A DNA stretch of 63,971 bases, counting the filler, from Octopus bimaculoides (Eukaryota): the NCBI RefSeq assembly GCF_001194135.2. It is 3 parts of 3 records of this genome, joined end to end, with 100 filler letters (N's around TTAATTAATTAA, not from the genome) between each part and the next. Parts side by side here need not be neighbours in the genome. Positions count along the whole stretch, not along the records: positions 1 to 18,951 come from NC_068992.1; 2 more parts are not named here. The stretch is one strand, 5' to 3'. The notes beneath the pieces are model-generated. The model was not told the origin of the DNA, ran no database searches, and saw only the letters and a program-made list of their open reading frames with translations. This document shows, one piece after another, positions 1 to 63,971 of the stretch. Every line of letters begins with the position of its first letter. The stretch's first letter is position 1. The translations under genes and the position numbers were made by a program.

Positions 1-67
<67 letters not shown>

Positions 68-135
68 ATTTATATCCATATGTTTTTATATATTATGCAT
101 GTATGTGTGCATGTATGTATGTATGTATGTATGTA
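1..135. repeat. (TA)n grading into (TATG)n microsatellite
   Basis: Direct reading. Confidence 0.95.
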
Positions 136-192
136 TCAGCTTCGTGTAACTTAGGGTTTTGTAGGCTCGTAGAACGAACATAAATGTCAGGC

Positions 193-194
<2 letters not shown>

Positions 195-242
<48 letters not shown>
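195..242. repeat. (GA)n microsatellite
   Basis: Direct reading. Confidence 0.95.
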
Positions 243-244
<2 letters not shown>

Positions 245-502
245 ACACGGTATGAGACAAGATATTTTCCAGATGTCAGGCCCCTAACAGTCATCTCAGG
301 TCATGTGGAAGCGGTATGCAATATTTTTTTCTTAGGCCTAGGTGCTCTGACAGAATGTTATTAGTTAGCTGCCGGAGCTATGTCTGGTATCTGCGGAATA
401 TTTTCTCTTTCTGCACTTGCAGTATTATAACCTTTTCAAGCCCAACAACGTCAATTTCAGTTGGTCCTGCTCAGACAACATCATGTCTAATATCACACGC
501 TA

Positions 503-920
503 CAGTGGCTGTGTGGTAAGAAACTTGCTTACCAACCACATGGTTACGGGTTCAGTCCCACTGCGTGGCACCTTGGGCAAGTGTCTTCTACTATAGCCTC
601 GGGCCGACCAAAGCCTTGTCAGTGGATTTGGTAGACGGAAACTGAAAGAAGCCTGTCGTATATATGCATACATATATGTATGCGTGCGTATGTGTGTATG
701 TTTGTATGTGTGTATGTTTGTATGTCTGTGTTTGTCCCACAACATCGCTTGACAACCGATGCTAGTGTGTTTACCTCCCCGTAACTTAGCGGTTCGGCAA
801 AAGAGTCCGATAGAATAAGTACTAGGCTTACAAAGAATAAGTCCTGGGGTCGATTTGCTCGACTAAAAGCGGTGCTCGAGCATGGCTACAGTCAAATGAC
901 TGAAACAAGTAAAAAAGAGA
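503..920 (+). mobile_element. tRNA-derived SINE, family A (internal TA/TG microsatellite), near full length
   Basis: A-box-like GTGGCTGTGTGGTAAG and B-box-like GGTTCAGTCCC head; body CCCACTGCGTGGCACCTTGGGCAAGTG recurs at about 10 places in the window. Confidence 0.85.
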
Positions 921-924
921 GCCC

Positions 925-3900
925 CCACTATACCCATCCTACCCGGTAACTTTCGAAATCCTGCTGACTCCCTACTAGGATGGTCATGTCATTTAAGAGC
1001 TGTGAGCTATAGAGCCAAGCCACCATTACACCATCCGATAGTATTACGAGACAGTAAACATCCAAAAGCTTGAAGAGTTAGGGTGCAGAGTTAGGGAAAT
1101 ATCCACCCTTTGTACTATCTGAGTCTCCTTGTCCATCAGAATGGCTTTACCATCATCATTGAATGAAGAATCATCGATAGAGTCCTTCTGTACTTATCTA
1201 GATCTCATAACTGCAAATTGTATTCCAAAGAGAGACCACAAATACTGCACCACCAGCCAGTTTACTTCAATAAGAAGAATGAACGAACTTATTGTTACCA
1301 TCCTGTTAATGAACTTCAAACTACTGACAACTGACAATCCAAATGCACCACTAGAAAAACATCTTGCCTCAACCAACACACGTATCAGAAAACTCTTTCG
1401 TATCAAGCGCACATACATCGACAACACCAACTCCACCAGCGCCACACCCATCAACACATCTATCGCTACCACTACCTCTACCAATACTACTAAAGCTATC
1501 ACAATCCAATCTAGCCTGAAAAAGGAAGCTCAGACGACAAAAAAAGTCAACCACACAGACACCAAATTTCGTTCTAGTGAGGAGAGCCAACGAAGAATTT
1601 ATGGCCCTCATAGCACGTAATAAAGTTATTGAGTGTAAGGGTGCAATTTATGACACTATCACCAGAAACATTAATATTAGTGCACATAGCAGTAGGGTTG
1701 TACAAAAACATTAGAAAGCTTTTCCCCAATGACGTGGAAATCTTTAATGTAAAAGCTACCAGCAAACTTTTTAATAGGATTCCCAAAGAACCCCAACCAA
1801 ATACGGACGTCGGGCCAGACGCCCTCCAACAGCATCGGAAGAATAAGTAAGCCCGCGCTTCTTTCTCATGACTCTTTCTGGTCAGCATGTCTATTATTAG
1901 AGTAAGTTGTATAGACGTACATGACCTGGGGTCAGCCTGGAAGCAAAGTTTCTTGCTTAATAATCTTAAGTCCCTAGATTTAAATGCAGTAGCCTCCAGC
2001 GAAACCAGGTTGCTGACATGTGCACACTAGACTCCATTTTTTGATGATTTGGTAATGTACACAACTCTGACTCAATCTAAAATGGGAGATTGGGTGACAA
2101 TGCTGTTTAGGAAACGACTGGATCTCAAGGTACGGACGATCTTCCTGGGCGGAGATGGTAAGTTAGTGGTCTTGGATATGAGGAACAGTAAAGGGGTGCT
2201 TTTATACTAGTCTTTGTGCACACCTCGTCTGGCGTGAAGCCGCCGGATTTCTTCAGACGTGTGGCGGTTTTCTTTGGAACATCTAGCTCCTTAGTGTTAA
2301 TGTGTGATTGGAACGCTATTTTGGACGCATACCTGGATTGTGTGGTGCTAGATGATTGGAGGGAAGTGCAAAAGTGTCACAAACCTCCCCAGGTTTTCCA
2401 ACGGGTTAACAGGGACCGACCGTCTGAACTTTCCAACGCATTATTTGGACAGAATCCGGTCTTCAATATGACATCTAGAGAGAGGCAAGCCTGTAGACCT
2501 ACAGTTAGAAGTAGCATTGAGTTGTCCATAGTTAAATGTCATCGACTACACAGACCACAAACGGTCTGAACGGTCGAAGTAGATACGATCCATAAGCAGG
2601 GGCCCGAGTAATGGACGTTGCATGCGCCTTTCATGGTGCGTCAAGATTTTAGTAAGTTAGTCCATCGGAAGTTGTCAGGTGCAATCGTCAACAACCGATG
2701 CTGAAGAGCCCTAAGAAGGACTGATACAGAGGAAGCGCCAAATGTGAAGAAATAGCATCAGTGGAATCTAGAATAGAGGGGAAACCTAGTTAGAAAGCTA
2801 GAAGTGACACTTAGCAGAGGCATTGTGACAGACATGCAGTCGGTGAGTTTGGTTCTTGATCATTCTTTCAATGCCGAACTCAATGGTTGCGCTGTCAGAG
2901 CTAGGGCTCATGATCTAAGAAATTAAGGAATGAAAGCCATTCGGTGAACTCGGGTGGCAGAGGCGCAACTTAGCAAAAAAGGGCTCATACTACATACATC
3001 CGAACAGACCATTGCGGAATTTCAGCAGCTCTTTGCCGACCTGTATGAAACGCGCATTCGGTCGGAGACGAAGGTGGGCTCCACTTCCTAACTCGATGGC
3101 ACTCCGTGCCTTTCCGCCAGAGATGCCGGGTTCTGTGAAATGCCGATAGCAGTCAAAGACATGGGGGACGATGAGTAGCTGCACAAGAGAGAAGTCTCTA
3201 GGACAGTATAATCTACCTTTCGAAATTTATTCTCAGTTATATTCGGTGTTTGGTTCGATGATATCTACAGCAAGGAGAAGTAGAACGGGGGAATTTCCAG
3301 TGCTGTAAGACGCGGCGTAGTGGTGCTGCTTAGTTAGGACCCGAATAAGGGGACCAGAGAGATATTTTTAGTCTCGTAATCCTGCTAAAATACAGATTAC
3401 AAGATTTTGGCCAAGATGTTAGACAAAAGGTGGCACTTGTCGTTGATACACTCATCGACGAAACACTAACCCAAACAGATCTATCCACGAGAAGCTACCA
3501 CTTACGAGATATAATATAGAGAGAATAGATAAGGAACCTGAAATGGATGGGGCTCTGATAAATTTGGTTCAATTAAAAGCTTTTGATAAGGTCGATCACC
3601 AAAACTTAGAGGCTTTACGTTCTGGCTCTCGACTCATTGCTACGAAGCTGGATGCTTCGAGGAGCATCCCGCGTGAACTAAGATGCAGAAGGTTCGTGTC
3701 ACTTTATGGGGACGGTGACACTTTAATAGTGTGGGATATCTTGAAAATGGAGGTGATGAACACTGTTCTAATCGAGTATGAAGCGTTGACAGCAGCAAAA
3801 TTTAAACAGAAGCCGGTAGGCCTGTATCTCGGTACCTAAAGAGGGATATCCTTGCCACCCGACAGCGTCGTAAGGCGCTGGACGGAAGGACCCGTTAAAT

Positions 3901-4025
3901 TACTCGGGATCTGGTTTGGTCTACATCTACAAGTTGACAAGAAGTGGTGAGGAGTAAGTAGGTGGGCAAGAGCGACAGCATCCTCGAAGAGATTAGGCAT
4001 CGCGAATGTTATAACGTCATAATGA
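925..4025 (+). pseudogene. Decayed L1/Tx1-like LINE: ORF1 remnant, APE endonuclease, RT; 3'-truncated
   Basis: Broken-frame motifs: ETR (~2001), CDWNAILD (GDFN-like, ~2303), KSLGQYNLPFEIY (KSPGxDG-like, ~3192), TDYKILAKMLDKR (~3385), KAFDKVDH (~3577), YGDGD (YADD-like, ~3705); many stops and frameshifts. Confidence 0.8.
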
Positions 4026-4029
4026 AATT

Positions 4030-4390
4030 ATACCCAGTTGAGATGAGAAAGACAGGGGCATGAAATTAAAGGTATTGAGTGAAAACCATAGTTGTTATAT
4101 ATGTCGTAATGATAACAACTATAAAGTCTCTGACACTGAAGAACCAGAGTCACCACGTCAGAGAAAGAGAAAGGAAAACAACAGACATCAGCCGAGATAA
4201 GAACCCAGTTTTCAGAAAACCCTCTATCACAGCACCGGCAGTGAAGATGATAATCTCCTGGTAGTCAATCCTAGAAACAAACGAGCAGATATCTCGTCTC
4301 CTATCAGTAGTAACTAGTTAGTGCACTTCATTGTTTTGCGACAAGGAAGACATAATATTTGCAGAGGAATGTGTACAAGATGCTCCTCGA
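4030..4390 (+). mobile_element. Possible second ORF1-like LINE remnant
   Basis: One frame reads SCYICRND...SDTEEPESPRQRKRK, resembling a knuckle region followed by a low-complexity tail; stops present. Confidence 0.3.
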
Positions 4391-4394
4391 TGGA

Positions 4395-4522
4395 GTGATA
4401 AGAGGCTTGCTTCCCAACCATATGGTTTTGGGTACAATCCCACTGCGTGGCACCTTGGGCAAGTGTTTTCTACTATAGCCTTGTGAGTGGATTTGGTGTA
4501 CAGAAACTGAAAGAAGCCCGTC

Positions 4523-4562
<40 letters not shown>

Positions 4563-4614
4563 CCCCAGCATGGCCACAGCTCGTGAGCTGAAACTAGATA
4601 AAATGAAAATGAAA

Positions 4615-4615
<1 letters not shown>
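4395..4615 (+). mobile_element. SINE family A, internally deleted copy
   Basis: Same head and body as 503-920; after the (TA)n it jumps to the CAGCATGGCCACAG 3' end. Confidence 0.8.
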
Positions 4616-4662
<47 letters not shown>

Positions 4663-4673
4663 GTGTGTGTGTG

Positions 4674-4708
<35 letters not shown>

Positions 4709-4744
4709 ATGTATGTATGTATGTATGTATATCGTGTCACTGCG

Positions 4745-5050
4745 TCGTTTAAGCGAAATTAACATGTAAGTGGCTGAGCACTCCACTGCCACGTGTACCC
4801 ATAACGTAGTTCTCGGGAAGATTCCGTGTGAGACAGTGCGTGGCAAAGCTGGACCTTTGAAATACAGGTACAAGAGAAACAGAAAGAAAGAGTGAGAGAA
4901 AGTTGTGATGAAATAGTATAGCAGGGTTCACCACCATCCGCTGCCGGAGATTCGTGGAGCTTTAGGCGTTTTCACTCAATAAACACTTATAACACCCGAT
5001 CTGGGAATCGAAACCGCAAGCCCGATGCCCCAACCATTGGGACATAGGGC
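4745..5050 (-). mobile_element. tRNA-derived SINE, family B
   Basis: Reverse complement matches 19052-19350; tRNA-like head GGTTTCGATTCCCAG near 5000-5040. Confidence 0.8.
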
Positions 5051-5874
5051 CTCTGTATATANNNNNNNNNNNNNNNNNNNNNNNNNNNNNNNNNNNNNNN
5101 NNTATAATTTAGATTCAAGGTGAATACGGTACTTAAAAATTAAGTATAGTATTATCCATTCAATTCCAAAATAAGGTGATTAAAATCAAAATAAGCAACA
5201 AGGATATCCAAAGTTATTGCAGTACAATCGTTTCATGCGAATCCATTTATTTAAGCAATGTGAGCATTACATTAAATGTAAAATGCAGGGCAATCCTCAG
5301 CTGCACAAGGATATAGAAATTTATTGAAATTTCATTTCAACGGAAGGACATATTTTTGTAACTACATTTAAATTCTCCAAGTAGAAAGGAAGAATACAAA
5401 AAAAAAAACATTTTGACTTAGCCAGACCATACAGGCTAGTTATTAATTCTAAGCAGAATTTTAACTGTCACTGTTTTATTTGTTTTGTTTTTTTTGTTTT
5501 TGTTTTTTTTTTTCAGCTTATCAGACCTAGTGATTCAAAGCTTAAAAGGGCACCGGTATTTTCTTAATAGGGAAAGGAAAAGGGGTAAACAATATACATG
5601 GATGATTTGTTTGGGTTTAGTGACAAACTACAATAGGTTGGGAGGTTTTCTCTACTAGCAGAGCAGTTTATAATTATAAACTGGTCTGCCCTCTTAAGCT
5701 TTGAAATTTAACTTGTCCGTTTTCGTCCATTTATACATTGTTTAATCTTTTTCACCCCTTCTCTTGTCTTAGCCCATAAATCTTGATGAGGGTCCTGGTC
5801 TACATTTTTTAGAGCACATGTGTCTAATAAAGAAAAGATTATTATCAGAGTTGATGTTGTTGCCAATACTACTA

Positions 5875-5893
5875 CTTCTACCTACAACAACAT

Positions 5894-5934
<41 letters not shown>

Positions 5935-5970
5935 GCAGTGCAGCAGTAGTAGTAGTAGTAGTAGTAACAG
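5875..5970. repeat. Compound (CAA)(CAT)(CAG)(TAG) trinucleotide repeat
   Basis: Direct reading; explains ORF 5820-6083. Confidence 0.9.
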
Positions 5971-8639
5971 CGGCAACGGCAATTTGTTTTGCGAAGCTAA
6001 AAGCTATCAATGATTTTATTAATTCCAAATTTATTGAATATATTGACGTGGAATGTGCATTGACAAAACCGATTCATTTATAGCTAACAGTTAGACATTC
6101 GTAGAATCTTTAGAACCTTGCAAGCGTGATGAATTAGCAAAATTGTTAGAGCGTCGGAAACCATCTTTTGCTGTTACCGATGTCACCTTTGTCTGCCATC
6201 ATCCAGAGGGAGATAAAATAATGTACCACTCAATAAGAAGATCGATTTTATTGATTAAAACTCTCCCCAACAATTTATAATTCTAAGCTTGTGCTAAAAA
6301 CAATAAATTACTGAATTACCTCTCAAACATCAATAGTAATAATAGATTCTACTTTTTAAAAATCCCTAATGAATTTGTAGTAGGTTAAAATAATGCTTCG
6401 TGCGATTTATATTCCTTTCGTCAGCAAGTTAGGAATATAGTTCACTAAATCAAATGGAAATGGTAATCGAAATTAATAGAAATTGCTGCTACACCTACCG
6501 CATTTTGAGAGTACATACTGCCATGGTTTACCGTCTTTGGTCATCAAAACAAGCCCATCATTTGAAATGTTTCATTGTGATTTAGATGTTGGTTTTAGTT
6601 GGCAGAACAGACTAGAATATTAAAAGTGCGAATTTGATGAAAAGAAAATTTGAATTTGAATGTGCGTTTGTAAATAAATGGGCTTGTCATCTAGAAGACG
6701 TTGGAAGTTAAACGGCAGTGTAAATATAAATCATTTTTGGTGTATGTATATTACAGTATTGAGTATATATATCAAATGTAGTCCTAGTCTTACTTTTACT
6801 CTAGCATGCTATCAATTGTATAATTGAAAAGTTTTATATAAGTGGAATATTCCACTGATATATTCCTTTCACAGTTTTTTCGTATGGAATATAACAGTGA
6901 TTCCTTGTGCAATATTTGATGACCATTCAAACATATTTAAAAACACGTTTATTTATTTAGGAGAAATGAATTATACACTGGATGGAACATAATCAAGGAA
7001 CTGAAATACCAGAGAATATTAAACGTATTATATTGTCCTTCAACTCAAGAAACTCTACGGCGATTACTATCATAATTGTTGTTGCTGTTTAATCACAGGT
7101 TAGTTTTAATTCACAAGACATAATGCTCAAAAGCAGTTCAACCGGGTTATTACTGGGCTCTTCAGAATTATGTAATACTTTACGTCTTTCATTATTGCTG
7201 CTGCTGATCAGCCCCTATAGCGACAATCCCAGAATCAAATGATATTGCAGCCATGTTGAAGCATTCTCTTTTAGAATATATTATTCTGGACAACATTGCC
7301 CACTACATCCATAATAAGATATTGGATCTTTATATGAGGGAATATTGGTTGCTGTTTCCTGTTAGTCTAGTGATGGCGTACAATTTATCTGGTTGACTCT
7401 TCTTTATCGCTGTATTTTGTGTTGCCGTTGCTACTGTTTCTGTTATGTTTTATTGTTGTCTTCCACTTATTAATTGGTGGAGTCTAGAACTAATATTCGA
7501 TAGATTTGTTTCCCTGAAAATAAATAACTATTTGAATTATATATTTATGTGACGTTATGTTAAGAAAATAAATTTGTAAATACAATGTCACTGCTCTAAG
7601 AGCGGTGAACCGTCATATACCATTGATCCGTCCTGATCGATAGACAAAATCACATCAGTTTATATGAAAATAAAAACAAAGCATATTTTCTCAAGTCTTT
7701 ATTGCACAATAAAAAGATGTTAGCTTATTTATTAATCTGCTGATTAAAAAAAAAACTACTGAGTATAACGGATTGTTTGGAATTGTAAACATTCGAGGTT
7801 TATTTAAACTGGTTTCACTGTAGAAGTGATCATAAGTATATCACTTATTTCCCATGGGTACAATTTGAATTTATAACTTGTCACTCTCAGACAATGCGTA
7901 AAAGAAAATGAACATCAACAGCGTCAATAATACTAACCATGATGACTGATGGTCTACGAATGATATTGACTTTCGCAGTCAAACATTTTCTTGAAAATCT
8001 AATTCAATGACATCAGCACATGAAAGTCAGGACAAAATTTAACTCCGCGTGTTCCATTATATACTAATTTTCTTTATAGACATTAACAGGGGGATTCTAG
8101 CCGTTAATATATTATTCTAGCACACAAATACATAGGCATATTGTATACAATGTGAAATTTTCTTTCTGAACTTACTTTGAAACGAATTACACATAGAACA
8201 CTGATCGAATACCCAGAGATTTGTTTTCGACGCTTCCTTTTTCCGTTTTCTCTCATCCGATCTATATAACATGTATGTATAAATGTGTGAATGTGTGTTA
8301 TGTATATATGCGTGTGTACATTACGATTTACATTAAAATACTGGCTTATAAAAAATACGAGTATTATGAAACAACGGTAATAATAAAGTAGTAATAATAA
8401 AGTGCATGTTTTATTATATTTATCTTCCTTTATATACTGTGGAAGAAGCTTATACAATATAATAAATTACACAATATAACAATATGGAATTAATATTGCA
8501 TGAATATTGCAGTTGACAGGGGAAAAATAGAGTCCATACAGTATATGGACAGGAAATTCCTTAACAACCTACTTCTTTAAATGAAAAGATGAAAAGAGAA
8601 ATAATGTGGAAAAGAGAATTGATAGTGCCTACGAATATA

Positions 8640-8845
8640 GGTTTCAAAGTTTGGCTACCAATTTCGAGAGGTGGTATGTCGATTTAATTGATCAAATTGC
8701 TCAACTGGTACAAATCTTATCAACTTCGAAAGGATGAAAGACAAAGTTGACTTCGGTGGAATGTGAATTGAGAACGTAAAGACAGACAAAATACGGCTAA
8801 GTATTTTCCTTGGCGTGCTAACGATTCTGCCAGTTCGTCGCCTTT
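8640..8845 (-). mobile_element. SINE family C (GGCGAGCTGGCAGAA...TTCTGAGTTCAAATTCC...TAAGTACCAG)
   Basis: Diverged match to about 20 other copies in the window. Confidence 0.75.
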
Positions 8846-10875
8846 GTGCGCACGATTATGAATGTAATAGAGTCTTGTTAGATAGCATATATAACAATAG
8901 AGAAATATGGATTTTTAGGAAAGTAAAGCTTTCTCATGCATATTTAGCTATAGTTATTTGATATTCTTCCTTTGCGATGGGAATCACTCTGGAAGAATTT
9001 GAAACCAGGATTTAGTCTCGATTTTATCATACAGGTTTTCAGAAAAGGCAAAACCTTTATAAAGAAGGGACATATGACAATCGTGAAATAATTGGGAATC
9101 CAGCACTCATAACTTATACTTTTACGTCACTCTTTTCAAAATAAATGTATTTATATCACTTCACCAGTGAAATTCATGTAGGCAATCTCAAGACAATACA
9201 CGCTCAAATGGTATATATTAATTGGTGTTCAGCCCAATAAATCTTTTCCCTCATAACAAGTATCATTTGCCTTATTTTGAGTATGTAGAAATAAATGTTG
9301 TATCCAATGCACAACGGAGGGCATGTTTCAGCTGATCAATCATGAGTTCAATATTCTTCGAGTCGGTAGTGTTACCACTATTTTAGCTGGATTGAGAAAA
9401 CATTGTGCATTACATTGCTCATCTCGCTGAAAACTAAATTATTATGAAAAATACATTTTGAAACTATATATAAGATGCAATGTGCATTAAAAAATGATAC
9501 AATAAGTCATACATATAAGATAAAATAAACTTTTCGAATGAATTAAATTGTGAAAGAAGAATGACAACTTTCTACATATGTTTCTAAAAATAATCGCTAG
9601 CAACTATTTAATGCTACTCAGAATATTATTTAAAGCATTTTACTGACAGGAAAGAGAATTGGACAGTAAAAGGGGAAAACGGCAAACTGTAATATTGCGA
9701 CCTTCCCTTAATTGTAGTAATATCGACAAGCACTCTAACGTTAGATCACCAAATAACATGACCAATCGCCCAGCCAAAGTAATCAAAAGATAAACGATAT
9801 ATTGTGTGATTAGACTTTAAATTATTAAAATTTGTGTAACAATGTTCATTGCATGTGCTATCATATAGTATTATTTCCTGATCACAATGAATAATATGAA
9901 ATTGAACACTGTGCACCCATCTTATCTATTACGCACACAATGTGTTGGTAGATAGATAAAGTGGATGCACAGTTTTTGACCAAGATTCTAACAATAATTG
10001 AAATATGTGCAAATGTTCACTTTCTTGGTTACAAACTGATTGTTCTACTCATTATTTAGATTCGATGTTGACTACAACATCTATACATATGTAGTACAGT
10101 ACAGCATAACAATGAAATGAAACAAGGTAGGTATGCCAACAATTCAATATATAATGTAGACACCAAAAAATTGTTATGAGTGCAAAAAGTATATTAAAAC
10201 ACTAACATTAGTGGATGTATATGCAATGTTTTAAGGAAAGAGCAGAGTTGAAGATCAAAGCTCCAATAAAACTCAAAATGTGCATCTGCAGCTGTTCCCT
10301 CTTTTTGTATCCTCAAACATATTACACAGATATATTGTGTACATACGACATAATACAGAGTGCTGACTAACAAATCTATCGATGTGTTCATTAGCACACT
10401 TTAGTACAAGCTCACACCTTTATAGATACATGAAAATGAAGACACGAGCATGAATGAGATAAAAATCCAAGGAGAACATAATAGAAGTCATAATGATAAT
10501 TCAAGGGATATTAGTATTTTGTATTTACTCATTTATAGATTGAGTAAAGAATTAGTTTTCGCTAAGCCCGTGGTTCATTGAAAACAAAATATTTAGAAAC
10601 TTTATGAGCAACAATAGTATTTCATAAGATTTATTGACGTTTCAAATGTTCAGAATATATTTTAGCCGTAACGATTTAAATAACTTCTCCAGGAATTATG
10701 ATGTCAAATAATTAAGCATAAAGAGATCAGCAAAACAACGTCACTATATATTACTTGTAAACAAGCATATACAATTTCTCTTCGGAATCACTTACAAATA
10801 TTGAAATAAACTTTCACAATAAATAAATACAATATCATGTAGTAAATTGATGCCTATTAAAATCATTAATAATAG

Positions 10876-10936
10876 ATTATAATGGACTGGGAAACGAGCA
10901 AACAAATTGGGCGAAATGTGAACGATACTTTTGGAG
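10876..10936 (+). CDS. Candidate exon (phase 1 to 2: DYNGLGNEQTNWAKCERYFWR)
   Basis: AATAG acceptor, GAG|GTATGG donor, open frame in unique sequence; no homology evidence. Confidence 0.25.
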
Positions 10937-11064
10937 GTATGGAGTGCAATAAGGGCGAACTGTGAAATATAAGTATGTATATGTTTCTTTTTCGCAAATA
11001 TAAATCGATATGTTTTTATGCATACGCACACATAGACACACATACATGCATGCATATATTTTTC

Positions 11065-11270
11065 AATCCCTTTATTCTTTTATTTGTTTCAGTTATTTGA
11101 CTGCAGCCATGCTGGAGCACAGCCTTTAGTCAAACAAATGGACACCAGAATTTATTCTTTGTAAGACCTAGGACTTATTCTATCAAACTCATTGCTGAAC
11201 CGGTACGTTACGAAGACGTAAACACACCAGCATCGGTTGTCCACTGATGTTGGTGGGACACAGACACACA
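11065..11270 (-). mobile_element. SINE family A, 3' half
   Basis: Reverse complement matches 730-920. Confidence 0.75.
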
Positions 11271-11324
11271 AATATATATTTATATAAATATACATACATA
11301 CATATATACATACATACATACACA

Positions 11325-11390
<66 letters not shown>

Positions 11391-12559
11391 NNNNNNNNNN
11401 NNNNNNNNNNNNNNNNNNNNNNNNNNNNNNNNNNNNNNNNNNNNNNNNNNNNNNNNNNNNNNNNNNNNNNNNNNNNNNNNNNNNNNNNNNNNNNNNNNNN
11501 NNNNNNNNNNNNNNNNNNNNNNNNNNNNNNNNNNNNNNNNNNNNNNNNNNNNNNNNNNNNNNNNNNNNNNNNNNNNNNNNNNNNNNNNNNNNNNNNNNNN
11601 NNNNNNNNNNNNNNNNNNNNNNNNNNNNNNNNNNNNNNNNNNNNNNNNNNNNNNNNNNNNNNNNNNNNNNNNNNNNNNNNNNNNNNNNNNNNNNNNNNNN
11701 NNNNNNNNNNNNNNNNNNNNNNNNNNNNNNNNNNNNNNNNNNNNNNNNNNNNNNNNNNNNNNNNNNNNNNNNNNNNNNNNNNNNNNNNNNNNNNNNNNNN
11801 NNNNNNNNNNNNNNNNNNNNNNNNNNNNNNNNNNNNNNNNNNNNNNNNNNNNNNNNNNNNNNNNNNNNNNNNNNNNNNNNNNNNNNNNNNNNNNNNNNNN
11901 NNNNNNNNNNNNNNNNNNNNNNNNNNNNNNNNNNNNNNNNNNNNNNNNNNNNNNNNNNNNNNNNNNNNNNNNNNNNNNNNNNNNNNNNNNNNNNNNNNNN
12001 NNNNNNNNNNNNNNNNNNNNNNNNNNNNNNNNNNNNNNNNNNNNNNNNNNNNNNNNNNNNNNNNNNNNNNNNNNATATATATATATATATAAATATATTA
12101 TGTACAATTTATTAATTATTATTTAATTGAAGGCGACGCATCCATTTCCAAGTAAATTTATCTTCACCTTTTTGATGCCACTCTGTACTCTATACTATTT
12201 TCTTCCTCCATCCTTCTCTAATTCCCATTTCTCTCTCTCTCTCTACACTTCTTTCTCTGTTTTTTTCTCTCTCTTTCTCGTTGCTCACACGTGACCATCG
12301 TCCATCTTTCTTTTCCTCACGTGACCATTTTTCATTTCCCCGGACGTTTAAACGAACGCACGTGTTTTTCTCTCTCTCTTATATTTTTCTCTCTCTTATA
12401 TTTTTTCTCTCTCTCTTATATTTTTTTCTCTTTTCAAAAATGTGTTTCTCCCAGCGTTCACTATTTTCCTCCCGTTCGGGTCTAACGACCCTCCATCTTT
12501 GTTTTCGTTCGGTTTCCTTGTCTGTCTCCATTGTCAGATTTATGTTCTCAACTTTGATA

Positions 12560-13240
12560 CTCCGTTAATCCTAAATTTTATTTTGGAATTTATGGGAGCA
12601 AAAGACACATAATGTCGTTGAATGCTCGAAATAAGGAGTAGATAGACAACCGACAACTGATGAAGGGTCCTTTTTCTGCGTTAACTTGTCCTGGGTTTTC
12701 ACTTTTTCTCGTTGGTTACGTATTTCACTCGTTTTCCCCTCATTTGCTTACATATTTGATATTTGCACCATTAGTGACGTCCTGTTCCCATATATGCGTG
12801 TATATATACATACATATATATATATATATATATAATTATATATTTTATTTATTATATATATCTCCTATATATATAATAAATAATATATATATTATTTATT
12901 ATATATGCCACCACTACCTAGTTTAGGATTAGCAACCCTTCCTGTTTGTTTTCACTGTCCTGTTTGCGTTACCTATTTTAACCCTCCGCAAATCCCATAT
13001 TTAATTTAATTAGCTTTGCGGGAGCAACAGTTTTATGGAAAGGGTATATTGTTGTTAAATGCTCGAAATACGAGACTAATAAAACAGACAACAACTGATG
13101 AAGGTTCGTTCTTTATGTTGCTGTTTTTGTTTTTCATTTGTACCATTCGTTGTTCGAAAGAATAGTTCATGTTCCATGTACTCGTGCTTCATACTTTTTG
13201 TTGTACACGTTTTGTGACTTCTTGTGCCCACATATGCATA
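12560..13240 (+). mobile_element. Two diverged copies of a pLTR-like repeat (possibly Penelope-related)
   Basis: GAGCA...TGCTCGAAAT-N24/25-CTGATGAAGG at 12596-12666 and 13022-13104; both end in GTGAC(G/T)TC(C/T)TGT..CCA(T/C)ATATGC followed by TA-rich sequence. Confidence 0.4.
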
Positions 13241-14206
13241 TCGTTATATATATATATATATNNNNNNNNNNNNNNNNNNNNNNNNNNNNNNNNNNNNNNN
13301 NNNNNNNNNNNNNNNNNNNNNNNNNNNNNNNNNNNNNNNNNNNNNNNNNNNNNNNNNNNNNNNNNNNNNNNNNNNNNNNNNNNNNNNNNNNNNNNNNNNN
13401 NNNNNNNNNNNNNNNNNNNNNNNNNNNNNNNNNNNNNNNNNNNNNNNNNNNNNNNNNNNNNNNNNNNNNNNNNNNNNNNNNNNNNNNNNNNNNNNNNNNN
13501 NNNNNNNNNNNNNNNNNNNNNNNNNNNNNNNNNNNNNNNNNNNNNNNNNNNNNNNNNNNNNNNNNNNNNNNNNNNNNNNNNNNNNNNNNNNNNNNNNNNN
13601 NNNNNNNNNNNNNNNNNNNNNNNNNNNNNNNNNNNNNNNNNNNNNNNNNNNNNNNNNNNNNNNNNNNNNNNNNNNNNNNNNNNNNNNNNNNNNNNNNNNN
13701 NNNNNNNNNNNNNNNNNNNNNNNNNNNNNNNNNNNNNNNNNNNNNNNNNNNNNNNNNNNNNNNNNNNNNNNNNNNNNNNNNNNNNNNNNNNNNNNNNNNN
13801 NNNNNNNNNNNNNNNNNNNNNNNNNNNNNNNNNNNNNNNNNNNNNNNNNNNNNNNNNNNNNNNNNNNNNNNNNNNNNNNNNNNNNNNNNNNNNNNNNNNN
13901 NNNNNNNNNNNNNNNNNNNNNNNNNNNNNNNNNNNNNNNNNNNNNNNNNNNNNNNNNNNNNNNNNNNNNNNNNNNNNNNNNNNNNNNNNNNNNNNNNNNN
14001 NNNNNNNNNNNNNNNNNNNNNNNNNNNNNNNNNNNNNNNNNNNNNNNNNNNNNNNNNNNNNNNNNNNNNNNNNNNNNNNNNNNNNNNNNNNNNNNNNNNN
14101 NNNNNNNNNNNNNNNNNNNNNNNNNNNNNNNNNNNNNNNNNNNNNNNNNNNNNNNNNNNNNNNNNNNNNNNNNNNNNNNNNNNNNNNNNNNNNNNNNNNN
14201 NNNNNN

Positions 14207-14609
14207 CTTCACTTTATCGTGCAGTTACTGTTAATACCTCGTTCAGAGATTTAACATTGCTTGTTTTCACTTTTTCGATATCAGTGAATAACTTCACTGG
14301 AAAAAGACTTATATTTTGCCAAGGGATTGTCCTTCTCATCGATGGTCGGCGATTATCGTACGCTGAAGAAGGGAAATAACCCTGAAACTCGGGTCCGTAC
14401 GTATCGCAGACCAAGATGGGAGGGATAACTTCCCTTGGCAAAAATAGACAGGACACAGATGTGTGTCGATAAGCCAGCTGCAGGAGATGTTCTCCTGGGG
14501 CTAAAAGCAACAGTAACATCCACCCTTAGGGGTCAGCCACATTTAAATGGCAAATATACTTCACTTTATCGTGCAGTTACTGTTAATAGCTCGTTCAGAG
14601 ATTTAACAT
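14207..14609 (+). mobile_element. 352-nt hammerhead-bearing repeat unit plus 51-nt partial second copy (retrozyme-like or Penelope pLTR monomer)
   Basis: Direct repeat 14207-14257 = 14559-14609 (1 mismatch), period 352; hammerhead inside; multiple hairpins; no meaningful ORF. Confidence 0.75.
14357..14401 (+). ncRNA. Minimal type-I hammerhead ribozyme, intact core; predicted cleavage after C14395
   Basis: CGTACG-CTGAAGA-AGGG-aaataa-CCCT-GAAA-C-tcgg-G-TC-CGTACG: helix I 6 bp, helix II 4 bp, helix III 2 bp, GUC triplet. Confidence 0.9.
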
Positions 14610-15099
14610 ATATATATATATCATTTATATTATATATACCCTCCTGGACTTAGTATTTATAAGGTCTTTTATATAAGTAACCCTTCTAATTAAATACCCC
14701 TAAGAAACTATAAATATCATGCATGGAGTAGCAATAATAACTTCTAAAACCTATAGTGTAACCCTTAGTTTTAAAACATTAGTATAAAATTAGAATGTCC
14801 CATAACATAAATATTCCCTTGGCTAATACCTGGTAACAGTCTTTATTTATATTAGCTAAATAAGTAAATATATAAGGTTTAGTTTAGTATATTTTGAATT
14901 ATTATACATTTTCTATAAATCTTCTGTATTGTAGTTAATAAACTACACATACTTTATCATGTTTTCAGTGATTAAGCTATTTTATTCCTTCTCAATGGTG
15001 ATCAGCCCTACCTGATTATTTTATTTCATTATTATTTTATAATAGCCTTTATTTATTTATTTATAAAATAAAACTAATTTTTGTACCTCTATAAATTCA

Positions 15100-15604
15100 T
15101 ACTTAGCTTATATATAACAATATTGGTATATTCACTACTTAAAATAAACTGCTTAGATTATAATTATGTTCTTTGTCCATCTCCTTAACTGCTTGGAGAT
15201 TTAAGGTAAAATTATGCTAATGTGTTTATCTGTTTTAATTAAATTAAATTCTATGTCTTTGTCCAGCTGAGGAATGCTTTGCATTTAAATTGATGAAATG
15301 GAGTTGCGTGGAACAATCGTACTGCATTACCTTTGGATATCCTTGTTGTTTATTTTGATTACATATATATACATATATATATTTCGTTTTTGGATTTGGT
15401 TTGCAAGTTTTTTTATGTGATTTCCTGTGTTGAAGCATATTCTGTTGTGTCTGGGGAGAGTCATTTTCTTATCGTGCCTTAAAATTTAACACACGCACCG
15501 TTAAAATTTCCACTTATTTCTTATTTTTATTTTTATAAAAATAAGAAATAAGTGGAAATTTTAACGGTGAGTGTGTTTAATTTTAAGGCACGATAAGAAA
15601 ATGA
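15100..15604 (+). mobile_element. pLTR-like repeat with a degenerate hammerhead core, ending in an inverted duplication
   Basis: CAG-CTGAGGA-ATGC...GCGT-GGAAC-aatc-GTA-CTG at 15264-15324; 70-bp palindrome arms at 15461-15604. Confidence 0.45.
15461..15604. repeat. Near-perfect palindrome, 70-bp arms, 4-nt TTTT loop
   Basis: 15461-15530 is the reverse complement of 15535-15604 with 2 mismatches; the right arm runs into an N gap. Confidence 0.9.
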
Positions 15605-16279
15605 NNNNNNNNNNNNNNNNNNNNNNNNNNNNNNNNNNNNNNNNNNNNNNNNATATATATATATATATATATATACATATATATATACAAAGGAGGGAGT
15701 GACAGAGATCATATTTACGTGAATGGATGATTCTAGATAAGGAACTGATATGTAAATGGATAAGGTAGAAATGTGTGCCTGTTACATATACAGATGCGGA
15801 TATGCAATAATGCATTTCGCCTTTGTCGGAGAATATATTTTTCAAGTCTATTTTCTCTCTGTATATTGTAGACATAAGCGATGCAGTTACTTTGTAATTT
15901 ACTACTATTTAATAAAGGGTTGTTGATAAGCAGATTACCCTCCACAGAATTTTTATATTTTCCATTAATGATGTACAAAGTATATTTGATTTATTTAGGC
16001 AAACAGAAATGCGTAAACCAACCGATGTATATGTATATATATATATCAGATGATGAAAACTCTTCCAAATTATGTGATGAACATATGTGTCACCCCTTCA
16101 TAAAAAATGGAAACGCTTTTCATATTTCTGAACAAATTTTTGTAGCTGACCTTCCGAAGTAAAATGGTACTACTGTGTTTATTTTCAATCTGATATTCAC
16201 TTCTTTATGCAGAGAGTATTCGACAAGCTTTTTCCATATGTTGCAAGTGTAATATCTAAAATTAAGTGTCCTGCTTTAC

Positions 16280-16430
16280 CTTCTTAGTTAAAATTCCGCT
16301 GAGGTAGACTTTGTTTTTCATGCTTTCGGGGTCGGTAAAATAAGAACCATTTGAGCACTGGGGTGAATGTACTCGATTAGCTCTCTCCCGTAAACCTGCT
16401 GGCTTTACATCAAATTTTGAAACCAATATT
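16280..16430 (+). mobile_element. SINE family C, partial
   Basis: AAATTCCGCTGAGGTAGACTTTG...TTTCGGGGTCGG...GAGCACTGGGG. Confidence 0.65.
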
Positions 16431-17624
16431 AAGCGTCCCAAATAAACAGTATCAAATTCCAGAAGCAGCTTAACATACGCAATTGTTTCGTCAATGTTAG
16501 ATCAATGTGATCGGGAGAATATACAAGCATCTTGGATAAATGTCCACCTAACAACAAAACTGTAATACTTTTCTTCTCTATTGTTACCTTGTTCTCACAT
16601 CGTTTTGCACATCTACGTGTGTGTATGTATATATGTTTGTATGTAGGTATGTATTCATGTATGTATGCATGTATTCATGTATCGTATAGCCATTATTGAC
16701 AACAGCGGCAGTTGTAACAAGCTTCCTTGTAAGATTATACTTGCCTTGTATGTTACAGAGAGCGAAAAATACTGAAATCACGCGGTTACAAACGCGGGTT
16801 CTACACGTCACTCCCATTCCTGATAAAATTTGATACGTGTCACACTTTTCCGTTTAGCTTTCATTTACTACTCTTCAAATATAGATTTTTAACATTTACT
16901 ACATTAAATTTCGGCCATAAACTTGAAAGAAAGATACTTTAGGGATTTTTAAATTCATTTCTGCATAGGAAATAACATAGGGCAAAACCTATGATTCTTC
17001 CTAGGGATCATAGGTTTCAGTCAGGTGTATCGTGTCAAATGCTTGCAATACGATGGACACTCATGAACAATGTAGCGGTAGCAAAACGGAAGTATGATTT
17101 AGGTCCACTTCCATCCCTGTTTATTTCAACATAATATTTTCTTAATATAATGGCAAATATTTCATAGTGTGTTAGAATGCAATTAATGCAGAGTTCTCCC
17201 AAGTTGTAATTCGAGAGTGGAAGGTAAAGTGTTTAAACGAAATATAGCAAAAACTGTAGTCAGTGTTTCTGATAGCTTAGTATTCTATGTAGTTTGAAGA
17301 ACACTTCTAGCTACAGAATTTTGCATAAATATTACACATAAATAATTATTAATAGGCTGTTTAAATATTGATATTTAACAGAATATCAAATTATGTAAAT
17401 TCGGCAGGTGTCGTGAAGCTAGTGAATGCAGTTATACTTTATTTATGATATATATTTACATTTCTACCCAGCTGTTATTACAATTATAATGTGAAAGCAT
17501 CTATATATATTATATTTCTGCTTCAAGTCATTGAAGTAGCATCAATTTTAAAACTGCATCTTCAAAGGAATGTAAGGCTATATTTCCTTTGTAGAAAATA
17601 TATAAATACATATATCTTTATCTT

Positions 17625-17679
<55 letters not shown>

Positions 17680-18069
17680 NNNNNNNNNNNNNNNNNNNNN
17701 NNNNNNNNNNNNNNNNNNNNNNNNNNNNNNNNNNNNNNNNNNNNNNNNNNNNNNNNNNNNNNNNNNNNNNNNNNNNNNNNNNNNNNNNNNNNNNNNNNNN
17801 NNNNNNNNNNNNNNNNNNATATTTACATGTGTGTCTATGTGTGAGTGAGTGTAGTATTTGTATATAATTCCTAATTCACCTTAACGATATATTAGTTTAT
17901 TCACGGGCTTTATTTACTGAATTTGATTATGAAAAACCATTTAAAAATTGAATCAGGAAACTGGAAATAAATGTTAATCAATGTTTCAGATTTATCCTCC
18001 CCTTTTGCATTTTAAATTTCAATTTTGAGTAACTCGTCCTCGACAGTTTCCTAGTTCTTGTTTTACTAG

Positions 18070-18080
18070 CAATGGCAGCT
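18070..18080 (+). other. Candidate 11-nt micro-exon CAATGGCAGCT
   Basis: Pyrimidine-rich acceptor TTCTTGTTTTACTAG immediately upstream, consensus donor GTAAGT immediately downstream. Confidence 0.3.
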
Positions 18081-18951
18081 GTAAGTAGAAGCTAAAAACT
18101 GAGACTATGAAGTATATCTATGAAACTAAGTAATAATGACTAAGAAATTATCAGTACGACTGTGGACGGAACAGACTAGCATTCAAGGTTATTTCAATTT
18201 CATGAAATATTTGAATAGGCTATTTCAAAATTGACATACTAATAGATCAAGAATGATTATATTAAAGGAAACCTAAATCATCATTAAGAGGTAAAATTAT
18301 GGTATCAAATGTAAACAATGAAGTTATTAATTTACTTGTTGCCACGTGATACTGACAAGTGAGCTGATTGAATTCAATGCAACCTGGTTGAATTCAATAG
18401 AATGTTGAATAGTTAAATTCAATACAATACACTAACTATTAATTATATTAACTTGCAAGACTAAACTTTAGAAAATAAGATTAGAAAAAGTATGAAAGTG
18501 ACTCTGTTACTTAACTTTAAGATGAATACAACAAAACAATTTGAAGATTGCTACTCGAAAATGATATTCGTTTTCTATGATATCATTGACAAGATAGCAG
18601 AAATGTTTACGCTATAGCTTTGTTAAAAGCAACACTCAATATATAAATGACATATAATTTAAAATTAGTCATATATATATATATATATATATTATAATAT
18701 TTTATAATATTTTATGATATGTATTAATCATTCTGGATGTTCTATCGAAATGTACATAGGTCTATTTATTTGTTATTATTATTGTTATTGTTGTTGCAAT
18801 AAAGTATTTTCAACGGATTAATTTTGAGGTCTATTTAAAGTTGATATATATTCAAAGACTCAACTGTGAGTTTTCTGCTAAGATTGTTAACAGATACTAT
18901 ATTTTTTACCAAATTTTTTGGTTAAAAAAATATATATTTAATATATATATA

Positions 18952-19051
18952 NNNNNNNNNNNNNNNNNNNNNNNNNNNNNNNNNNNNNNNNNNNNTTAAT
19001 TAATTAANNNNNNNNNNNNNNNNNNNNNNNNNNNNNNNNNNNNNNNNNNNN
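18952..19051. other. Artificial scaffold linker N44-TTAATTAATTAA-N44
   Basis: Exactly 100 bp; identical construct at 50393-50492; stops in all six frames. Confidence 0.9.
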
Positions 19052-19350
19052 GAGCGAAAACACCTAAAAGCTCCACGAGGCTCCGGCGGGGGATGGTGGC
19101 GAACCCTACTGTACTCTTTCACCACAACTTTCTCTCACTCTTACTTTCTGTTTCTGTTGTGCCTGTAATTGAAAGGGTCAGCCTTGTCGCACTGTGTCAC
19201 GCTGAATATCCCCGAGAACTACGTTAAGGGTACACGTGTCTGTGGAGTGCTCAGCCACTTGCAGGTTAATTTCACGAGCAGGCTGTTCCGTTGATCGGAT
19301 CACCTGGAACCCTCGACGTCGTAAGCGACGGAGTGCCAACAACATAACAC
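19052..19350 (+). mobile_element. SINE family B, head lost in the gap, tail ending GGAGTGCCAACAAC
   Basis: Matches 4745-5050 in opposite orientation; tail shared with 29295, 47945 and 57412 copies. Confidence 0.8.
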
Positions 19351-20019
19351 AATTATTAACGACAGCTAATTATCATTCGTCCGAAGGATGTTTATATTGT
19401 GTTTCTCTAAAATATCATAAACTTGCTTAGGCATTGACTTGGTGTCCAATTTCTTGACCCAGCACTCCTAGTCATGGTTTTTCCTCAAAATCCTTTAATC
19501 TTGTTATATATTCTGGGTCTGCCACTACACAACGAAGGTACTCGGGGCATCCCTTTCACTCCTGGTACATCCACTTTTATAGCTCCGTCCCACGAGACTA
19601 TTTCGTTATACACTTCTTCATTGTCTCCACTGTACAATATAACATATTTCTCCAAAGGCGAAGGTGGGGAAATTTGGGTTTATGCCAGGTAGGGCATGAA
19701 AAGGGCTGGTGTCTTTAGGGAGTGGTTGAGACAGAGTGCGTGCGTGTGGGTGGGAGCTGGGTGGGTGTGGGATGGAGATCGTCCTTTACAGCATATGCCG
19801 TTTTTTTTTTCTCTGTCCCTTTTTCCCAGCTGTTTCCCATTCATTGCCCGTCTCCTCTTCTTCGACGCTGGTACTTGTCTTTATCTGTGGTGCCGCTTCA
19901 CTCTCCTTTTAAGCNNNNNNNNNNNNNNNNNNNNNNNNNNNNNNNNNNNNNNNNNNNNNGGGGGGGGGGGGACACTCATACATATGTAGGTGTATGTATA
20001 TACGATAGCATTTCCACTT

Positions 20020-20440
20020 AATTTCTTATTTCTTTATTGCCCACATGAGGCTAAACGTAGAGGGGACAAACAAGGACAGACAAAGGGATTAAGACGATTA
20101 TATCTACCCCAGTGCATAACTGGTACTTAATTTATAGACTCGGAAAGGATGAAAGGTAAAGTCGACCTCGGCGGAATTTGAACTCAGAACGTAACTGCAG
20201 ACGAAATACCGCTAAGCATTTCGCCCCGCGTGCTAACGTTTCTTATTTCTTTATTGTCCACAAGGGGTTAAACAAGACGATTACATCGACCCCAGTGCGT
20301 AACTGGTACTTAATTTATAGACTCGGAAAGGATGAAAGGCAAAGTCGACCTCGGCGGAATTTGAACTCAGGACGTAACAGCAGACGAAATACCGCTAAGC
20401 ATTTCGCCCCGCGTGATAACGTTTCTGCCAGCTCGCCGCC
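20020..20440 (-). mobile_element. Two tandem SINE family C copies
   Basis: GGATGAAAGG.AAAGTCGACCTCGGCGGAATTTGAACTCAG occurs twice, about 180 bp apart. Confidence 0.85.
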
Positions 20441-20964
20441 TTAATTTCCACTTAGTTTCTTCCAATCTAATTCACTTCCAAAACATTGATCAGCCTATGC
20501 CTCTGATTATTGTTCAAGGCATGTCCAATGTAACTGTGTGGCTGCAAAGAGAGCTTCTTAACCACACAACCTTGGCGTTTTTGTTTGAAGACACATTTGC
20601 AAAAGATGCCGATTTCGTTAGTCACGTTTGCACCCGGAGCAGTTCGTGCGCACATTGTGCTGCTGCTGTTATCAGTAGTGTAACAACACTATTATGCTGT
20701 ATTTTTCTGTTAGGCTTTTGTTGTTATTATTATTATTATTATTTTGTGTGTGGCTTACTCTCATTTATTTGTGTTTTAATTAATATATTATTTTATATAT
20801 ATTATTATTTTGTTATTTCTTTTCATTAGTTTGGTGGGTGGGGTCGTTGTTTTGCTATGTTTACTGTAATCTTTCCAGAGCGTGGATTTAAGAAAAGGAG
20901 CCATTTTTAATTTAGGGTTTAAACGATAGAATAAAACTAAGGCATTTTCTTTTGTCTGTTATCT

Positions 20965-21368
20965 TTTACTGGTTTCAGTCATTAGACTGCGGCCATGCTG
21001 GGGCACTCCCTTGAAGAGTGTGTTTTTTTTTAATTTTTAGTCTAGTACTTATTTATTTTTTAAGGCTTGGTACTTATTCTATCGATTACTTTTGCTGAAC
21101 CGCTATGTTACAGGGACATAAACACACCAGCATCGGTTGTCAAGCGGTGGGGTGGAGAGCAAACACAGACACAAACACACACACACACACACACATGCAT
21201 ATACACGACGGGCATCTTTTCAGTTTCCACATACCAAATCCACTCACAAGGCTTTGGTCGGCCCGAGGCAATAGTAGAAAACTCTTGCCCAATGTTCCAC
21301 ACAGTGGGACTGAACCCAGAACCATGTGATTGGGAAGCAAGCTTCTTACGACACAGCTACGCCTGTAC
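20965..21368 (-). mobile_element. SINE family A, full length
   Basis: Reverse complement matches 503-920, including the internal (CA)n. Confidence 0.85.
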
Positions 21369-21925
21369 CCGCCGCCTTCCTTTGGCCAGGAAGAGCGGAC
21401 AATTTTCCTCAGTCTGGTAACAATAGCGAAAGATGTTGTATGGTGGACCAGGTTGAAAGGACTGAAGACGGACCCTTTTTCTCTTCGGCCAATCCCTCAT
21501 CACCTTTTCAAGATTTCACTTCGAAAGGAAGATGAGGATGGAGAGAGAAGTGATGAGCCCACCCCACCCCTACCAGTACATTTGCTGAAAGGTGGGTGAA
21601 TGTAGCGAAATTGGCCAGTGTGAGTGGACCTACTCTAATAAGGCGCCTGTAAGCAGGTGAATTTGAGGAGGAGAGGCGTACCTTTCCCGAGTACCCTCGA
21701 AGCGTCGGGTGGTTCAGGATTGGTGGGGTACCTGAGCCAATCCTGGATGGTCATTCCCCCCTATTGGGAAAATCTCGTTGTTATATTTTTCTTTGTTCTT
21801 ATGTTTATTGTTATTGTATTCCTAATTGTTTACTCGTTGCTTTGTGTAAAACCCCCACTGTCCCCGTCTACTGTAGTGTCCCCTATATGTCGATCCTAGT
21901 GGGCAATAAAAGAAATAATAATAAT
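21369..21925 (+). mobile_element. 5'-truncated L1/Tx1-like LINE 3' end with 3' UTR
   Basis: IFLSLVTIAKDVVWWTRLKG...MRMEREV...FAERWVNVAKL resembles a Tx1-type ORF2 C-terminus; ends in AATAAA followed by an (AAT) tail. Confidence 0.6.
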
Positions 21926-21950
21926 ATTAATTATTATTATAATTATTATT

Positions 21951-22666
21951 CAGTAGTTTTATTTTTATAACGTGCTTTCACTTCACTACCGAGCGCAGCT
22001 CTGTGTGCCTTGGGTATGTGCTGTGGTGCTCTTATGGTTACTGTATTGAAAGTGTTTTGCGTAGGATGTGTGCAGTGCCCAGTAGTGCCGTTCTTTGGGT
22101 AGAGGACTGCTGTAAAATAAGCGTATAGGATTGAAATATATTCTTCACGTGTCCATTTATGCCTTTTTGGTTTTATTTGCGGGACATGAGGAACAACGTC
22201 CGGCCCTTTATTTTGACGGTCATCATTTTCGTAGGGTACCGTTCCGTTCATTTCTGTTGTCAAATTGTTTTGCACGCGTAGTTTTTCGTACTTTTAGTGT
22301 AACAAGTTTAAAGTAAGCATTTCCCGGTTGTTATTCTTGGGTGGAATAATACCGGTATTATTTAATCTATTTGTAATTTTTTTGTACATGGTGTTGATGT
22401 ACCAAGCGTGTTTACGTTTGCTGTACGAGCAATAGAGAAGATATTCAGTTAAAATACATCATTTCATTTGGAAAATAGAAATAAATTTCAATGAGTATTA
22501 CTTACTCGGATGTAGTCCAAACCTTTCTCAGCTATTTTTGGCTCCATGCGATGTCTTTATTTCCAATGTTTTGGGATAAATTTCGGAGCAGTGTTTTATC
22601 GCTCTCACATGTTAAACGCCGCCGGTGTATTTTGTTAAACGTCCCCGGCGTATTTTTCCGTTAAAC
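21951..22666 (-). mobile_element. Internally deleted R4/Dong-like (RLE) LINE derivative inserted in (TAA)n
   Basis: N-terminal KRHKWTREEYISILYAYFTA joined directly to C-terminal ALLGTAHILRKTL and 3' UTR; (ATT)n on both flanks. Confidence 0.7.
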
Positions 22667-22690
22667 ATTATTATTATTATTATCATTATT

Positions 22691-23047
22691 CAACATTCGG
22701 TAATCTCAGGTAAATTTCTACTGCATCATCTGCTACACTTCGGAGTGTGCAACATTGAGTATCCTTTCTTGTTATTAGGGTAGTGCACGCTCTTCCCAGT
22801 ATTGTATTGCGCCAGTTTCCTTTGTTATGGGGTCTGGTGCAGTCTTTTGTTGTGTTAGGGTTTGTGTTGTGTGTCTGTGTGTGTTATACGTTGGGAAACG
22901 GCCTGCTGGTGGTTGTTTATTTTATTGGATATTTGCTATATAGAGTGTGTCTTGTGTTTGTGGATTGTTTTGTTCGGATTGTATTATTGAATTGATAATG
23001 TCTTGCGTAAGATGTAGGTTGTTCCTAGCACGGCTATTTTTTTCTGG
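22691..23047 (-). mobile_element. R4/Dong-like LINE 3' end (second family)
   Basis: QKIAVLGTTYILRKTLSIQ* then 3' UTR and (TAA)n tail. Confidence 0.7.
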
Positions 23048-23149
23048 CGGGGGGGGGGATACTGTGTAGTGTTGAGGGTTTAGGTGTAGCTTCTATGTTT
23101 TTTTTTTCATATACTTTTTTTTTAATCATACCGAATACTCCAATTATTA

Positions 23150-23665
23150 CTGGCATTGTTTTGGCAGAATCGTCAGCATGCTGGACAAAAGGCTTAGAGG
23201 CATTTCGACCGCCTTTACGTTTTGAGTTCAAATTCCACCGAGGCGGACTTTCCCTTTCATTCTTTCGGATTCGATAAAATAAGTACCAGTTGAGTACTGG
23301 AGTCGATGTAATCGACTTATCCTCCTCCTCCCCCACACCACCACCACAAGTAATTGCTGACCTTGTACCAAAATTTGAAATCATTATCATTAGTAGTAGT
23401 AGTAGTACCACCACCAACACCAGTAGTAGTAACAGTAGTAGCAGCAGCAACAGTAGTAGTAGTAGTAGTAGGAGGAGGAGGACTTGCAGTTGTGATGGGA
23501 AGAAACAAGTCGATTACATCGATCCCATCGCAAAAGGAAGAGGAAGCAAAGGCAAAGTCGAAGTTGACGCTGGCAGGATTTGAACTCAGAACGTAAAGAG
23601 CCAGAAGAAATAAAAACAGGATATTTTGTCCGTCACTCTAACGATTCTGCCAAATCCCAGCCCCA
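23150..23665. mobile_element. Tail-to-tail inverted pair of SINE family C (23150-23380 +, 23490-23665 -) around an (AGT)n tract
   Basis: GGCAGAATCGT at 23162 and its complement ACGATTCTGCC at 23641. Confidence 0.75.
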
Positions 23666-23684
23666 ACAAACTGGACAGCGCTGT

Positions 23685-25300
<1,616 letters not shown>

Positions 25301-25564
25301 TTGTTACAGTCCAAAGATGTCGTCTGCCTCCTTCATAGTCAGACTGTTGTTGATCGTCAGGCAAGACATTCTGTTTGATGTCGGCCCTCAACTTTTTTTT
25401 TTGTTTGTAGTCTTTTATATTCTTCTATTGATACCGACTTATTGTTGCTATAGTAACCGTGTCTAAATACCATTCTTAAAAACAAAAACAAAAATATATA
25501 TTTTAGTGAATTTTGTTATTCTTTTATCTTTTGGATTTGTTTGTGTATTGTTTTTTGGTTTTAG

Positions 25565-26063
25565 ATGTGTGTGTGTGTGTGTGTGTGCGTGTATTTGTGT
25601 TTATGTGCGTGCGTGTGGATGTGTGTGTGCGTGTGGATGTGTGTGTGCGTGTGTATATTTGTCTGTGTGCGTTGTTGTGTGTGTGTGTGTCTGTGTGTGT
25701 GTGTGTGTGTGTGTGTCTGCGTATATATATGTGTGTGTAACTGTGCATGTGTATATATCTGCATTTATGTGTGCGTGTAATATGTCCATCTGCGCGTGTA
25801 TGTACAGTAATATGCGTGCATGAGTGGAGATGTGTGTGAATGCATAAATATATATATAAGTGAATGCACATATATGTATGTGAGTGTGTCTGTATGCTTT
25901 TTATATCTACTTGTACGATTGTGTATGTTTATGCATGAGTGCGTGCACTGTGTTTGTGTGTATGTGAATGTATATAAGTACGCATGTGCGTATGTAGATA
26001 AGTGAAGGTGCGTACGTGTTTGTGTGTGTGAATTTGTGTAGATGTGCATGGTTTGTGGAGATA

Positions 26064-26113
<50 letters not shown>

Positions 26114-26190
26114 GACACATTTATCCACATTTATCAAATGTGTCTGTATATACATGTTTCTGAGTATGTGTGTGTCTGTGTGTTGTGTAT
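25565..26190. repeat. Degenerate (TG)/(TA) microsatellite field
   Basis: Direct reading. Confidence 0.9.
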
Positions 26191-26214
26191 TTATGTATTT
26201 CATTAGGTGCACGA

Positions 26215-26625
26215 TGTGTCAGTCCCAAATGTGCCACTAAATCTGCAATGTGCCCTCTTAATTTCATAATGTTCCACTCAATCCCACAAAATTCCACTCA
26301 GTACCACTTATTCCCACAATGCGCTACTCACTCCTATAAAGTTCCATTCAGTCTCACTAAGTTCCACTCAGTCCCAAAATGTTCCACTCGGTAACACAGT
26401 CTTCCACTCAGTCGCAGAAAATTCCACTCAATCTCGGAAAGTTCCACTCACTTCCACAATGTTCTACTTCAACCCCATAATATTCTACTCAGACCCACAA
26501 TATTCCACTCGATCTCACAATGTTCCACTCAATCCACTAAGTCTCACTTAACTCCTTAATATCCTACTAAATGTCCACTTAACACCACCAGATGTCACTG
26601 AGTTTCACAAAGTCCCGCTTAAGTC
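26215..26625. repeat. Degenerate ~20-bp minisatellite (consensus about GTTCCACTCAGTCCCACAAT)
   Basis: TTCCACTCA core recurs every ~20 bp, roughly 18-20 units. Confidence 0.8.
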
Positions 26626-26954
26626 GTCGATATCCCGCTAAGCTCTTCTCTGCATACAACAACCAAATGAGATCAGAATTACAGATGATTGCCGACATTG
26701 TAAATAATAACCGTAAATAAACAGACTTATCAATGATGGCACAGGATTAGGCGGTCTGATTATATTAGAATATCGCTTAGATTACTGGATCGTATTTGTC
26801 AACATTATCAGAAATGCCTGACGGATATATGAGCATCTGACCTGGATTAATATGCGTATATGACAGCCTTGATATAATTATTGCTTGTATGTATGGAAGC
26901 ATTGACTGACAGAAAGAATTATTATGTGCGTATAAATAAAAAAGGTAAAGACCC

Positions 26955-27212
26955 ATTTAGGTCTTGGAAAGTTCCCCTCCGAGGCACAAGTCCGGACAAG
27001 GTTGTTTTATGGAAGACCAGCAGTCGTCCACGCATACTAGTCTCCCGTCTCCATGCCACCGATGTTATCCAAGGGAAAGGCAAAGGGGCCGATACAGCTT
27101 GGCACCAGAGACATCGCAACTCATTTCTATAACTGAGTGATCCGGGAATCGAACTCACTACCTTTGGATTGTGAGCCCGATGCTCTAACCATTGAGCTAT
27201 GCACCTTCATGT
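26955..27212 (-). mobile_element. tRNA-derived SINE with a third tail type
   Basis: Head GGGAATCGAACTC...CTAACCA on +; tail GGAAAGTTCCCCTCCGAG differs from the family B tail. Confidence 0.6.
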
Positions 27213-27224
27213 GTGCATTATGGC

Positions 27225-27720
27225 AGTTTTAAAAGGCCGCGTGCCAGTAGAATCGTTGACACATCGGGAAAATGGTTAGTCCACGTCACTCCGTATGGAT
27301 GTTAGTCCTGAGTTTAATCCCTTCGAGGTCAACTTTGGCTTTCGACCCTTTGGGGGGGGGGGTGATAAATAAAGTACCAGTCAAGTACCAGCAGGGCCGG
27401 ATTAAGGCCCGTAGAAGACCTAAGCACTTAAAAGATTTTGGTTCCCCCACATGTATATAATTCAGATACAATAATAAACCATAAAATTAATTTTCGTTTT
27501 TTCAAAATTGAAGGTGGTGAGCTAGCAGAAACGTTAGCACGCCGGGCGAAATGTTTAGCGGTATTTCGTCTACCGTTACGTTATGAGTTCAAATTCCGCC
27601 GAGGTCGACTTTGCCTATCATTCTTTTGGGGTCGATTAAATAAGTACCAGTTACGCACTGGCGTCGATCTAATCGACTGGTTCCCTCCCCATAAATTTCG
27701 GGGCTTGTGCCTAGAGTAGA
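27225..27720 (+). mobile_element. Two SINE family C copies (27225-27390, 27510-27720)
   Basis: Consensus motifs present. Confidence 0.75.
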
Positions 27721-27855
27721 AAAAAATTTAACAAAACTAATAGTAAGATAATGTTTATTTTTGTATTCTTCCACTTTATTTATATTTGAAAAGTTTTCTC
27801 CTCCCTTATTTTTATTGCAGTCTTTGATCAGATCCTCACAATGACACCATGAACA

Positions 27856-28190
27856 CTTCGAGATTATATTTCCCATCATATAAACCGCTTCGAGATTATA
27901 TTTCCCATCATATAAACCGCTTCGAGATTATATTTCCCATCATATAAACCGCTTCGAGATTATATTTCCCATCATATAAACCGCTTCGAGATTATATTTC
28001 CCNNNNNNNNNNNNNNNNNNNNNNNNNNNNNNNNNNNNNNNNNNNNNNNNNNNNNNNACTTCGAGATTATATTTCCCATCATATAAACCGCTTCGAGATT
28101 ATATTTCCCATCATATAAACCGCTTCGAGATTATATTTCCCATCATATAAACCGCTTCGAGATTATATATCCGATCATATAAACCACTTC
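27856..28190. repeat. 32-bp minisatellite CTTCGAGATTATATTTCCCATCATATAAACCG
   Basis: About 4.5 identical units, an N gap, then about 3.5 more. Confidence 0.95.
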
Positions 28191-29294
28191 GAATATTGTT
28201 TTAGCAAGCTTACCATTTCTGTGGGGTTCCCCCCCCCCACCATCACCACCACCACCACCACCACTTTTTTGGGTGCTCCAAACACTTGTTTAATTTGCTT
28301 AATGACTAATTCAGTGCTGAGTAATGAGGTTTCTTCCCTTCAAAATTGTTAACTTTGAACTTGGCAACGGGCCGGCATCCGTTCAAACCGGATAACTGGC
28401 TCTACGAGACCCCAGGCTCAAGAATTNNNNNNNNNNNNNNNNNNNNNNNNNNNNNNNNNNNNNNNNNNNNNNNNNNNNNNNNNNNNNNNNNNNNNNNNNN
28501 NNNNNNNNNNNNNNNNNNNNNNNNNNNNNNNNNNNNNNNNNNNNNNNNNNNNNNNNNNNNNNNNNNNNNNNNNNNNNNNNNNNNNNNNNNNNNNNNNNNN
28601 NNNNNNNNNNNNNNNNNNNNNNNNNNNNNNNNNNNNNNNNNNNNNNNNNNNNNNNNNNNNNNNNNNNNNNNNNNNNNNNNNNNNNNNNNNNNNNNNNNNN
28701 NNNNNNNNNNNNNNNNNNNNNNNNNNNNNNNNNNNNNNNNNNNNNNNNNNNNNNNNNNNNNNNNNNNNNNNNNNNNNNNNNNNNNNNNNNNNNNNNNNNN
28801 NNNNNNNNNNNNNNNNNNNNNNNNNNNNNNNNNNNNNNNNNNNNNNNNNNNNNNNNNNNNNNNNNNNNNNNNNNNNNNNNNNNNNNNNNNNNNNNNNNNN
28901 NNNNNNNNNNNNNNNNNNNNNNNNNNNNNNNNNNNNNNNNNNNNNNNNNNNNNNNNNNNNNNNNNNNNNNNNNNNNNNNNNNNNNNNNNNNNNNNNNNNN
29001 NNNNNNNNNNNNNNNNNNNNNNNNNNNNNNNNNNNNNNNNNNNNNNNNNNNNNNNNNNNNNNNNNNNNNNNNNNNNNNNNNNNNNNNNNCCTCAAGCCCC
29101 CTAAACTTCAAAAATAGAGGACTTTTGTGAATTTTTTTACAATAGCAGAGTTTAGGGGGGTTCGAGGGAGTAAATGCCCTTGACTGATCTAAGCAAAAAT
29201 TTAGCATTTTTTTAGTAATAATATATGGCAAGGTTTTAGGCCTCAGGCATTTTCAATTTCTACAATCTTTTTTTTAATTTTCACTCCACCCTAC

Positions 29295-29460
29295 TGGGTA
29301 CTCCGTCGATAATGACGACGACGTGTTCCAGTTGAGTCGACCAACGGAACAGTTGGCTCGTGACATTAACGTGTAAATCGCTTAGCATTCCACAGACATG
29401 CGTGCCCTTAATTTAGGTTTCAGGGACTTTCAGTGTGACACAGAATACGACAAGGCTGGC
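29295..29460 (-). mobile_element. SINE family B 3' portion, diverged
   Basis: CTCCGTCG...GACGACG...GCTCGTGACATTAACGTG...GTGTGACACAG...AAGGCTGGCCC. Confidence 0.6.
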
Positions 29461-30572
29461 CCATTGACTGACAGAATCGTTAAACCATCGAACAAGAAAG
29501 CGTTGCAGTGATTATTCTGTATTTTGACTCTTTGCGTTGTGAGTTCAGATCCCGCTGAAGTCATCGTTGCTTTTCATTCCGGGAGTCGATCATTAAAGTC
29601 CCAGTTAAAGGTGGTGATCTGACAAATTCGTCAGTGAGTCGAACAAAACGCATTTGCGGTTTCTATTCTGTCTCATTGCATTGTAGGTTCAAATCCCAGC
29701 GAGGTCAACTTTGTCGTTTATTCTTCTGGCGTTCCATTCAAGGGGATTGTTGTGACTTTAGTCACTTGTATCCATGGCAACCGGTTAACTGGCCCTATCA
29801 GTCCGAAGACTCGAGTCAGTACTTACTATAGTACCGATGCAACAGATTTATGATCGTAGACGTTCCAACCGTAACAATCTCGTCTCTTTATTCAGACACT
29901 GTATATCTAGGACTACATCATCTAGTGTGCCATTCATTGTTATTGATGTTGTTCTTTAATTCCACCTCAGACCTGACATTTGAGTAAAATAAAAATACAA
30001 AGACGTTCCACCCATGACCAGAGCTTTCCTTGTTGGTTCATAATAAAACATTCATATTCAACGGCTTTATCTAAAACATCATTTATCCAACATGTTCTTT
30101 GCTTTTTTGAAGACAATACGGCGTTGAGAGAGAGATTAGGCTGCTATTTTTAGCAAGTCGATCGACCACACAAATGTTTCCTCGCTGGTTCATGACAGAA
30201 CACTTATTTACCGGAAGTTTGAAAGTTCTGCCACGGAAGACAAGGATAGATTTACAAGTATCTTTTGATAGGGTTTACCGAACGTGTCATAGCCTTTCCT
30301 AAAGTTATGAACGAAGAAGACATGTCAAAATGTCAGTTTAGCAGAATACCAGATTATCAGAATTTACAGAATGTCGTCGATTCTCCACTTGTATGAAGTA
30401 GCATGATAGGCTTCGCAGCATGTTAATTATTCTTGTTATAGTTATATACGTTGGAGGGATGATAGAATATATATATTAGCATGGCGAAGTGTGATGGCTA
30501 TAGGGCCATTCTCAGAAAGAGCAACCCTTTAGCATTCATTCATATTATTCTGTCAAACGTAACGCTTATTTA

Positions 30573-30705
30573 TTACCTCCGCCTTCGCTCAGGCGAAGTT
30601 AATGGTTTCAGTCGCGTTTGTTTGTTTGTCTGTCTGTGGACAAGATATCTCAGGAACCGCTGGATGGATTCGGACGAAACTTTCAGGGATGTTTGGCCTC
30701 GTGAC
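30573..30705 (+). mobile_element. Helentron-associated (HINE/DINE-like) element, 5' part
   Basis: TTACCTCCGCC 5' end, (GTTT)(GTCT) run; same family as 37806-38153. Confidence 0.55.
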
Positions 30706-30824
30706 NNNNNNNNNNNNNNNNNNNNNNNNNNNNNNNNNNNNNNNNNNNNNNNNNNNNNNNNNNNNNNNNNNNNNNNNNNNNNNNNNNNNNNNNNNNNNNN
30801 NNNNNGTGTCTGTCTGTCTGTCTT

Positions 30825-31040
30825 TGTCCCACCCTCATCACCATTGCTTGACAACCGATGTTGGTGTGTTTATGTCTCCGTACACTAGCGGTTCATCAAA
30901 AGGAACCGACAGAATAAGTACTAAGATTACAAAGAATAAGTCCTGAGTTCGATTTCTTCGACTAAAACCCTTTAAGACGGTGCTCCAGCATGGCCGCAGT
31001 CAAATGACTGAAACGTGTAAAAGAATAAAAGAGTAAAAGT
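30825..31040 (+). mobile_element. SINE family A, 3' half
   Basis: GCTTGACAACCGATG...AGAATAAGTAC...CAGCATGGCCGCAGTC. Confidence 0.8.
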
Positions 31041-31084
31041 ACACGTGTGTGAGTAGATAGATAGATAGATAGATGTACATACAA

Positions 31085-31385
31085 GAACTTTTGAAATTTA
31101 TGAGATCTTTAGAACCTCTTATGTATCTTGGCATGATGTTAAAGAGATCGAGAGCAGTTGAGATGAAATAGTTCTGATATACTGTTGTGATGAGACGCAA
31201 GTATAATTTCAAGATATTCAAACGAGTGAAGGCAGAAAAGAAATAAAATGGTAAGAGCGATTCTAGACCAAAAAGTCCTGGGGATCTAAGAGCATGCCCT
31301 GCAGGCCATGTCGACTTTGTTGTTAATGTGGACATTCCAGCTTCAGTTGCTGTCCACGGTTACTCCGAAGTGCGGAACAGTTTTT
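31085..31385 (-). pseudogene. CR1-like LINE fragment, post-RT region and C-terminus
   Basis: GVTVDSN*SWNVHINNKVDMACRACS*IPRTF...LFNIMPRYIRGSKDLINFKS. Confidence 0.7.
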
Positions 31386-31483
31386 AATGCCACGAGGTTT
31401 TCGCCCCAGGGAAGACTGTATGATAGCTTAAGTGCTGCCTCTCTACCAAAATAGATCCATTCGAATTTATTCTCGTTTAGCAG

Positions 31484-32516
31484 CGTATTGTGTTTTCCCG
31501 TTACCCGATTTTTCGTCCGATGTCACTTTGTCCAACGTTATTTCGTCCGATGTCACTTTGTCCAACGTTATTTCGTCCACGTCTCTCGGTCTGACGTCTT
31601 TTTGTTCAACGACATTTTGTCCAATTTCAAATAAACTCTTTAGAAAACAAGGCGAACATCAAAATCAAATAATCATTGAGGATTTTATTGATAGGATTCA
31701 AGTAAAATACTGTGGAAAAATGTATTTTTAAAAAATAATTCTAAAAAAAGGAATAAGATATAACTAATGATTTATGACCACTAAAAATTGATACAAATTA
31801 TATGCCACACTCTTCAAAAAATCAATTTTTCTTGTTGACCCATATTCAATGACCAATCTTTTGAGACGTTCAGTTATTCTTCGATATCGTGTACATGAAT
31901 TTGACGGATCTCCTCGAAGAATTTGAATCATTTTACCTTCAACGAACTCCTCCTCTTTCTTCAGAGCTTTTCTAGCATTTAACGAATCTACATCAGCTGG
32001 ATAAAGGTGCTCACTAGAAAAATATATAATATTCGGCTCATTGTTTTCCGTTACCGTGTGAATTCGCACCGAACATAGCCTTCTTTTCTCACGTCTCTAG
32101 TATTCTTTTTCTAGTTTTGTATTGCTTGAATGAAAATCGTAGATGTAATTACTTTCAACTACTTTTCCCTTGTTTTTGGTCGATACTATGAACTTTATCA
32201 TTTCGGGATGGGTAAATTATAAATCTGTACACTAAATTTGCAGCACCCTCTATACACAGCACCGTGCTTCAGAGAGAGAAGGAAAATGAGAACGGAAAGC
32301 TGTTAACAAAGAAGGGAAAAGAACGATAATATCACTCCTATAACGAGGCTCGTTATAGTTCTGTGAATATATTATTAGAGATATTTCACCTTATTTTCTA
32401 AAGAGTTCATTTAAAATTGGACAAAATGTCGTTGAACAAAAAAAATCATCGGACAAAAAGACGCAGGACGAAAAGACGTTTGGACGAAGTGACGTTGGAT
32501 GAAAAGACACAGCACC
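31484..32516 (-). mobile_element. Non-autonomous MULE-like DNA transposon with long repetitive TIRs
   Basis: Inverted arms TTTTTGTTCAACGACATTTTGTCCAATTT..CTCTTTAGAAAA (~31600-31650) and TTTTCTAAAGAG..AATTGGACAAAATGTCGTTGAACAAAAA (~32395-32445); 30-bp subterminal duplicate; internal ALKKEE...RYRRITERLKRLV..Y...IDFLKSVAYNL resembles a MULE transposase C-terminus. Confidence 0.65.
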
Positions 32517-32544
32517 GCGTTTTCCGTCCATCGGATAACAGCGA

Positions 32545-32985
32545 GCAGATTTGATTAGAGATTAGTCTGATCTTCTGCCCGTTCGACGACCTTCAGAAGC
32601 TTAGAGTCATCCGCAAAAGTTCTAATGTTGCTGAGTTTGATGATGTCAAGGATGTCATTGATGTAAATAATGAAAAAGAGGGGGTCCAATACAGTACCTT
32701 GTAGGACTCCACTGATGACTCTTGCTGGGCTTGATTGAACACAAGCTATCACCACGTGTTGAGTTCTGTTCGCCAGAAAATATTCAATCCACTTTAATAG
32801 TTTCCCTTGGACTCCAGTTCTGGATCGTCTCTTTAACAGGATGTTGTTGTCAACCTTGTCAAAGGCCTTGCTGAAGTCAAGGCAGATGACATTTGCATTG
32901 GAGCTCCCTTCCAGAGTCTTGAGGATGTCATCAAAGAGATAAAGAGTTGGGTTAGGCAGTCCTTGCCATAGCGGAAACCATGCTG
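32545..32985 (-). pseudogene. CR1-like LINE RT core
   Basis: LDFSKAFDKVD, SGVLQGTVLDPLFFIIYINDI, FADD. Confidence 0.9.
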
Positions 32986-33029
32986 GTTTAAAATAATTCT
33001 ATTATATTTTTATGCTTAAATATTGCTTT

Positions 33030-33500
33030 CAAATTTCTGGCACAAGGTCAGGAAGCTCGGGAGATGGGGGCTAGGTCGATTAAATCTCCACTCCACCCCG
33101 GCGGCATTTGAACCTAGAACGTGAAGACGGACGAAATGCCGCAAAGCATTTTGCCCGGAGTGCTAACGGTTCTGCCAGCCCGTTGCCTTCTTTTATAATT
33201 AAATATTATTGGTTTCAAGTTTTGAAATAAGGCCAGCCACTTTCTTTTCTTTTTTTGTGGTCGGGAGGTGGCTAAGTCGATTAGATTAACCCCAGGATTC
33301 ACCTGGTACTTAATTTATCGACCCCGAAAGGATAAAAGGCAAAGTCGACCCCAGTGTTTCACTGATGCTTACTTTATCGACCCCGAAAGGATAAAAGGTA
33401 AAGTCGACATCAGCAGAATTTGAACCTAGAACGTGAAGACAGACGGAATGTCGCTAAGCATTTTGCCCGGAGTGCTAACGGTTCTGCCAGCCCGCTGCCT
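33030..33500 (-). mobile_element. Cluster of partial and tandem SINE family C copies
   Basis: TTTTGCCCGGAGTGCTAACGGTTCTGCCAGCCCG twice; ATCGACCCCGAAAGGATAAAAGG twice. Confidence 0.8.
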
Positions 33501-33805
33501 TCTTTTATAATCAAATATTATTAAGAATTATATTTTTTAAAATTGTTAAAATGTTTCGTGTATAATTGAAGTATAACCAATTTATTGCTCATAAATTTAT
33601 CAGCAAAATCTTGTATGGGCCCTTAAGGGTCCTGTAGATCCTTAAGGGTCATAAGGTCCTTGGTTAAGAACCAATGGTTTAAATAATTTTTACGCCTTTT
33701 CCTTTGAAGACTGGCGAGTGACAACTCTGTGATTTATCATCCGCTCAAACACTTCACATTTTACTCCATATTTTTCATGGTTTCACTGCGCCCTCCTCAC
33801 CTTCC

Positions 33806-33809
<4 letters not shown>

Positions 33810-33854
<45 letters not shown>

Positions 33855-33863
33855 CCTCTCACA

Positions 33864-33895
<32 letters not shown>

Positions 33896-34510
33896 ATTCC
33901 TGCAGCTGTCACATCCTGGACATGCCGTTTCGGTCAGAAGGATGGCAGAGTCGAGAGATTGGTGTCCTATAAGTACTCGCGATTGCACAGACACAGAAAA
34001 TGATTAACGAGAAAGTATTGCTTGATAAAACGATTGCCAAGCAATACTCGCTCCCAAGTGACGGCTGCTGACTTCTGCTGCCGTCACAGTTATTACCGCT
34101 ACCTCTGCTACTACATGCATTATTGTTGCCGTCATTCTTCTTCTTCTTCTTCTTCTGCTTCGTATTATTATTATTCTTTTTCTTTCTCTTCTTCTTCTTC
34201 TTCATCATCATCATCTATTTCTTCCTTCTGTTATTCTTCTTCCTTTTCTTCCCCTCATTCTTCTTTTTCTTCCTTTTCTTCTTCTTCTTCTTCTTCTTCT
34301 TCTTCTTCTTCTTCTTCTTCTTCTACTTCTCCTTCACCAACATCATCATCATCACCATCATCACCACCACCACTACCATCATCATTTTCATCTACTTTTT
34401 TTTCTTTCTCGTTCTACTTCCTTTTGCTATTCGCTTTCTTCTCCCCCCCCCTTATCTTTCTTTTTCTTCTCCTTCTACTTCTTCTTCTTCATCATCATCA
34501 CCACCACCAC
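33810..34510. repeat. (TC)n(CA)n then compound (TTC)/(ATC)/(ACC) repeats
   Basis: Direct reading. Confidence 0.9.
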
Positions 34511-35366
34511 NNNNNNNNNNNNNNNNNNNNNNNNNNNNNNNNNNNNNNNNNNNNNNNNNNNNNNNNNNNNNNNNNNNNNNNNNNNNNNNNNNNNNNNNNN
34601 NNNNNNNNNNNNNNNNNNNNNNNNNNNNNNNNNNNNNNNNNNNNNNNNNNNNNNNNNNNNNNNNNNNNNNNNNNNNNNNNNNNNNNNNNNNNNNNNNNNN
34701 NNNNNNNNNNNNNNNNNNNNNNNNNNNNNNNNNNNNNNNNNNNNNNNNNNNNNNNNNNNNNNNNNNNNNNNNNNNNNNNNNNNNNNNNNNNNNNNNNNNN
34801 NNNNNNNNNNNNNNNNNNNNNNNNNNNNNNNNNNNNNNNNNNNNNNNNNNNNNNNNNNNNNNNNNNNNNNNNNNNNNNNNNNNNNNNNNNNNNNNNNNNN
34901 NNNNNNNNNNNNNNNNNNNNNNNNNNNNNNNNNNNNNNNNNNNNNNNNNNNNNNNNNNNNNNNNNNNNNNNNNNNNNNNNNNNNNNNNNNNNNNNNNNNN
35001 NNNNNNNNNNNNNNNNNNNNNNNNNNNNNNNNNNNNNNNNNNNNNNNNNNNNNNNNNNNNNNNNNNNNNNNNNNNNNNNNNNNNNNNNNNNNNNNNNNNN
35101 NNNNNNNNNNNNNNNNNNNNNNNNNNNNNNNNNNNNNNNNNNNNNNNNNNNNNNNNNNNNNNNNNNNNNNNNNNNNNNNNNNNNNNNNNNNNNNNNNNNN
35201 NNNNNNNNNNNNNNNNNNNNNNNNNNNNNNNNNNNNNNNNNNNNNNNNNNNNNNNNNNNNNNNNNNNNNNNNNNNNNNNNNNNNNNNNNNNNNNNNNNNN
35301 NNNNNNNNNNNNNNNNNNNNNNNNNNNNNNNNNNNNNNNNNNNNNNNNNNNNNNNNNNNNNNNNNN

Positions 35367-35416
<50 letters not shown>

Positions 35417-35699
35417 TACATACATGCATATATATATATACATACATATATATATGTGTGTATATATATATATTTGTGTGTGTGTGTATATACGTATATA
35501 TACAGACACACACTTATATATACTCATGTATATATATCATTATACACGCACAAACATATATATGTACATTATATTTATACACACAGACACACACGTGTGT
35601 GCGTGTGAATGTGTGCGCGTGTGTTTGTGTGTGTGCATGTGTGCGTGTGTGTGTGTGTTTGTGTGTGTGTGTACGTGTGTGTGTGCATTTCATCATGTG

Positions 35700-35870
35700 G
35701 TAACCGTCTAATTGAGTTACGTTTGTTCTTTTCTTTCTCCATTTTGTTTTTCTCTCCTCGTCTATTCTTTCTGTAAAAGAGCGTATGCTCGAAACGTAAA
35801 AGATTTCTAATTTTTCCTGAACGTAAATCTAATATACTCTGTTTATCTGTTGTTTTACATCGTCTGCGTT
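35700..35870 (+). mobile_element. Short pLTR-like remnant with a degenerate minimal hammerhead (35766-35803)
   Basis: TCTTT-CTGTAAAA-GAGC-gtat-GCTC-GAAAC-GT-A-AAAGA: helices I, II and III intact, core mutated. Confidence 0.5.
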
Positions 35871-36292
35871 TTTTTATTTTGTTTTTGCACTACATATATG
35901 TATGTGTGTCTGTATATATGTATGTGTATGTGTATATATANNNNNNNNNNNNNNNNNNNNNNNNNNNNNNNNNNNNNNNNNNNNNNNNNNNNNNNNNNNN
36001 NNNNNNNNNNNNNNNNNNNNNNNNNNNNNNNNNNNNNNNNNNNNNNNNNNNNNNNNNNNNNNNNNNNNNNNNNNNNNNNNNNNNNNNNNNNNNNNNNNNN
36101 NNNNNNNNNNNNNNNNNNNNNNNNNNNNNNNNNNNNNNNNNNNNNNNNNNNNNNNNNNNNNNNNNNNNNNNNNNNNNNNNNNNNNNNNNNNNNNNNNNNN
36201 NNNNNNNNNNNNNNNNNNNNTATATGCACACACATATATATTTTTGAACATACACACACACACGTACATATATATGTTCAAATATATATATA

Positions 36293-36325
<33 letters not shown>

Positions 36326-36384
36326 GCACCACACACATATATTTTTGAACATATGTATGTACGTGTGTGAGTGTGTAGGTGTAG

Positions 36385-36540
36385 GTGTGGCCGTGTAGTG
36401 AGAAGCTGGCTTCCTAATCACATGGTTTCGGGTTCAGTCCCACTGCGTGGCACCTTGGGCAAGTGTCTTCATGTATAGTCTCCGGCCGACCAAAGCCTTG
36501 TGAATGGATTTTGTGGACAGAAACTGAGAGAAGCCTGCCG
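36385..36540 (+). mobile_element. SINE family A, 5' half
   Basis: Matches 503-660. Confidence 0.8.
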
Positions 36541-36584
36541 TGTGTGTGTGTGTGTGTGTGTATGTATATATGTATGTATATATT

Positions 36585-37110
36585 TAGGGTACGATGGGTA
36601 AATTGTTGCTAGTTTATATTTTTAATTTCGCACATGCGCATTGTTTGTTTTTGATTTTGTCGACTACACAGAATAGTGTGGTCAGTTGGGTACCGTCTGT
36701 GAGAAAAACAGCACCATGACGCAATTCACTCTGCTAGAAATTTGGAAACGACATACTGTACTGCTTAGCATTCGCGCCGGAAGCTCCGATGCGAACAGAT
36801 GGTGAACACACAGAACAGCCATCGGTTTGCCGTGTCCCCAAAACATGTACCGAGAGTGATAAAAATTAAATATTCAGACATCATGGTGTTTGGAGTGATC
36901 ACAAGTGATGGCGACGTTATGCCACCATTCATCTTCCCACACGACCTCAGACTCAACACGGAGGCCTACATCAAGTGCCTGGTGGAGGTAACGGTGCCCT
37001 GGGTCAAGAGGGTGGCTGTTGAAAGACCCTATGTCCAGCAGCAGGACTCTGCACCCTGCCACACAAGCAGGAGAACCCAGTCAAAGCTGTCGGACAATTT
37101 CTGCTACATG
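36585..37110 (+). pseudogene. Tc1/mariner-superfamily (maT-like) transposase fragment with left end; internally deleted and 3'-truncated
   Basis: MVFGVITSDGDVMPPFIF...YVQQQDSAPCHTSRRTQ (second catalytic D); starts at TA 36585. Confidence 0.8.
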
Positions 37111-37289
37111 AGATATCCGAATAAAATTCCTTCTTCAGATATTCTTATGCGTATATATATATATATATATATATAATGGTGTGTTGTTTGTATGCAGTAT
37201 TGTTTATTTTTGGTTATATTTTTTTATTTCAAAGTATTTCAAATTCATTTTAGTTGAAAGGGGAGGTAGGAGTAGCGTAAATAAAGACG

Positions 37290-37525
37290 AATTCCACTTT
37301 TGCCGGTCGACTAAGTTTTGCTGGACGTAAACAAACCAACACCGGTCGTCAAGCAATGGCGGTGGGACAAACATAAAGACACACATATATGTCTACAGTT
37401 TCCGTCTATCATATTCTCTCACAAAGTATTGGTCGGTCCGGAGGCGGACGTATAGTAGAGGACACTTGCCCAAGGTCTCACGCACGTGGTAGAAAAGTGA
37501 GTTTCTTAACCATGCAGCCATTTAA
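37290..37525 (-). mobile_element. SINE family A, diverged
   Basis: GACACTTGCCCAAGG and TTGGTCGG motifs in reverse orientation. Confidence 0.65.
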
Positions 37526-37805
37526 TGTATAGACTTGAAGAAAATCGATAGGATGCGGTCTGATCAGGTTTCTATGCTGATTGATTTTTTTTCGTTTTGG
37601 CTCGAATTGATTATATTTTTGCTCAATCAGGATAATTATCAGAAAATAATTATCGGTTCCGAATAATATAAATCGATAAATAGATTCTGAACGAATACGT
37701 TTTAGTAAATTAAAAATAGACAGCGAAGTGGCAGAAGTGTCGTGAGTTCAATTCCTATTGAAGCAAACGATGATAGATAACATGCCATGCTGCATTTTAT
37801 TTTAG

Positions 37806-38153
37806 TTACCTTCGCCTTTGCGAAGGCGAAGGTATTGTTTTCAGTCGTGTTTGTTTGTTTGTTTGTCCGTGAACAAGATATCTCAAGAACTGCTGGATGG
37901 ATTCGGATGGAACTCTCAGAGATGTTTGGCCTTGTGACTGGCACGAACTGATTAGATTTTGGGATCGATCCGGTACTGGACAATGGATTATTTTTCCATT
38001 TTTTTTTACTAAATTTTTGATAACGGTCGGGTTCATTTTTAGTATTCTCGTTTATTTCAGGTATTCTCATTTTAAAAATCATCCTCGGTTAATCGTTGAG
38101 AGGACATTGGTGTTGCCTTGGTGGAGGTTTGTGCTCTTTGAGTGCTCTTGTTT
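37806..38153 (+). mobile_element. Complete Helentron-associated (HINE/DINE-like) non-autonomous element
   Basis: 5' hairpin TACCTTCGCC...GGCGAAGGTA, internal (GTTT)n, 3' subterminal GGTGGAGGT plus small hairpin ending GAGTGC; T-rich flanks. Confidence 0.6.
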
Positions 38154-38362
38154 ATTTTGTTATGAGACAGTTAAACGGAACCAAATCGTGTCAACATTGC
38201 AGATCCTAGAAAAGACGTCTGTCACGATTAACTATGAACGACTTTTTAGAAGGTCGCCATTTTTTTAGTGAATTTTTGACTTCGTTGTTGAGCATTTTGT
38301 TAGCGTGTGAATACATGTGAATGTATTTGTGTGGGCATGTGTATGCATCTGTATCTGCATTA

Positions 38363-38398
<36 letters not shown>

Positions 38399-38560
38399 CA
38401 ATATGTGTGCTGGGAATGGGTATGTCTGGGCTTGGTTGTGTGTATGTAACGTTGTTTGAGCATTACGGTGCTCGTTGAATTTTGTGTGGATGCATGTTGG
38501 TTTCTTACACATACATACACACATCTATATATGTGTGTATGTAGACATATATATGAGTTA

Positions 38561-39030
38561 TTTCTTTACAACCCACAAGGGGCTACACACAGAGGGGACA
38601 AACAAGGACAGACAAACGGATTAAGTCGATTATACCGACCCCAGTGCGTAACTGGTACTTATTTAATCGACCCCCGAAAGGATGAAAGGCAAAGTCGACC
38701 TCGGCGGAATTTGAACTCAGAACGTAGCGGCAGACGAAATACCGCTAAGCATTTCGTCCGGCGTGCTAACGTTTCTGCCAGCTCGCTGCCNNNNNNNNNN
38801 TTTCTTTACAACCCACAAGGGGCTACACACAGAGGGGACAAACAAGGACAGACAAACGGATTAAGTCGATTATACCGACCCCAGTGCGTAACTGGTACTT
38901 ATTTAATCGACCCCCGAAAGGATGAAAGGCAAAGTCGACCTCGGCGGAATTTGAACTCAGAACGTAGCGGCAGACGAAATACCGCTAAGCATTTCGTCCG
39001 GCGTGCTAACGTTTCTGCCAGCTCGCTGCC
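38561..39030 (-). mobile_element. SINE family C present as two identical 230-bp copies separated by N10
   Basis: 38561-38790 equals 38801-39030 base for base. Confidence 0.9.
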
Positions 39031-39479
39031 TTGCGAGTCATGTACATGAGTGTGTACGTTTACATATATAGAGAGAAAGAAAGAGAGAGAGGGGAAGGAG
39101 AGAGATGAGATGTATATATATAATATAATATAAAATATGTACATATATTATATCTATATATAGATACATATATGTATGTGTATATAAAAATTTTATTTAA
39201 TTACCTTCAAAATACTTCCCTTAGAAATTCACACACTTCTCATATGATGCGTTTAGAGAAGGGGGCAGTCAATTTGGGTACCACACGAGTCGGCCTAAAC
39301 CCATACTATCTCCATGCTACCCCACCGACAGGGTTTAACGCCGCTATTTTGCCCCTTGCGTAGTGCCTTTAGTGAATTTCACTTTGTTTCCAACCTTAGA
39401 GTTGGGTCTTCCGTTTGTGGAAACCTCTCGCTTTCCTCTCCTACAATTCTCAGAGGCCCTTAAAAGGACCATAAGCACT

Positions 39480-40135
39480 GCGAGCTCGTTTCGCGGTTTC
39501 ATCCCTTTCGGGGTCGATAAAACTAAGTACCAGTTGAATGCTGGGGGTCAATGTAACCGACTTACCCCTCTCTTGAAACCGCTGGCCTTGAGCCAAAATT
39601 CAAATAAGGCGGTGAGCTGGCAGAATCGTTAGCACGCCGGGCAAAATGCTTTGCGGCATTTTGTCTGTCTCTACGTTCTGAGTTCAAATTCCTCCGAGGT
39701 CGATTTTGCTTTCTATCCTTTCGGGGTCGATAAAATAAGTACCAGTTGAGCACTGGAGTCGATGCAATCGACTTACCCCCCCACCTCACTCTACCCCTTG
39801 AAATTACTGGCAAAATCGTTCGCATTTGTGGCATTTCGTCTGTCCTTACGTTCTGAGTTCAAATATCGCCGAAGTCGACTTTGCCTTTCGTCCTTTTTGA
39901 TATCGTTGAAAATAAATACCAGTCACGCACTGGGGTCGATGAAACTGACTAATCCGCAAAAATTTCAGGCCTAGTGCCTATGGCTGAAAGGATTATTTCA
40001 CAAGGTAGCTAATTGGCAGAATTGTTAGTAAACCGGGCGAAATAAGCACCAATTAAACACTAAGATCGATGTAATCGATCTACCCCTCCCCTGAAATTGC
40101 TGGCCTTGTGCCAAAATTTGAAATCAATATTCTTT
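39480..40135 (+). mobile_element. Four head-to-tail partial SINE family C copies
   Basis: Repeated TTTCGGGGTCGATAAAA.TAAGTACCAG and GGGGTCGATG motifs. Confidence 0.75.
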
Positions 40136-40766
40136 TCTTTATGCGCTATTTAAGTGAAGACATGTGGCACCCTGGTTAGAGTATCGTATTAATGATCGTA
40201 AAATCGTGGTTTCGATTTCTGTGCGAAGCGCTGCGTTGTGTCCTTAAGACACTTTGTTCCACATTGCACTACTACAGGGGACCGGGAATCGAACTCCATG
40301 ACCATACGTTCGTGCGTCCAAAATCCTAGCTACAGCGCCAACGCCTCTGCTCCCTCCTACTTTTCGTAAAATGTAATGGATAGCAACAGCAGCATCTCCC
40401 TCACAACCATAGTTACAGTATTAACGGCAGCGATGACAGTAACATTAACAACAATAACAACAGCAACAATAACAATAACGTTAACGACAATAGCAAGAAT
40501 AACAACAACATGCAAACACACCCACATTCACACAAACACTCACACGCGCACAAACTCTTTACACACACATACACATACAAACACACACATACACACATGT
40601 ATACATACACACGAGCAATCACACACAGACATACATGCACTCAAACATACACACACAAACACTCACGCACATACACACACATACATACACATTCAAACAC
40701 ACACACAAATACTCACAAACACCCACACACACTCATATACACACATATATACAGAAGCACACACCC

Positions 40767-40797
<31 letters not shown>

Positions 40798-41533
40798 CAA
40801 AAAACACACATATATGCACACACAAACACACACACAGACACACATACACACNNNNNNNNNNNNNNNNNNNNNNNNNNNNNNNNNNNNNNNNNNNNNNNNN
40901 NNNNNNNNNNNNNNNNNNNNNNNNNNNNNNNNNNNNNNNNNNNNNNNNNNNNNNNNNNNNNNNNNNNNNNNNNNNNNNNNNNNNNNNNNNNNNNNNNNNN
41001 NNNNNNNNNNNNNNNNNNNNNNNNNNNNNNNNNNNNNNNNNNNNNNNNNNNNNNNNNNNNNNNNNNNNNNNNNNNNNNNNNNNNNNNNNNNNNNNNNNNN
41101 NNNNNNNNNNNNNNNNNNNNNNNNNNNNNNNNNNNNNNNNNNNNNNNNNNNNNNNNNNNNNNNNNNNNNNNNNNNNNNNNNNNNNNNNNNNNNNNNNNNN
41201 NNNNNNNNNNNNNNNNNNNNNNNNNNNNNNNNNNNNNNNNNNNNNNNNNNNNNNNNNNNNNNNNNNNNNNNNNNNNNNNNNNNNNNNNNNNNNNNNNNNN
41301 NNNNNNNNNNNNNNNNNNNNNNNNNNNNNNNNNNNNNNNNNNNNNNNNNNNNNNNNNNNNNNNNNNNNNNNNNNNNNNNNNNNNNNNNNNNNNNNNNNNN
41401 NNNNNNNNNNNNNNNNNNNNNNNNNNNNNNNNNNNNNNNNNNNNNNNNNNNNNNNNTATATATATATGTTTCTATCTCTCTCTCAATTATTTCTCTCTCT
41501 TTCTTTGTCTCCCTCCATCTCTTTTTCTATCTG

Positions 41534-41570
<37 letters not shown>

Positions 41571-41847
41571 CTCTTTCTGTCTCTCTCAGTCTGCCTCTCT
41601 CTATCTCTCTCTTTTTGTCTACCTCTGTCTCTCTTTCTCTGTCTTCTTTCTCTTTCTTTGTCTCTGTCTCTCTGTGTCTCCCTTTTTGTCTGTTTGTCTC
41701 TCGTTCTATTTTCTTTTCATACACACACTCCTTATCTCAAATCAGTATGGAAGCCTCTAAAGCGGTCGCTCGACCTGCTAGAAATAACAGCCATATTTTC
41801 AACTTCTGCTCTACCCTTTAAATCCCGCTGCCACCGTCTTATCTATC

Positions 41848-41878
<31 letters not shown>

Positions 41879-42374
41879 CTTTATTTATCTGTCTGTCTGT
41901 CTATCTATCCTTCTCTGCCTCTTTTTGCCATTTATCTGTCTCTTTTACTCGTATTTCTCTGTTTCCGTTCTTTTCTCTCTCTCTCTCTCTCTCACTCTTT
42001 TTCTGTGTCACCTTTTATCTTCGTCCGAGTGTCTCCCTTCCTTTCTCTCTTCTTCTCTTCCCTTCCTCTCTCTATTTCTCTCTCTCTCTCTCTTCCTCTC
42101 TTCTCTCTCTCTGTCTTCACACACACACACACAGTATTCACGCCAGCCCCTTGATTTGAAATTCCGCAGGGAATTCGGCAGTCCCTCCCCCAATCAAGAA
42201 CAGGATCGGCTGGGATGGAAGAGAGAAACCGATGGAGCTGTTAAAGTGTCACATCGGATACCTTATTCCATTTGCTCAGGCTCATTGCATTCTGAGTTCA
42301 AATCCCAGTGTGGTAAACCCGGGTGTTAGACTTACTTCAATACCCTGTTGAACCTTCCCCCCCCTCCAGTCATT

Positions 42375-42515
42375 TGGTGGAGGCGCGTGGCCTAGTGGTT
42401 AGTGTGCTGCGCTCACAATCGCATGATCATTGTTTCAATTTCGAGACTGGGTGATGCGTTGTGTTCTTGAGCAAAACACTTCATTTTCGGGTTGCTCCAA
42501 GTCCACTCAGCTGAG
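42375..42515 (+). mobile_element. tRNA-derived SINE, body type E
   Basis: GGCGCGTGGCCTAGTGGTTAG head; TGTGTTCTTGAGCAAAACACTT...CCACTCAGCTG body shared with 57412-57742 and 63200-63430. Confidence 0.7.
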
Positions 42516-43199
42516 GGCTTTGGGGGTTATGCTGCTTAGCATGTTTTAGACCCATAATAATTTCAAAGCCAGAATAACTATTTCTACAGGTAAGCTCTGC
42601 GATCGATGGACATTGCGTTCAGGAGAAATGATGTGGTCTCGGCCACTTATGTGCGATGAAAACTGGGTAACCGGTCCCATATGTCTGATGAGCCAACACA
42701 GTAATGTCCAGGGGTTGTTGTTGTTGTTGTTGTTGACGATGATGATGACAAAGATTACGACGAGGATGACGGTAATGATGGTGATGATGATGATGATAAT
42801 CACGATGATGATGAACTTTTATTTCTGTTTGTTGTTAGTATTTGCCTCACTTTATAAATATGAAGTAATTATAAACACATGAGATTTTGGGCTTTAAATG
42901 ACATACACGTTTCCACGAAGTCAATTGTTGTAATCACATAAGCTGGTTGGCTTTATTACGTAATGCAACCTACTTACTTCTTCGGTATTCCTGGCAAAAA
43001 AAATACCATATAAAGCCTACAATACCAATCACGTTTTCTGTTTAATATTACTATAATGTGGCTTGAATTCTATCTACTAGTCTACTCGGAAATAATTTTT
43101 ACTATAAACCATGTTGAGTATGAGAGTGAGGCGTGGAACTATCTGCCGAAACCAAACCTTTTCGCGATGTTCCTCCCACTCCAGTACATTTTCAAGTAG

Positions 43200-43239
<40 letters not shown>

Positions 43240-43439
43240 NNNNNNNNNNNNNNNNNNNNNNNNNNNNNNNNNNNNNNNNNNNNNNNNNNNNNNNNNNNNN
43301 NNNNNNNNNNNNNNNNNNNNNNNNNNNNNNNNNNNNNNNNNNNNNNNNNNNNNNNNNNNNNNNNNNNNNNNNNNNNNNNNNNNNNNNNNNNNNNNNNNNN
43401 NNNNNNNNNNNNNNNNNNNNNNNNNNNNNNNNNATTATC

Positions 43440-43752
43440 ATTACTATTCATGCGCCCTTTTAAAGCCTAACCAGGCTCATGGGCTCGGTTTCCCAGTTTC
43501 TATGGCGTATGTGTTCTCCCCAGCTGGACGGGACGCCAGTCCATCGCAGCGTTACTCAAGAAACAGGAAGAAAGAGTGAGAGAAAGTTGGGGTGAAAGAG
43601 TACAACAGGGGTCGCCACCACCCTCTGCCGGAGCCTCGTGGAGCTTTAGGTGTTATCGCTCAATAAACACACACAACGCCCGGTCTGGGAATCGAAACCA
43701 CGATCCTCCGACCACGAGTCCGCTGCCCTAACCACTGGGCCATTGCGCCCAT
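43440..43752 (-). mobile_element. SINE with family B head and body but a different tail
   Basis: Intact tRNA-like head (TGGCCCAGTGGTTAG...GGTTTCGATTCCCAG); body matches 19052-19150; tail differs. Confidence 0.8.
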
Positions 43753-44000
43753 GTATGTATGTATGTATGTCTCTTCTGTTTTTAATCATTTAAATTCTTC
43801 CTCTGAAGAAGGAACTGGTTTCTAACCAAAGATACAAAGCTCTATCTTTGGACTGTAGATAACCAAAACAATGTCCCGTTTTAAACTTGAGAAAAGTCTT
43901 GCACAGTTTTATTGTTCCGCTTACAGATTGTATTTTGTAGTGTGCGAATCAATTGGCTAATTTCATTTTCTGAAAATCCAAGCTTATCCGAACTGACAGT

Positions 44001-44055
<55 letters not shown>

Positions 44056-44149
44056 NNNNNNNNNNGTGTGTGTGCACGTGTGTGTGTATGCGTAAGTACA
44101 GGTATAGCTGTGGATTTAAGAGGTTCACTTCACAACTACTAGGTATGTA

Positions 44150-44182
<33 letters not shown>

Positions 44183-44367
44183 GTATATACGTATATGTAT
44201 ACATATATATCTGTGGAATACTCAGTCAGTTAGACATTAATTCAAAAGCAGACAATTCAGTTGCTTCAACAGTTAATTCAGACAACAGAGATCCACCAAA
44301 ACTATAAGTGCATGTGTGTGTGTGTTTGTCTGCATGTGTGGATGTGGTGTATGTATGTATTTGTGTG

Positions 44368-44407
<40 letters not shown>

Positions 44408-44551
44408 TGTGTGTGTGTGTATTCGTTTTATAACAGCCATATAACTAACATTAACACTTTATCAGATCTCCACCCACCCACTCACTAAATGTAAGACTAC
44501 ACCACGATTGTTTTCAATAAATATTGTTTCGTCGTCTGTTTGTCTCTGCAG

Positions 44552-44697
44552 GTAACACCGGAAAGACCTAATTCCAGTGTCGCTCCACAGGTAACAGTTA
44601 TCGTGTTAACTGCTGGAGTTGTAGGTGGGCTTTTTATCGTACTGGCTGTCTTTATTATATGTAAATTCTGTGTGAAAAGGAAAAAATCTTTGAGGAG
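44552..44697 (+). CDS. Transmembrane exon of an unidentified single-pass membrane protein: VTPERPNSSVAPQVTVIVLTAGVVGGLFIVLAVFIICKFCVKRKKSLR
   Basis: TTTGTCTCTGCAG acceptor, GAG|GTAAGT donor, 146 nt, phase 0 to 2; ~24-residue hydrophobic helix followed by a basic stop-transfer KRKK. Confidence 0.9.
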
Positions 44698-44742
44698 GTA
44701 AGTGGCTATATCATTGTTATAATAATAATTATCATTATTATT

Positions 44743-44973
44743 GTTTTACTTCTCAGAACGTTCGGTCTTGTTTCTTCTGGTAGATTCTGTGAGCGCGGAC
44801 AACAACCTGCTGTCAAAGGTCTCACATGGTCTTATTCAGTATATCATAAACTTTGATATTTGATTGTTAACTATCGTGGGAGACATTCAAAATCCAAGTA
44901 CCAATCTCAAAATCCTAGCTGTCCCCAGCAGAGCAGTTTTTTGGGCTTGCTCTGCTCCCATATCAATTCCGTT

Positions 44974-44974
<1 letters not shown>
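44743..44974 (-). mobile_element. R4/Dong-like LINE 3' end (third family)
   Basis: AEQAQKTALLGTARILRLVLGF* plus 3' UTR, flanked by (ATT) and (ACT)(ATT) tracts. Confidence 0.7.
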
Positions 44975-45060
<86 letters not shown>

Positions 45061-45568
45061 GGAGTGAGAGAGCAGTGCATGCCATCAAAGTGACACTCGG
45101 GTAAAATATACGAAGCCCAGTATACCCATCATGACTATCTGTCTGTTAAGGGTACATCAGGCACATGCAACACAACCATATGTGTACCTCATAGTGATCT
45201 CATATTAAGATAAACAGCGCATGTCTTTGTAGGTGGGGGCCCAGTTAGAATTTTCTTCAGATCGAGTAGCCCATCCCACTCAAAAGGTTGTTTAAGGATG
45301 ATAGGTGTTTAACAAAACACCTATGTTTCCAGAGGTGAATTATCTAAACCCCAAAGAATTCCTCTCAACACATGGCTATGATGGCTCCTCCACTACTTCT
45401 GCTCGTGATCAGAGATGCACATATCGTCAGTCACCAAGGGACATGCTCAACTGACAAGCAAATCTGTGGTATTGAGCAGAATATTTGCTGTAGGCTATCT
45501 TTCATAGCAAGACAAAACAATGTAGATGATAATACTTCCAATCAGTTAAGATCAGAAGCCATGAGAGC

Positions 45569-45569
<1 letters not shown>
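45061..45569. mobile_element. Unclassified ~510-bp interspersed element embedded in (ATT)n
   Basis: Sharp boundaries with long (ATT)n on both sides; no credible ORF. Confidence 0.45.
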
Positions 45570-45626
<57 letters not shown>

Positions 45627-45751
45627 TTATGTTTGACTTTTGTTTTGCATTTGTACAAGTTGGATCCAAGTCTCACCCAGAGACCTCAAGAGACAACAAG
45701 TTAGAAGTTCATGTAGGTGTTATGCCTAGGGTACCATATATTTGGATTTGT
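45627..45751 (-). mobile_element. Probable RLE-LINE 3' UTR remnant with (TAA)n tail
   Basis: Abuts (ATT)n in the same geometry as the other R4-like ends; coding part not visible (gap). Confidence 0.4.
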
Positions 45752-45787
45752 NNNNNNNNNNCATTATCATTATCATTATTATTATTA

Positions 45788-45864
<77 letters not shown>

Positions 45865-45868
<4 letters not shown>

Positions 45869-46092
45869 CGGCGTGCTGGCAGAATCGTTAGCGCGCTGGA
45901 TGAAATGCTTAGCAGTATTTCGCCCGTCACTACGTTCTGAGTTCAAATTCCACCGAAGTCGACCTTACCTTTCATCCTTTCGGGGTGAATAAATCAAGTA
46001 CCAGTTAAACACTGGGATCGATGTAATCGACTGGTTCCACCCCCTCAAATTTCAGGCCTTGTGCCTAGAGTAGAAAGTATTATTATTATTAT

Positions 46093-46128
<36 letters not shown>

Positions 46129-46340
46129 GCGAGCTGGCAGAGTCGCTATCGCGTTGTACGAAATGCTTGGCGGTATTTTGCCCATCGCTCCGTTCTGAGT
46201 TCAATTTCCGCACAGGTCGACTTTGCCTCTCATCCTTTCGGGGGTCGATAAAATAAGTACCAGTTTAGTTCTGGGGTCGATGTAATCGACTCATCCCCCT
46301 GCTCCAAAATTGCTGCCCTTGTGGCAAAATTTGAAACTAT
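45865..46340 (+). mobile_element. Two SINE family C copies separated by (ATT)(AGT)n
   Basis: Consensus head and body in both. Confidence 0.85.
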
Positions 46341-47944
46341 TATTATTATTATTATTATTATTATTATCATTATTATTACTATTGTTGTTATTATTATTTC
46401 TTTGCAATATAAATGTTAAAATGACAGTAATGAAGGAGGTATCATATATATATATATATATATANNNNNNNNNNNNNNNNNNNNNNNNNNNNNNNNNNNN
46501 NNNNNNNNNNNNNNNNNNNNNNNNNNNNNNNNNNNNNNNNNNNNNNNNNNNNNNNNNNNNNNNNNNNNNNNNNNNNNNNNNNNNNNNNNNNNNNNNNNNN
46601 NNNNNNNNNNNNNNNNNNNNNNNNNNNNNNNNNNNNNNNNNNNNNNNNNNNNNNNNNNNNNNNNNNNNNNNNNNNNNNNNNNNNNNNNNNNNNNNNNNNN
46701 NNNNNNNNNNNNNNNNNNNNNNNNNNNNNNNNNNNNNNNNNNNNNNNNNNNNNNNNNNNNNNNNNNNNNNNNNNNNNNNNNNNNNNNNNNNNNNNNNNNN
46801 NNNNNNNNNNNNNNNNNNNNNNNNNNNNNNNNNNNNNNNNNNNNNNNNNNNNNNNNNNNNNNNNNNNNNNNNNNNNNNNNNNNNNNNNNNNNNNNNNNNN
46901 NNNNNNNNNNNNNNNNNNNNNNNNNNNNNATATTAATACTCTTTCATTTCTCTATCACTCTCATCTTCTCTTCCCTCACATCTTCCCTTCTATCTACTGT
47001 ACTCTGCACACAAACACACATCCACACACACATATACACACACACACACACACACGTCACACACACACACACACGTCACACACACACACGTCACACACCG
47101 CACTCAACACTTCCGGCATAAGAATGTATCAACATTTTTTTTTTTAATCACGAATCTTATTAATTTTCTCACATCGTCATTTATACAAGAACATTTTCAT
47201 GGAAGCCATAATTGGACAAGTTGCATGCTTCTCTTTGAAATTATCAGAATGGCACTTCTAGATATTTTCTCAAAAGACTCTGCTGCTGTTTATTCCAGTA
47301 GTGTTCTGTATATATACTTTTTTTTTTTACCACAGAAAAATTCTTGCTTTTCTTTCTTTTTTTTTGTTGACATATCGTGTTTGTTCTTGGATTTTTTTCT
47401 TTAAATTTTGATTTAGTTATTTCAGACACATCATTAACATCGTACTATCTAATATATCATATCAACGTTGAATGTTACCTGACTGCTACAGAATCTTGAC
47501 TGAATGCTTAAAAAGAAACTGTGAGAAAGAATCTTCCCTATACAAGAGTCACTATTTAAAAGAATAATACTTTGTAATACTAACAGAATGCTTAAACGAA
47601 ATGTATTAACAAGCCACTATACATGACATTACAAGGAACATTTAGAAAAATATCGACAGAATACCTGAACAGAATGTGTTGGAATTCTGTCACAGAACAC
47701 TACAAGAATTCTACAAATGATGTTAGAAAAACGCTCACGTTTGCATGTTTTGTCTGTTGTTCACGATGCAAGCAAGAAATAGGCGATTCGTAGTACAGCA
47801 CTATAGCTCTCTTGTTTCTTGTTTGTATCATGAAAAACGGTTAATTTTTTTTTTTTTTTTTGTTGCTTAAACAGTCCAACTAGCTGGGATTAATAATCAA
47901 GGTGTCTTCTTTAAAACGCCATTTTTTCTATTAACACTCTCACT

Positions 47945-48045
47945 CACCTGTTGTTGGTGGTGGTGTTGGCACTCCGTTGGTTACGACGACGAGGGTTCAA
48001 GTTGATCCAATCAACGGAACAGCCTGCTCGTGAAATTAACGTGCA
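47945..48045 (-). mobile_element. Isolated ~100-bp SINE-B/LINE-type 3' tail
   Basis: TTGGCACTCCGTTGGTTACGACGACGAGGGTTC...CAGCCTGCTCGTGAAATTAAC. Confidence 0.7.
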
Positions 48046-48171
48046 CGACGACGACGATGATGCAGCCTACGGGGGATTGCTTCTGGATCCATTATAAATG
48101 ATTTAAGCGATGGATGACCTTCACGAATAAGACATTAACCTAATAGCTAATTATGTTTGTTTCTATTGCAG

Positions 48172-48240
48172 CAGCCCGTCTCTGGAGCCCTTGCCGTCAT
48201 TTTGTCCTCAACAGTTGCTCACCATGGAGCCAGATCACAA
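48172..48240 (+). CDS. Cytoplasmic exon of the same membrane protein: (S)SPSLEPLPSFCPQQLLTMEPDH
   Basis: TTTGTTTCTATTGCAG acceptor, CAA|GTGAGT donor, 69 nt, phase 2 to 2, in frame with 44552-44697. Confidence 0.85.
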
Positions 48241-48599
48241 GTGAGTTTCCAGTTTCCCCTTCTTAAGTGCCTCAGTCTAAGTTCGTTCCCTGTGCCGCCA
48301 AAAATGACAACTAACTGTAGTATTTTATATAAAATATGGATGGTAAATCAGATTACTACACTTGTCAATGTTCACATACTTCCCGTGTACACGCACACAC
48401 ATACACACTTACATTCACACAGAGTTGAAACGCTGTTTGACTTTTCTTTTCAGCGTTGAGAGTTCACCATCCCACTACCAGTTTGCCATCACCCCCTTCA
48501 TTCCTTCCATCCTTATTCATCTATCACCCCTTCCTTCCTCATTCACATGTTGTGACGGAGAAAAACACAAGAGTGTTATTATAGTAGACAGTTTGGGAA

Positions 48600-49125
48600 C
48601 AGCTTTTGTTGTTGCTGTTGCTGCTGTTGTTATTGTCTTTATTATTATTGTTGTTGTTGTCATTGTGTCGTTCTTGCTGTTGCTGCTGCTACTGCTGCTG
48701 CTGCTGCTACTGCTTCTGCTGCTGCTACTGCTGCTGCTACTGCTACTACTGTTGTTGCTGTTGTCGTTGTTGTGGTCGTCGTTTTCGTTGTTGTTGCTGC
48801 TGTCGTCTTTGTTGTCAGCGATTTTGGTGCTGCTGCTATTTCTGCCGTTGTTGCTGTGGCCATTGTTGCTATTGTCATTGTTGTTGTTGATGATGTTGCT
48901 CTTTTCATTGTTATGCTGCTGTTGCTATTGCTATTGCATTTTTTTCGTAAGGCCGAAATCTCCCCACACCACTGTTACCATCACCCCGACCACCACCGCT
49001 ACCCCCATCACCCCAACCACCACCGCCACCATCACCCCAACCACCACCATCATTACCACCATTAACACCAACACCGCCACTGCTACCATCACCACCACCA
49101 CAACCACTACCATTAAAAACCACAA
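48600..49125. repeat. (GTT)/(GCT) repeats then (ACC)/(CAT) repeats with a ~24-bp triplicated subunit
   Basis: Direct reading. Confidence 0.9.
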
Positions 49126-49154
49126 TTACAAAAGATCCTCAGACATTAACTGAT

Positions 49155-49583
49155 GAATTTTCTCCACATTTCCAAAGTTGATGCTTGTGGCAGGTTTTCC
49201 AGATCGCTCATCATCTTCCGAGGACGTTCTTCCACTTTTGAAACGCTCATGCCACTCGAAACATTGTGTACAACCCATTGCCTCATCTCCATAAGTTTGC
49301 CGAAGAATTTCCTAATCTCTCTGCAGCAGATTTCCCACGTTTAACGCAAAATTTCACGTTGGCTTTTTGTTCCAACTTCATGTCCATGACAAAATCACAG
49401 ATTACAGCATACATGTAATCACCAAAACACAAATTTCCCAACTTGTGAAGTAAACAGAGCGATGTCACTCAGCACTCTTCCTCATGAAGGTCACTGCTAG
49501 CTCTCACTGCACACGCAACTATGTGCAGCCATCTGTTGGCATGCTGCAGAGCTAGTCTGGGAACTTTCTGATACCACCTCGTA
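49155..49583 (-). pseudogene. Mariner transposon 5' fragment with one TIR
   Basis: MKLEQKANVKFCVK.GKSAAE...QTYGDEAMGCTQCFEWHERFKSGRTSSEDDERSGKP (paired-like HTH); end TACGAGGTGGTATCAGAAAGTTCCCAGACT. Confidence 0.85.
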
Positions 49584-49734
49584 ATAGTACAACATTTATA
49601 GTAGTCCTACCATTCATAGAAGTACCATCATTTATAGTAGTACTATCGTTTCGTTAGTGTTCTGTCTTCGTTCAAGGTCAGCCTTGTAATTGGAGAGATC
49701 TTTTTTTTTATTTCTTATTTAATGTATGTTTCAG

Positions 49735-49814
49735 GGACCAGGAGCGATGTCTTGAGGACCAGGAACCATCAGAAAGAACCAAATTTAAAGAATCCATGAA
49801 ACAAATTAATGAAA
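49735..49814 (+). CDS. Next cytoplasmic exon: (K)DQERCLEDQEPSERTKFKESMKQINE
   Basis: TATGTTTCAG acceptor, AAA|GTGAGT donor, 80 nt, phase 2 to 1, in frame with 48172-48240. Confidence 0.85.
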
Positions 49815-50039
49815 GTGAGTATACAAAGGAGTACATAAGATGTATTTGGACTCTGGTATATGCATGTGTATACACACACACACACACACATACAGTAGAA
49901 CCTCGGCTTTTGAACAGCTCCGGTTCACAAATAAATTGTACTTTATCTCCAGTCTTTCTCATATTCATTTAATACAGTAGAACATAATTTCATACATAAC
50001 ATACATAATATACATACATACATACAAACATACATACAT

Positions 50040-50392
50040 AGGTGCAGGCATGACTGTGTGGTAAAACGCTTGCTTCCCAACCACATAGTTCTGGATTCAA
50101 TCCCACTGTGTGGCACCTTGAGCAAGTGTCTTCTACTATAGCCTCAGGCCGACCAAAGCCTTGAGGATGGATTTGGTAGATGGAAACTGAAAGAAGCCCA
50201 TCGTATATATGTATATATATATATATATATATATGTGTGCGTGTGTGTGTGTGTGTGTCTGTGTTTGTCCCCCCACCATCACTTGACAACCGATGCTGGT
50301 GTGTTTACGTCCCCGTAACTTAGCGGTTCGGCAAAAGACAAAGATAGAATAAGTACTAGGCTTACAAAGAATAAGTCCTGGGGTCGATTTGT
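50040..50392 (+). mobile_element. SINE family A, truncated by the linker gap
   Basis: Matches 503-860. Confidence 0.9.
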
Positions 50393-50492
50393 NNNNNNNN
50401 NNNNNNNNNNNNNNNNNNNNNNNNNNNNNNNNNNNNTTAATTAATTAANNNNNNNNNNNNNNNNNNNNNNNNNNNNNNNNNNNNNNNNNNNN
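50393..50492. other. Artificial scaffold linker N44-TTAATTAATTAA-N44
   Basis: Identical to 18952-19051. Confidence 0.9.
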
Positions 50493-50549
<57 letters not shown>

Positions 50550-51143
50550 CAGACGTTTTTCTGTGTATGTGGCGGGGAGACTGTCTGTCTGTATGTCTAT
50601 GCGCCTGTGAGTTCATATGTACAGTGTGTGGGCGGATATATGTGTCCGTCCCTGAATCCGTGAGTCCATACATGTCTGTGTGTGTGCGTGTGTGTACATG
50701 CGCCGACTTATGTATCTGTGTGTCTATGAGACCGTAGGTACATATGTTTGCGTGGGAGGTCAGGCAGCATGTGATTCTGTGTGTCCGTGTGTATGTACTG
50801 TGATTGGATATGCGTTTCCGTGTGTCCCTGGCTCCGTGTGTCCACATGTATGCTGTGTGTAGGCGGACATATATTTCTATGTGACTATAAGTCCGTGTAT
50901 CCACAGGAATTTGTGTGGGCGAATTTGTGTTTCTGTGTGTATCCACGAGTCCGTGTGTCCATATGTGTAGTGCGTGGGCAGACATGGCTGCGAGGCCAGG
51001 AGTCCGTGAGTCCATATTTGTCGTTTGTGTAGGCGAACATGAGCTTCTGTGTGCCCATATGTTCTTGCGTGAATCTCTGTGTTTATATAAATACTCACAC
51101 ATACACACGCGTGTGTATCTGTGTGCGAACTTTTGTATGTTTC

Positions 51144-51182
<39 letters not shown>

Positions 51183-51990
51183 GTGTGTAAAACTTTAAGC
51201 GTGAATATATGTAGGGTAAGTCTATCAACAGGTTAGTCCATGCGTATTACGAATCTAAATGTACTTCTGTGTGTGTATGTCCGGTTTCTTTGTCTGTCTC
51301 TATGTGCGTGTCTGTCTGTATGTGCATGTATTATGTATAACTGTGTGTTTGTGTGTATCTATATACATATGTATTCCAGTGTGTGTATGTCTATTCGTCA
51401 TTGCTATTGGATATCCTTGTTGCTTATTTTGATATATATATATATCTATATGCCCGTGTTTATATGTCAGTATGTTCGTTACATGTCCATGTATGTATGT
51501 ATGTATGTATGTATGTATGTATGTATGTATGTATGTATGTATGTATCTGTCTGTCCGTCTGTCGGTCCATCCGCCTGTCTACATTGTTTGTCTGTCTTGT
51601 CTGCTTGTATGTATGTATGGTTGTTTATATCTATGATTGTTTGTATGTACAATTGTATGTATGTATGTATGTATGTATGTATGCATGCATGCATGTATGT
51701 ATGTTGCTGTGTAAATGTCTGTCTGTGAATATGTTTATGCGTGTATCTATGTGTGACCATATAAGTCGGCGTTCATAAAAGTAAATACATATGTCCACCT
51801 TCATATTTACAAGTGTATGTCCATCTATGTATGTCCGAATACGCATAAGTACATGTGCGTAGCGTATATAACTGAACGTATAATGTATGCATGTCCATGT
51901 GAATCTATGTATATCTTGTCTGCTTCTAAATACTTCAATGAATATGTTTATGGGAATATGTACGTATATGTCTATATGCATGTGCATCCG
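50493..51990. repeat. (TG)/(TATG)-derived low-complexity field with recurrent GTCCGTG.GTCCA motif
   Basis: Direct reading. Confidence 0.75.
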
Positions 51991-52178
51991 TGTTTATAGG
52001 TGTGTGTAGACATTGGCAGGCAAAAGATTGATGCATGAGAAGAGATAGCAGCAGACTACACCGAGTATAGTCTACAGACTGCTACAGTTGTAGAAAGCCC
52101 GAATCTCTAACATAGAAAACGGTAAAAGACAGGTAAATGTTTCTGTATATCTTTCTCTGCGTGCATGCGTGTGTGTGA

Positions 52179-52240
<62 letters not shown>

Positions 52241-52456
52241 NNNNNNNNNNNNNNNNNNNNNNNNNNNNNNNNNNNNNNNNNNNNNNNNNNNNNNNNNNNN
52301 NNNNNNNNNNNNNNNNNNNNNNNNNNNNNNNNNNNNNNNNNNNNNNNNNNNNNNNNNNNNNNNNNNNNNNNNNNNNNNNNNNNNNNNNNNNNNNNNNNNN
52401 NNNNNNNNNNNNNNNNNNNNNNNNNNNNNNNNNNNNNNNNNNNNNNNNNNNNNNNN

Positions 52457-52490
<34 letters not shown>

Positions 52491-52519
52491 TGCATATGTG
52501 TGTGTGTATGTGTGTGTGT

Positions 52520-52710
52520 CATCATCATCGCTTGACAACCGATGTTGATGTGTTTACTTCCCCGTAACTTAGTAGTTGGCTAAAAATCCGAATAAGTGCT
52601 AGGCTTACAAAGAATAAGTTCTGGGGTCGATTTCTTCAACTAAAACCCTTGAAGGTGATGCTCCAGCTTGGCCGCAGTCAAGTAACGGAAACAAGTAAAA
52701 GAATAAAAGA
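52520..52710 (+). mobile_element. SINE family A, 3' half
   Basis: Matches 740-920. Confidence 0.8.
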
Positions 52711-52870
52711 ATAAAAGAGTATATGTGGGTGTGTGTGTGTGTCAATATAACAGAGAGTGAGAAAGTTGAAATTAAAAAGCAGACAGCAGACAGATAAAAT
52801 GTAAAGGGTTGCAGAACCATGGATCGAAAAAGAAAGAATAGGAGAATGAAAAATGAGAAAGTCAGTGAGT

Positions 52871-52969
<99 letters not shown>

Positions 52970-53120
52970 GGAAAGTCACAGAAAAACAGAACTGGAAAGT
53001 TATCGAGTCAGTCAGAGTGAAAGATGAATGAGTGTAAGTGCAGAGTGGGAAAAAAGTATACGAGAGAGAGAGAAAGAGAGGATAGTTAGCTCGCTAGCTT
53101 GATAAATAGATAGATAGATT

Positions 53121-53194
<74 letters not shown>

Positions 53195-54330
53195 GTCAAT
53201 CCTCAACATATCCTCCTTAACATAACTTTTGGCACTGCAGACATCGTTGTGACTATTAATAAAATGAAACTCGATTCTGCAGTGAACCCTGACAGATTTC
53301 CCTCTATCATCCTGAAGGAATGCAGACATCAACTTGCCGAATCCTTTGGCTAATCTCTGGAGGAATTCGCTGAACACCCGAAGATTTTCTATTTCAGTTA
53401 GTCCATATCAGTTTCAGAGAATGTAAGCCATTCGTAGTGAATTACTGTCTGATCCTACAAACTAACCTCTTATATCGTGAAAGTACTCGAGAGATAAAAA
53501 AAAAAAATAGCTGCTTTCCGAGTGAAAAACAATATAAGCATCTAGATCCCAAACAACATCGTTTTCGTGATGGGGTCAGCGACTGCATAACATAGCTCTT
53601 CTATCACATCCATGGTAGTCTAAATACACTCGGGAAAAGGTTGCAATACAGATGCCATTTACCAATGAGTCTGAGTATGTGACTGAACAGAACTCAAAGT
53701 TGACCTTTACGCTGTGCTTCAAGGAAGAAGAATTATACGATATGCTGCGAAACAAGGAAGAGTTCGAGCTCATCGAATATATTTAAACAGACATTCTCTT
53801 CCCACGAGCGAGCTCCTCGTAGCGTCAAATAATATCAGAAACTTAAGTGTAATTGTGAACAACAGCCTAAAGTACAGTGCCCACATCAACAATAAAGTGA
53901 TATGGCCTGCAGAATAATGTCATGGACTCTTAGAGCTTCCCACTCCAGAGATCTTGATATCATCCTCCTTCTCTACGTTTCCCAGGTCTAATTTTGAATA
54001 TTGAGCATTCTAGACAAATACAAAACATTGTGAGAACTGAAGCAGCCCAGTGATCGATCACAAAAACAAAAGGATTCAAACTATATTGTCTCCAGTGCCA
54101 CCGACATTTGTTGAATGTCAGAAATATTCTACCAATACTGTTCAAATGATGTCGATGTCGACACCACAAGTTACTCAAGCACTGCTTCCAGAGCCATACG
54201 CATTCTACAGAAATAAAGTCCACGTCACATAACAGCATTGCGACAACATTTTATTTTACCTCAATTATTCTGTTTTGTTCAACATTATTATGAAGCAAAT
54301 TAGAAGCAGAAAACATTCCTTTTCTCCCAC
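53195..54330 (+). pseudogene. Heavily decayed CR1-like LINE (RT region)
   Basis: SAVNPDRFPSIILKECRHQLA, QHRFRDGVSDC, LSVIVNNSLKYSAHINNKV; similar to 31085-31385. Confidence 0.75.
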
Positions 54331-54479
54331 CTCCAAGAAATTCCATACAAACCACCAGCATCTAGATACATCACGGCATGCAACAATTCCCCATTATACT
54401 GGGTTATGATATCCTATATGACTATGACCAGGTGATACTATTAAGTTATGGTTAGACTGAGCTTGACATGGCCAAGACC

Positions 54480-55335
54480 TATTGAAGTTCTATCCGCGAA
54501 GAATCATAGCACAGTTTAATGAACTTTATCAATCAAAGTAAAATTTGTGATAGAATTGCTTTAGTGATTAACTGGCACCGAAATTCCACTGATATTTCAA
54601 AAGTGTTGCATGAAAGTTACCAGAATATTGCAGAAAAATATCCTCGTTTCAAACAAATATTCCCTCAGATGCATATTGTAGCCTTTGGACTCAATAAAAA
54701 ATATAAGGGAAATATTAACAACTACTTGTAACCTGAAGAAAACTACCCTTGGAGTTTCTGAATGCTCCACCTTGAAAAACAGCCGTAAGAGAGGAAAGCC
54801 CTGTTCAAAGTGCAACGACATGAGTCTAGTCAATTCCATCTCGAATCATAACAGAAATATTATAATTTACGGAACGTAGGACATGTAAAGAATTCCATTT
54901 GGTGCAAGCAGCAGAATGTACCAAACACAACTTCATTTATGTTGGTTGTACAACAAAGCAATTAAACAAAAGATTCAATGGCCATAGGTATGATGTCAGG
55001 CATAAATAGCAGTAGTTCGAGAGAACTTGCCGAACGTTTTACACCAAACGGCTACAATTTAGAGGAACATCTAAAAGTGCAGAGTCTCAGAAAATATTCT
55101 GAATCTACACTTTCAGTTCTCAAGATGCTTGAGGACAAATATATTATTAACATCATGCCCTGGACGAATGAAAAAAAAAATGACAGGTGAATTTCATCAC
55201 ATTCACATAGAACTGTTCGACTAAATATAAATTTTTTCTTGAATTTCTGTGTTTCTGCGATTGTTTTAATTTTACATTTTGAACCTGAAGACGGACAAGA
55301 TGTTGAAATATCGTTCAAATCGTTAAATAAACAAT
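54480..55335 (+). mobile_element. Penelope-like element 3' portion: GIY-YIG endonuclease remnant plus pLTR
   Basis: TCKEFHLVQAAECTKHNFIYVGCTTKQLNKRFNGHRYDVRHK at 54881-55006; hammerhead-like motif downstream. Confidence 0.8.
55278..55317 (+). ncRNA. Minimal type-I hammerhead motif of the Penelope pLTR (helix II slightly decayed)
   Basis: TTGAAC-CTGAAGA-cg-GACA-aga-TGTT-GAAA-TA-TC-GTTCAA: perfect 6-bp helix I, loopless palindromic helix III (AUAU), AUC triplet. Confidence 0.7.
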
Positions 55336-55544
<209 letters not shown>

Positions 55545-56040
55545 GTTCAGTAGTTTTATTTTTATAACGTGCTTTCACTTCACTACGGAGCGCATCTCTG
55601 TGCGCCTTGGGTATGTGCTGTGGTGCTCTTATGTTTACTGTATTGAAAGTGTTTTTATTATTATTATTATGCAGTAATCTTATTTTTTATCATGTGCTGT
55701 TACTGCACTACCGAGCACAGCTCTGCGTGCCTTGGGTATGTGCTGTGGTTTGTTGCGGTGCTCTTATGTTCACTGTGTTGAAGTGCTTTACGTAGGTGTC
55801 TAGTAGTGCTATTTTCTGTATGTTATATGCATTCGTAAGTCCTGATATTTTGGTTATGTATTTGTCTGAATGCTCTTTAATCATACCTAATGCGCCCACT
55901 ATGATAGGAATTGTTTCTACTTTACCTCTATTTCCAGATCTTTGTTTTATTTTGAGAGTTTCTACATTTCTTTTAGATAAACATTGACATCTGTTGGTAT
56001 TGATTCATCGATTAGAAGGCATCTTTTTCTTGGTGATCTA
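55545..56040 (-). mobile_element. Two stacked R4/Dong-like 3' ends (55545-55656 and 55671-56040), same family as 21951-22666
   Basis: RCLLIDESIP.D and TIPIIVGALGMIK...IQKIALL (RLE domain); 3' UTR closely matches 21951-22060; each piece abuts (ATT)n. Confidence 0.8.
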
Positions 56041-56877
56041 TGACACCCTACGACTCACTTTCAGGTGACCTCTCAGAATAGTTAATTGTGACACGAACAA
56101 GTGAATTCATAAGGTATACAGATTGCTAGTATACTGCAGTAGTAGAAGCTAGAAATGATGTTTTCACAGGAAGAATGTAGATTACTGCCAATGGGGTGTA
56201 GGTGGCATAGGACTTGTTAAAGCAGAAAGCACTTGCGGGGCTGTGAAAGTAGAGTAATCCGACACGGACCACTTTTCAGCCTAATAGTCAAAGAAAAAAG
56301 CAACAACATCCCATCCAAGAATTAGTCTGTGCAGACATTGTTCAGTCTAGTACTCTGAAGCAGCAACCACTGGGCCTATTTCCCTCAGCTACAAACAAGC
56401 AACTCGTCAGACCATTTTAGCTCCCAGAATACGTCATGCCGACTACAATTCATTGAGACATTATACTCTCAAATTCTTTCAATGACATACATACATACAT
56501 ACATACATACATACATTCATGCATGCATCTGCTCACATATTGACTCCAAATACTGCATATGTACATACATGCAAAAATAACAATGTTGAAATTTCAATGA
56601 AGGAACCTTGAATCTAGGTTAAAAATTGGTTCTTTCATGTTTGTGGCTGAGGGAAATCTTGAAATAAAATTGAATAACGACATATACAGTCATTCATATA
56701 CACATACACACACACATACATACATACACATATACATACATACATACATACATACATTCATGCACACACACATACACACATGCACATATAAGGTAACAAT
56801 AAAGTCGGGATACAATATATCAACAACATTCTTGTTTTGTTTTCTTCCGCAGCTTGAATAAAAAGTCTGTCATTTTC

Positions 56878-56962
<85 letters not shown>

Positions 56963-57144
56963 GGGGAGGAATGCATTATGCATATATGTCTGCTAAAAGA
57001 AACATTTCGAGAAAATATATTAATCATGTTACATTTGGCTGCTTGTAAGACGCAGCTCAGTTTTGATGAATTTTTCCTTAGTTTGGCATTCGTAGTCACA
57101 CCAAATTGCTGAACGTTTTAAATATTAATCTGCTTAAGATGTTG

Positions 57145-57365
57145 AAAGGCTGCGAGATGGCAGAATCGTTACCACGCTGGGCAAAATACGTAGCAGCACT
57201 TCGTCAGTCTTTACGTTCTGAGTTGAAATTCTGCTGAGGCCGACTTCACCTTTCAATTTTTCGGGGTCGATAAAGTAAGTAATAGTTGAGTACCGGGAGT
57301 CGATGTCATCGATTTTACCCTTTCCGCAAACTTGCCGGCCTTTTGCTAAAATTTGAAATCAATAT
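57145..57365 (+). mobile_element. SINE family C
   Basis: Consensus motifs present. Confidence 0.8.
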
Positions 57366-57411
57366 AAGCCCCTTTATTAGACTATTTTTCTTAGTCATTG
57401 CACGGTGATCT

Positions 57412-57742
57412 CTAAAGGAAGGAAGGAGCACTCCGTTGGTTAGGACGATGAGGGTCCCAGCTGATACGATCAGCAGAAGAGCTTGCTCGTGAAATTAACG
57501 CACAAGTGACTGAGCCATCCACAGACACGTGTACCCCTAATGTAGTTCTCAGGGAGATTCAACGTGACACAGAGTGTGACAAGACCAGCCCTTTGAAATA
57601 TAGGTACTACTCATTTTGTAGTACGTGAGTGGAACAACGTGAAATAAAGTGTCTTGCTCAAGGACACAACGCGTCGCCGGGAATTGAACTCACGACCTTA
57701 TGATCGTAAGCCGAATGCCCTAACCACTAAGCCTTGCGCCTT
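57412..57742 (-). mobile_element. Full-length SINE (body E plus tail B) with target-site duplication
   Basis: CACGGTGATCT at 57401-57411 and 57743-57753. Confidence 0.85.
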
Positions 57743-58907
57743 CACGGTGATCTACGAAATCCACTGAGTGGGACTGAACCTGGAGCCATGTAGTTGAGAA
57801 GTAAACTTCTTACCACACAGCCATATATATGTAGGTAAATGACCTGCCACAAATAGCTGCTGAAAGCCTTCAAATCACAATCTATTGCCTTGATAAAAGA
57901 AGGATACGTTGTAAAGCATAACTCTACGAAGGACGTGATAATCACGACGAAGAGTGTCTTGGAGTAATGAAGCTGCTTTTCCTACACAACCGAACAAAAG
58001 GTTTTCACGTGAATGTATTGGGAAACTTTTGTTTGAAAACTGTTCTAATTAAAAAGAAGTACATGAAAAATCTGAAATTTAAAGTTAATTATATTTTGCT
58101 TAAATATCACATGGGAAATATTCCTTCATATCCGTTTGTCCTAACGCTTCTTTTGTTTACATTTTGAAAAGCGTTTCGTGTGTCGTTATCAAATATTTGG
58201 AAGAAACAAAAGTGAATAGTCAATAGGGTTTGTGTTATGAGAGGGCTGATTGGGGTTTGCTCGTAAATTCTTCAAAGGAAAATACTGCAAAAGTTTTACC
58301 TTCATTCTCTTTCTGAATGTTGTCATATTTGCTACACAAGTCCGACATTGTTTATGTACTTGACGTATAGTCACACACGTACACACACTTACACATACAT
58401 TTATACATACATACATATATGTGTGTGTGTGTGTGTGTGTGTGTTTGTGGGTTTCTGTATGTTTATGTACGTATGCAGGCACTTTAAACACACACGGACT
58501 CTCTTTACGCGAAGACACACGCGAGCGCACACACGTATACATGGACACATATATATTTGAAGAAAGATTTTCTTAGATTAACTTATTGAAAAAAAATCTT
58601 CAGAAACAAAAATTAAAAATACAACAATACAAAATGTTTGGACGGAAGTTTTCGTAATCTGTATGTAAGTGCTTTTGTGGTTCAATTTGTCAAGCGCACA
58701 TCCTATGAGGTAATCCTCATAAAACGTGTGTTTGAAGAATTGAACAACGCAAACGTTTACACACACAATTGCACCAACTTCTTTCCAAAATGTTCGTGTT
58801 ATTCTGCACGCCCACACGCGCCCGTGCGCGTATGCGTGTGTTCGCGAGTGTGTGTGTGCATAGCTTTTCACACAAATGTATGTATATGTATATCATTTCT
58901 TTTTCAG

Positions 58908-58962
58908 TTTTGAAAGTCACTCTCAAGACGACAAGAAACAACCTGCCATAAAAGAAGCTTAA
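58908..58962 (+). CDS. Candidate terminal coding exon (phase 2: FESHSQDDKKQPAIKEA*; phase 1: ILKVTLKTTRNNLP*)
   Basis: Strong acceptor TATCATTTCTTTTTCAG followed by a stop and several hundred bp of unique UTR-like sequence; lies beyond a scaffold linker. Confidence 0.35.
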
Positions 58963-59584
58963 ACATCCCCCCCCCCACCACCAACACTACCACTCACATA
59001 GTTCGTTGGGAGTTATAAAAGGACGAGAATCAATCTAATAAGAAGCAGTTTTAAAATCACAAATGATCGACTCAAGAATGAAAAGAGTACTAGAAGACAG
59101 ATTTTTGAGGATAGAATCTTTTCATGTAGAAACAATTGTTAGAAGAGGTAACAAGAATATTGAAAAGACAAAAATGCAGTAGGAAGATACATCACTCGAC
59201 TGACATCTGAAGAGAAGAAAGTTTCAACAACGACTTTAGGATTATCTATGGAAAAGTGATAAAGAAACAATGTACTGGTGCTGAAAGGAAGGTGGAATTT
59301 GAAGCTACTTAAACAGAAACAGCAATGTTAGAAACACTCGCTTTTGTACTCGATGAAGGAAAGAAGACCAGCAGAAGCACCAATCTAGATATGACAATCA
59401 AGTCCACACATGAATACTTTCGAAAGAAATATATTGACGTGTCGATGTAGAGAGTCAGTCTTCATACGGCTAATTCAGTATTAGAGCTAATATAATGAGT
59501 CCACCAAAGATCTTTAGAAAAAAATTTAATCCGAAAGGATAGAAAACTGAGGAAGAACAGTTTCTAACATAAGGATACCAATAT

Positions 59585-59885
59585 CCTTTTCTACTCTAGA
59601 CACAAGGCCAGAAAGTTTTGGGGAGGGGGCCAGTCGATTAGATACTGCTGAGTAATTCACCCGGCGTACTGACGTTTCTGCCAACTCGTCACCTTATAAA
59701 GATACCAATATCGCAGGATGGTAGGCACGTCGAGCATAATGCTGAGTGGCGTTTCATCAGGTTTAAGTTCAAATGCCGCCTAGGTCGACTTCACCGTTCA
59801 TCTTTTCGGGGGTCTATAAAATAAGTACCAGTTGAACACTTACCTCCTCCTCGAAATTACTGGCCCCCAAAAAATTTAAACCAAT
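59585..59885. mobile_element. Head-to-head pair of decayed SINE family C fragments
   Basis: Minus copy ends TTTCTGCCAACTCGTCACC; plus copy has GTTCAAATGCCGCC...TAAGTACCAG. Confidence 0.6.
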
Positions 59886-61487
59886 ATTCTTCATTGTTCC
59901 TGTAACAATTAGTTCAAAGACGTTCACATTTTGCAGAGTTGCACCTTAATCACCTCTGAGCACCTTAATCATCCGCCGAATGTAGGATAAGCTTAACAGA
60001 ACCAACGATTTTCACCTGATCAAACGAGTGTCACTTGCAACGATAGCAAGTCTCGGCATAATTTCACCAGGAAGAACATTAGTGTCATTAATATCAGTGC
60101 GTTAGTGCTGGCCGTGGCTTCCTCTAACAGTAAACTTATGATTAGAGCTCCATTGAATTTCAGAAATAGATTTTGCAATTTTCACATCCCTGAAATCAGA
60201 CTTTTTCGGCAGCATGTTTCATACCACGTTGCAAGAAGGATTCAGAGCCCCTCCACCTAGTAGGTACAAATATGATGTCAAAATTGTTTAATCTTCACAG
60301 ATCCCAAACAAAAAACAAAATCAATCATAAATATGTGAACTACAATTTGAAGATGATTTTAGATTGTTGGTGCGAAATAACGCAATCATTCAAATATTTA
60401 TCAATCGGTTCTGAAAGACTTACACCAACTTTGGACTCACTATCGTTTCAGCCAATAGATAAATATTACATCAAACTGTCTCAGGAAATGCACATTGTGT
60501 ACCTTCTAGGATACAGATAAGCTGGACTGAACAGAAATATGTAATTTTCAATATATCGGAAATACACTGCTCTCATAGGTGTACACAGGGGTTGAAGTAT
60601 TGTCATGTGTCTGAATGCTCAGATTTTATTCCCCCAAAATAAAATAAGATAAAATAAAAAAGCAAAATTTTAAAATAACGAAAAATGCTACATGCTTAGC
60701 TGAAAACTTATTTCATGTCATATCATACTACCGGTGTGGCAAAAATTATATTGGCCGAACAGGCATGTCACTTAGAAAAGTGATGACACTTTACCAACAA
60801 CAAATACGTGATCCGAAGTGTATAAAGTTCCTCACAGCGAAGAGTTGCTGAAGCTCTGCAACTAATTTGAAGTATTCCAATAATACCTAAGTGCGTAGTA
60901 TACAGGAGCGCAACAAAGAATTAACAAATAAACATATTTTATTAAAAAATTTTAAAACAAGGTTTAAATCGAATATTAATTATATTTATTATGAGTTCAT
61001 TTATTAAGGAAATTTATTGCTAATTTATATTTCAATATTTCTATAAGCGTCTGTCTACTTGTTTTTGAATATTTAAAGTACATAACGTTAATTCCAGAAC
61101 TGCATTGTTACTGGTGTGAATATAATAAATTTAGGTTACTAACGTACATAGCATTACACTCCTTGTAATGAGTCTAGAATTGAATAACTGGTCTGTTACA
61201 TATTAACCAAAAGCTAACACGCAGATTTTACACATGTACACTACAATGATTATCTTATGGAAGTGAAACTGGCATAAACTTTGAAATATTTAATAATGTA
61301 GCTTGAAAAAATTTGATCGTAACAATGTAATATGGAAAAATTTAATTACTATATAAATGGAATTTAGCATCTTCTCATTGCACTCACATACACATACACA
61401 CGTATACATACACATGCACGCACATACATATAGGGATATACACATACATGCATAGATGCATACGTATATACATACACGCACATACAC

Positions 61488-61589
61488 CTGTTAAATGAGG
61501 AGGTTGAATAAGTAACCGATTTTTTCGACATCATCCCTGACAGAGCACACTTCATCAAAGTATTCCAGCCGTGAATATCCCGTGTTTTC
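61488..61589 (-). CDS. Candidate minus-strand exon (phase 2 to 2: KTRDIHGWNTLMKCALSGMMSKKSVTYSTSSFNR)
   Basis: ATACATTGTCTCAG acceptor, CAG|GTGTAT donor, 102 nt open, GC-richer than flanks. Confidence 0.35.
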
Positions 61590-63199
61590 CTGAGACAATG
61601 TATTATGGACTACATTAACCAATATGAAATTCATTTTTTCCTTCTTTTTAAAAAAAAAGAAAAAAAACGAACTTAGTGTGTGATTCGAGAAGATTTAACT
61701 ACCATTTCTAGCATGTCTTGTGGCCGCAACGAGGTTTCCGTGTTTAGTCGCATAGTCATACATATATGAATGAGCAAGGAAGTGATGGCGAGATAGAGAG
61801 AATTAGCGGGCAAGAATGGAAAAATAAAGCGTACAGAAAAAGAGTGGAAGAAAAACAAAGATGAAGAAGAGGGGTGCAACACAGTGAGAAAAGCAGAGGG
61901 AGCGGGAGCTGGAAATATTATAATTAGCTATTAAATTTAACGCCTACACTTAACATTATGAATGACAAGCTTCTAGTTCATAATCTCACGTACATACATA
62001 CACACTTGCCAACGTATACACATTCAAACAAACACGTGTGCATCATATATGCATATGATGTGCACATGTGCAAAAGAGGTCACATGTCTGACGGATGCAT
62101 TTAATATTTATGCGTGTGTTGAATGTATGTAACTGGTCTTATTTCCTGAGTGTTTTCTGAGCAACAAAATATTTGTGCGACGATATATAAGTACGCGGGT
62201 GTACCACTGGAAGTGTTGGAGTATAATAGGGAGATAGATAAACAGATACATAGATAGATAAACAGATACATAGATAGATAAACAGATACATAGATAGATA
62301 AACAGATACATAGATAGATAGAGAGATAAAAAAAATAGATAGATATAAATATATGTATATATGTTATCATACATGCTAATGCTAATACATTATATATATA
62401 TATATATATATATATNNNNNNNNNNNNNNNNNNNNNNNNNNNNNNNNNNNNNNNNNNNNNNNNNNNNNNNNNNNNNNNNNNNNNNNNNNNNNNNNNNNNN
62501 NNNNNNNNNNNNNNNNNNNNNNNNNNNNNNNNNNNNNNNNNNNNNNNNNNNNNNNNNNNNNNNNNNNNNNNNNNNNNNNNNNNNNNNNNNNNNNNNNNNN
62601 NNNNNNNNNNNNNNNNNNNNNNNNNNNNNNNNNNNNNNNNNNNNNNNNNNNNNNNNNNNNNNNNNNNNNNNNNNNNNNNNNNNNNNNNNNNNNNNNNNNN
62701 NNNNNNNNNNNNNNNNNNNNNNNNNNNNNNNNNNNNNNNNNNNNNNNNNNNNNNNNNNNNNNNNNNNNNNNNNNNNNNNNNNNNNNNNNNNNNNNNNNNN
62801 NNNNNNNNNNNNNNNNNNNNNNNNNNNNNNNNNNNNNNNNNNNNNNNNNNNNNNNNNNNNNNNNNNNNNNNNNNNNNNNNNNNNNNNNNNNNNNNNNNNN
62901 NNNNNNNNNNNNNNNNNNNNNNNNNNNNNNNNNNNNNNNNNNNNNNNNNNNNNNNNNNNNNNNNNNNNNNNNNNNNNNNNNNNNNNNNNNNNNNNNNNNN
63001 NNNNNNNNNNNNNNNNNNNNNNNNNNNNNNNNNNNNNNNNNNNNNNNNNNNNNNNNNNNNNNNNNNNNNNNNNNNNNNNNNNNNNNNNNNNNNNNNNNNN
63101 NNNNNNNNNNNNNNNNNNNNNNNNNNNNNNNNNNNNNNNNNNNNNNNNNNNNNNNNNNNNNNNNNNNNNNNNNNNNNNNNNNNNNNNNNNNNNNTATGC

Positions 63200-63430
63200 A
63201 TGTATGGCGGCGCGTGGCTTAGTGGTTAGAGTGTAGGACTCATGATCGGGAGATTGTAGTTTCGATTCCCGGACCGGGCGATGCGTTTCGCTCTTGAGCG
63301 AAACACTTCCTTTCACGTTGCTCCCGTCCACTCAGCTGGCAAACATGAGTAGTCCTGCAAGGAACTGGCGTCCCATCCAGGTGGGGAATAATACCCTATG
63401 GAAACCACGAAACCTGGCATGGTTCGAGTA
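63200..63430 (+). mobile_element. tRNA-derived SINE, body E with another tail
   Basis: GGCGCGTGGCTTAGTGGTTAG head, GTTTCGATTCCC B box, CCACTCAGCTGG body. Confidence 0.75.
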
Positions 63431-63907
63431 AGCAACATTTAAACGATATAGATAGATAGATGTGTGTATGTGTGTGTGTGTAAAGTAGATAAGCCGCAAG
63501 TGGCGAAGGTTGAAGTCCCAATCAACACAATATGTATATATTTATCTTCGTGAAAAATAATTTTTCGTCCACAATGTTGCTTTAACAACCCTAACACGCC
63601 CATACACACACCGCGTTCCCATACACACACGCACACACACATACACACATACACACACATGTAACATCCGTCCTTATATATTGCGACCCAAGGTGCTATT
63701 TAGTTCTTCGCGGTATTTTTAAAATATCATTTATAATCTTCAAAACATCCGCGCTACCACTGAAGAGTGTGCTGTTCGTAATGTTGTTTCACGTAACAAT
63801 AATTACTTACTTCACTACTTTATACAAAAGTAAGCCTATCAAAACAATGAAGCAACACTTCTTTGCATTTTCTTCTATATTTTACATTTGATAACTTTAT
63901 TTATTAA

Positions 63908-63971
63908 TTACCTCCGCCTTAGCGAAGGCGGAGGCATCGTTTTCAATCGTGGAAAAGATATCTCAAGAACC
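63908..63971 (+). mobile_element. HINE/DINE-like element 5' end, cut by the window edge
   Basis: TTACCTCCGCCTTAGCGAAGGCGGAGG hairpin and AAGATATCTCAAGAAC match 37806-37890. Confidence 0.6.

What the first reader, a model, noticed from the sequence alone, without database searches (positions are those of the whole stretch)
14207..14609. 352-nt retrozyme-like unit with an intact hammerhead ribozyme: candidate octopus self-cleaving / circular RNA element
Seen: a 51-bp direct repeat (14207-14257 / 14559-14609, 1 mismatch) sets a 352-nt period. Inside lies a complete type-I hammerhead (CUGAAGA core, 4-bp helix II, GAAA, 2-bp helix III, GUC cleavage triplet at 14393-14395), and there is no coding potential. 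Established: non-LTR retrozymes and Penelope pLTRs are tandem units of a few hundred nt with one minimal type-I hammerhead per unit; cleavage at consecutive ribozymes releases monomers that can circularise. Inference: this is such a monomer plus the start of the next one, and the 945-N gap directly upstream may hide more copies. I cannot tell whether this family has been described in cephalopods.
Basis: partly seen in the sequence, partly recalled or inferred. Interest (0 to 1): 0.9.

Follow-up and report, generated by a model that had tools for sequence, protein, structure and literature searches.

The report
Hammerhead-ribozyme tandem repeat (animal retrozyme)
This is one copy of a very abundant, non-coding, roughly 352-base repeat that carries a self-cutting "hammerhead" RNA motif, the same kind of element (a retrozyme) already known from mussels, corals and salamanders, so it is real but a new example of a known thing.

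Summary
A 51-nt direct repeat (14207-14257 / 14559-14609, 1 mismatch) sets a 352-nt period, and a complete type-I hammerhead lies at 14357-14401 with its cut site at 14395|14396. A descriptor scan finds this one motif and none in 300 random sequences. Rfam's only hit is Hammerhead_1, full length but below threshold (16.1 bits against 34).

Raw reads show a family of about 10^4 ribozyme modules in the source genome. All three unit junctions are continuous in most reads, and about 79% of reads run past the point where the window copy stops, so the family is head-to-tail tandem. A minority of copies end at the same spot in TA-rich DNA. Helices I and III vary in a compensating way, and helix III stays palindromic.

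As a circle the unit folds at z = -10.8, has 43% G+C and no conserved ORF. It fits the metazoan non-LTR retrozyme definition and is probably mobilised by Penelope-like elements.

Self-cleavage and circles are not shown. RNA sits at background level with no ends at the cut site, and about 78% of family copies carry C at core position U4. The window copy belongs to a canonical-core subtype of roughly 700-900 copies.

Verdict: new member of a known kind, moderate interest.

The parts
13245..13261 (.). (TA)n microsatellite on the upstream side of the gap; probable upstream edge of the insertion site
   Evidence: Sequence
13262..14206 (.). 945-N assembly gap abutting the element. It could hold up to about 2.7 further units, which is not testable here
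   Evidence: The family is mostly tandem, so a collapsed array is plausible
14207..14257 (+). Module A(1-51), first copy of the 51-nt direct repeat; here it runs on into the rest of the unit
14207..14558 (+). One full 352-nt period (modules A 14207-14304, B 14305-14448, C 14449-14558)
   Evidence: Modules defined by read-depth steps and junction reads
14314..14443 (+). Rod: inverted repeat 14314-14353 / 14403-14443 (81% over 42 nt) that extends helix I of the hammerhead into a hairpin of about 50 bp
14349..14407 (+). Type-I hammerhead ribozyme including distal helix I
14363..14369 (+). Core CUGAAGA (C3-A9). U4 = 14364 is T in the window copy
   Evidence: Family: 14364 is C in 78% of reads at >=80% likeness but in <3% among reads >=94% like the window
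14370..14383 (+). Helix II AGGG/CCCU with loop AAAUAA (the 10.1-11.1 pair is A-U, not the usual G-C)
   Evidence: Only variant listed at >=4% of DNA reads: none in DNA (14383 T>A is about 2%)
14384..14395 (+). GAAA, helix III plus loop (ACUCGGGU, near-palindrome) and C17; cut between 14395 and 14396
14449..14558 (+). Module C, the most abundant and most conserved part of the family (about 4x10^4 copies); holds hairpins GGAGGAnnnnUCCUCC and GCCACnnnnnnGUGGC in the family consensus; candidate RT-recognition region (inference)
14559..14609 (+). Second copy of A(1-51); ends at the family's recurrent 3' terminus
   Evidence: Other copies end at positions equivalent to 14257-14262 next to (TA)n or TA-rich DNA (RNA loose ends; contig loose ends)
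14610..14621 (.). (AT)6, downstream edge of the insertion site

Best explanation
The stretch is the 3' end of a short head-to-tail array of a non-autonomous, non-coding retroelement of the metazoan 'non-LTR retrozyme' kind. Each 352-nt unit carries one canonical metazoan type-I hammerhead. [quoted passage not shown] The window copy has an intact core and belongs to a canonical-core subtype of several hundred copies. The bulk of the family carries U4 to C and has probably lost cleavage.
For: The motif is not chance: 1 hit against 0 in 300 random sequences, and Rfam's only hit is Hammerhead_1 over its full length. Family size: DNA depth is about 7,500 over the ribozyme and about 31,000 over module C, against about 0.7-0.9 in the unique flank. 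Tandem order: at 14609, 4,566 of about 5,800 reads in X23 (79%), 83% in X24 and 75-77% of RNA reads continue with TGCTTGTTTTCAC..., which is window 14258 onward. B-to-C is continuous in 3,152 of about 4,700 reads. A-to-B has 2,014 reads running into a diverged B arm. C-to-A has more than 1,500 joint reads reaching at least 71 nt into A. A 347-nt contig in run X19 is a circular permutation of one unit. Selection on the ribozyme fold: the core (except U4 and N7), helix II and GAAA show no DNA variant at >=4%. Helix III types AUCCGGAU and ACCCGGGU are read directly from read and contig consensus sequences. Type ACUCGAGU is inferred from the single-site change 14392 G>A, which reaches about 90% of depth in three other species. 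All three are palindromes that keep the pairs. 14388 C>T at 62.6% matches 14393 G>A at 63.0%. In helix I, 14359 is A 63% / G 26% / T 11% against 14399 T 81% / A 19%. Distal pairs 14352/14404 and 14353/14403 change together from A-U and U-A to G-C and C-G. RNA fold of the unit as a circle: -134.2 kcal/mol against -80.8 +/- 4.9 for shuffles, z = -10.8, 43% G+C. Two copies form an 8-bp intermolecular helix III. The architecture (helix I 6 bp, helix II 4 bp, helix III 2 bp plus a 4-nt loop) is the 'canonical metazoan' type as defined in PMC4209133. Unit size, G+C, tandem order and self-pairing match non-LTR retrozymes, including mussel repeats of 350-390 bp with about 5,000 hammerheads (PMC7229834). 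TA microsatellites flank both sides, and other copies end at the same point. Penelope-like elements prefer microsatellite targets and form partial tandems (PMC8557442), and their RT starts internally on the RNA (PMC11167929).
Against: There is no direct evidence of cleavage or circles. In three RNA-seq runs there is no pile-up of read ends and no dip in depth at 14395/14396, although depth there is only about 40-120. The RNA/DNA depth ratio is about 0.01-0.03 in all modules and in the canonical-core subtype, which is background-like. These libraries may be poly(A)-selected and would then miss circles. 78% of family ribozymes carry C at U4, one of the conserved core positions. So most copies spread, or persist, without a canonical core. 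Rfam's score is below the gathering threshold. The 10.1-11.1 pair is A-U, and the window's helix III has two G.U pairs in the dimer. Helix I covariation is inferred from matching frequencies, not from haplotypes. No full-length second copy could be fetched. No Penelope RT was examined, so the partner is inferred.
Confidence: 0.72

Rival explanations
1. It is a Penelope-dependent tandem 'SINE-like' element in which the hammerhead is a relic. Linear multimeric read-through RNA is the template, the RT starts internally, and neither cleavage nor circles play a part.
For: 78% of copies have U4 to C yet form the largest subfamily. No RNA ends at the cut site and RNA is at background level. For an anole Penelope element, ribozyme cleavage was not needed for insertion in vitro and no RNA-seq reads ended at the cut site (PMC11167929). 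Naiad elements proliferate without hammerheads (PMC8557442).
Against: Except for U4 and N7, every core position, helix II and the helix III palindrome are kept across about 10^4 copies, with compensating changes. A canonical-core subtype of about 700-900 copies persists and is the listed form in three other species. That points to continuing selection on the fold, at least in master copies.
Confidence: 0.22
2. It is a solo pseudo-LTR, or terminal fragment, of an autonomous Penelope-like element rather than an independent short element.
For: Partial-tandem structure, TA-microsatellite target and a hammerhead are all Penelope hallmarks (PMC8557442, PMC4209133). Retrozymes are reported to be related to pLTRs (bioRxiv 10.64898/2026.07.22.740005). 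The gap hides what lies upstream.
Against: The read census closes the unit on itself: A-to-B, B-to-C and C-to-A are each the majority continuation, and no recurrent exit into other sequence appears among the best-supported loose ends. At 945 N the gap is too short for an ORF of about 3 kb. The upstream ORFs give no Pfam hit. The ribozyme has the canonical architecture, not the Penelope min-HHR (helix II 7-8 bp, helix I 4-5 bp; PMC4209133).
Confidence: 0.05
3. It is classical satellite DNA amplified by unequal crossing-over, with a hammerhead by descent, and was not retrotransposed.
For: Tandem order and high copy number. Newt satellite 2 was first described in this way.
Against: About 20-25% of A(1-51) copies terminate at one recurrent point next to varied TA-rich flanks. 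That implies many short dispersed arrays with a defined 3' end. The window locus is such a short insertion between two TA tracts.
Confidence: 0.04
4. It is a chance match to the hammerhead consensus inside an unrelated repeat.
For: Rfam is below its gathering score.
Against: 0 hits in 300 random sequences. The core is conserved and the helices change in compensating ways across thousands of copies and several species.
Confidence: 0.01

Closest known systems
Non-LTR retrozymes of invertebrates, especially the Mytilus galloprovincialis repeats (Cervera & de la Pena 2020, PMC7229834)
   Same: Head-to-tail repeats of a few hundred bp (mussel 350-390 bp; here 352). One type-I hammerhead per unit. 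G+C below 45% (here 43%). No ORF. Strongly self-paired predicted RNA. Thousands of copies (mussel about 5,000 hammerheads; here about 10^4). Loop 1 / loop 2 contacts are not obviously archetypal in either.
   Different: No shared sequence was tested. Circular RNA is shown in mussel and not here. Here most copies have U4 to C. Here a recurrent 3' terminus in TA-rich DNA is visible.
Amphibian satellite-2 / axolotl retrozymes Rtz_331 and Rtz_353 (PMC7229834)
   Same: Period of 330-350 bp. Helix III of 1-2 bp capped by a palindromic tetraloop, so the ribozyme is expected to act as a dimer of neighbouring units.
   Different: Vertebrate elements with about 120,000 copies. Self-cleavage as dimers and circles were shown experimentally there.
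Schistosoma Sm-alpha hammerhead repeat
   Same: Repeat of about 335 nt with a type-I hammerhead, both tandem and dispersed (my own knowledge; cited in PMC6155905).
   Different: Sm-alpha has a stable G10.1-C11.1 helix II and well-defined loop-loop contacts, and it cleaves very fast.
Penelope-like element pLTR hammerheads (min-HHR; PMC4209133)
   Same: Type-I topology, palindromic helix III positions, partial tandems, microsatellite targets.
   Different: The min-HHR has helix II of 7-8 bp, helix I of 4-5 bp and an extra unpaired base before helix II, and it sits next to an RT/GIY-YIG ORF. None of these holds here.

Membership tests
Hammerhead ribozyme, type I (Rfam RF00163) | Conserved core C3 U4 G5 A6 N7 G8 A9, G12 A13 A14, A15.1-U16.1, H17 | tested here: met
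   All present in the window copy at 14363-14369, 14384-14387 and 14394-14395
Hammerhead ribozyme, type I (Rfam RF00163) | Three helices around the core, with helix I open-ended | tested here: met
   Helix I 6 bp plus 5 bp distal, helix II 4 bp, helix III 2 bp plus tetraloop
Hammerhead ribozyme, type I (Rfam RF00163) | Score at or above Rfam's gathering threshold | tested here: not met
   16.1 bits against 34; E = 0.092 on 67 nt; no hit in larger searches. It is the only family matched, and the match is full length.
Hammerhead ribozyme, type I (Rfam RF00163) | Helices kept by compensating changes among relatives | tested here: met
   Helix III: AUCCGGAU and ACCCGGGU are seen within single read or contig consensus sequences, and ACUCGAGU is inferred from 14392 G>A. 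Helix I: matched variant frequencies only, not haplotypes.
Hammerhead ribozyme, type I (Rfam RF00163) | Site-specific self-cleavage | not testable with these tools
   RNA-seq shows no end pile-up at 14395/14396, at low depth
Metazoan non-LTR retrozyme (PMC7229834) | Head-to-tail repeats of about 150-450 bp | tested here: met
   Period 352 in the window. 75-83% of family reads continue across the unit junction.
Metazoan non-LTR retrozyme (PMC7229834) | One canonical type-I hammerhead per unit | tested here: met
   The architecture matches the 'canonical metazoan' definition in PMC4209133.
Metazoan non-LTR retrozyme (PMC7229834) | Low G+C (<45%), no coding capacity, no LTR/PBS/PPT | tested here: met
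   43% G+C. The only ORF has no homologue, and frame-breaking indels are common in the family.
Metazoan non-LTR retrozyme (PMC7229834) | Highly self-paired monomer RNA | tested here: met
   Circular MFE -134.2 kcal/mol, z = -10.8, 66% of bases paired
Metazoan non-LTR retrozyme (PMC7229834) | Abundant linear and circular monomer RNA in tissues | tested here: inconclusive
   RNA is present but the RNA/DNA depth ratio is about 0.01-0.03. Library selection is unknown. A circle junction cannot be told apart from a tandem junction.
Metazoan non-LTR retrozyme (PMC7229834) | Co-existence with autonomous Penelope-like elements | not tested
   Reported for Octopus vulgaris (PMC13282606), but the source organism is coded here
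Penelope-like element pLTR | Flanks an RT / GIY-YIG ORF | tested here: not met
   No Pfam hit in the window ORFs. The gap is too short. The family junction census shows no recurrent exit from the unit.
Penelope-like element pLTR | Minimal hammerhead (long helix II, short helix I, extra base before helix II) | tested here: not met
   Helix II 4 bp, helix I 6 bp, no extra base (PMC4209133)
tRNA-derived SINE | tRNA-like head with pol III boxes | tested here: not met
   ARAGORN finds no tRNA in the window. Rfam finds no tRNA, 5S or 7SL.

The most novel reading that the evidence does not exclude
The family, tens of thousands of rod-like units whose transcripts carry an A-to-I editing signature, could be more than a genomic parasite. 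It might be a cephalopod-scale source of double-stranded or circular RNA that competes for ADAR. The U4-to-C switch might be an 'off' state of the ribozyme that allowed the burst of amplification, meaning ribozyme loss favoured spread.
Probability: 0.07. Interest if true: 0.7.

Novelty: new member of a known kind. Interest (0 to 1): 0.35.

Why it matters
If confirmed at the bench, it would extend ribozyme-made circular RNAs (retrozymes) to the lineage that holds this genome. The searchable literature describes no hammerhead repeat in cephalopods. The family also gives a natural comparison of about 2,000 canonical-core copies with about 7,000 U4-to-C copies. That comparison could show whether self-cleavage helps or hinders spread. 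Its fixed 3' end in TA-rich DNA fits the internal-initiation model for Penelope reverse transcriptase. For annotation, it explains one high-copy 'unclassified' repeat and probably an assembly gap.

Tried and rejected
(1) Rfam at gathering score and at E<=10 on 444 nt found no hammerhead; only the 67-nt search gave a sub-threshold hit. (2) Fetching other copies as sequence failed every way I tried. The protein search with the 101-aa ORF as a handle gave nothing. Exact-ORF look-ups gave nothing. Two metagenome scans and one viral scan with ribozyme and module-C patterns gave nothing. No PacBio run was listed. So no alignment, covariance model or R-scape-type test could be made, and covariation rests on read-level frequencies and loose-end consensus sequences. 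(3) No other copy lies in the window. (4) Penelope RT in the window: the ORFs at 1129-4261 look faintly RT-like by eye but have no Pfam hit. (5) tRNA-SINE head: none. (6) I first read the many 'opposite strands' joints and the palindrome AGGTTCGTCCATCGATCGATGGACGAACCT in DNA runs X23/X24 as Penelope-like inverted copies. I rejected this because the palindrome appears at many unrelated breakpoints, only in those two 'GENOMIC OTHER' libraries, and not in other DNA runs or in RNA. It is most likely a library linker. (7) CpG decay as the source of T at 14364: rejected, because the mirror change G>A at 14365 is below 4%.

Full report
OBSERVATION. The 51-nt direct repeat is real: 14207-14257 and 14559-14609, one mismatch, spacing 352. 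The first copy begins at the first base after a 945-N gap (13262-14206). The second copy is followed at once by (AT)6, and a (TA)n tract also lies just before the gap.

Helix I is CGUACG/CGUACG (14357-14362 / 14396-14401), and it continues after a small internal loop as GCGAU/AUCGC (14349-14353 / 14403-14407). The core is CUGAAGA (14363-14369). Helix II is AGGG/CCCU with loop AAAUAA. GAAA follows, then a 2-bp helix III with loop UCGG, and GUC with the cut after 14395.

A descriptor scan of my own finds only this site in the window on both strands and none in 300 random sequences of the same size and composition. Rfam is silent at gathering score and at E<=10 on 444 nt. When given only the 67-nt ribozyme, its single hit is Hammerhead_1, aligned over the full model in the same register, at 16.1 bits against a threshold of 34. 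The 101-aa minus-strand ORF that overlaps the unit has no homologue.

THE FAMILY. No other copy lies in the window, and no public contig with a copy could be fetched. So I used public sequencing runs of the same, coded, organism.

In about 1.9 Gb of sampled genomic reads the unique flank has a depth of about 0.7-0.9. The ribozyme region reaches about 7,500 and module C (14449-14558) about 31,000, for reads at least 80% alike. That means roughly 10^4 ribozyme modules and about 4x10^4 C modules. Reads at least 94% like the window's ribozyme still give a depth of 500-650, or some 700-900 close relatives. The family also occurs in runs of at least three other coded species and in a run labelled 'cetacean metagenome'.

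TANDEM ORDER AND ENDS. I laid reads on a reference that stops at 14609 plus flank. 79% (X23) and 83% (X24) of genomic reads, and 75-77% of RNA reads that reach 14609, carry on with TGCTTGTTTTCAC..., the sequence that follows the first repeat copy at 14258. B-to-C and A-to-B are likewise the majority continuations. More than 1,500 reads join C to A and run at least 71 nt into A. A unit whose three junctions are all continuous in most reads must lie head to tail. One 347-nt contig is a circular permutation of a unit.

The remaining fifth or so of A(1-51) copies stop at positions equivalent to 14257-14262 and are followed by (TA)n or TA-rich DNA. The window copy stops in the same way. So the second 51-nt copy marks the family's recurrent 3' end rather than a random truncation.

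SELECTION ON THE RIBOZYME. Among about 7,500x of genomic reads, no DNA variant reaches 4% at C3, G5, A6, G8, A9, helix II and its loop, GAAA or U16.1.

Helix III varies, but as palindromes. AUCCGGAU and ACCCGGGU are read directly from consensus sequences of read and contig ends. ACUCGAGU is inferred from 14392 G>A, which reaches about 90% of depth in the three other species. 14388 C>T at 62.6% mirrors 14393 G>A at 63.0%. The window's ACUCGGGU is one step from either of the last two palindromes and still gives an 8-bp intermolecular helix with two G.U pairs.

In helix I, 14359 is A, G or T (63, 26 and 11%) against 14399 T or A (81 and 19%). Two distal pairs switch together from A-U and U-A to G-C and C-G. 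These helix I data are matching frequencies, not haplotypes.

The one discordant fact is that U4 (14364) is C in 78% of reads. This is not CpG decay of a CCGA master, because the mirror change at 14365 is below 4%. It is a subfamily difference. U4 belongs to the conserved catalytic centre (PMC6155905), and from my own knowledge of the classical mutagenesis, U4 substitutions strongly reduce cleavage. Reads close to the window do not carry the change (<3%).

RNA. As a 352-nt circle the unit folds at -134.2 kcal/mol against -80.8 +/- 4.9 for dinucleotide shuffles (z = -10.8). A rod of about 50 bp extends helix I, and the three-way junction stays in place. G+C is 43%.

RNA-seq reads of three runs cover the family on both orientations. 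Their RNA/DNA depth ratio is about 0.01-0.03 in every module and in the canonical subtype. There is no excess of read ends and no dip in depth at 14395/14396. This gives no support for cleavage. It does not exclude it either, because depth is low, the library selection is unknown, and religated circles would read through the site. A circle junction is identical to a tandem junction, so it cannot be scored.

WHAT IT IS. The ribozyme has the 'canonical metazoan' architecture: helix I 6 bp, helix II 4 bp, helix III 1-2 bp with a small palindromic loop. That type is expected to act as a dimer of neighbouring units (PMC4209133). It is not the Penelope min-HHR.

Unit length, tandem order, low G+C, lack of an ORF and strong self-pairing are the stated features of metazoan non-LTR retrozymes. 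The mussel repeats (350-390 bp, about 5,000 hammerheads) are the nearest described case (PMC7229834).

The TA-tract flanks, the partial tandem and the fixed 3' end fit mobilisation by a Penelope-like element. Those elements prefer microsatellites and form partial tandems (PMC8557442), and their RT starts at internal sites of the RNA (PMC11167929). A 2026 preprint argues that animal retrozymes derive from Penelope pLTRs (10.64898/2026.07.22.740005).

I could not examine a Penelope element of this species. A solo pLTR is unlikely, because the read census closes the unit on itself and the gap is too short for an ORF. No tRNA-like head exists.

MECHANISM AND DOUBT. I commit to the retrozyme cycle: multimeric RNA, dimeric hammerhead cleavage, ligation to circles, then reverse transcription by a Penelope-type RT from a fixed internal start into TA-rich DNA. 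Only the first step (junction-spanning RNA) and the genomic footprints of the last step are shown here.

The main rival keeps the same element and partner but makes the ribozyme dispensable. It is favoured by the success of the U4-to-C lineage and by the anole result that cleavage was not needed in vitro (PMC11167929). It is disfavoured by the tight conservation of the rest of the fold.

NOVELTY. Searches of the held literature for hammerhead or retrozyme together with octopus, cephalopod or mollusc found no description of such a family in cephalopods. A 2026 octopus repeat annotation does not mention ribozymes. However, retrozyme-like repeats are stated to be widespread 'from molluscs to arthropods' (PMC7229834). 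This is therefore a new member of a known kind. I could not verify that the source is an octopus.

Noticed in passing
window 14216-14280, 14398-14427, 14502-14545 (family-wide reads): RNA-only A>G and T>C changes. For example, 14227 A>G is 0.25% in DNA against 14.3% in RNA, 14236 is 0.21% against 11.7%, and 14502 T>C is 0.07% against 7.5% (Fisher tests). This is the signature of A-to-I editing of transcripts from both strands and implies the family's RNA is double-stranded in vivo. The alternative is that a few expressed loci carry G at those sites.
   Followed up: partly
window 14364 (U4 of the hammerhead), family-wide: 78% of family copies have C instead of the conserved U4, linked by frequency to helix III type AUCCGGAU and helix I CGAACG/CGUUCG. 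The largest subfamily therefore probably has a crippled ribozyme.
   Followed up: partly
DNA runs X23/X24, joined to many breakpoints across 14249-14606: The palindrome (CT)AGGTTCGTCCATCGA|TCGATGGACGAACCT(AG) is attached to reads at many unrelated positions. It appears only in these two 'GENOMIC OTHER' libraries and is absent from other DNA runs and from RNA. It is probably a proximity-ligation bridge linker, so 'opposite strands' joints in these runs should not be read as genome structure.
   Followed up: partly
run X19 ('cetacean metagenome'), contig of 347 nt laid on 14496-14558 then 14207-14490: A near-complete circular permutation of one unit turns up in a whale-associated sample. This is consistent with DNA from prey of the source lineage.
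   Followed up: no
window 15461-15530 / 15535-15604: A 70-nt inverted repeat, 97% complementary, with a 4-nt spacer, lies directly before another N gap (15605-15652) (I6). It may be a foldback element or an assembly artefact.
   Followed up: no
window 5062-5102, 11391-12074, 13262-14206, 15605-15652, 17680-17818: There are five N gaps in 19 kb, mostly bordered by TA, CA or TC microsatellites. The assembly breaks at simple repeats and possibly at tandem elements like this one.
   Followed up: no
window 2216-3839 (+): Short ORFs with a faint reverse-transcriptase look (for example ...KAFDKVDH...) have no Pfam match at E<=0.01. They are probably a decayed retroelement unrelated to the finding.
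   Followed up: partly
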